In this document: positions 1 through 5,145 of the stretch, piece after piece
How positions within the stretch are numbered: position 1 is the stretch's first letter
Layout of the letters: each line of letters starts with the position of its first letter
From: a virus
Lineage: Duplodnaviria; Heunggongvirae; Uroviricota; Caudoviricetes
Strand: one strand, 5' to 3'
DNA: 5,145 nt
IMG/VR virus record: IMGVR_UViG_2778261065_000001
Coordinates: 1 to 5,145 of that record
Made by a program: the position numbers and the translations under genes
Notes under the pieces: model-generated
Seen by the model: only the letters and a program-made list of their open reading frames with translations
Database searches by the model: none
Told to the model about the DNA's origin: nothing

Positions 1-94
1 TTTCAGGGAAGTAATCCATTTCGACTATAACTGACAGGTCATCACGACGTATGACTGCGTATTTGCAACTAAATAGTTTCTTTATTTTTTCCAC
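1..94 (-). CDS. Hypothetical protein, 5' fragment only; gene continues beyond the left window edge
   Basis: Minus-strand frame open from a GTG at 94..92 to position 1 (VEKIKKLFSCKYAVIRRDDLSVIVEMDYFPE...), with GGAGG at 103..99 just upstream (spacer only 4 nt). In-frame stop at 151..149 limits any upstream extension. Too short in-window for the ORF track; no family recognised. Confidence 0.25.
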   Translation of the reverse strand, partial: MEKIKKLFSCKYAVIRRDDLSVIVEMDYFPE

Positions 95-177
95 GATGCC
101 TCCGAGTTTATAAGTACAAACGGTTATATCCACATAGAGACAAAAATATTAATCTGAAAAATATTTATTTCACGCCG

Positions 178-244
178 TATATTTGATTATTTAATGTGCA
201 GGTACAATGACTTTTATTTTTTGTTGTGTATATAATCAAATATA
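178..244. repeat. 13-bp perfect inverted repeat (TATATTTGATTAT / ATAATCAAATATA) with 41-bp spacer in AT-rich intergenic DNA
   Basis: Read directly: 178..190 tatatttgattat is the exact reverse complement of 232..244 ataatcaaatata. The right arm contains a consensus TATAAT (231..236, plus strand). Confidence 0.6.
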
Positions 245-279
245 TGGTTATTTTTCACCCTGCGCATTCAGCGCGCAAC

Positions 280-300
280 AAAAAACCCGCCGAAGCGGGT
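280..300 (-). terminator. Intrinsic terminator of the hok transcript
   Basis: On the minus strand: stem CCCGC / GCGGG (300..296 and 291..287) with a UUCG tetraloop, followed by a run of 7 U (286..280). Sits ~70 nt downstream of the hok stop. Confidence 0.8.
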
Positions 301-368
301 TTAGTGCGGGTGCGTTGAGGATGCCTGACACATGAGAGGTGGCGAGGGATTTCCCCCCGCCTGGTCTC

Positions 369-524
369 TTACTCCTCAGGTTCGTAAGCTGTGAAGACAG
401 CGACCTCCGTCTGGCCGGTTCGGATTCGTACCTCGCAGAGGTCTTTCCTCGTTACCAGTGCCGTCACTATGACGGTTAAACAGATGACGATCAGGGCGAT
501 TAACATCGCCTTTTGCTGCTTCAT
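369..524 (-). CDS. hok: Hok/Gef-family type I toxin (small membrane peptide), 51 aa
   Basis: ATG at 524..522, stop TAA 371..369. Product MKQQKAMLIALIVICLTVIVTALVTRKDLCEVRIRTGQTEVAVFTAYEPEE matches the Hok/Gef pattern (hydrophobic TM helix, conserved ...RKDLCEV.IR.G..EVAVF.AYE) and is near-identical to HokD/RelF as I recall it. AAGGAG lies 9 nt upstream. Confidence 0.9.
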   Translation of the reverse strand: MKQQKAMLIALIVICLTVIVTALVTRKDLCEVRIRTGQTEVAVFTAYEPEE

Positions 525-581
525 AGCCTGCTTCTCCTTGCCTTTCGGCACGTAAGAGGCTAACCTACATTTGTGAGACAT
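369..581 (-). CDS. mok: Mok-like in-frame leader ORF overlapping hok (modulator of killing), 70 aa
   Basis: Six-frame ORF 369..581; ATG at 581..579 preceded by GAGG at 593..590. The N-terminal extension MSHKCRLASYVPKGKEKQA resembles the MokC extension (MLNTCRVPLTDRKVKEKRA) as I remember it. Its start region is exactly where the predicted Sok RNA is antisense. Confidence 0.6.
   Translation of the reverse strand: MSHKCRLASYVPKGKEKQAMKQQKAMLIALIVICLTVIVTALVTRKDLCEVRIRTGQTEVAVFTAYEPEE
538..566 (+). promoter_or_regulatory. Putative sok promoter (-35 TTGCCT 538..543, 17-bp spacer, -10 TAACCT 561..566)
   Basis: Hexamers read on the plus strand, antisense to the hok start region. Same arrangement as the R1 sok promoter, which is embedded opposite the hok RBS. 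Predicted TSS about 573..575. Confidence 0.45.
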
Positions 582-645
582 AGATTGGGCCTCAGATTAA
601 TGTTAAGCGTCTTGCAGGACGCGTAATGTTAACTGGGGCTTTTCT
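573..645 (+). ncRNA. sok: Sok-like antisense RNA (type I antitoxin), about 70 nt
   Basis: Predicted from the promoter at 538..566. Single-stranded 5' tail about 573..588, then a long imperfect hairpin 589..639 (outer stem GCCUCAG/CUGGGGC with one G-U; inner stem closing on loop UUGCAG 612..617), then UUUUCU at 640..645. Antisense to the mok SD and start codon. Confidence 0.5.
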
Positions 646-692
646 CTGTCTGCCTTACAGTGGCATGCCCGAGGCAGACAGCCTCAAGCACC

Positions 693-712
693 CGCAGCAA
701 TCTTACCGATAC
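693..712 (-). promoter_or_regulatory. Putative hok/mok promoter: -10 TAAGAT (705..700), TSS near 693
   Basis: TAAGAT lies 6 nt upstream of GGGUGCUUGAGG (693..682), which resembles the 5' end of R1 hok mRNA and pairs with the 3' fbi element. No convincing -35 hexamer found. Confidence 0.35.
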
Positions 713-862
713 CGATAAGAAAACGCTATTTTTTATTGCCAGCACCTTCTATCCAGGCTAATTTATCTGCGTCAGAACGGCGCAATGCGCTCGCCTGAGA
801 TACGTTTACTTGCCATGGTAACAACAGATAACGGCAATTGTTGTTTCTGTTTTGTTTCCTTC

Positions 863-893
863 AAAAACCCCGGACCATCAATCCGGGGTTTTT
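863..893. terminator. Bidirectional intrinsic terminator between the phage operon and the hok cassette
   Basis: Stem CCCCGGA (868..874) / TCCGGGG (882..888), 7-nt loop, flanked by AAAAA (863..867) and TTTTTGTTTG (889..898). Gives a U-tract in either direction. About 85 nt downstream of the DUF551-like stop. Confidence 0.65.
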
Positions 894-978
894 GTTTGTT
901 ATCCCCAGCGGCAAATCGAATACACCATCAGCGCCACCGCCATTGCGATTCCTGCCGTTGTGAACGCTTCAGGCCAGG

Positions 979-1551
979 TCATTGATTCACCTCCTGCGGT
1001 GGTTCCGGTAGCGGCATCCAGTGAGTTGCCTGCTCAATACCATTACCCGGCTTAATCGTTGCTTCTCCTCGCCGGAATGTGCTTCCTGTATAGCGTGCGG
1101 AGCATATTAGCGGTTCAACCAGAGAGCTATCGAAATTCACCGAAATAAGCACGTTCTGGCCCTTTTCAGGCATTCGATCACTACAGCTTATCCAACTATC
1201 CGGAGTTCCCGGAGTTGGTCCATCGAATTCGGGCATGTCAGGACCTTTTCTGATAGCTTTAGCCAGCTCCAGCGGGTCATCGTAAAGCCAGTCGCCAGTT
1301 TGTGGGTGATTTGCTTCTGCAAGCTGCGCAGCCCATTCAAGACCATCTTTTTGACCTTGGAGATAATCAAGCGGCAACTCTTCATGATTACTTGCAGGTT
1401 CTGCACTATCAGCTTCGCGCCGCTTCTGTAGCTCTGCTGCCATCGCTCTCACGACTTCAACTGGTGCCCTTGCAGCAAACTCTATGTTGGTGATCAGCTC
1501 ATTAAGATATTGCTCGCTGGGATACTGTTTCTTATCGGTTATAGTGGTCAT
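979..1551 (-). CDS. DUF551-like phage protein, 190 aa
   Basis: ATG 1551..1549 with AAGGTG 8 nt upstream; stop TGA 981..979. C-terminal region DSWISCSDRMPE ... ATHWMPLPEPP matches the DUF551 signature as I recall it (WIS..DRLPE ... THWMPLPEPP). Confidence 0.75.
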   Translation of the reverse strand: MTTITDKKQYPSEQYLNELITNIEFAARAPVEVVRAMAAELQKRREADSAEPASNHEELPLDYLQGQKDGLEWAAQLAEANHPQTGDWLYDDPLELAKAIRKGPDMPEFDGPTPGTPDSWISCSDRMPEKGQNVLISVNFDSSLVEPLICSARYTGSTFRRGEATIKPGNGIEQATHWMPLPEPPQEVNQ

Positions 1552-1553
1552 AG

Positions 1554-1745
1554 CTATTTCACCTTAATCTCAACATTTCGCAGCTTTAGCTCTACTGGCA
1601 GGTCTGACTTTCCGGTTAATGCTAATGCGAGATTTTCTGGAGTAATGAGAGCCGTTATTGTTTTCCCCATCGACAGACGAATAATCATTCGTATCTCGCG
1701 ATCGTCACATGCTCCCGGTCGAACAATTGAGATTTGTCCGTTCAT
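1554..1745 (-). CDS. Hypothetical small phage protein, 63 aa
   Basis: ATG 1745..1743 with AAGGAG 6 nt upstream; 1 nt after the upstream gene's stop; stop TAG 1556..1554 lies 2 nt before the next ATG. No family recognised. Confidence 0.65.
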   Translation of the reverse strand: MNGQISIVRPGACDDREIRMIIRLSMGKTITALITPENLALALTGKSDLPVELKLRNVEIKVK

Positions 1746-1746
1746 C

Positions 1747-2151
1747 TCACTCTCCTTTGATGCGAATGCCAGCGACGCGTAGTGCGTGTTCTAAGTCAAT
1801 CAGGCAAAGCCAGCTGCCATTTTCTTTAGGTATCATGACATGTCGCTTATCAGCATTTATTGGGTGCCCATATCGAAGGTCGTAGCGAGTCGGTAATTGA
1901 ACTTCCCTCGCTTCCAGTTCTGTAATGCGTCTGTCTTTAGCTTCTATTTCATCCAGCAGTGCCAGCACGGTTTCTGGTCCGGCCAGAAATTTGAAGGCGT
2001 TGAGCGCATCAATATCCACACCGTAATCTTTAAGTTCCTGTTCACTTATCAGATCATCATCAACTGGCAACATTAACAGGCGTTCCATTGCCGGAATTGC
2101 ACGTTCTGCCGCCTCACGCAGCGCCAGTGTGTCGATGTCGATTTTGCTCAT
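1747..2151 (-). CDS. Ead/Ea22-like phage protein, 134 aa
   Basis: Preferred start ATG 2151..2149 (GGAGG, 4-nt spacer), overlapping the upstream stop as ATGA. The ORF-track start at 2175 would overlap the upstream gene by 28 nt. N-terminus MSKIDIDTLALREAAERA and motif VLALLDEIEAKDRRITELEA resemble Ead/Ea22-like prophage proteins. Confidence 0.7.
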   Translation of the reverse strand: MSKIDIDTLALREAAERAIPAMERLLMLPVDDDLISEQELKDYGVDIDALNAFKFLAGPETVLALLDEIEAKDRRITELEAREVQLPTRYDLRYGHPINADKRHVMIPKENGSWLCLIDLEHALRVAGIRIKGE

Positions 2152-2381
2152 TGTGCCTCCTCGATTTCGTCCCATTCCACCCAGGCATTCTCTCCATCAG
2201 CATCGATTTCACCTTTGTGACCGCATTTGGAACAAACGGCCTCATCACCCGCCCACAAAGAATCTTTGGTTACCGACCATCCTGTTACCTTGGCTTTGCC
2301 GTGCTGGCACTTAGGGCAATCATCAAGCCATTCGACTTCGACCGTTGAAGGACCAAATCCATGTTCAGTTCGGATGCTCAT
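2148..2381 (-). CDS. Small zinc-ribbon protein (CxxC...CxxC), 77 aa
   Basis: Preferred start ATG 2381..2379 with AAGGAG 7 nt upstream, overlapping the upstream stop as ATGA. The track's 118-aa ORF starts at a TTG (2504) with no SD and overlaps the upstream gene. Product MSIRTEHGFGPSTVEVEWLDDCPKCQHGKAKVTGWSVTKDSLWAGDEAVCSKCGHKGE... has two CxxC pairs 23 residues apart. Confidence 0.7.
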   Translation of the reverse strand: MSIRTEHGFGPSTVEVEWLDDCPKCQHGKAKVTGWSVTKDSLWAGDEAVCSKCGHKGEIDADGENAWVEWDEIEEAQ

Positions 2382-2584
2382 GACTGAACTCCTTTGCGAA
2401 TCTGTTCCGCACAATGCAGCAGGGCGTCCGTCGCTTCTTTCACCGTAACGATGTCGCCATCGTCCAGTCCTGCAATTTTTGCGTGCCTGACAAACGCCGC
2501 GCAAAGGTCGTTAAACGCCCCTGCCCGCACATCCGCCAGGAAAGCGTTGGCAGCAGCCAATTCTTGGTAGTCAATCCCGCTCAC
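2378..2584 (-). CDS. Hypothetical small phage protein, 68 aa (GTG start)
   Basis: Preferred start GTG 2584..2582 with GGAGG 7 nt upstream, overlapping the upstream stop TGA (2583..2581) as GTGA. The track's 91-aa ORF begins at an upstream GTG (2653) that would overlap the preceding gene by 73 nt. No family recognised. Confidence 0.55.
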   Translation of the reverse strand: MSGIDYQELAAANAFLADVRAGAFNDLCAAFVRHAKIAGLDDGDIVTVKEATDALLHCAEQIRKGVQS

Positions 2585-3003
2585 TGTGCCACCTCCTGAA
2601 AATTCCCCTGATAAAACGCCAGCACGCGCTGCATAACTTCGCTCTTCCTGCACTCGCGACAGATTATGTTCAGACGCCTGTCGTAGCGGCGTATTTCTCC
2701 GTCTGGTAATGACCAGATAAGGTCCGGATCAACCACAACCGTTTTTTTCACCTTTGCCCTGGATAGTTTTTTGCGGGCGTTTTGCCAGTCCTTACGCGCC
2801 TGCTCAGACGGGAATAATCCGTAGCCTGAATTGTAAACATCACCACTGGCGACCAGTTCTCTGGCGAGAGTGCTTATGTAATACCTTGATGCACCGGTTT
2901 TAACCTCCAGAGCCCGTAACGTCTCGCGACCGCTCAGACGTACAAGTTCAACAACCTGCCCTTTAATTTTTTCTCGCTCTTCTGGTGTAAATACTTTTGC
3001 CAT
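2581..3003 (-). CDS. Hypothetical phage protein, 140 aa
   Basis: Preferred start ATG 3003..3001 with GGAGG 5 nt upstream; the track ORF start at 3018 is a TTG. Stop TGA 2583..2581. N-terminal region VELVRLSGRETLRALEVKTGASRYYISTLAREL looks HTH-like (inference); C-terminus has one CxxC. No family assigned. Confidence 0.7.
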   Translation of the reverse strand: MAKVFTPEEREKIKGQVVELVRLSGRETLRALEVKTGASRYYISTLARELVASGDVYNSGYGLFPSEQARKDWQNARKKLSRAKVKKTVVVDPDLIWSLPDGEIRRYDRRLNIICRECRKSEVMQRVLAFYQGNFQEVAQ

Positions 3004-3018
3004 AGGTGCCTCCGGCAA

Positions 3019-3780
3019 TCACTTTTCCGACACAATACGACTGGAGGAATCGAAAATATGTCGAACAATATCCCGGTGCTTGTTCAGCTCCCGCAGCGCG
3101 GCGCAGATTCGCTCCCACTTCTGGACATGATTTTTCGCCCGACGCAGTTCGCGGTTTGCCATATGCAGCGATGGTAAAACCAGGTCATCCGCTCGCGTTT
3201 CAGTAAACGATGGCAGCGACTGCACAATGTCCGCCACCGTTTCTGTTTTAATATCTTCCTGTGTTGCAGCCTCCTGTACTGGTAACGCAACACCTGTGGG
3301 CTGAGGAAAGGCCTTACCATCAGTTTCCGCTACCGATGCTGCTTTCGGCTCTGCTGGTAAATTATCGCCCGGTATGCAGTAACGAAATTTACCGTTCTGG
3401 TTTACGCGAATCAGGCGTCCTTTGCTGATAGCCATTGCCAGCGTTGAAGCTACTTTGCGTGATGTGGTACCGAACAATGTAGCCAACTCATCCGCCGTTT
3501 GTGGCCCACGTTGTTCAATCGCCGCAGTTAAATCGCACTCCGAAATTTTCGCGACTGTTGCCGTGGTGGTTTCTTCCGGCAGTTCTGCCTGCTCTGGCTG
3601 TTCCTGCTGAACGTTGTTATCAGCCACACGCCAGGTGTACGCGCTTTTATCAACAAAACCAGCCTTTTTCAGTTCCCACAGCTCGTTCAGTACCTCTTCA
3701 CGACTGATATCAAGTCGCGCAGCCAGTTCTACCGACGTGGCTTTTCCCATTGCTTTCAGTGCGTCAAAAACAGTCTCCAT
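3019..3780 (-). CDS. Phage protein with two predicted winged-helix-like segments, 253 aa
   Basis: Preferred start ATG 3780..3778 with GGGAGG 8 nt upstream, 22 nt after the DnaC-like stop. The track start at 3831 would overlap the DnaC-like gene by 29 nt. Segments [28 protein letters not shown] and [31 protein letters not shown] look like winged-helix motifs, separated by a Q/E/P/T-rich linker. Fold assignment is inference. Confidence 0.7.
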
Positions 3781-3802
3781 TAAAATTTCCTCCCGGTAAA
3801 AA

Positions 3803-4549
3803 TCACTTCGCAATTCCTGGCTGGACGACATTCGGACGCCAGCTCTCCCAGTTAAAATTCACCCATCGCCCGCCGTTCATGGTCATGCGATCCATAATCC
3901 TCTCGCCGAGCAATGTTTTCATGGCCTCATAGTTCAGGTTTGTCAGCATCCCCACGCTGCGCATCGACGCTGTCCGGCGATCAACAATCTGGTGCAGCAC
4001 CACCTGCTCGTTTTTTGTCTCGCGCTGAATGCCAATTTCATCAAGAACCAGCAGATCCACTTCGCACAGCTCCCGCAAAAATTTTTCGCCTGACTGCCCG
4101 TCGTCATAGCTGGCGTGCAGGGCGCTCATAACATCAGCCACGGTAACCACAATCACTGTCTGACCGTCTTTCAGCAGGCGATTCCCGATAGCTGCCGCTA
4201 AGTGATTCTTCCCGGTACCAGGTTTTCCGCTGAACGCAAAATTTGTACACCCGGTCATCAGTTCATCGGTGATGGATTTCGCCTGGCTTAACGCGTATCG
4301 CTGGCCGTCGTTCTGCACCTGGTAATTCGCAAACGAGCATTTACGGTGCAACGGCTGGATGCCAGAGCGATTCAGAATTTTTTCCACCCGCAACTGATGA
4401 TTCAGGCGGTTGATCTCCTCGCAACGTTTCTGGCCTTCAGCAAGTTGCCACTCACGCCACTCCGCAACCGTTCTGAATGGGGCGGTTACATGTGGTGGGG
4501 TCAGTCTGCGGATACGCTCCAGAACGCCGCCTGTCGCAATATTTTTCAT
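3803..4549 (-). CDS. DnaC-like replicative helicase loader (phage P-like AAA+ ATPase), 248 aa
   Basis: ATG 4549..4547, stop TGA 3805..3803. Walker [18 protein letters not shown] and Walker [10 protein letters not shown]. End-to-end resemblance to E. coli DnaC (245 aa; e.g. CSFENY / [16 protein letters not shown] / MLTNSN..LLGERVMDRM), recalled from memory. Confidence 0.9.
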
Positions 4550-4555
4550 GGTCTG

Positions 4556-5145
4556 TTACCCCCTGAAGCCTGGCGGGATCGCACTGTCCGGCAACGAGAC
4601 GGTGTTAACCTGTCGGAGCAACGTCTCAGGCCGAACACCTTTCGGTGCGAACAAGCCCTGGTATTCATTGGCGATGCTGTGTCGAATCACCTGCTCAGGT
4701 GTAAAACCCTGCTGACGGAATTTTTCCAGTTCCCGTATCGCCCCGTTAGCGCCCTGCTCCGTTCGAATCGGTTTTCGCAATGCCTGTCTGAACCGGACCC
4801 ACTCATGCCAGAGTGTTTCCGGCAACCAATCAGGCAGCTCAATAGCCTCCGGCTCGAATTTTTTAGACGCTCGTTTTTGGCGAGGGGGATTTAGGGGGAG
4901 ATCAGTATTTAGATCTTCCTCTTCCTCTTCCTCTGGTAACGCTTTTTGATCCGTTTGTGTAACGCTGGCAGCGTTACCTTTTCGTTTCAGTTCGCGTATT
5001 TTTGTAACTCGCTCGTTTGTAACCGCCCGTTTTTTAGAGCTTTTTCCGTTATGACGTTCAAAGTTAGGTAGAGAAAGCCCAACGTCATTTTCGACCAGCC
5101 ATCCAACCTGAATTAACGCATCAGCAAAACCAGCCATAAAAGTGA
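4556..5145 (-). CDS. Replication initiator / replisome-organizer-like protein with C-terminal DnaT-like domain; probably 5'-truncated by the window edge
   Basis: ORF 4556..5137 (193 aa in window), stop TAA 4558..4556, 6 nt before the DnaC-like start. C-terminus RQVNTVSLPDSAIPPGFRG closely matches the C-terminus of E. coli DnaT (..RDVNTVSEPDSQIPPGFRG). No in-frame stop or SD in the 8 nt upstream of the first ATG (5137), and the gene holds iteron-like repeats, so the true start is probably outside the window. Confidence 0.8.
   Translation of the reverse strand, partial: TFMAGFADALIQVGWLVENDVGLSLPNFERHNGKSSKKRAVTNERVTKIRELKRKGNAASVTQTDQKALPEEEEEEDLNTDLPLNPPRQKRASKKFEPEAIELPDWLPETLWHEWVRFRQALRKPIRTEQGANGAIRELEKFRQQGFTPEQVIRHSIANEYQGLFAPKGVRPETLLRQVNTVSLPDSAIPPGFRG
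4936..5023. repeat. Iteron-like cluster: five GTAAC/GTTAC motifs in 88 bp, including a 19-bp perfect palindrome
   Basis: Plus-strand GTAAC at 4936, 4959, 5004, 5019 and GTTAC at 4973. 4959..4977 = GTAACGCTG-G-CAGCGTTAC (9-bp arms, 1-bp spacer). Several copies are preceded by CGTTTG on the plus strand. Lies inside the initiator-like gene. Confidence 0.45.

Follow-up and report, generated by a model that had tools for sequence, protein, structure and literature searches.

The window analysed here, a stretch of 5,145 nucleotides of viral DNA, very probably carries at positions 283-705 a complete hok/mok/sok type I toxin-antitoxin cassette of the hokD/hokW subgroup, held as exchangeable cargo by a Rac/Qin-like lambdoid prophage. 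The slot that it occupies has the replication genes on one side and the Q-like antiterminator genes on the other. All elements of the cassette, in sequence as in RNA structure, are present, intact and conserved, and we infer its expression, processing, toxicity or killing, and biological role. It is an ordinary copy of a well-known module, already known, common and not new, and its own significance is small. A preliminary description, made by reading the sequence alone, had likewise announced an intact type I toxin-antitoxin locus of a well-described family and no new biology. That identification is indeed far beyond chance: Rfam RF01794 matched positions 693-519 on the minus strand over the full model length with 118.1 bits, the gathering score being 59 (E=2.4e-27). 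RefSeq annotates near-identical loci (up to 98.8%) as hokD.

Hok toxin and Mok leader

The coding part of the cassette, all on the minus strand, consists of the following features.

369-524, minus strand: hok toxin reading frame, 51 aa
369-581, minus strand: mok reading frame, 70 aa, in frame with hok
534-539, minus strand: hok Shine-Dalgarno sequence AAGGAG
590-593, minus strand: mok Shine-Dalgarno sequence GAGG, 8 nt 5' of the mok AUG
384-386, minus strand: Tyr47 codon TAC within a TACGAA motif, predicted TadA A-to-I editing site (Tyr to Cys)

The toxin matches Pfam PF01848 (HOK_GEF) over the full model (E=1.2e-23) and phrog_251 (E=2.8e-33), which PHROGs describes as 'MokW-like host killing' and files under the category 'moron'. 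At about 50 aa, with an N-terminal hydrophobic helix and conserved Cys residues, it has the build of the family toxins, and its amino-acid identity is 92% to HokW, 82% to hokC and 39% to the Hok of plasmid R1. The mok frame starts 5' of hok with its own Shine-Dalgarno sequence, spans that of hok and has its frame and stop codon in common with hok, as the annotated mokW and mokC also do in being in frame with their hok genes. Both reading frames that had been proposed from the sequence, the toxin and an in-frame Mok leader, are thus confirmed. Among relatives the mok start lies 56-58 nt 5' of the hok AUG, with the position conserved and the frame varying, and the mok Shine-Dalgarno sequence is kept in 19 of 20. 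The hok Shine-Dalgarno sequence pairs with a 5' CCUCUU in the minimum free energy (MFE) structure of the full-length mRNA and overlaps the -35 element of Sok on the opposite strand.

Codon 47 is predicted to be a TadA site: it offers a TACG motif, an A placed in a loop (A309 is unpaired in the full-length MFE structure) and recoding from Tyr to Cys, and the TACGAA motif is invariant across the 20 relatives. The hok coding sequence is 100% nucleotide-identical to that of K-12 hokD (relF, in the Qin prophage), whose mRNA is reportedly edited at the Tyr47 position to 6% (PMC12214031; PMC5630033). HokD has served as a toxic control (10.1101/2025.08.07.668861).

Folding of the hok mRNA

The transcript and its regulatory elements were assigned as listed here.

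283-693, minus strand: full-length hok mRNA, 411 nt, from the 5' end GGGUGCUUGAGG to the end of the terminator
682-693, minus strand: tac element, at the mRNA 5' end
663-693, minus strand: 5' metastable hairpin, in which tac is paired with the segment just downstream
635-643, minus strand: ucb/anti-Shine-Dalgarno element AAAAGCCCC
308-320, minus strand: fbi element CCUCAACGCACCC, identical in hokW
283-302, minus strand: intrinsic terminator of the hok mRNA, an 8-bp stem with 5 G-C pairs followed by TTTTTTGTT

The 5' end was placed at window position 693, where position 1 of the RF01794 model falls, and by homology to the R1-type, hokC, hokB and hokW leaders; the terminator, already noticed in the preliminary description, was recovered by a terminator scan. 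The full-length mRNA has an MFE of -172.9 kcal/mol (z=-6.8), and in that structure nt 1-12 are predicted to be locked to nt 374-386, that is, tac to fbi. Within the ucb element, nt 56-59 pair with the mok Shine-Dalgarno sequence, which is thereby sequestered, and the mok AUG lies inside a hairpin. In the nascent RNA (nt 1-50), as in the 3'-trimmed mRNAs, the MFE structure contains the 5' hairpin, which corresponds to the metastable 5' structure described for R1 hok (PMC9841398). By inspection, ucb and tac are complementary except at one internal position, as they are in R1 (PMC9841398). The trimmed mRNAs keep both the 5' hairpin and a closed mok Shine-Dalgarno sequence in their MFE structures and do not form the tac/ucb stem expected of the active RNA, so thermodynamic prediction does not reproduce the activation switch.

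To assess conservation of the fold, we collected 54 related loci from species-representative genomes with a four-member Hok alignment and aligned 20 of them, from Escherichia, Kluyvera, Pseudocitrobacter, Photorhabdus and Pantoea. When the structure of the window was imposed on these 20 loci, 85.6% of the cells were paired, compared with about 42% when the partners were slid, a control in which the structure is favoured because it derives from one of the aligned sequences. The compensatory counts are independent of that bias, and they gave 40 pairs changed on both sides versus 14-25 in the slid controls. In the tac/fbi helix, 89.9% of the cells were paired and U-A was replaced by C-G in 6 of the 20 loci. 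This helix also covaries with that of the R1-type locus, where GGCGCUU/AAGCGCC stands in place of GGGUGCUU/..GCACCC of the window. Covariation thus spans loci of Escherichia, Kluyvera, Photorhabdus and Pantoea as well as the R1-type plasmid locus.

Sok RNA and the promoters

The antisense RNA and the two promoters occupy the positions below.

573-643, plus strand: Sok antisense RNA, 71 nt
538-566, plus strand: Sok promoter, with -35 TTGCCT (538-543), a 17-nt spacer and -10 TAACCT (561-566)
700-705, minus strand: -10 element of the hok promoter, TAAGAT
728-723, minus strand: -35 element of the hok promoter, TAGCGT, weak (2 of 6 consensus matches)

A hairpin-forming antisense RNA had been proposed for 573-645; the RNA itself stands, and from its homology with the 71-nt sokW annotated in phage 933W, its 3' end moves to 643. 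Sok is complementary to nt 51-121 of the hok mRNA, a segment that includes the Shine-Dalgarno sequence and AUG of mok. Its predicted fold, a 14-nt single-stranded 5' tail followed by a long terminator hairpin (-29.2 kcal/mol, z=-5.3), has the shape typical of the family. Judged by its sequence, Sok would therefore be a cis-antisense RNA with its own promoter and terminator hairpin that covers the mok initiation region. The Rfam model named 'sok' marks the hok-sense leader, and annotations derived from it place Sok on the wrong strand.

The antisense promoter that had been read from the sequence is upheld, its placement being by homology: it is superimposable on that of sokW and on the TTGCGC-17-TATCCT arrangement of the R1-type plasmid locus, and the 'pro-less' mutant of sokW has the same -10 hexamer destroyed (primer YO-421, PMC8621323). 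For the hok promoter the earlier claim holds in part. The -10 element aligns with the TAGAAT of 933W and Rac, 6 nt 5' of the conserved 5' end, both it and the start G693 being placed by homology only, but the -35 element is poor. Homology to other phages ends at the hok -10, so the -35 lies in junction DNA. A consensus promoter scan, at its threshold, called neither the hok nor the Sok promoter.

Prophage context

The window is a mosaic segment of a Rac/Qin-like lambdoid prophage, and its best whole-window matches reach about 70% coverage at 93-98% identity. On the same strand upstream of the cassette lie an O-like gene, a DnaC-like gene, DUF1627, DUF977, Ead/Ea22 and DUF551 genes and finally a short hydrophobic reading frame. 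Downstream, in related genomes, there follow a phrog_1813 gene, DUF1367, DUF1364, a DUF1133 Q-like antiterminator gene and then the lysis genes. Two features on the upstream side of the cassette are listed here.

899-982, minus strand: reading frame for a 27-aa hydrophobic peptide (MTWPEAFTTAGIAMAVALMVYSICRWG) at the end of the upstream operon, with an ATGA overlap with the DUF551 gene
862-894, both strands: 13-bp hairpin, a bidirectional terminator with the better U-tail on the plus strand

The 27-aa frame is intact in all nine protein variants found, one of which has an in-frame deletion of two codons, and synonymous codon changes equalled or exceeded nonsynonymous ones in 12 of 14 comparisons.

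The description of the cassette as a moron-like insert proved reasonable. It is supported by its homology edges, by alternative cargo in the same slot and by the PHROGs category: homology between phages breaks at about 277-303 and 701-707, which are the edges of the transcript, and two E. coli genomes and several viral contigs have another plus-strand reading frame in this slot in place of hok. The cassette has its own -10 element, start site and terminator, with a weak -35, and is replaced at the same position in relatives. A base composition distinct from the upstream genes was not found (GC 0.47-0.59 in the cassette versus 0.45-0.57), and the AT-rich region lies only to the left of the cassette (76-300). 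The notion that terminators bracket the insert needs revision. The hairpin at 862-894 exists as claimed, but it is part of a 190-bp spacer between the hok -10 and the 27-aa frame (window ~721-899); this spacer, hairpin included, persists in loci without hok, and the hairpin therefore does not belong to the hok cassette.

Prevalence and comparison with known hok systems

The 423-nt cassette was matched in 4722 of 5426 complete E. coli genomes, and in 4006 of the 5426, about three quarters, a copy spans 80% or more of its length. In a spread sample of the matches most had 98-100% coverage, 92-99% identity and the annotation hokD, and a K-12-type truncation (61% coverage) was also present. Given the count of 4006 genomes, a complete copy is the usual state and the truncated hokD of K-12 a minority state. 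Completeness had been put forward as what sets this copy apart. The copy is complete and K-12 hokD is truncated, as had been said, but completeness is the norm. The K-12 picture of decayed hok loci is thus unrepresentative, and intact hokD-type cassettes are standard E. coli prophage cargo. A survey found Hok in about 80% of Enterobacteriaceae genomes, with enrichment in prophages (10.1101/2025.08.07.668861).

K-12 hokD, besides its identical coding sequence, has a nearly identical fbi and terminator and sits in the same prophage neighbourhood, upstream of rem/Q-type genes. However, homology to the window ends about 12 nt upstream of the hok Shine-Dalgarno sequence, at the end of relE. K-12 hokD consequently lacks the mok start, Sok, tac, ucb and promoter, all of which the window has.

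The hokW-mokW-sokW locus of 933W/Sp5 is 92.5% identical in nucleotide sequence and collinear from the -10 to fbi, and it likewise encodes a 51-aa toxin, an in-frame 70-aa Mok and a 71-nt Sok. We classified all differences between the two loci element by element. There were none in tac, fbi, both Shine-Dalgarno sequences, both AUGs and the Sok -35 and -10, and a change in the 5' stem is offset by one in its partner (G15-C46 versus A15-U46). The remaining differences fall in loops, in the Sok-complementary region, in hok codons, in the 3' UTR hairpin and in the terminator; complementarity of a cis-antisense RNA is automatic, so that between Sok and its target is retained despite them. Four C-terminal residues of Hok differ (FTAYEPEE in the window against FVDYESEK in HokW). 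The alignment accordingly revealed no disrupting mutation, the outcome that an intact locus would have. 933W differs from the window in its terminator and -35 region and in lacking the 190-bp spacer. Its hokW lies near the right end of the prophage, whereas the window cassette lies between replication and Q-like genes; the 27-aa frame is found upstream of hokW in 933W too.

Plasmid R1 hok/sok has the same order of elements (tac, metastable hairpin, ucb, Sok target, mok, hok, fbi, terminator), a Sok promoter that overlaps the hok Shine-Dalgarno sequence, a compensated tac/fbi helix and a match to RF01794. In contrast to the window, its mok is out of frame with hok and the locus is on a plasmid, not in a prophage. 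The hokC/mokC/sokC (gef) locus of E. coli resembles the window in its Hok (at the identity given above), its in-frame Mok and its membership of the same leader family, but it is chromosomal and non-prophage, and in K-12 an IS186 interrupts it just 3' of hokC.

Proposed mechanism and role

On the model of the R1 paradigm and of hokW-sokW, the weak promoter would yield a stable 411-nt hok mRNA in which tac is locked to fbi and the ribosome-binding sites of mok and hok are sequestered, and which would be neither translated nor bound by Sok. Slow trimming from the 3' end would remove fbi, and refolding of the 5' end would then expose the mok Shine-Dalgarno sequence and the Sok target. The short-lived 71-nt Sok, made from a stronger convergent promoter overlapping the hok Shine-Dalgarno sequence, would pair across the Shine-Dalgarno sequence and AUG of mok; this pairing would block translation of mok, and hence the coupled translation of hok, and trigger cleavage by RNase III. 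Once Sok falls, Mok would be translated through the hairpin that holds the hok Shine-Dalgarno sequence and Hok would be made, insert into the inner membrane and collapse the membrane potential.

Experiments have established the hokW-sokW pair as a functional type I toxin-antitoxin system in which the antitoxin activity of sokW depends partially on RNase III and Hfq; once the prophage is induced, sokW RNA is lost and HokW builds up in the inner membrane, the presence of hokW-sokW brings faster growth arrest after induction, and its deletion halves phage release (Takada et al. 2021, PMC8621323). By analogy with hokW, the most likely role of the cassette would be earlier lysis and phage release after induction, and we favour it because the hokW result comes from the closest relative in a prophage; a role in addiction or exclusion is possible. 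Early-operon transcription that is antiterminated after induction could also run past the 894-862 hairpin and meet the convergent Sok promoter head-on. This idea follows from the position of hok, which is downstream of the early operon and co-oriented with it, and it would fit the loss of sokW after Sp5 induction.

Prophage stabilisation, phage exclusion and persistence were the roles suggested in the preliminary description, and whether addiction or abortive infection might instead be the main role deserves weighing. Loss of the prophage, or shut-off of host transcription by an infecting phage, would deplete the unstable Sok and let Hok kill the cell. The architecture of Sok and the hok mRNA in the window is the same as in R1 hok/sok. 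Post-segregational killing and exclusion of T4 are the established behaviour of that plasmid system. A chromosomal prophage, however, is not segregationally lost as plasmids are, what was measured for hokW-sokW was a quicker arrest of growth after induction and a doubling of phage release rather than stabilisation, and the 2025 survey saw no enrichment of hok near defence systems (10.1101/2025.08.07.668861). We consider addiction or abortive infection improbable as the main role. It is about equally unlikely that the cassette, complete by sequence, is silent, that is, little transcribed, permanently repressed by Sok and devoid of phenotype, a passenger kept by prophage recombination and not by selection. 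The poor hok -35 and the absence of a promoter call would suit such a passenger, and cross-talk between the Sok RNAs of the related copies in a genome (median 2, up to 9-10) could silence all of them. Moreover, where the survey cites work on chromosomal hokA, hokB and hokC (10.1101/2025.08.07.668861), these are reportedly not activated by rifampicin and give no post-segregational killing, the latter including the sequence-complete hokA of E. coli C, hokB, and hokC of ECOR24. Against silence, all regulatory elements are undisrupted and compensatory changes maintain the RNA helices, which speaks for continuing selection on the RNA fold, and the 92.5%-identical hokW-sokW shows a phenotype in the prophage where it naturally resides.

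A candidate small RNA in the spacer

The 190-bp spacer might be the only new item at this locus. It is rare, being present in 39 of 5426 complete E. coli genomes (its body alone in 30), and it carries no annotation in any record among the matches listed. It was found in 37 IMG/VR contigs, and a search of INPHARED phages gave no match. Tentatively, on a reading that is somewhat less likely than not, it may be a separate, unannotated gene for a plus-strand small RNA of about 130 nt, which would be a second independent moron placed back-to-back with hok and would comprise a promoter TTGCCA-17-TAATTT, a seed-like single-stranded block GAUACGUUUACUUGCC and the 'bidirectional' terminator.

736-899, plus strand: candidate small RNA gene, with -35 TTGCCA (736-741), -10 TAATTT (759-764) and an RNA of ~771-899

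We compared 18 distinct versions of the spacer over window positions 725-900 and 12 over the RNA body (771-899). The TTGCCA hexamer is invariant except for one copy with TTTCCA, and the 17-nt stretch that follows varies freely. In the -10-like hexamer, a weak -10, positions T1, A2 and T6 are kept; an invariant block comes after it and runs into the terminator. The plus-strand RNA has a predicted fold of -45 kcal/mol (z=-4.2), with an 18-nt open stretch that is the invariant block, and on this strand hairpin 2 is kept through many A-U/G-U/G-C transitions. Double compensatory changes were absent across the distinct spacer versions, and an Rfam search of the spacer returned no match beyond terminator-driven noise. 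A minus-strand reading was rejected, as the predicted fold of that strand lacks hairpin 2.

Pairing of the spacer RNA with the hok mRNA or with Sok was no better than chance, being equalled by 88 and 152 of 200 shuffles, respectively. We also judged it unlikely that the RNA is a Pas sRNA; the two were set apart by reported location and genome counts, Pas being reported beside holin/lysis genes and in >1,300 genomes, against 30-39 of 5426 for the spacer. The candidate RNA could regulate host genes via Hfq or, less likely, use the overlap at its 3' end to affect the convergent operon whose last frame encodes the 27-aa membrane peptide. If transcribed, the spacer would add a prophage small RNA to the accessory repertoire of E. 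coli.

A candidate small RNA gene in the spacer beside hok

The 190-bp spacer between the hok -10 element and the 27-aa ORF contains a candidate small RNA gene that is without annotation and adjoins hok. The sequence features of this putative gene and of the neighbouring ORF are listed below.

Features of the spacer and the adjoining ORF
736-899, plus strand: candidate small RNA gene, with a terminator that carries a U-tail
within 736-899, plus strand: candidate promoter hexamers, TTGCCA-17-TAnnTT, conserved
within 736-899, plus strand: block GCGTCAGAACGGCGCAATGCGCTCGCCTGAGATACGTTTACTTG of the candidate RNA, no variation across copies
899-982, minus strand: 27-aa hydrophobic ORF (MTWPEAFTTAGIAMAVALMVYSICRWG), coupled to the DUF551 gene by an ATGA overlap

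The spacer hairpin was predicted for the plus strand specifically. The spacer itself is rare, being present in 30-39 of 5426 E. coli genomes and in 37 IMG/VR contigs, and it was found without hok as well.

Several variants of the spacer were also observed. Its terminator hairpin is precisely deleted in one viral contig (L077, ~2646-2774), and some other copies have a hairpin loop that is roughly the reverse complement of the usual one (ACCATCAAT versus ATTGATAGT). Where the hok -10 meets the spacer, the window carries a CCGATA-CCGATA tandem (706-717), which reads CCGACACCGATA in other copies.

The reading frame of the 27-aa ORF is intact in all nine protein variants found, one of which has lost two codons in frame. 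In 12 of 14 comparisons, synonymous codon changes were at least as numerous as nonsynonymous changes. Phage 933W has the same ORF, without annotation, immediately upstream of hokW. Searches of its product against PHROG and Pfam gave no match.

Conserved features of the hok leader and coding region

In the alignment of related hok loci, the mok start (window 579-581, minus strand) keeps a fixed distance of 56-58 nt from the hok AUG, on its upstream side, whereas the frame of mok relative to hok varies: mok is in frame with hok in the window, 933W and Photorhabdus, and is shifted to +1 in Rac and Kluyvera, while two loci have a short mok ORF of 19 codons. Conservation concerns the passage of translation across the hok SD rather than the Mok protein itself.

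Matches to the Rfam 'sok antitoxin' model RF01794 lie on the hok-sense strand in all loci tested (window 519-693, minus strand, and the retrieved loci L002, L004, L006 and L007), which is the strand opposite to annotated sokC, sokB and sokW, and the match stops at the hok AUG. What the model represents is therefore the leader of hok mRNA, and Sok is misplaced wherever its strand is called from this model.

The TACGAA around the Hok Tyr47 codon TAC (384-386, minus strand) shows no variation among 20 relatives that span five genera. It is the TadA A-to-I editing motif, with a predicted recoding of Tyr to Cys. For K-12 hokD mRNA, whose coding sequence is identical to the one here, 6% editing has been reported (PMC12214031; PMC5630033).

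Cargo exchange at the hok slot

The prophage position taken by hok is a cargo-exchange site. In two E. coli genomes hok is replaced by a plus-strand ORF with its own terminator.

ORFs in place of hok
L064, 309-641, plus strand: 110-aa ORF
L067, 363-644, plus strand: 93-aa ORF

In strain AH19B041 (NZ_CP196316, 3958345-3959907) the match to the 721-nt query is broken up across 1,563 bp, and a Doc-family toxin gene is annotated under the split match.

From the hok terminator to the next minus-strand gene start (GTG at 94), the window is AT-rich (76-300; GC 0.28-0.35); the two plus-strand promoter-like sites in this stretch (154-183 and 207-236) are not above chance expectation.

Copies of hokD 96-100% identical to that of E. 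coli were also observed on four contigs (L019, L029, L035 and L062, labelled Veillonella parvula MAG, Acinetobacter idrijaensis, Xanthomonas pisi and 'Candidatus Scatousia' MAG). Three of the four are shorter than 3 kb, and it seems likely that these copies reflect assembly contamination or mis-binning.

What the first reader, a model, noticed from the sequence alone, without database searches (positions are those of the whole stretch)
308..693. Long-range complementarity between the hok mRNA 5' end and a 3' element (fbi/tac-like)
Plus-strand 308..320 (GGGTGCGTTGAGG) and 682..693 (CCTCAAGCACCC) are reverse complements apart from one bulged base, about 375 nt apart. In the minus-strand mRNA this pairs the 5' end GGGUGCUUGAGG with CCUCAACGCACCC near the 3' end. 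This matches the fold-back-inhibition architecture that keeps full-length hok mRNA translationally inert, and supports both the proposed TSS and an intact locus.
Basis: partly seen in the sequence, partly recalled or inferred. Interest (0 to 1): 0.4.

Follow-up and report, generated by a model that had tools for sequence, protein, structure and literature searches.

The report
hok toxin mRNA end-pairing lock
The two complementary stretches are real and are the well-known 5'-3' "tac/fbi" end-pairing that keeps full-length hok toxin mRNA untranslatable, here in an intact hokD/hokW-type toxin-antitoxin locus of an E. coli lambdoid prophage, so the finding is correct but ordinary.

Summary
Confirmed and already known. 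On the minus strand, 693..682 (GGGUGCUUGAGG) pairs with 320..308 (CCUCAACGCACCC): 12 base pairs and one bulged C (window 314), -21.1 kcal/mol. Only 10 of 2000 dinucleotide shuffles match this anywhere in the transcript. The 5' arm begins exactly where the Rfam hok-leader model RF01794 begins (118 bits). The 3' arm lies 48 nt after the stop of a 51-aa Hok/Gef ORF and just before an intrinsic terminator. The MFE fold of the ~420-nt transcript uses this helix, and blocking the 3' arm costs about 15 kcal/mol. In 40 homologous loci (Escherichia, Kluyvera, Photorhabdus, Pantoea, Erwinia) the helix sits at the same place and shows compensatory changes (U-A to C-G at pair 4, G-C to A-U at pair 12). 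RNAalifold recovers it unsupervised. The other hok elements are also present: metastable 5' hairpin, ucb, mok SD, dcb, mok, a Sok promoter and RNA, and a protective 3' stem-loop. With fbi removed, the open tac/ucb fold becomes the MFE or lies within 1 kcal/mol of it. The locus is 92.5% identical to the experimentally validated hokW-sokW of phage VT2-Sakai (Sp5). The tac-to-fbi block occurs in 4006 of 5426 complete E. coli genomes. Transcript ends, 3' processing and translational repression were not tested.

The parts
700..705 (-). Putative hok promoter -10 box (TAAGAT). There is no good -35.
   Evidence: Read. It lies 6 nt upstream of G693. It aligns with TAGAAT of VT2-Sakai hokW and TATGAT of the F/R1-type locus at the same spacing. 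The consensus promoter scan did not flag it. Inferred.
682..693 (-). tac (translational activator element): the 5' end of hok mRNA, GGGUGCUUGAGG, and the 5' arm of the finding.
   Evidence: Rfam RF01794 model position 1 maps to 693. It pairs with fbi in the MFE. Nt 1-3 and 5-8 are invariant in 40 loci.
665..675 (-). Partner of tac in the metastable 5' hairpin of the nascent transcript (mRNA nt 19-29).
   Evidence: The 35-nt fragment folds into this hairpin at -21.2 kcal/mol. It is 96.6% paired across 40 loci with 4 covarying pairs, against 30-51% for slid controls.
635..641 (-). ucb (upstream complementary box, anti-SD), AAGCCCC, mRNA nt 53-59.
   Evidence: It pairs with the mok SD in the full-length MFE and in the RNAalifold consensus. 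It pairs with tac nt 1-3 and 5-8 in the 64-nt fragment, in truncated folds and in the Rfam consensus structure. It is 99.6% paired in 40 loci but invariant.
590..593 (-). mok Shine-Dalgarno, GAGG (mRNA nt 101-104).
   Evidence: Invariant in 40 loci. It is sequestered by ucb in the closed fold and paired to dcb in the open fold.
369..581 (-). mok-like ORF (ATG 581), 70 aa, here in frame with hok.
   Evidence: The same 70-aa ORF is annotated in VT2-Sakai ('gef homolog orf74') and as MokW in phages.
556..559 (-). dcb (downstream complementary box), CCUC within the conserved AGCCUCUUAC (mRNA nt 135-138).
   Evidence: It pairs with the mok SD in the open (tac/ucb) fold of truncated RNA. It is 100% paired in 40 loci and nearly invariant.
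538..566 (+). Putative Sok promoter: -35 TTGCCT (538-543), 17-nt spacer, -10 TAACCT (561-566).
   Evidence: Read. The complement of the -35 is invariant in 40 loci, as are the A2 and T6 positions of the -10. The consensus scan did not flag it because the -10 matches only 3 of 6. Inferred by position and by analogy with the R1/F sequence.
573..643 (+). Putative Sok antisense RNA (~71 nt). It covers the mok start codon and SD, and consists of a long terminator-like hairpin followed by a U-run.
   Evidence: The fold of 573-650 is -35.7 kcal/mol, z = -6.4. The length matches the 71-nt complementarity reported for SokW (PMC8621323). The ends are inferred.
369..524 (-). hok toxin CDS (51 aa, HokD/HokW type), including the stop codon.
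   Evidence: PF01848 HOK_GEF 82.9 bits. It is annotated hokD in near-identical E. coli loci.
341..361 (-). Conserved 3' stem-loop (GGCGGGGG-GAAAU-CCCUCGCC), the likely 3' end and protective hairpin of the truncated active mRNA.
   Evidence: It is present in all folds. The RNAalifold helix at columns 341-348/360-367 has compensatory changes. The role is assigned by analogy with the R1 Tr-hok 3' stem-loop (PMC9841398).
308..320 (-). fbi (fold-back inhibitory element), CCUCAACGCACCC with bulged C314: the 3' arm of the finding.
   Evidence: It lies 44-51 nt after the hok stop in the loci whose Hok ORF was called correctly.
277..302 (-). Intrinsic terminator (stem 302..283, T-run 282..277): the 3' end of full-length hok mRNA.
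   Evidence: Terminator scan and fold.

Best explanation
The two arms are the tac (5' end) and fbi (3' end) elements of a complete hok/mok/sok type I toxin-antitoxin locus of the hokD/hokW subtype, carried on the minus strand of an E. coli lambdoid (Rac/Stx-phage-like) prophage. Proposed mechanism, step by step, with each step marked as shown in silico or inferred.

1. A weak promoter starts the hok mRNA at about G693 (inferred).
2. While the RNA is being made, tac is held in a metastable hairpin with nt 19-29 (shown in silico).
3. Once the fbi is transcribed, just before the terminator, the 12-bp tac/fbi helix closes the ~415-nt molecule. In this state ucb (AAGCCCC) sequesters the mok Shine-Dalgarno, so neither mok nor the coupled hok is translated, and the Sok target is not presented (fold shown in silico; consequences inferred from R1).
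4. Slow 3' exonucleolytic trimming back to the conserved stem-loop (361..341) removes fbi (inferred).
5. tac then re-pairs with ucb, and the mok SD is released to pair with dcb (energetically feasible, shown in silico). The RNA can then be translated, or be bound by the ~71-nt Sok antisense RNA and destroyed by RNase III (inferred).

The overall effect is a stable, inert reservoir of toxin mRNA.
For: Identity of the locus:
- Rfam RF01794 scores 118 bits over 693..519 and starts at 693.
- Hok/Gef PF01848 scores 82.9 bits.
- Near-identical E. coli loci are annotated hokD.
- The locus is 92.5% identical to VT2-Sakai hokW-sokW, with identical tac and fbi. That locus was shown experimentally to be a type I TA (PMC8621323).

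The helix:
- The duplex is -21.1 kcal/mol and 10 of 2000 shuffles reach it.
- It is in the MFE and the centroid of the full transcript.
- Blocking fbi raises the MFE from -175.9 to -160.8 kcal/mol. Forcing tac/ucb in the full-length RNA costs 13.2 kcal/mol.

Conservation and covariation in 40 distinct loci:
- fbi lies 44-51 nt after the hok stop in the loci whose Hok ORF was called correctly.
- 89.8% of cells are paired, against 32-56% in slid controls. Pair 4 is UA 26 / CG 11 / UG 2.
- With the register corrected, pair 12 is GC 23 / AU 15, pair 11 is GC 30 / GU 9 / AU 1, and pairs 9 and 10 also show double changes.
- RNAalifold predicts columns 1-6 with 402-407, together with the ucb/SD helix, unsupervised.
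- Covariation is coupled: tac nt 4 and nt 12 also covary with the metastable partner (CG 12, AU 15 / GC 10). The tac positions that also pair with ucb are invariant.

Strand specificity: 17 G-U/U-G cells against 1 C-A cell in the helix. This fits RNA of the minus strand only.

The switch: with fbi removed, the tac/ucb + SD/dcb fold is the MFE or within 1.0 kcal/mol of it for seven tested 3' ends.

Published model: tac/fbi, ucb, dcb, the metastable structure and 3' processing are described in PMC9841398, which cites Thisted 1995, Franch 1997 and Gultyaev 1997.
Against: - All evidence for this particular locus is computational. No transcript end, processing event or translation assay was available.
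- The consensus scan detected neither the hok promoter nor the Sok promoter, so TSS 693 rests on homology and -10 spacing.
- For some 3' ends the truncated RNA's MFE keeps the metastable hairpin and the ucb/SD pairing, 0.4-1.0 kcal/mol better than the open fold. Thermodynamics alone therefore does not force the switch.
- The tac/ucb and SD/dcb helices never vary in the 40 loci, so covariation neither supports nor contradicts them.
- The 40 loci are phylogenetically related, so cell counts overstate the number of independent events. I estimate six or more independent changes.
- Chromosomal hok loci of E. coli were reported not to mediate post-segregational killing (summarised in bioRxiv 10.1101/2025.08.07.668861).
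Confidence: 0.9

Rival explanations
1. The complementarity is a chance match between two GC-rich 12-mers and has no function.
For: A single 12-bp match with a bulge in 5 kb is not in itself extraordinary. 10 of 2000 shuffles reach the same energy.
Against: - It sits at the exact 5' end of the Rfam hok leader and immediately before the terminator.
- It is kept at the same position in 40 loci from several genera, with compensatory changes.
- RNAalifold recovers it unsupervised.
Confidence: 0.01
2. The arms are DNA-level terminal inverted repeats that delimit a mobile hok cassette, rather than an RNA structure.
For: Homology blocks between this locus and the copies in phage-plasmids and Stx phages begin a few bases upstream of tac and stop at or just after fbi. 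Plasmid hits cover query 65-453, which is window 696..308. VT2-Sakai diverges right after fbi.
Against: - The helix tolerates G-U but not C-A (17 against 1 cells), which is a signature of RNA of one strand.
- A bulge is present, and its position shifts between lineages.
- tac covaries with a third partner, the metastable hairpin, and overlaps a second alternative helix with ucb.
- No transposase or recombinase is associated with the locus.
- Block boundaries at the ends of a transcription unit are expected in any case.
Confidence: 0.03
3. The end-pairing is real, but it mainly protects the mRNA from 5'-end-dependent RNase E and from 3' exonucleases. It would set mRNA half-life rather than act as a translational lock.
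For: Closing both ends in a 12-bp helix would plausibly shield them. Full-length hok mRNA of R1 is described as strongly stabilised by the 5'-3' interaction (PMC9841398).
Against: - In the closed fold the mok SD is paired with ucb, and this helix is conserved. The tac/ucb alternative that frees it is available only when fbi is absent.
- The R1 literature attributes translational inactivity to this arrangement.
- The two roles are not exclusive. As the sole role this reading is unlikely.
Confidence: 0.05
4. The locus is an evolutionary relic. The RNA elements are fossils of a once-active system and no longer regulate anything in this prophage.
For: - Chromosomal hok loci of E. coli were reported to be unable to mediate PSK.
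- Decayed copies exist. relBE-hokD copies keep fbi without tac, L003 has a degraded leader, and L045 has a disrupted hok ORF.
Against: - Every element is intact here: the ORF, the SDs, tac, ucb, dcb, fbi, the conserved Sok promoter positions and the terminator.
- The near-identical hokW-sokW is toxic, is neutralised by SokW, and contributes to phage release (PMC8621323).
- Compensatory changes indicate ongoing selection.
Confidence: 0.05

Closest known systems
hokW-sokW of Sakai prophage 5 / phage VT2-Sakai (E. coli O157:H7), a type I TA (PMC8621323)
   Same: - The locus is 92.5% identical in DNA over about 400 nt, with identical tac (GGGTGCTTGAGG) and fbi (CCTCAACGCACCC).
- It has a 51-aa Hok and a 70-aa in-frame Mok-type ORF.
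- It is also carried by a lambdoid (pro)phage; the window's locus lies between the replication genes and the nin-like genes.
- SokW shows ~71 nt of complementarity to the hokW leader.
   Different: - The Hok C-terminus differs (AVFTAYEPEE here, AVFVDYESEK in HokW).
- The sequence upstream of the -10 and downstream of fbi is unrelated. The window has a clean intrinsic terminator right after fbi, and the aligned Sakai stretch does not.
- The hokW paper did not analyse tac/fbi. It states that whether its shorter RNAs are the truncated form remains to be investigated.
hok/sok of plasmid R1 (and flm of F): the experimentally defined tac/fbi, ucb, dcb and metastable-hairpin paradigm (PMC9841398 and references therein)
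   Same: - The order of elements is the same, and the Rfam leader matches (88.9 bits for the F/R1-type locus L056).
- The 5' end is GGCGCUUGAGG, against GGGUGCUUGAGG here.
- fbi (CUGAAGCGCC) sits between a GC-rich 3' stem-loop and the terminator.
- The AGCCCC ucb, the GAGG mok SD and the AGCCUCUUAC dcb/Sok -10 region are conserved.
   Different: - The Hok protein is only about 44% identical (PMC8621323).
- The R1/F helix is about 7 bp plus an internal mismatch plus 2 bp, whereas here it is 6+6 bp with a bulged C.
- mok is in the +1 frame in F/R1 but in frame with hok here.
- The window's leader carries an extra 17-nt hairpin at 623..607.
- The context is a plasmid rather than a prophage.
hokD (relF) of E. 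coli K-12 Qin prophage, and hokC (gef)
   Same: The Hok protein is 100% identical to the hokD copies in L002-L005. hokC-type loci share the tac sequence and the bulged fbi, CUUCAACGCACCC.
   Different: - relBE-linked hokD copies (L004, L025, L041) lack the whole leader, including tac, mok and Sok. L004 keeps an orphan fbi.
- The window's copy is the intact ancestral-type locus.
- hokC-type leaders lack the 17-nt insert, and their ATG lies 150 nt from the 5' end rather than 169.

Membership tests
[quoted passage not shown] | A small Hok/Gef-family membrane toxin ORF | tested here: met
   The 51-aa ORF 524..369 matches PF01848 at 82.9 bits (cut-off 22). NCBIfam Hok family matches fall below their cut-offs (48.5 against 73). 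RefSeq annotates near-identical copies as hokD.
[quoted passage not shown] | A conserved hok mRNA leader (Rfam RF01794 sequence and structure) | tested here: met
   118.1 bits against a gathering score of 59. The full model 1-157 maps to 693..519 on the minus strand.
[quoted passage not shown] | Long-range tac/fbi pairing between the extreme 5' end and an element just upstream of the terminator | tested here: met
   12 bp plus a bulge at -21.1 kcal/mol. It is in the MFE. It is conserved with compensatory changes in 40 loci, and RNAalifold recovers it.
[quoted passage not shown] | ucb sequesters the mok SD in the closed form; alternative tac/ucb and SD/dcb helices form in the open form | tested here: met
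   The closed pairing is in the MFE and in RNAalifold. The open pairing is the MFE or within 1 kcal/mol of it once fbi is removed, and it is the Rfam consensus structure. Both open helices are 99.6-100% paired but invariant, so there is no covariation evidence.
[quoted passage not shown] | A metastable 5' hairpin that holds tac during transcription | tested here: met
   The 35-nt fragment folds into it at -21.2 kcal/mol. It is 96.6% paired with 4 covarying pairs, and 0 of 500 shuffles reach the observed value.
[quoted passage not shown] | An overlapping mok reading frame with its own SD, upstream of hok | tested here: met
   ATG 581 has GAGG 8 nt upstream and opens a 70-aa ORF. It is in frame with hok, unlike F/R1. 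The frame varies among homologues: 27 of 40 in frame.
[quoted passage not shown] | A cis-encoded Sok antisense RNA with its own promoter, complementary to the mok translation-initiation region | tested here: inconclusive
   A candidate -35 TTGCCT and -10 TAACCT with a 17-nt spacer was found by hand, with the key positions invariant in 40 loci. There is a strong hairpin followed by a U-run. The consensus promoter scan did not report it, and no expression data are available. SokW of the 92.5%-identical locus is validated.
[quoted passage not shown] | Slow 3' processing to a truncated, translatable, Sok-binding mRNA | not testable with these tools
   Only the conserved 3' stem-loop that would end the truncated RNA was seen. 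This needs a rifampicin-chase Northern blot or 3' RACE.
[quoted passage not shown] | Mapped transcript ends that include both tac and fbi | not testable with these tools
   The TSS is inferred from the start of the Rfam model, from the -10 spacing and from alignment with the F/R1-type locus. The 3' end is inferred from the intrinsic terminator.

The most novel reading that the evidence does not exclude
In the prophage hokD/hokW lineage the tac/fbi lock may serve phage biology rather than post-segregational killing. It would hold a stable, inert pool of hok mRNA that is released when Sok disappears at prophage induction, helping lysis as reported for HokW. The lineage-specific single-base bulge would be a tuned weak point that sets how fast the lock opens. 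The bulge is present in Escherichia and Kluyvera loci, absent in Photorhabdus and Pantoea, and replaced by an internal mismatch in the F/R1 type.
Probability: 0.12. Interest if true: 0.3.

Novelty: already known. Interest (0 to 1): 0.1.

Why it matters
It matters mainly as annotation. It shows that this prophage carries a complete, probably functional hok/mok/sok module rather than the truncated relBE-hokD arrangement of K-12, and it fixes the likely ends of the transcript (693 and about 277). The tac/fbi mechanism has been textbook material since the 1990s. This sequence block is present in about three quarters of complete E. coli genomes. The result therefore adds a clean, well-supported example and some covariation data from Kluyvera, Photorhabdus, Erwinia and Pantoea, but no new biology.

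Tried and rejected
1. Cross-pairing energy test: each locus's tac against other loci's 3' regions. It was uninformative. GGGUGC pairs almost as well with GCGCCC through U-G, so own and foreign energies overlap (means -20.5 and -18.7 kcal/mol). I replaced it with column-wise pair counts.

2. The gapless inverted-repeat finder reported only a fragment of the helix because of the bulge.

3. The consensus promoter scan found neither the hok promoter nor the Sok promoter. Both were assigned by hand and by homology, and are marked as inferred.

4. The first R1-type plasmid copy I fetched (L054) has an IS150-family transposase gene annotated just upstream of hok and no GGCGCTTGAGG, so I discarded it. 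L056 was used instead.

5. MAFFT aligned the bulge-less Photorhabdus fbi one column out of register for pairs 7-12. The raw count therefore understates pairing. The register-corrected count is fitted to the structure and should be read with that caveat.

6. The truncated-RNA MFE at 336 kept the metastable hairpin. Scanning seven 3' ends showed that the open and closed folds are within 1 kcal/mol of each other, so the switch is permitted by thermodynamics but not proven.

7. I considered a DNA-level TIR or mobile-cassette reading because homology blocks end at tac and fbi. I rejected it on the wobble asymmetry and the coupled covariation.

Full report
**Observation**

Reading the minus strand and checking by script confirm the sequences. 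Window 693..682 is GGGUGCUUGAGG and 320..308 is CCUCAACGCACCC. They form 6 + 6 Watson-Crick pairs around one bulged C (window 314), with a duplex energy of -21.1 kcal/mol. This is the best site for the 5' dodecamer anywhere in the transcript. Only 10 of 2000 dinucleotide-preserving shuffles of the remaining 410 nt contain a site as good. The gapless repeat finder saw only part of the helix because of the bulge.

**What the locus is**

- Rfam RF01794 matches 693..519 on the minus strand at 118 bits (gathering score 59), with model position 1 at 693. The family is named 'sok' but is modelled on the hok-mRNA strand.
- The 51-aa ORF 524..369 is a Hok/Gef toxin (PF01848, 82.9 bits).
- A 70-aa ORF from ATG 581, preceded by GAGG, is the mok equivalent.
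- An intrinsic terminator (stem 302..283, then a T-run) follows the 3' arm directly.
- The window is the early region of a lambdoid prophage. It carries ydaV-like, DUF1627, DUF977 and DUF551 genes, all on the minus strand, and the toxin is annotated hokD in near-identical E. coli chromosomes.
- The locus is 92.5% identical to the hok locus of phage VT2-Sakai (Sp5), with identical tac and fbi. That locus, hokW-sokW, has been shown experimentally to be a type I TA whose toxin appears on prophage induction (PMC8621323).

**Folding**

The MFE and the centroid of the 422-nt transcript both pair nt 1-12 with nt 374-386 (-176.2 kcal/mol, z = -7.5 against shuffles). For the 416-nt transcript 693..278, constrained folding gives these energies:

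| Constraint | Energy (kcal/mol) |
|---|---|
| Closed fold | -175.9 |
| fbi blocked | -160.8 |
| tac/ucb forced | -162.7 |

In the closed fold the mok SD (nt 101-104) pairs with ucb (nt 56-59).

After removing fbi I tested seven 3' ends between 345 and 321. In every case the fold with tac nt 1-3 and 5-8 paired to AAGCCCC (nt 53-59) is the MFE or within 1.0 kcal/mol of it. In five of the seven, the mok SD is then paired to CCUC at nt 135-138, the dcb; at the two shortest ends (345, 340) it is unpaired or paired locally. For some ends the MFE instead retains the 5' hairpin, so thermodynamics permits the switch but does not dictate it.

Short 5' fragments behave as the published pathway predicts. 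The first 35 nt form a tac hairpin with nt 19-29 (-21.2 kcal/mol), and 64 nt form the tac/ucb stem. These are the metastable, closed and open states described for R1 (PMC9841398).

**Homologues**

A protein-seeded scan of one genome per species returned 53 hok loci. Forty distinct loci have a recognisable 5' motif GGGYGCUUGRRR and enough 3' flank to align full length. They come from Escherichia, Shigella, Kluyvera, Pseudocitrobacter, Citrobacter, Photorhabdus, Pantoea, Erwinia and Kalamiella.

- **Position.** In the loci whose Hok ORF was called correctly, the best partner of the 5' end lies 44-51 nt after the hok stop. The exceptions are L013 and L045, which have no recognisable fbi.
- **Raw counts.** On a plain MAFFT alignment (A1) the helix is 89.8% paired, against 32-56% when the partner is slid. 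Pair 4 is UA 26 / CG 11 / UG 2 / CA 1.
- **Register problem.** MAFFT put the bulge-less Photorhabdus-type fbi one column out of register for pairs 7-12.
- **Corrected counts.** With the register fitted to the structure (a caveat), pair 12 is GC 23 / AU 15, pair 11 is GC 30 / GU 9 / AU 1, and pairs 9 and 10 each show double changes.
- **Unsupervised prediction.** RNAalifold predicts the long-range helix (columns 1-6 with 402-407) together with the ucb/SD helix and the conserved 3' stem-loop.
- **Coupled covariation.** The same tac positions covary with the metastable partner: pair 4, UA 26 / CG 12; pair 12, AU 15 / GU 15 / GC 10. That helix is 96.6% paired. The tac positions that must also pair with ucb (1-3, 5-8) never vary. 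This is the 'coupled covariation' pattern reported for the hok family (Gultyaev et al. 1997, cited in PMC9841398).
- **Strand.** Wobble pairs outnumber C-A 17 to 1, so the constraint acts on RNA of the minus strand and not on duplex DNA.
- **Independence.** The sequences are related, so cell counts overstate independent events. I estimate at least six.

**Comparison with the paradigm**

An F-type plasmid locus encoding the R1 Hok has GGCGCUUGAGG at its 5' end and CUGAAGCGCC between a GC-rich stem-loop and the terminator. The layout is the same but the helix is shorter and mismatched. There mok is in the +1 frame. Here it is in frame with hok, as in 27 of the 40 loci.

relBE-linked hokD copies of the K-12 type lack the leader entirely, and one of them (L004) keeps an orphan fbi. 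'Intact locus' is therefore a meaningful statement about the window's copy.

Homology to phage-plasmid and Stx-phage copies starts a few bases before tac and stops at fbi. I considered a DNA-level terminal-repeat reading for this reason and rejected it on the RNA-specific signatures above.

**Prevalence and novelty**

The 401-nt tac-to-fbi block is found at 80% coverage or more in 4006 of 5426 complete E. coli genomes, with a median of two places per genome that has any match. The mechanism and its phylogenetic conservation were published in 1995-1997 and revisited in 2022.

**Limits**

Nothing here demonstrates the transcript ends, the 3' processing or the translational repression at this locus. 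The consensus scan missed both the hok and the Sok promoters, and they are assigned by homology. The experiments that would settle these points are listed under next steps.

Noticed in passing
window 899..982 (minus) and 862..894: A 27-aa hydrophobic ORF (MTWPEAFTTAGIAMAVALMVYSICRWG) overlaps the stop of the DUF551 gene by ATGA. It has no Pfam or NCBIfam match. A palindromic A5-stem-T5 hairpin follows it and looks like a bidirectional terminator, just upstream of the hok promoter. It could insulate hok from phage early read-through.
   Followed up: partly
window 369..581 (minus): The mok start codon is in frame with hok, so 'Mok' here is an N-terminally extended Hok of 70 aa. In the F/R1-type locus mok is in the +1 frame. 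Among 40 homologues the frame is 0 in 27, +1 in 7 and a short +2 ORF in 5, with no ATG found in one. This fits the view that mok translation matters rather than its product.
   Followed up: yes
window 607..623 (minus): The hok leader carries an extra 17-nt hairpin (CGCGUCCUGCAAGACGC) relative to the Rfam consensus. It is also absent from hokC-type and Photorhabdus loci, but it is shared with Kluyvera and other hokD/hokW-type loci. On the opposite strand it lengthens the predicted Sok terminator stem.
   Followed up: partly
L004, L025, L041, L003 (related loci): relBE-linked hokD copies (K-12 type) have the relE 3' end in place of the whole hok leader, so they have no tac, mok or Sok and no Rfam hit. 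L004 still keeps an orphan fbi. L003 has a decayed leader that lacks tac but has fbi.
   Followed up: partly
window 303..308 and 696..701; L055; plasmid hits H12-H16: Sequence similarity to Stx-phage and phage-plasmid hokD copies begins a few bases upstream of tac and ends at or just after fbi. The sequence beyond, including the terminator, is unrelated. The exchanged module is therefore essentially the transcript from tac to fbi.
   Followed up: partly
window 519..693: Rfam RF01794 is named 'sok antitoxin', but it matches the hok-mRNA (minus) strand and encodes the tac/ucb open-state structure. The predicted Sok RNA is on the plus strand at about 573..643. An annotation taken at face value would put Sok on the wrong strand.
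   Followed up: yes
L013, L045 (related loci): Two hokC-type copies have an intact tac and leader but no recognisable fbi within 160 nt of the expected place. L045 also has a disrupted hok ORF. They are probably interrupted or decayed 3' ends.
   Followed up: no
window 1..270: The AT-rich stretch downstream of the hok terminator has two promoter-like sites on the plus strand (154..183 and 207..236) that point toward the hok 3' end. Their significance is unknown.
   Followed up: no

Follow-up and report, generated by a model that had tools for sequence, protein, structure and literature searches.

The prototype of the Sok antisense RNAs, from the parB locus of plasmid R1, has a single-stranded 5′ tail, one stem-loop, and a U-rich 3′ end, and it targets the mok translation-initiation region (PMC1635323). 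The hok/sok family is enriched in prophages (bioRxiv 10.1101/2025.08.07.668861), and the closest relative of the locus described here is the functional hokW-sokW pair (PMC8621323). The sokW RNA has been seen by northern blot and counteracts HokW (Takada et al., PMC8621323), and its antitoxin activity is partly RNase III- and Hfq-dependent (PMC8621323).

The window (the whole 5,145-nt stretch of DNA that was analyzed) contains at 538–648 (+) what appears, with a probability of about 0.9, to be a sok gene. It would belong to a type I toxin-antitoxin locus, hok/mok/sok, that is intact and lies in a lambdoid prophage of the Rac/933W kind. The host group of this prophage is E. coli/Shigella, and the neighboring genes make up a Rac-like prophage module (IstB/DnaC-like ATPase, DUF1627, DUF977, Ead/Ea22, and DUF551). 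At the locus itself hok, an in-frame mok with its Shine-Dalgarno (SD) sequence, the fold-back pairing, the terminator, and the Sok promoter, hairpin, and U tail are all intact (Table 1). The first-pass annotation had proposed a Sok-like antisense unit here from the letters of the sequence, and the segment is indeed collinear with three annotated or experimentally used Sok RNAs (sokW, K-12 sokC, and R1 Sok). The element is thus a routine close allele of a long-known antitoxin RNA, sokW, and as such is already known; only its allele-specific 5′ tail and its missing RefSeq annotation are new.

Table 1. Features of the hok/mok/sok locus, in positions of the window
Feature	Position	Strand	Basis or remark
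Sok −35 box TTGCCT	538–543	+	Sequence; inside a stretch identical to 933W/Sp5 sokW
Sok −10 box TAACCT	561–566	+	Sequence; 17-nt spacer after the −35 box
Predicted Sok antisense RNA	573–648	+	Mapped from 933W sokW, K-12 sokC, and R1 Sok
Single-stranded 5′ tail, putative recognition element	573–588	+	First 14 nt unpaired in MFE and centroid folds
Long imperfect stem-loop, doubling as intrinsic-terminator hairpin	589–639	+	Fold and comparative data
U-rich tail UUUUCUCU	640–647	+	Sequence; U-rich run after the hairpin in 48/48 distinct homologs
hok toxin gene (51 aa, identical to HokD)	369–524	−	SD GGAG at 537–534
mok (70 codons, in frame with hok)	369–581	−	ORF list and translation; AUG at 581–579
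hok mRNA (5′ end at 693, leader, mok/hok coding region, 3′ fold-back, terminator)	278–693	−	
fbi-like 3′ fold-back element CCUCAACGCACCC	308–320	−	Pairs with mRNA 5′ end 693–681 in MFE and centroid folds
Sok-target hairpin in hok mRNA	562–586	−	Formed in full-length and local folds
Probable hok promoter −10 box TAAGAT	700–705	−	Sequence only; 6 nt upstream of the mRNA 5′ end

The toxin belongs to Pfam family HOK_GEF (PF01848; E 1.2e-23, 82.9 bits against a cutoff of 22), and the RefSeq product at a 98.5% identical locus is “toxin HokD.” The mok SD, GAGG at 593–590, lies 8 nt upstream of the mok AUG, a layout that matches those of the annotated mokW and mokC genes. When the 418-nt minus-strand transcript (693 to 276) is folded as a whole it is considerably more stable than expected (z −6.85), and its first ∼13 nt pair with 320–308 in the fold-back pairing typical of hok mRNAs; a terminator scan places the hok intrinsic terminator at 302–283. 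The TAAGAT hexamer is probably the hok promoter −10 box and is accompanied by a weak −35; the same position is occupied by TAGAAT in 933W and by TATAAT in K-12 hokC. Within the leader, the target hairpin carries the mok AUG in its 5′ arm and the complement of the Sok −10 box in its 3′ arm, and its loop, CUCACAA, contains a YUNR-type CUCA and complements the GUGAG at the start of Sok. By a crude MFE-folding test a YUNR loop motif is present in only 17 of 39 alleles.

The minus strand also gives a strong match to Rfam family RF01794 (693 to 519; 118.1 bits against a gathering score of 59, E 2.4e-27, full model 1–157), which bears the name “sok.” This match was considered as a possible contradiction of a plus-strand Sok and rejected: the last part of the RF01794 consensus is the hok SD and AUG, which makes it a model of the sense-strand hok leader, and there is no conflict. 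Sub-threshold Rfam matches to isrK and rsmX at 280–365 fall far below their gathering scores, align only to the 3′ end of the hok mRNA, and were dismissed. Codon 47 of hok (384–386, −) is a Tyr UAC followed by G (GCUUACGAA), the UACG context in which TadA A-to-I editing is reported to change Tyr to Cys in hokB, hokC, hokD, and hokE (Hok diversity preprint).

Several features flank the locus. The best match to the promoter consensus in the region is ATGACT-18-TATAAT at 207–236 (+), with 10 of 12 positions in agreement; this candidate is located immediately past the hok terminator and is directed at hok from the antisense strand. On the other side, a perfect, GC-rich, bidirectional terminator-like hairpin of 13–15 bp with an A run and a T run (862–894; −20.7 and −23.0 kcal/mol on the two strands) is situated between the hok promoter and the operon of the DUF551 gene and a 27-aa ORF, and probably insulates hok from read-through. 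Four sub-threshold Rfam matches at 792–900 (STnc30, PsrR1, Thr leader, and Betaproteobacteria toxic sRNA) are far below gathering scores; they align only to this terminator and were therefore dismissed. The hydrophobic 27-codon ORF (MTWPEAFTTAGIAMAVALMVYSICRWG; 899–982, −) overlaps the stop of the DUF551 gene (ATGA) and is matched by no Pfam family. An exact match to YO-432, a primer from the work on Sp5 hokW-sokW, lies at 966–988, so this small ORF is also a neighbor of hokW-sokW in Sp5.

Alignment with the three known RNAs suggests that the Sok transcript would begin at 573 and end between 643 and 649, for a length of ∼71–77 nt. A 22-nt A/U-rich stretch separates the −10 box from the inverted repeat on the plus strand, and the predicted 5′ tail of 14–16 nt complements both the mok AUG and the target-hairpin loop. 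The long imperfect hairpin that had been noticed at 589–639 comprises 24 bp with one bulged A, one 1×1 internal loop, and a UGCA loop, and the UUUUCU reported to follow it is found at 640–645 (+). At −28.9 kcal/mol (587–641, +) it is much more stable than shuffled sequence (mean −12.4; z −6.3), and none of 200 shuffles folds as well; the same segment on the minus strand reaches −17.8 kcal/mol. Folding of the RNA, which the first-pass annotation had named as a check, leaves 14 nt unpaired ahead of a −29.2 kcal/mol hairpin (573–643), and the known Sok architecture it had pointed to, a single-stranded tail, one stem-loop, and a U-tail, agrees with the description of R1 Sok (PMC1635323). The predicted RNA covers both GAGG 593–590 and AUG 581–579, and so is antisense to the mok SD and start codon, as had also been claimed.

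The promoter needs a more careful reading. The −35 box had been described as the reverse complement of the hok SD region; this is true approximately and is not exact, as AGGCAA, the complement of TTGCCT, abuts the hok SD core GGAG (537–534) and overlaps AAGGAG by 2 nt. The two hexamers match the consensus at 4 of 6 (−35) and 3 of 6 (−10) positions, 7 of 12 in all, and a rule relaxed enough to admit them finds 56 equally good sites on the two strands of the 5145-nt window; by themselves they are not above chance level. A generic sigma-70/terminator scan of 200–1000 reports neither the Sok promoter nor the Sok terminator, the hairpin of the latter being missed because of its bulge. Thus, a promoter claim cannot rest on consensus strength, and the strength of the Sok promoter cannot be judged from its hexamers. 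Of the 48 distinct leaders compared, 47 have TTGCCT or TTGACC at the −35 place, followed by a TAxxxT-like or CAxTCT box; in the remaining one, L005, the −35 box is degraded. In an alignment of close alleles the −10 box is 96% conserved and the −35 box, −10 box, and hairpin are all 92–96% identical to the window. However, both boxes also sit within hok mRNA helices, the −35 box in an SD-adjacent hairpin and the −10 box in the 3′ arm of the target hairpin, so their conservation is confounded and is not evidence for promoter function alone.

The sokW study gives further information. Window positions 536–565, spanning the −35 box and spacer and the greater part of the −10 box, match the hok probe YO-597 of that study exactly, and its mutagenic primer YO-421 changes TAACCTA to GAGCCGG at the bases equivalent to 561–567. 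The proposed promoter is thus base for base the one tested in the sister phage, where the “pro-less” promoter mutant of Sp5 hokW-sokW loses its antitoxin activity (PMC8621323). As in other members of the family, the candidate promoter lies on the opposite strand inside the mok/hok leader, and its activity here is presumed by analogy with these sokW experiments (PMC8621323).

A Hok protein scan of one genome per species (genera Escherichia, Shigella, Kluyvera, Citrobacter, Pseudocitrobacter, Photorhabdus, Pantoea, and Erwinia) yielded 53 loci, which together with 933W and the window gave 48 distinct leaders. A GCCUC...GGGGC hairpin followed by a U-rich run is present in all 48, and in every one its Sok-strand version is more stable than the hok-strand version (means −19.0 vs. 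−11.0 kcal/mol). When 27 distinct hairpins are aligned, pairing is seen in 92.7% of cells, as opposed to 34–49% when the partners are slid; seven pairs show compensatory changes on both sides, and the observed covariation score is reached by none of 500 shuffles. Across the hairpins, 85 G·U pairs, which work on the plus strand only, stand against three A·C; one U·G is invariant in 27/27, and its minus-strand counterpart would be a mismatched C·A. The strand bias, the covariation, and the G·U excess together argue for selection of the hairpin on the plus strand, in an antisense RNA, beyond its being the complement of the mRNA. They bear on the idea that the structure of the minus-strand hok leader alone accounts for the conservation of the hairpin and its flanks, there being no antisense transcript and the hexamers being chance occurrences. 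That RF01794 is a model of the minus-strand leader with the complementary hairpin included, and that the chance-level Sok boxes both lie inside hok mRNA helices, would suit such an explanation, but it leaves unaccounted for the 11 kcal/mol by which the window's hairpin is better on the plus strand, the same direction of difference in 48/48 homologs, the G·U pairs, the plus-strand U tract after the hairpin in every homolog, and the fact that an identical promoter yields sokW RNA in Sp5 (PMC8621323). It is therefore very improbable.

The hairpin and U tract are terminator-shaped, and with the promoter-like ATGACT-18-TATAAT at 207–236 (+) to their left they might be thought to serve mainly as a terminator or insulator against read-through from that side and not as part of an antitoxin RNA. 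Such a role would not explain why conserved promoter boxes stand at a fixed distance from the hairpin, why the segment is collinear with sokW, sokC, and R1 Sok, or why the homologous segment has antitoxin activity (PMC8621323), and we find it scarcely credible as the main function. An antisense Sok RNA whose hairpin also terminates its own transcription is the preferred reading.

If the locus works as its relatives do, a constitutive sigma-70 promoter (TTGCCT, 17 nt, TAACCT) inside the hok leader on the opposite strand would drive synthesis of a ∼71–77 nt Sok transcript that starts at about 573 and ends in the U tract past the hairpin. Its tail (GUGAGACAUAGAUUGG) would nucleate pairing at the target hairpin, on its loop and 5′ arm, in hok mRNA that has been 3′-processed and refolded, and the duplex would then spread across the mok AUG (581–579) and SD (593–590); mok translation would thereby be blocked and, through translational coupling, that of hok as well, and RNase III would cleave the duplex. 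When the unstable Sok is no longer made, on prophage loss or induction, the stable hok mRNA would be translated and Hok would damage the inner membrane. Complementarity between Sok and its target is a given for any cis-antisense pair. The steps of this scheme, including Sok expression and instability, neutralization of Hok, and RNase III cleavage, are modeled solely on the homologs sokW (PMC8621323) and R1 Sok (PMC1635323). By the same analogy the biological role could be prophage maintenance or help with lysis on induction; the latter has been reported for Sp5 hokW-sokW.

It could also be that sok is real by descent but that the locus has decayed or fallen silent, as several chromosomal hok loci of K-12 have, with Sok inconsequential or with neither RNA of any importance. 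The chromosomal hokA, hokB, and hokC loci gave no post-segregational killing in earlier work, whose authors suggested that the loci are inactive (summarized in bioRxiv 10.1101/2025.08.07.668861), so function in the present host is not guaranteed; in addition, the hok promoter has a poor −35 box as judged from its sequence, and K-12-type hokD (L006) has lost the whole leader. On the other hand, every element of the present locus is intact, its closest relative works (PMC8621323), and the Sok unit is at least 99% identical in 418 E. coli records. We consider decay unlikely, though less so than the two explanations above, and a functional sok remains our preferred reading.

Of 5426 complete E. 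coli genomes, 4289 contain a match to the 115-nt Sok unit. E. coli ECMA0423 and S. flexneri SFBU1023 each have a 181-nt sok region that is 100% identical to that of the window; over 250–720 none of the complete E. coli genomes matches the window exactly, the best reaching 98.5% identity. Among the matches listed, no annotated feature underlies the 115-nt Sok unit. At loci with a Sok region identical to that of the window (for example, 5121–5276 of L001, from E. coli AVS0790) RefSeq gives the hokD CDS only, with no mok or sok, unlike 933W (1999) and K-12, where both are annotated. The name of RF01794 is a trap for automated annotation here, since the model describes the hok leader and a match puts “sok” on the wrong strand at more than twice its real length. 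The Pas-sRNA preprint does no more than cite the hokW paper and has nothing on the present locus. Biologically the locus is routine; its family is found in most E. coli genomes, and the locus matters mostly for annotation: placing the antitoxin at 573 to about 648 (+) helps the interpretation of RNA-seq data from prophage regions and also aids the design of anti-Sok oligomers and the engineering of prophage-cured strains.

Other arrangements were seen among the homologs. Three K-12-type hokD loci (L006, L027, and L043) share the coding region with the window, but similarity ends at or just upstream of the hok SD, and they are without the mok start, Sok promoter, Sok hairpin, and hok leader, a truncated, antitoxin-less arrangement. 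Tandem hok/sok leaders spaced about 565–630 nt apart are present in an Enterobacteriaceae isolate (L028; about 750–940 and 1328–1505), where the two Sok 5′ tails differ, and in Photorhabdus temperata (L036; about 1354–1495 and 1983–2125). Near-identical E. coli-type hokD/sok also turns up in assemblies labeled Acinetobacter idrijaensis and Xanthomonas pisi, where the contigs concerned are very short, as well as in a gut MAG and a record named “Actinobacillus phage vB_Apl-pPE4” (L017, L022, L055; H36); these odd-host records probably reflect contamination or mislabeling and not real host range.

The most variable part of Sok is its 5′ tail, which in close alleles is only 62% identical to the window compared with 95% for the hairpin. 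More than one hok/sok copy is common in E. coli, with a median of 2 and as many as 9 in a genome, and E. coli ECMA0423 has three sok-bearing paralogs (L004, L005, and L012) with three different tails, although the −35 box of L005 is degraded. The three tails fit with a tentative proposal, for which we would give somewhat less than even odds, that the Sok tail and target loop (573–588) form an allele-specific address that keeps resident hok/sok copies orthogonal. If so, neither sokW-type RNAs nor any other resident Sok would silence the GUGAGAC allele of the window. As part of the same proposal, the 18-nt extension at the hairpin tip might tune Sok, for instance its half-life or its Hfq or RNase III dependence.

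Among the known systems, sokW of 933W and Sp5/VT2-Sakai is the most similar: the window is 92% identical to it over about 450 nt, and the leaders align without gaps. The −35 box, spacer, and −10 box are the same in both, a single loop base distinguishes the two hairpins, and they share the U tail. In 933W, hokW, mokW, and “SokW antisense RNA” are annotated, the last as a misc_RNA that maps to window 573–643, and its mokW, like the window's mok, has 70 codons and is in frame with hok; both loci lie in lambdoid prophages. The differences lie in the 5′ tail of Sok, GUGAGACAUAGAUUGG in the window and GUUCAGCAUGGAUUGA in sokW (GUGAGAC... vs. GUUCAGC..., with differences at 6 of 30 probe positions), and thus also in the mok start region; in the toxin, which is identical to HokD in the window and is HokW in 933W/Sp5; and in the phage backbone, which unlike that of 933W/Sp5 has a Rac-like ydaU/V/W replication module with DUF551 and Ead/Ea22.

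The other two systems are more distant. R1 Sok, whose ends are taken from the primers used for in-vitro transcription (PMC1635323), begins with ACUAGACAUAGG, which aligns to GUGAGACAUAGA at window position 573, and its 3′ end corresponds to about 648; its tail shares AGACAUAG with the window. It is a 64-nt RNA with an 11-nt 5′ tail, whereas the window's Sok would be about 71–77 nt long with a tail of 14–16 nt. The 5′–3′ fold-back pairing is common to the R1 and window hok mRNAs. The sokC RNA of K-12 begins at the base equivalent to 573, lying 9 nt within mokC, as in the window, and has the same GCCUC...GGGGC lower stem and UUUUCUCU tail, but its boxes are TTGACC/CACTCT in place of TTGCCT/TAACCT. 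The hairpin of sokC has 33 nt and that of the window 51; the extra 18 nt form a GCGUC-UUGCAG-GACGC mini-helix at the tip, which is also absent from the shorter R1 hairpin and is found in HokD/HokW-like alleles and in some Kluyvera relatives. The mok gene is in frame with hok in K-12 as in the window; in R1 it is out of frame. Finally, R1 is a plasmid, and the window locus resides in a prophage.

Follow-up and report, generated by a model that had tools for sequence, protein, structure and literature searches.

The window analysed here is a stretch of 5,145 nucleotides of a tailed phage (Caudoviricetes), and its positions 1554-3003 hold five ORFs of 140, 68, 77, 134 and 63 amino acids, all on the minus strand. 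Read in the direction of transcription, these are the 140-aa DUF977 gene (2581-3003; ATG start, Shine-Dalgarno (SD) site GGAGG), the 68-aa gene g68 (2378-2584; a GTG start overlapping the preceding stop codon as GTGA, SD AGGAGG), the 77-aa gene g77 (2148-2381; ATGA overlap, SD AAGGAG), the 134-aa Ead/Ea22-like gene, henceforth referred to as Ead134 (1747-2151; ATGA overlap, SD GGAGG), and the 63-aa gene g63 (1554-1745; 1-nt gap, SD AAGGAG). The tight packing described in the earlier note was borne out, as the junctions between the five ORFs are GTGA or ATGA overlaps or gaps of 1-2 nt and a GGAGG-type SD site stands ahead of each ORF. A sixth gene on the minus strand, which encodes a 190-aa DUF551 protein (979-1551), follows g63 after a 2-nt gap and belongs to the same run.

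Because the last codons of each gene spell the SD site of the next, the downstream genes are probably translated by coupling. A promoter scan of the minus strand flagged nothing sigma-70-like within the run, and the only terminator-like match there (2857-2845, with a 5-bp stem) is at chance level. A GC-rich hairpin flanked by an A-run and a T-run is found at 862-894 (13 pairs, 7 of them GC, in our scan). On the minus strand this hairpin reads CCCCGGA-loop-TCCGGGG-TTTTT and stands ~85 nt past the DUF551 gene, and it is likely to be a bidirectional intrinsic terminator that closes the early transcript. The terminator expected at the end of the run follows the DUF551 gene and not the 63-aa gene. 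A permissive Rfam scan of 900-3100 returned only a chance CRISPR-DR match (E 0.76), and plus-strand ORFs within the span (2088-2348 and 2227-2448 among them) were regarded as antisense shadows of the minus-strand genes, which are conserved.

Several lines of evidence indicate that these are real genes, as had been proposed. Calls of 140, 68, 77, 134, 63 and 190-193 aa were made independently in all eight contigs that we fetched, and independent pipelines gave identical calls for the five ORFs in at least 24 public contigs. The window is 99.96% identical to a public contig (L009), and 43 blocks of the collection have an index entry for the exact 68-aa protein. Values of pN/pS were below 1 throughout the more diverged comparisons (0.09-0.21 for DUF977, 0.19 for g68, 0.04-0.62 for g63 and 0.43 for Ead134), which points to purifying selection on these four genes; g77 is uninformative by this measure, since its DNA relatives among the fetched loci are only near-identical ones. 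Protein relatives of g63 and g77 with 57-80% identity occur in Enterobacter, Citrobacter, Cronobacter, Klebsiella, Serratia and Pectobacterium, and homologues of the run's genes are present in sequenced phage isolates. The gene order in the eight contigs (cI-like, ydaS, ydaT, ydaU, ydaV, ydaW, DUF977, cassette, hok, DUF1367, YbcO, Q-like) agrees with the proposed position of the run, past the replication module of an early operon.

Comparison of the window with Rac-like prophages showed that the run is not the single unit that it had been taken for. By blastn against two loci (L001 and L002), a segment of ~1.6 kb at about 983-2579 is swapped cargo: the stretches 1-982 and 2580-5145 are 96-98% identical to a Rac-like prophage with other genes between them, placing the breakpoints at 982/983 and 2579/2580. 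The cassette consists of g68, g77, Ead134, g63 and the DUF551 gene, which had been omitted from the run, while the DUF977 gene lies outside it; so does the 862-894 hairpin, which is inside the backbone block 1-982. The DUF977 gene belongs to the conserved backbone, along with ydaU, ydaV and ydaW, because it shares 94-96% nucleotide identity with Rac-like prophages bearing different cargo. Alternative cargos at this slot in other Rac-like prophages include genes for sce7726 and beta-family proteins, XF1762, or HNH and DUF4014 proteins, and the interval between DUF977 and hokD in Rac-like prophages is a swap hot-spot. None of the complete E. coli genomes carried at least 80% of 1554-2600 in one place. 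On both cargo breakpoints lies a copy of a 28-nt direct repeat (2571-2598 and 969-996; repeat family D1, 71% identity), the copies being the 3' ends of the DUF977 (..FQEVAQ*) and DUF551 (..PQEVNQ*) genes, each with an embedded SD site (CAGGAGGTG). The repeat could be a chance two-copy match.

The earlier note had left three of the five products without a family. All five match PHROG families (E 1e-23 to 1e-45), and two match Pfam. Further searches with the five proteins added little: NCBIfam gave weak zinc-ribbon noise and nothing else, and PDB sequence searches with these proteins, the DUF551 protein and a g77 profile gave chance matches only, such as lysozyme and CupB2.

Over its full length the 140-aa protein belongs to Pfam family PF06163 (DUF977), matching it at 99.1 bits (gathering cut-off 22.1) with residues 1-136 aligned to profile positions 1-134 of 134, and it matches phrog_142, the 'Ren-like exclusion protein' family, at E 3e-45. 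The DUF977 profile in turn detects lambda Ren with a score of 29.2 bits (E 1e-9 against a database of 28 proteins), of which a C-terminal stretch contributes 23.8 bits and an N-terminal stretch 4.1 bits. BLASTP aligns the protein with lambda Ren at 55% identity over 20 aa, and its C-terminal Ren motif reads N-I-I-C-R-E-C-R-K-S-E-V-M-Q-R-V-L-A-F-Y. The homology of DUF977 to Ren is strong in the last ~25 residues only, and the winged helix-turn-helix (wHTH) part aligns weakly. The N-terminal domain is predicted to be winged-helix-like: an AF2 model, which was built from a shallow alignment of relatives that are 90% or more identical and has low confidence beyond residue 80, has pLDDT values of 84-92 at residues ~10-70 and of 55-68 in the C-terminal half. 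Foldseek searches of the PDB with this model gave no match at E <=0.001, wHTH-containing proteins appearing at E ~0.01-0.1, and no fold match for the C-terminal half. The family is narrow, as an exhaustive representative search gave no more than 104 clusters, and many of these are fragments. On one strand the gene order is ydaU-ydaV-ydaW-DUF977, so that the DUF977 gene sits in the PR-type operon just distal to the replication genes, with ydaW between. Some records label the protein 'LygF'. We rejected this as a functional name, as it is the label of a locus in the Sdf region of Salmonella Enteritidis and most literature matches concern fish lysozyme genes.

The first cassette gene, g68, matches phrog_27745 at E 9e-41 and also the C-terminal parts of phrog_368, phrog_492 and phrog_614. 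By tblastn its product is 65-78% identical to genes annotated Eae or Ead in 23 phage records, and by BLASTP it matches the C-terminus of P22 EaE (E 5e-5, 31.5% over 92 columns). EaE has 165 aa, of which g68 represents only the C-terminal ~65 residues, and the tail ...EQIRKGVQS* is common to g68 and to P22 EaE and the 'Eae' proteins. These matches argue that g68 is a stand-alone C-terminal module of P22 EaE/'Eae' and of some Ead/Ea22-like proteins. A copy of g68 that is 91.5% identical adjoins DUF977 in another locus (L017), whose downstream cargo differs.

The product of g77 has four cysteines (C22, C25, C50 and C53; pattern CPKC...CSKC) that are invariant in 20 homologues. It matches the C-terminal part of phrog_4446 and, by BLASTP, P22 EaG (33% over 58 aa, E 3e-6). 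Its relationship to the Lar restriction-alleviation family (Lar_restr_allev, PF14354; gathering cut-off 28.6 bits) is more distant. g77 itself had no match to this profile at E <=0.1, five of the 20 members of its clade span nearly the whole profile at 17.5-27.6 bits, all below the cut-off, P22 EaG does so at 23.0 bits, likewise under the cut-off, and K-12 RalR scores 53.5 bits. An hhalign comparison of g77 with RalR paired 46 columns in the same order at a probability of 14%. These matches are consistent with g77 being an EaG-like four-cysteine zinc ribbon and a distant, sub-threshold relative of Lar/RalR.

The assignment of the 134-aa protein to the Ead/Ea22 group held up, with a match to PF13935 (Ead_Ea22) at 62.3 bits (gathering cut-off 27), though this match joins residues 6-85 to profile positions 3-90 of 139 only. 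Residues 1-68 are identical to those of a 212-aa relative. A block RERNQQYIK...VELE (RERNQQYIKRRDQENEDIALTVGKLRVELE...) found in lambda Ea22, P22 EaD and the 212-aa relative is missing from Ead134, and a short coil, IEAKDRRITELEARE, is all that remains of the coiled coil; in the lambda Ea22-type protein, a pro-lysogenic tetramer, the central coiled coil makes up more than half of the protein (PMC10834534). The lambda-type C-terminal domain, a mixed alpha-beta dimer by NMR, was not found in Ead134 by sequence, only the last ~8-12 residues aligning with lambda Ea22, and the tail AGIRIKGE* is kept. Searches of the PDB with the Ead134 sequence returned no match at E up to 1. The protein therefore appears to combine an Ead N-terminal region, a short coil and a different C-terminal domain. 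At the DNA level the region is a mosaic relative to one locus (L004), with 99.4% identity over 1948-2413, 94% over 1537-1780 and an unrelated middle. Ea22 proteins are known as mosaics, with DUF551 fused in variant V2, and in 933W the Ea22 C-terminal domain is split off as a separate gene (PMC10834534, PMC8614690).

The 63-aa gene g63 belongs to PHROG 1222, and its product, a small beta-sheet with one helix, had no match in a fold search. The DUF551 protein matches PF04448 at 78.3 bits and, by BLASTP, the C-terminus of P22 EaA (E 8e-9) and P22 orf87 (E 4e-11); we take these similarities to indicate a P22 EaA-like protein, encoded by the last gene of the swapped cassette. Among 80 viral loci that bear g63, a DUF551/EaA-type gene lies downstream of it in 70, only 59 loci have a recognisable Ead, and g63 is the most constant partner of Ead-type genes (upstream) and DUF551/EaA-type genes (downstream). 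By context, 28 of the 80 loci follow recombination genes, 25 follow DUF2303-yfdR and 21 follow replication genes. In a Stx phage Ead-g63-DUF551 is found between exo and xis, and the order g77-Ead-g63-DUF551 recurs in another prophage of E. coli and in a Uetakevirus, where it follows replication genes. The Ead-g63-DUF551 core thus recurs in both early-left and early-right operons. Neither g68 nor g77 was present in any of the 80 loci in a search that included a positive control, and the idea of a conserved five-gene block was rejected on this ground and for want of a complete E. coli genome with at least 80% of 1554-2600 in one place.

We consider it likely that the whole is the distal early-right operon of a Rac-like lambdoid E. 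coli prophage, in which a Ren-family backbone gene is followed by a ~1.6 kb cassette of the ea/exo-xis type. This reading builds on the observed gene structure, coupling, family assignments and mosaic boundaries and on the recurrence of Ead-g63-DUF551. From the layout, the six genes would be carried on one polycistronic early transcript ending at the 862-894 terminator, and, by analogy with their relatives, their products would be non-essential early accessory proteins. The Ren homologue might act at or near the replication complex, protecting the phage from Rex-type exclusion, and the zinc ribbon of g77 might act on DNA or on restriction, like Lar/RalR. The Ead/Ea22-type protein and its partners may bias the lysis-lysogeny decision in the manner of lambda Ea22, which favours lysogeny (PMC7093339). 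This pro-lysogenic analogy may not transfer to Ead134, because the central coiled-coil block is missing.

An alternative, close to what the earlier note had proposed, is that the five genes resemble those of the nin region and serve host takeover, anti-restriction or anti-defence, some with undescribed function, by neutralising host or resident-prophage immunity early in infection. We regard this as possible, but on balance rather doubtful. The slot elsewhere holds defence-like genes, DUF977 shares homology with Ren, the clade of g77 lies at the edge of the Lar family, and the neighbouring gene ydaW is a reported blocker of a retron toxin (bioRxiv 10.1101/2020.06.22.160242). The cargos of other prophages do differ, and relatives of Ren and, distantly, of Lar/RalR are present, so that the notion of an accessory slot with anti-restriction genes partly stood; the nin label did not. 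BLASTP of the five proteins against the Nin proteins of lambda and P22 (NinB, D, E, F, H and X) gave nothing better than E 0.4, and four of the five are of the ea/exo-xis type, mostly found outside the replication operon. Moreover, the five proteins and the DUF551 protein matched no family at E <=0.01 in PADLOC-DB 2.0, which holds defence and not anti-defence models, there was no fold match to known inhibitors, and the characterised relative of the cassette, Ea22, acts on lysis-lysogeny and is not known for defence. Given the absence of a PADLOC match and of an informative fold match, the suggestion of undescribed function was not strengthened.

A second alternative, to which we give somewhat less credence, holds that the cassette encodes one multi-protein assembly in which a coiled-coil Ead/Ea22 scaffold is joined by g68, g63 and DUF551 as separately encoded forms of the variable 'C-terminal domains' fused to it in other phages, with coupling providing stoichiometric co-production. 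Within phrog_368 the N-terminus is matched by Ead134 and the C-terminus by g68, and P13374 ORF15 consists of an Ead N-terminus and an EaE-type C-terminal module (although the pairwise BLASTP match is weak, E 6e-4). The fusion of DUF551 to Ea22 variant V2 and the split C-terminal domain of 933W (PMC10834534, PMC8614690) would fit such an assembly, as would the adjacency of Ead, g63 and DUF551 in three genomic contexts. However, this adjacency may only reflect recombination at conserved gene-end linkers, and across the 80 g63 loci g68 and g77 are absent and Ead is recognisable in only 59. More speculatively still, the Ead-g63-DUF551 trio with g68 and g77 might form one portable system, a coiled-coil oligomer presenting exchangeable effector domains (as fused or as translationally coupled genes), working from either early operon in lysogeny control or in countering host immunity, with the in-frame SD-bearing tails QEVxQ*, KGVQS* and IKGE* doubling as recombination linkers. 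We consider this improbable.

It is very unlikely that the cargo instead protects the lysogen, as a defence or toxin-antitoxin-like module encoded by the prophage, with the zinc ribbon as a RalR-like DNase toxin. The hok/sok locus does adjoin the hot-spot, Doc or sce7726/beta-type genes are found at or near the slot in other prophages, and RalR is indeed a DNase toxin (PMC4041452). Against this, the same genes occur in early operons of phage isolates, none matched a PADLOC family, and the cassette should be silent in the lysogen because it lies in a repressed early lytic operon with no promoter of its own. The idea that these small ORFs are genes in decay within a cryptic prophage, or artefacts produced by gene callers, is already largely refuted and hardly credible: K-12 Rac is cryptic, with a truncated ydaW followed by a deletion, and the DNA relatives of g77 among the fetched loci are only near-identical, but the ORFs are all intact with SD sites, pN/pS is below 1 in diverged comparisons, proteins and invariant cysteines are conserved across genera, and sequenced phage isolates carry homologues.

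Our findings clarify this stretch as a Ren-family backbone gene and a transplanted ea-type cassette, rather than a group of nin genes without families. Since the five genes fall into phage accessory families that are already known, if mostly uncharacterised, the finding is largely ordinary, and the gene run does not overturn current understanding. What emerges, of modest practical value, is that the DUF977-hokD slot of Rac-like prophages is an exchange hot-spot, that genes of the ea type work in either of the early operons, and that Ead, g63 and DUF551 move as a group, in some cases as fusions. The genes are very common, and uncharacterised, in E. coli and STEC prophages. Their lambda relatives influence lysogeny and, through it, the induction of Shiga-toxin prophages.

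The locus can be compared with four known systems. With the lambda nin region (ninB-ninI) it has only two things in common, small genes and a rough location on the map between replication genes and Q; the nin-equivalent genes of this prophage type (DUF1367, YbcO and a Q-like DUF1133 gene) lie further downstream, past hok/sok. Lambda ren is defined by the resistance to Rex-mediated exclusion that it confers. The gene is transcribed from PR together with O and P, and its product interacts with Rex proteins in two-hybrid assays (bioRxiv 10.1101/2021.04.19.439022). DUF977 resembles lambda Ren in a helix-turn-helix-like N-terminal part, in the motif C-x-E-C-R-x-S-x-x-M-x-R-V-L-A and in its place just past the replication genes in the PR operon with a terminator ahead. 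In contrast to the lambda order O-P-ren, ydaW (DUF1627) here separates the DnaC-like gene from the DUF977 gene, the replication module is of the ydaU/ydaV type and not O/P, and the protein has 140 aa where Ren has 96, with an extra middle segment of ~45 residues; no Rex system is known in this setting.

With Lar/RalR of the Rac prophage, a DNase toxin earlier linked to restriction alleviation (PMC4041452), g77 appears to share the motif order CPxC ... CxxC ... acidic stretch ... A-x-x-x-W, and differs in an N-terminal extension of 17 residues. The RalR gene lies in the early-left operon beside recT, whereas g77 is in the early-right operon, and Rfam detected no RalA-like antisense RNA here.

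[quoted passage not shown] There the genes stand between the recombination genes and xis/int, whereas the cassette follows the replication genes and the Ren homologue in the early-right operon. P22 EaE is a full protein, of which g68 is the C-terminal module only, the EaG-like gene is upstream of Ead here while P22 eaG is downstream of eaA, P22 EaI has no sequence similarity to g63, and lambda Ea22 has a central coiled-coil block and a lambda C-terminal domain, both lacking in Ead134. Nevertheless, the P22 ea region is collinear with the cassette (an EaE-like gene, an Ead/Ea22-like gene, a ~63-aa gene at the eaI position and a DUF551/EaA-like gene), the C-terminal tails RKGVQS* and AGIRIKGE* are held in common, and the two share small, overlapping, early genes of the non-essential type and the domain shuffling seen among Ea22 variants.

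The early-right operon of a Rac-like lambdoid E. coli prophage makes up the window. It carries a ydaU (O-like) fragment, DnaC-like ydaV, ydaW (DUF1627), a run of five small genes (1554-3003), a terminator (862-894), sok RNA and hokD, and the ydaU-ydaV-ydaW order upstream bears out the proposal of an earlier note that the run follows replication genes. Longer contigs read cI-like repressor/ydaS/ydaT/ydaU/ydaV/ydaW/DUF977/cassette/hok/DUF1367/YbcO/Q-like DUF1133/holin, which places the nin-equivalent genes beyond hok, outside the run. Directly upstream of the run, ydaW (3019-3831, minus strand) encodes two winged-helix-like regions; its longest ORF overlaps the end of ydaV by 29 nt, and its relatives are called from an internal Met (253 aa). 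In one study, K-12 ydaW was reported as one of the prophage genes acting as 'blockers' of RcaT, the toxin of retron-Sen2 (bioRxiv 10.1101/2020.06.22.160242). The hairpin terminator at 862-894 (CAAAAACCCCGGA...TCCGGGGTTTTTG) has A-runs and T-runs on both sides and so could terminate transcription bidirectionally; P22 has an annotated terminator, 'L2; similar to phage lambda', at the equivalent place past its replication genes. Beyond it lie hokD/sok, a complete type I toxin-antitoxin locus (369-693, minus strand; PF01848, E 3e-23; sok RF01794, 118 bits) that marks the constant downstream edge of the cargo slot, and a strong terminator (283-302).

The run lies on the minus strand and encodes a 140-aa DUF977 protein (2581-3003, ATG start), the 68-aa g68 (2378-2584, GTG start in a GTGA start-stop overlap), the 77-aa g77 (2148-2381) and the 134-aa Ead134 (1747-2151), both with ATGA overlaps, and the 63-aa g63 (1554-1745), after a 1-nt gap. 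A sixth gene, for a 190-aa DUF551 protein (979-1551, minus strand), follows g63 by 2 nt in the same run. With the products re-derived from sequence, GGAGG or AAGGAG was found 5-8 nt upstream of all five ORFs. Independent pipelines called genes of 140, 68, 77, 134, 63 and 190-193 aa at matching relative positions in all eight fetched contigs. Values of pN/pS were below 1 in diverged comparisons of the run's genes, the ratio being uninformative for g77, which has only near-identical DNA relatives. Protein relatives of g63 and g77 at 57-80% identity occur in several enterobacterial genera, and g77 has four invariant cysteines. The five ORFs are not chance: the junctions, identical calls, pN/pS and protein relatives uphold the earlier view that they are real, tightly coupled genes. 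The sequence is already in public databases, with one draft-genome contig matching the window at 99.96% identity and 43 blocks of a public collection indexing the exact 68-aa protein.

Two stretches, 1-982 and 2580-5145, match a Rac-like prophage of E. coli 12089 at 96-98%; the intervening 983-2579 gives no alignment, and the breakpoints coincide with the stop codons of the DUF551 and DUF977 genes. Together with the alternative fillings of this slot, the alignment indicates that the run consists of one backbone gene, DUF977, and four genes of a five-gene swapped cassette (g68, g77, Ead134, g63 and the DUF551 gene). Elsewhere the DUF977-hok interval holds three unrelated hypothetical genes, a g68-like gene with an sce7726/beta-family pair, XF1762-family and other genes, or DUF4014 with an HNH endonuclease; this differing cargo across Rac-like prophages agrees with the accessory nature claimed previously. 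Comparison of 983-2579 with loci L001, L017, L018 and L019 marks the DUF977-hokD interval as a cargo hot-spot; one compared prophage has a Doc-family toxin just past hok. At L017:3492-3692, a g68 homologue (66 aa, 91.5% nucleotide identity) is directly coupled to DUF977 with completely different cargo downstream, so g68 can accompany the backbone gene and not just the cassette. A 28-nt direct repeat (969-996 and 2571-2598, 71% identity) lies exactly at both breakpoints. One copy forms the 3' end of the DUF551 gene (..PQEVNQ*) and the other that of the DUF977 gene (..FQEVAQ*), both carrying CAGGAGGTG, and the tails AGIRIKGE* and RKGVQS* are common to otherwise unrelated lambda and P22 proteins. 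Such Shine-Dalgarno (SD)-bearing gene tails could serve as linkers in recombination, or the repeat may have arisen by chance.

In phage lambda, ren mutants are Rex-sensitive. The 140-aa protein is a full-length DUF977 (99.1 bits; cut-off 22.1) and matches PHROG 142, 'Ren-like exclusion protein', at E 3e-45. Against a profile that we built from diverse full-length DUF977 representatives, lambda Ren scores 29.2 bits in a collinear match, strong in the C-terminal motif and weak in the helix-turn-helix part; BLASTP aligned the 140-aa protein with Ren at 55% over 20 aa. The AF2 model is confident only at residues ~10-70, which form three helices and a hairpin; its best local superpositions, none of them significant, were winged-helix domains of BirA, PhnF, GntR and IclR proteins; an earlier profile analysis termed DUF977 a winged helix (PMC2686095). 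Lambda ren shares a transcript with O and P, and Ren and Rex proteins interact in two-hybrid tests (bioRxiv 10.1101/2021.04.19.439022).

A Uetakevirus has the order g77-Ead-g63-DUF551 past its replication genes, and a further E. coli prophage has it past yfdR/Eae; Stx phage P13374 has Ead-g63-DUF551 between exo and xis. Relatives of g63 are encoded in 228 viral contigs, and we assigned neighbourhood classes to the best 80 of these. Within that set, the preceding genes were recombination (28), DUF2303-yfdR (25), replication (21) or unclassed (6); a DUF551/EaA-type gene lay downstream in 70 and an Ead-type gene was present in 59. DUF977 occurred in one of the same 80, and g77 and g68 in none (search with a positive control). 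The stable core is Ead-g63-DUF551, which works from either early operon, and g68 and g77 are rare add-ons.

Ead134 scores above the Pfam Ead_Ea22 cut-off but is short and mosaic in structure. Over residues 1-68 it is identical to a 212-aa relative; it lacks the coiled-coil block of the lambda type, and its C-terminal domain is a different one. Published accounts (PMC7093339; PMC10834534; PMC8614690) describe Ea22 as tetrameric, pro-lysogenic and mosaic, with an N-terminal segment, a coiled coil (more than half of the protein) and a variable C-terminal domain; variant V2 carries a DUF551 fusion, and in 933W the C-terminal domain is encoded by a gene of its own. The Lar_restr_allev profile aligns over nearly the whole length of g77's clade (17.5-27.6 bits) and P22 EaG (23.0), below the cut-off of 28.6, as against 53.5 for RalR; g77 itself does not match this profile, and hhalign gives it a probability of 14% against RalR. 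The g63 model is a small sheet and helix (pLDDT 80.6) for which a fold search gave no informative match. BFVD matches to this model include g63-like proteins of Escherichia phage vB_EcoS_ACG-M12 (65 aa, 32% identity) and Erwinia phage vB_EhrS_49. A g63 segment at 70% identity also lies within a 201-aa protein of Escherichia phage 'bob', so the domain occurs in fused form too.

Given the observed structure, coupling, families and mosaicism, we propose that a single early transcript would start at the cro-like promoter, take in the replication genes, ydaW, the gene for the Ren homologue and the cassette, and stop at the terminator at 862-894. Ribosomes would re-initiate at every junction, where the closing codons of one gene supply the SD of the following one (QEV, CAGGAGGTG; KGV, AAAGGAGTT; EEA, GAGGAGGCA; KGE, AAAGGAGAG). 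By analogy, the Ren homologue might guard the phage from Rex-like exclusion during replication, the set of genes centred on Ead might modulate the lysis-lysogeny decision, and the g77 zinc ribbon may have DNA or restriction as its target. The five genes might instead be anti-defence functions; PADLOC and a PDB sequence search gave no matches for any product. The cassette products could form a single scaffold complex; much less probably, the cassette is a lysogen-protecting toxin or defence module, RalR/Lar being a DNase toxin of Rac (PMC4041452). Decay or artefact is essentially refuted. We favour the early-transcript reading, with genes that are members of known, largely uncharacterised lambdoid accessory families; only the portable Ead-g63-DUF551 unit, with SD-bearing tails as possible recombination linkers, is a mildly novel angle.

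The earlier note had assigned the run to the nin region and left three genes without a family. Neither point stood: all five products match PHROG families (E 1e-23 to 1e-45) and two match Pfam families, and BLASTP against lambda and P22 proteins found no similarity to Nin proteins. The 68-aa g68 resembles the C-terminal part of P22 EaE, with the common tail RKGVQS*, and by tblastn, genes annotated as 'Eae' or Ead in 23 phage records are 65-78% identical to it. P22 EaG is 33% identical to g77 over 58 aa. Ead134 resembles lambda Ea22 at the N-terminus and both end in AGIRIKGE*, nearly identical to the P22 EaD tail AGIKVKGE*; the 190-aa protein resembles the C-terminal part of P22 EaA (DUF551). 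Although g63 lacks sequence similarity to P22 EaI, it occupies the EaI position. Judged by sequence, the cassette is 'ea'-type rather than nin-type, its order (EaE-like...Ead...63-aa gene...EaA-like) paralleling P22 eaE...eaD-eaI-eaA.

Follow-up and report, generated by a model that had tools for sequence, protein, structure and literature searches.

The stretch of DNA analysed here (the window; 5,145 nt, positions 1 to 5,145 of the IMG/VR virus record IMGVR_UViG_2778261065_000001) carries near its right end a group of short GTAAC/GTTAC repeats, which lie inside a gene next to a helicase-loader gene. Do these repeats belong to a replication origin, are they operators, or are they a by-product of the protein sequence that they encode? 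A first-pass annotation of the window had read them as a candidate prophage origin placed inside the initiator gene. All computational tests run favour a candidate origin-type DNA element, to which the co-encoded initiator would bind.

The initiator gene and its surroundings

The source window is 99.9% identical to a Rac-like Escherichia coli prophage (cI-like, cro-like, ydaT, initiator, ydaV). A 95%-identical module is present in vB_EcoS-673R7. The genes concerned are as follows.

4556..5145, minus strand: 3' part (codons 68-262 and stop codon) of the replication initiator gene, which has 262 codons in full and runs past the window edge
3803..4549, minus strand: ydaV, DnaC/IstB-like AAA+ helicase-loader gene, starting 7 nt past the initiator stop codon
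6757-7545 of the extended locus L001: full initiator gene (window position = L001 position minus 2201)

Extension of the window to the right, as had been advised, recovered the full 262-codon initiator gene; the ATG at 5137, given as the start by the ORF tool, is its internal Met70. The repeat-bearing gene had been placed directly upstream of a DnaC-like loader gene, and ydaV indeed adjoins it. The product of ydaV matches Pfam IstB_IS21 (E 2.5e-19) and Bac_DnaA (E 5e-8), and ydaV is also its RefSeq annotation. Over its full length (residues 1-262, aligned to profile positions 1-277) the initiator matches phrog_2509, 'replication initiation protein', with E 3.9e-89, and a 99%-identical copy is named 'phage replication initiator YdaU family protein' in RefSeq. 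Its N-terminal part alone matches phrog_9474, and its C-terminal part phrog_678 'O-like' and phrog_6451 'primosomal'. No Pfam family was matched at E<=1 and no NCBIfam family was assigned; the likeness to DnaT is confined to the last ~20 residues (NCBIfam E 0.006, far below the cutoff; PDB 2ru8, E 0.38). Judged by these matches, the gene is a phage replication initiator of the YdaU family in a Rac-like lambdoid prophage. A promoter scan upstream of the initiator gene gave no sigma-70-like site. In an Rfam search, sok at 519-693 was the sole match, with none at the repeat region.

Repeats and purine tract within the window

The motif region is part of the minus-strand initiator gene and encodes KKRAVTNERVTKIRELKRKGNAASVTQTDQKALPEEEEEED, with the repeats at codons 108-137 of 262. 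Its features, in window coordinates, are listed below.

4884..4915: segment that follows the purine tract, holding GATC (Dam) sites at 4900-4903 and 4912-4915, 12 bp apart; homology with K-12 Rac ydaU begins in it, and it is possibly part of the origin
4914..4934, minus strand: 21-nt polypurine tract AGAGGAAGAGGAAGAGGAAGA (coding strand), holding (GAGGAA)x3 and encoding PEEEEEED
4936-4940, 4959-4963, 5004-5008 and 5019-5023: GTAAC cores
4973-4977: GTTAC core
4936..4942, minus strand: half-site GCGTTAC (coding strand), abutting the purine tract; Ala-Leu-Pro, gene nt 405
4959-4977: perfect 9-1-9 palindrome GTAACGCTG-G-CAGCGTTAC, better read as GTAACGC-N5-GCGTTAC
4959..4977: the same element as a dyad, GTAACGC-TGGCA-GCGTTAC, encoding Gly-Asn-Ala-Ala-Ser-Val-Thr; one of three at the locus
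5002..5008, minus strand: half-site GTTACAA (coding strand); Val-Thr-Lys, gene nt 337
5017..5023, minus strand: half-site GTTACAA (coding strand); Val-Thr-Asn, gene nt 322

The five cores within 88 bp had been called far above chance, and this was borne out: none of 2000 dinucleotide-preserving shuffles had such a density, their maximum being 4, reached once. Counted over the whole window and both strands there are 16 GTAAC cores, where shuffles have 6.4 +/- 2.4. The palindrome is perfect and was correctly placed, but it is not significant by itself, since a perfect palindrome with 9-nt arms is present in ~10% of shuffled windows. Read as GTAACGC-N5-GCGTTAC, it occurs in three copies in the 13.3-kb extended locus, with 0 expected. 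The first-pass annotation had seen only part of the element: the two further palindromes lie just outside the window, the first where the N-terminal part is encoded and the second a short way upstream of the start codon. This third dyad stands in non-coding DNA, 12-33 nt upstream of the start codon and over the ribosome-binding region. Half-sites of the form (G)GTAACGC(T) are grouped in two clusters, I at gene nt ~150-200 (outside the window) and II at ~320-410 (inside). Half-site spacing in the window is 15, 31, 14 and 23 bp, less regular than the 11-12 bp of most relatives.

The (CTTCCT)x3 repeat was confirmed at 4915-4932, within a 21-nt pyrimidine run at 4914-4934 that is purine on the coding minus strand. 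On the same strand the segment 4884..4915 carries C5-TAAAT-C5.

In the initiator, a disordered linker joins a conserved N-terminal domain to a C-terminal domain that is exchangeable. An AF2 model has helices at residues 16-25, 29-48, 61-68 and 73-80 and a beta hairpin at 84-91, and the N-terminal domain is predicted from it to be a winged helix, with recognition helix and wing at residues 73-91. The DNA-binding domain had been expected to be encoded beyond the window; this is correct for the first 67 codons, whereas the predicted recognition helix and wing are encoded inside. A low-confidence loop (51-58) and a disordered linker (121-160) in the model are the segments encoding the repeats and the purine tract, and two half-sites (codons 108-114) fall just upstream of the linker, in helix 104-121. 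The low-complexity look of loop and linker would arise because the DNA signal dictates their sequence.

Conservation of the repeats and selection on the DNA

The first-pass annotation had offered an alternative of its own, namely that repetitive, VT..K-rich coding had produced the repeats incidentally. In its wider form, this reading takes them as the outcome of low-complexity coding (a VT..K/GN-rich linker and an acidic tract) with no function of the DNA. Three of the five window cores are indeed Val-Thr codons in one frame, the purine tract codes for a plain acidic run, and cluster I codes for conserved residues (G-N-A..V-T), so that its conservation lies partly at the level of the protein. 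Against this stand the codons themselves. The motif is written in three codon contexts (GGT-AAC, GTT-ACx and xxG-TTA-CCx) and once in non-coding DNA. When synonymous sites were compared across 84 homologues, positions were found fixed so as to keep the motif, even in loci of up to 68% G+C. Gly50 is GGT in 82/84 (other conserved glycines: 5/84, 4/84, 34/76 and 26/71), Val59 is GTT in 79/83 (control valines: 24/70 and 18/79), and the motif Ala is GCT in 68/84 (controls ~35%); TTA is used for Leu63 in 51/69 and GTT for Val70 in 67/70.

Motif positions across the initiator family were counted in the GTAACG-class subset, comprising 80 diverse homologous loci. A locus holds on average 2.1 copies of GTAACG/CGTTAC at gene nt 100-200 and ~3 at nt 300-450; elsewhere the figure is 0.00-0.07 per 50 bp, going up slightly, to 0.13, immediately upstream of the start codon. 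This corresponds to 15.3 per kb within the clusters vs 1.0 per kb outside. Motif-bearing loci come from Enterobacterales, Pseudomonas, Xanthomonas, Burkholderiales, Planctomycetota and Verrucomicrobiota, with locus G+C of up to 68%, and their neighbour genes are unrelated. Dyads of the same spacing occur at the same gene position in phages whose N-terminal domains are 43-72% identical. Most family members have the two intragenic clusters only, the dyad upstream of the start codon being confined to an enterobacterial subgroup that includes Yersinia and Pantoea relatives. Polymorphism was profiled in 54 unique close relatives, almost all near-identical E. coli copies. Among these, the arms of the window dyad are nearly invariant (scattered low-frequency variants) around a variable 5-bp centre, while the remaining two dyads show no arm variation at all, again with variable centres; conserved arms around a variable centre are the signature of a dimer site. 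Two circular 'plasmid' records with homologues look like phage genomes and offer no proof of the module as a sufficient replicon.

The half-site itself varies by lineage. It is GTCCGC in all epsilon15-type N-terminal domains (Salmonella, Klebsiella, Pseudomonas, Ralstonia, Cobetia), GTAGAC in Raharianne, and GTCAC in a Vibrio phage and three metagenome-assembled genomes (MAGs). In all of these classes two clusters are followed by a purine tract, which is mostly (AGAGA)n; the Vibrio phage, Cobetia phage Carin1 and two of the MAGs have a variant related to it. The half-site class follows the lineage of the N-terminal domain, not the host or the neighbour genes. Within sub-lineages, all half-site copies change together, and residue 51 goes from Asn to His along with them.

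The purine tract is conserved as well. In 69/91 homologous loci the tract position holds a run of 12 or more purines (median 21 nt), while 0.03 per 180 nt are expected elsewhere, and the tract begins 1-2 nt past the last half-site in 50/79 loci. The repeat unit is the 5-nt (AGAGA)n in 42/84 loci and a hexamer variant in 5/84; the lineage of the source window has a hexamer purine repeat, (GAGGAA)3, as opposed to the pentamer of most of the initiator family. The junction of half-site and tract, 'GCGTTACC(T)AGAG...', is kept throughout the family. Arg codons inside the tract are AGA in 120/120 cases and never AGG, although elsewhere in these genes AGG is the commoner of the two; a codon count in a purine-only run is partly circular, and its informative part is the contrast between AGA and AGG. 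By these comparisons the (CTTCCT)x3 tract is a conserved DNA feature and more than the code for an acidic linker; it is proposed to be an unwinding or strand-asymmetric element of the origin.

Taken at the level of codons and half-sites, it is selection on the DNA itself that maintains the repeats. The by-product reading is rejected because the synonymous positions are fixed, three codon contexts yield the motif and the half-sites covary, and it retains next to no probability; the 5-nt period of the purine repeat in most relatives, with Arg written only as AGA, and a core density exceeding that of all 2000 shuffles also speak against it.

An intrinsic terminator or structured RNA was rejected as an explanation of the dyads: their centres vary, lone half-sites are conserved, there is no Rfam match at the repeats, and only a single match to the consensus was obtained.

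Origin reading, rival explanations and known systems

A lambda-type origin probably lies within this initiator gene of a Rac-like E. coli prophage, and positions 4914-5023 would supply its polypurine element and the downstream one of its iteron clusters. As in lambda ori, the element lies inside the initiator ORF, between the parts for the DNA-binding N-terminal and loader-recruiting C-terminal domains; repeats of dyad character are followed by a purine run on the sense strand, with the helicase-loader gene next; and each type of N-terminal domain has a repeat sequence of its own. In lambda (NC_001416) the annotated iterons are followed ~20 bp on by AAAAGAAAAAAGAAAAGA on the sense strand. The order iterons, purine tract, C-terminal domain is the same in both, and the lambda-like layout suggested from the window alone is upheld.

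The two systems also differ. Comparison of the initiator with lambda O gave a best BLASTP E of 1.3 and no Phage_rep_O Pfam match. The loader of lambda is P, whereas here it is DnaC/IstB-like. Lambda has four adjacent iterons of 18-19 bp, and here half-sites of 7-8 bp form two clusters ~200 bp apart, one of which, unlike in lambda, lies inside the coding region of the DNA-binding domain in the source prophage. In place of the ~80% A+T stretch of lambda there is a short tandem purine repeat abutting the last site, where local G+C is 40-50%, which is not strongly AT-rich. This composition, the hexamer unit of the purine repeat and the less regular half-site spacing in the window are points against the origin reading. 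The architecture as such, a lambda-type intragenic origin, is already known; what appears to be new is a further member with half-sites of its own, in an origin family shared by many bacterial phyla. No account of this origin was found among the papers searched on iterons with epsilon15 or DnaC-like prophage initiators, and an earlier description is possible.

Under the origin reading, dimers of the predicted winged-helix N-terminal domain would bind the GTAACGC-N5-GCGTTAC dyads, and further initiator subunits on the flanking half-sites would complete an O-some-like complex. This complex might strain or open the adjacent purine-rich stretch (~40-50% G+C), and the C-terminal domain, with its weakly DnaT-like tail, would recruit the YdaV(DnaC-like)-DnaB complex. 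Through the dyad over the ribosome-binding region the initiator probably also represses its own synthesis, like the inverted repeats of iteron plasmids.

In such plasmids the inverted repeats serve autorepression, and the dyads could be operators only, bound by the initiator or another phage protein to control the initiator-ydaV operon, with the origin elsewhere. The dyad 12-33 nt upstream of the start, with arms invariant in the 54 close relatives and present also in Yersinia and Pantoea, fits this well, and intragenic and upstream binding sites together could serve autoregulation alone. Yet the upstream dyad is limited to the enterobacterial subgroup and most members have intragenic clusters only, there is no evident need for 5-8 sites deep in an ORF abutting a conserved purine repeat at a domain boundary, and the layout matches lambda ori. 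Operators without an origin are therefore considered unlikely; moreover, autoregulation and origin function are mutually compatible.

Other phage proteins were rejected as binders. The published site of YdaT, TTGATT-N6-AATCAA as given in PMC9986795, differs from the motif, and the cI/cro intergenic region is without GTAAC, which disfavours the cI-like repressor and the cro-like protein. The genes for all three are absent from many motif-bearing relatives.

The initiators of iteron plasmids (RepE, RepA of pPS10, pi of R6K) resemble the present one in having a winged helix (here predicted). Both systems also place direct half-sites or iterons at the origin (here a candidate), and in both an inverted repeat covers the signals from which the initiator is expressed. 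The arrangement with the upstream dyad suggests that dimers repress and origin-bound forms initiate. Unlike in those plasmids, the origin of the source prophage would lie inside the gene, and one winged-helix domain was seen in the initiator and not a WH1-WH2 pair; DnaA boxes are absent from the vicinity, and no homology to iteron plasmid Reps was detected.

Another related system is the ydaU-ydaV module of the Rac prophage of K-12, which has an active origin, oriJ, according to PMC3945230 (Potrykus et al. 2000, as cited for oriJ in PMC11014345). Prophage type and gene order (cI-like, cro-like, ydaT, initiator, ydaV) are the same, ydaV is near-identical, and the C-terminal 124 aa of YdaU are 81% identical. 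The N-terminal domain of K-12 YdaU is an unrelated DUF1376; the N-terminal 138 residues of the initiator do not align with it, and homology begins at 139. At the DNA level the two genes are nearly identical from AAGATCTAAA on, with no similarity upstream. K-12 ydaU has repeats of TGTTCAAACA, not GTAACGC, at the equivalent linker-coding place. No sequence-level map of oriJ was found in the literature searched, and RefSeq annotates no origin at the K-12 ydaU locus.

This comparison also bears on a third explanation, in which the conserved DNA is a junction for recombination or module exchange, or another cis site (packaging, antisense terminator), and not an origin. N- and C-terminal modules have been swapped exactly at the purine tract, as the K-12 ydaU homology starting at AAGATCTAAA illustrates, C-terminal domains vary among relatives, many E. 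coli copies have a 114-aa insertion after the tract, and a scan marks the palindrome with CTTTTCGTTT as terminator-like on the plus strand. Such a junction accounts for one boundary, but not for two lineage-specific clusters of symmetric half-sites 200 bp apart, and the explanation is thought very improbable. Lambda-type origins are, besides, known to give rise to module joints at the origin, as in lambdoid O genes.

Beyond the lambda-type origin reading, a more far-reaching proposal concerns the purine repeat. DnaA-trios adjoin a DnaA box in the basal unwinding system of bacterial chromosomes. No DnaA boxes were found near the element, and the initiators are unrelated, but the geometry of a tandem repeat 1-2 nt past the last initiator site is shared; the unit is 3 nt in the DnaA-trio as against 5 nt here (6 nt in the window). 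By this analogy the purine repeat, (AGAGA)4-6 in most of the family and (GAGGAA)3 here, may be more than a weak duplex: this initiator family may recognise it specifically as a single strand or use it for unwinding, which would make it a functional analogue of the DnaA-trio, and together with the two clusters it may define a distinct class of phage origin, from Enterobacterales to Planctomycetota, in which iteron specificity was re-set several times while the repeat stayed constant. This is put forward tentatively and is rather doubtful at present.

If the origin reading is true, it provides a sequence-level origin for a very common E. coli/Shigella prophage class and, by extension, for many phages, now without annotated origins, whose hosts are Pseudomonas, Xanthomonas, Ralstonia, Salmonella (epsilon15 group) and even Planctomycetota. 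The natural swaps of specificity (GTAACG, GTCCGC, GTAGAC, GTCAC) on a constant scaffold would form a system for the evolution of initiator-origin recognition, suited also to the study of DNA signals overprinted on coding sequence, and 'two half-site clusters plus a purine repeat' would be a usable origin predictor for metagenomic phages. With a 1.35-kb query that includes ydaV, so that K-12-type modules are counted too, the replication module was found in 1821/5426 complete E. coli genomes.

Initiator gene and prophage setting

At its right end (3800-5145) the window shares 99.9% identity with a prophage of E. coli strain 300709. A 1.35-kb query matched 1821 of 5426 complete E. coli genomes; this query spans ydaV too, and 309 of the records match at only 60-80% identity, so K-12-type modules are counted. 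The extended 13.3-kb locus (L001; window position = L001 position minus 2201) is a Rac-like lambdoid early region. Its gene order is recE/recT and kilR at one side, a cI/DicA-like repressor, a divergent cro-like HTH gene, ydaT, a 262-codon gene and ydaV, with DUF1627 and DUF977 genes and hokD 3' of ydaV. The dyads listed have the form GTAACGC-N5-GCGTTAC, one arm being a half-site.

Features of the extended locus
L001 6757-7545, minus strand: initiator gene, 262 codons, carries the repeats (codons 68-262 in the window)
L001 7367-7385 (window-equivalent 5166-5184): dyad I, gene nt 161-179, N-terminal coding region, beyond the window
L001 7559-7577 (window-equivalent 5358-5376): upstream dyad, 12-33 nt 5' of the start codon, beyond the window
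Window 369-581, minus strand: Hok/Gef-domain ORF (Pfam E 3e-23), hokD in relatives
Window 519-693: sok antisense RNA (Rfam RF01794, 118 bits)

The last two features form a hok/sok type I toxin-antitoxin locus (window 369-693, minus strand). The ATG at window 5137 chosen by the ORF tool is an internal Met of the initiator gene. A 99%-identical copy is named 'phage replication initiator YdaU family protein' in RefSeq, and the protein is a full-length match to phrog_2509 'replication initiation protein' (E 3.9e-89); no significant match was obtained in Pfam or NCBIfam. The initiator is modular. Its N-terminal 130 residues by themselves match phrog_9474, and for the C-terminal part the matches are phrog_678 'O-like' and phrog_6451 'primosomal protein'. 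The loader gene that follows, ydaV, encodes a DnaC/IstB-like AAA+ protein.

Half-site clusters under DNA-level selection

The initiator gene holds two half-site clusters under selection at the DNA level, cluster I at about gene nt 150-200 and cluster II at about nt 320-410. The first-pass annotation had noted iterons and a 19-bp palindrome at window 4915-5030, and all of these features were found where it placed them. Five GTAAC/GTTAC cores in 88 bp were matched in 0 of 2000 dinucleotide-preserving shuffles. A palindrome with 9-nt arms occurs in about 10% of shuffles and is by itself unremarkable; the full dyad is present in three copies in the 13.3 kb, with none expected. The three dyads have identical arms and differing centres (TGGCA, CGCGA, TCGCA). 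The in-window dyad is flanked by three more half-sites, GTTACAA twice and GCGTTACC once. The upstream dyad directly precedes the AGGTGA ribosome-binding sequence, is found in Yersinia and Pantoea relatives too, and is a possible autoregulatory operator.

A consensus scan called the palindrome plus CTTTTCGTTT (window 4959-4987, plus strand) terminator-like, antisense to the initiator gene; this was judged a by-product of the dyad. Rfam gave no RNA family at the repeat region.

The repeats had alternatively been explained as a by-product of the coding sequence. This reading is rejected because of the codon contexts, the clustered positions, the synonymous-site bias and the conservation of the dyads in relatives. 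The core motif occurs in three codon contexts (GGT-AAC, GTT-ACx and xxG-TTA-CCx) and also once in non-coding DNA. Homologues of the N-terminal domain were drawn from phage records and one genome per bacterial species, the latter giving 80 loci (Enterobacterales, Pseudomonas, Xanthomonadales, Burkholderiales, Planctomycetota, Verrucomicrobiota and others). The 80 loci average 2.1 copies of GTAACG/CGTTAC between gene nt 100 and 200 and about three between nt 300 and 450, against 0.00-0.07 per 50 bp outside the clusters, with a minor rise to 0.13 just 5' of the start codon; the densities are 15.3 per kb within clusters and 1.0 per kb elsewhere. A logo of the half-site reads (G)GTAACGC(T). The invariant Gly50 is encoded by GGT in 82 of 84 genes, as compared with 5/84, 4/84, 34/76 and 26/71 for other conserved glycines, and Val59 by GTT in 79/83 (control valines 24/70 and 18/79). 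The Ala is GCT in 68/84 (controls about 35%); TTA accounts for 51/69 at Leu63 and GTT for 67/70 at Val70. This codon fixation persists over loci with a G+C content of up to 68%.

Among 54 unique close relatives the arms of both out-of-window dyads are invariant and the in-window dyad arms show only scattered low-frequency variants; the centres of the dyads are variable. In the more distant homologues TL-2011b, BUCT554 and HEMP4 (65% identity across the N-terminal 144 aa) the first dyad is kept despite a four-codon deletion and is shifted by 12 nt.

An AlphaFold2 model from 24 homologues was mediocre overall (mean pLDDT 66). Its confident parts are an N-terminal bundle (helices 61-68 and 73-80, beta hairpin 84-91) and a C-terminal three-helix domain. 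Dyad I, the in-window dyad, the last half-site and the purine tract all lie in the DNA coding for the low-confidence loop 51-58 and linker 121-160, an arrangement consistent with DNA signals overprinted on tolerant stretches of the protein. Helix 104-121 contains the two upstream half-sites (codons 108-114).

Purine tract and half-site classes

Cluster II adjoins a conserved purine repeat. The (CTTCCT)x3 run belongs to 21 nt of purines on the coding strand, starting immediately behind the last half-site. Of 91 homologous loci, 69 have a purine run of 12 nt or more there (median 21), versus 0.03 expected per 180 nt elsewhere, and it starts 1-2 nt past the last GTTAC in 50/79 loci. In most relatives it reads (AGAGA)4-6, with a 5-nt period that repeated codons cannot produce; the hexamer form, an enterobacterial variant, makes up 5/84. 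Arg codons within the tracts are AGA in 120 of 120 cases and never AGG, which outnumbers AGA in the remainder of these genes. The acidic tract is a DNA feature as well as code.

The most regular array seen is in a Rhodanobacteraceae MAG (L164, 803+327..803+390): six GTCACG half-sites, four in one orientation and then two inverted, with four 11-bp steps and one of 13 bp, and (AGAGA)5 directly after them. It is a clean model of cluster II in this family. Just 3' of the purine tract, window 4884-4915 holds a pair of GATC (Dam) sites spaced 12 bp apart, as well as C5-TAAAT-C5 on the coding strand. Comparable C-rich elements come after the tract in further phages (L011, L177, L179). Many E. coli copies (P0013, a homologous initiator, and relatives, 376-380 aa) carry an insertion of about 114 aa after residue 149, directly behind the acidic tract. 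Its motifs (RIDIVVTD...IELD...K) look like those of the PD-(D/E)xK nuclease fold, and the domain seems to have landed adjoining the putative origin.

The half-site sequence follows the N-terminal lineage. Other half-sites appear in sub-lineages of this domain, with the two-cluster layout unchanged and a purine tract after them in every case; most of these tracts are (AGAGA)n, and a Vibrio phage, Cobetia phage Carin1 and two MAGs have a related variant. GTCCGC(A) is found in epsilon15, Klebsiella phage BUCT711, Pseudomonas phage phiPSA1, Ralstonia phage RPZH6 and Carin1, TGTAGACG in Ralstonia phage Raharianne, and GTCAC-N9-GTGAC in the Vibrio phage and three MAGs. The single host genus Ralstonia has three classes (GTAACG, GTCCGC, GTAGAC), and a single class is found across several host orders. 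Neighbours vary both upstream (methyltransferase, phosphoesterase, repressor, ydaT) and downstream (DnaC-like, DnaB, none), leaving the N-terminal domain as the motif's only constant companion. Residue 51 is His (CAC) in the GTCAC class in place of Asn (AAC); since all copies change together, other frames included, the DNA motif dictates the residue. On these observations the N-terminal domain is the probable cognate binder of the half-sites.

Comparison with known origins and proposed mechanism

The layout mirrors that of the lambda ori. There, the RefSeq record annotates four iterons at nt 349-433 of gene O; some 20 bp further downstream, the sense strand reads AAAAGAAAAAAGAAAAGA. The initiator has no homology to lambda O. 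Unlike in lambda, there are two clusters of short half-sites; A+T-richness is only moderate, and no DnaA boxes lie near the element. A lambda-like origin inside the initiator gene, as proposed in the first-pass annotation, is supported at the sequence level by DNA-level selection, covariation and this layout, and the element is best described as a putative lambda-type intragenic origin. No origin was found described for this initiator family in the literature searched. The more interesting aspects are the family-wide conservation, the repeatedly re-set iteron specificity and the constant purine repeat.

In the proposed mechanism, dimers of a winged-helix domain would bind the dyads and further subunits would take the flanking half-sites. 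The complex would open the neighbouring purine-rich DNA, and the C-terminal domain would recruit YdaV-DnaB; a weak resemblance to the DnaT tail is seen in the last ~20 residues. Autorepression would probably act through the dyad over the ribosome-binding region. The published YdaT site, given as TTGATT-N6-AATCAA (PMC9986795), lacks the GTAAC motif, which is also absent from the cI/cro operator region. Two different palindromes in the cI-like/cro-like intergenic region (L001 8300-8380, outside the window), ATCACGAATCGTGAT and AACACAAGATGTGTT, bear no relation to the GTAAC motif and presumably serve as the immunity operators.

With the window's initiator, K-12 Rac ydaU has in common only the C-terminal 124 residues (81% identity); its N-terminal domain, DUF1376, is unrelated, and its linker-coding DNA carries TGTTCAAACA repeats. 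The homology starts where the purine tract ends; window 4884-4915 is nearly identical in both and marks the recombination joint of the variable and shared gene halves. The K-12 repeats (position 4509-4578 of the Rac locus, L003) read (A/G)TGTTCAAACA, two direct and one inverted, with weaker copies upstream and an A-rich stretch after them. The Rac origin oriJ is described as known genetically in PMC3945230 (see also Potrykus 2000, as cited in PMC11014345). It has no RefSeq annotation in K-12 Rac, and the literature searched gave no sequence-level description; L003 4509-4578 is a candidate for its position.

Two circular extrachromosomal records bear homologous initiator modules: CP088505.1 (L180), a 52-kb E. 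coli 'plasmid' with no replicon type assigned, and NC_015459.1 (L181), a 41-kb Pusillimonas 'plasmid'. Both may be phage genomes or phage-plasmids replicating from this kind of origin.
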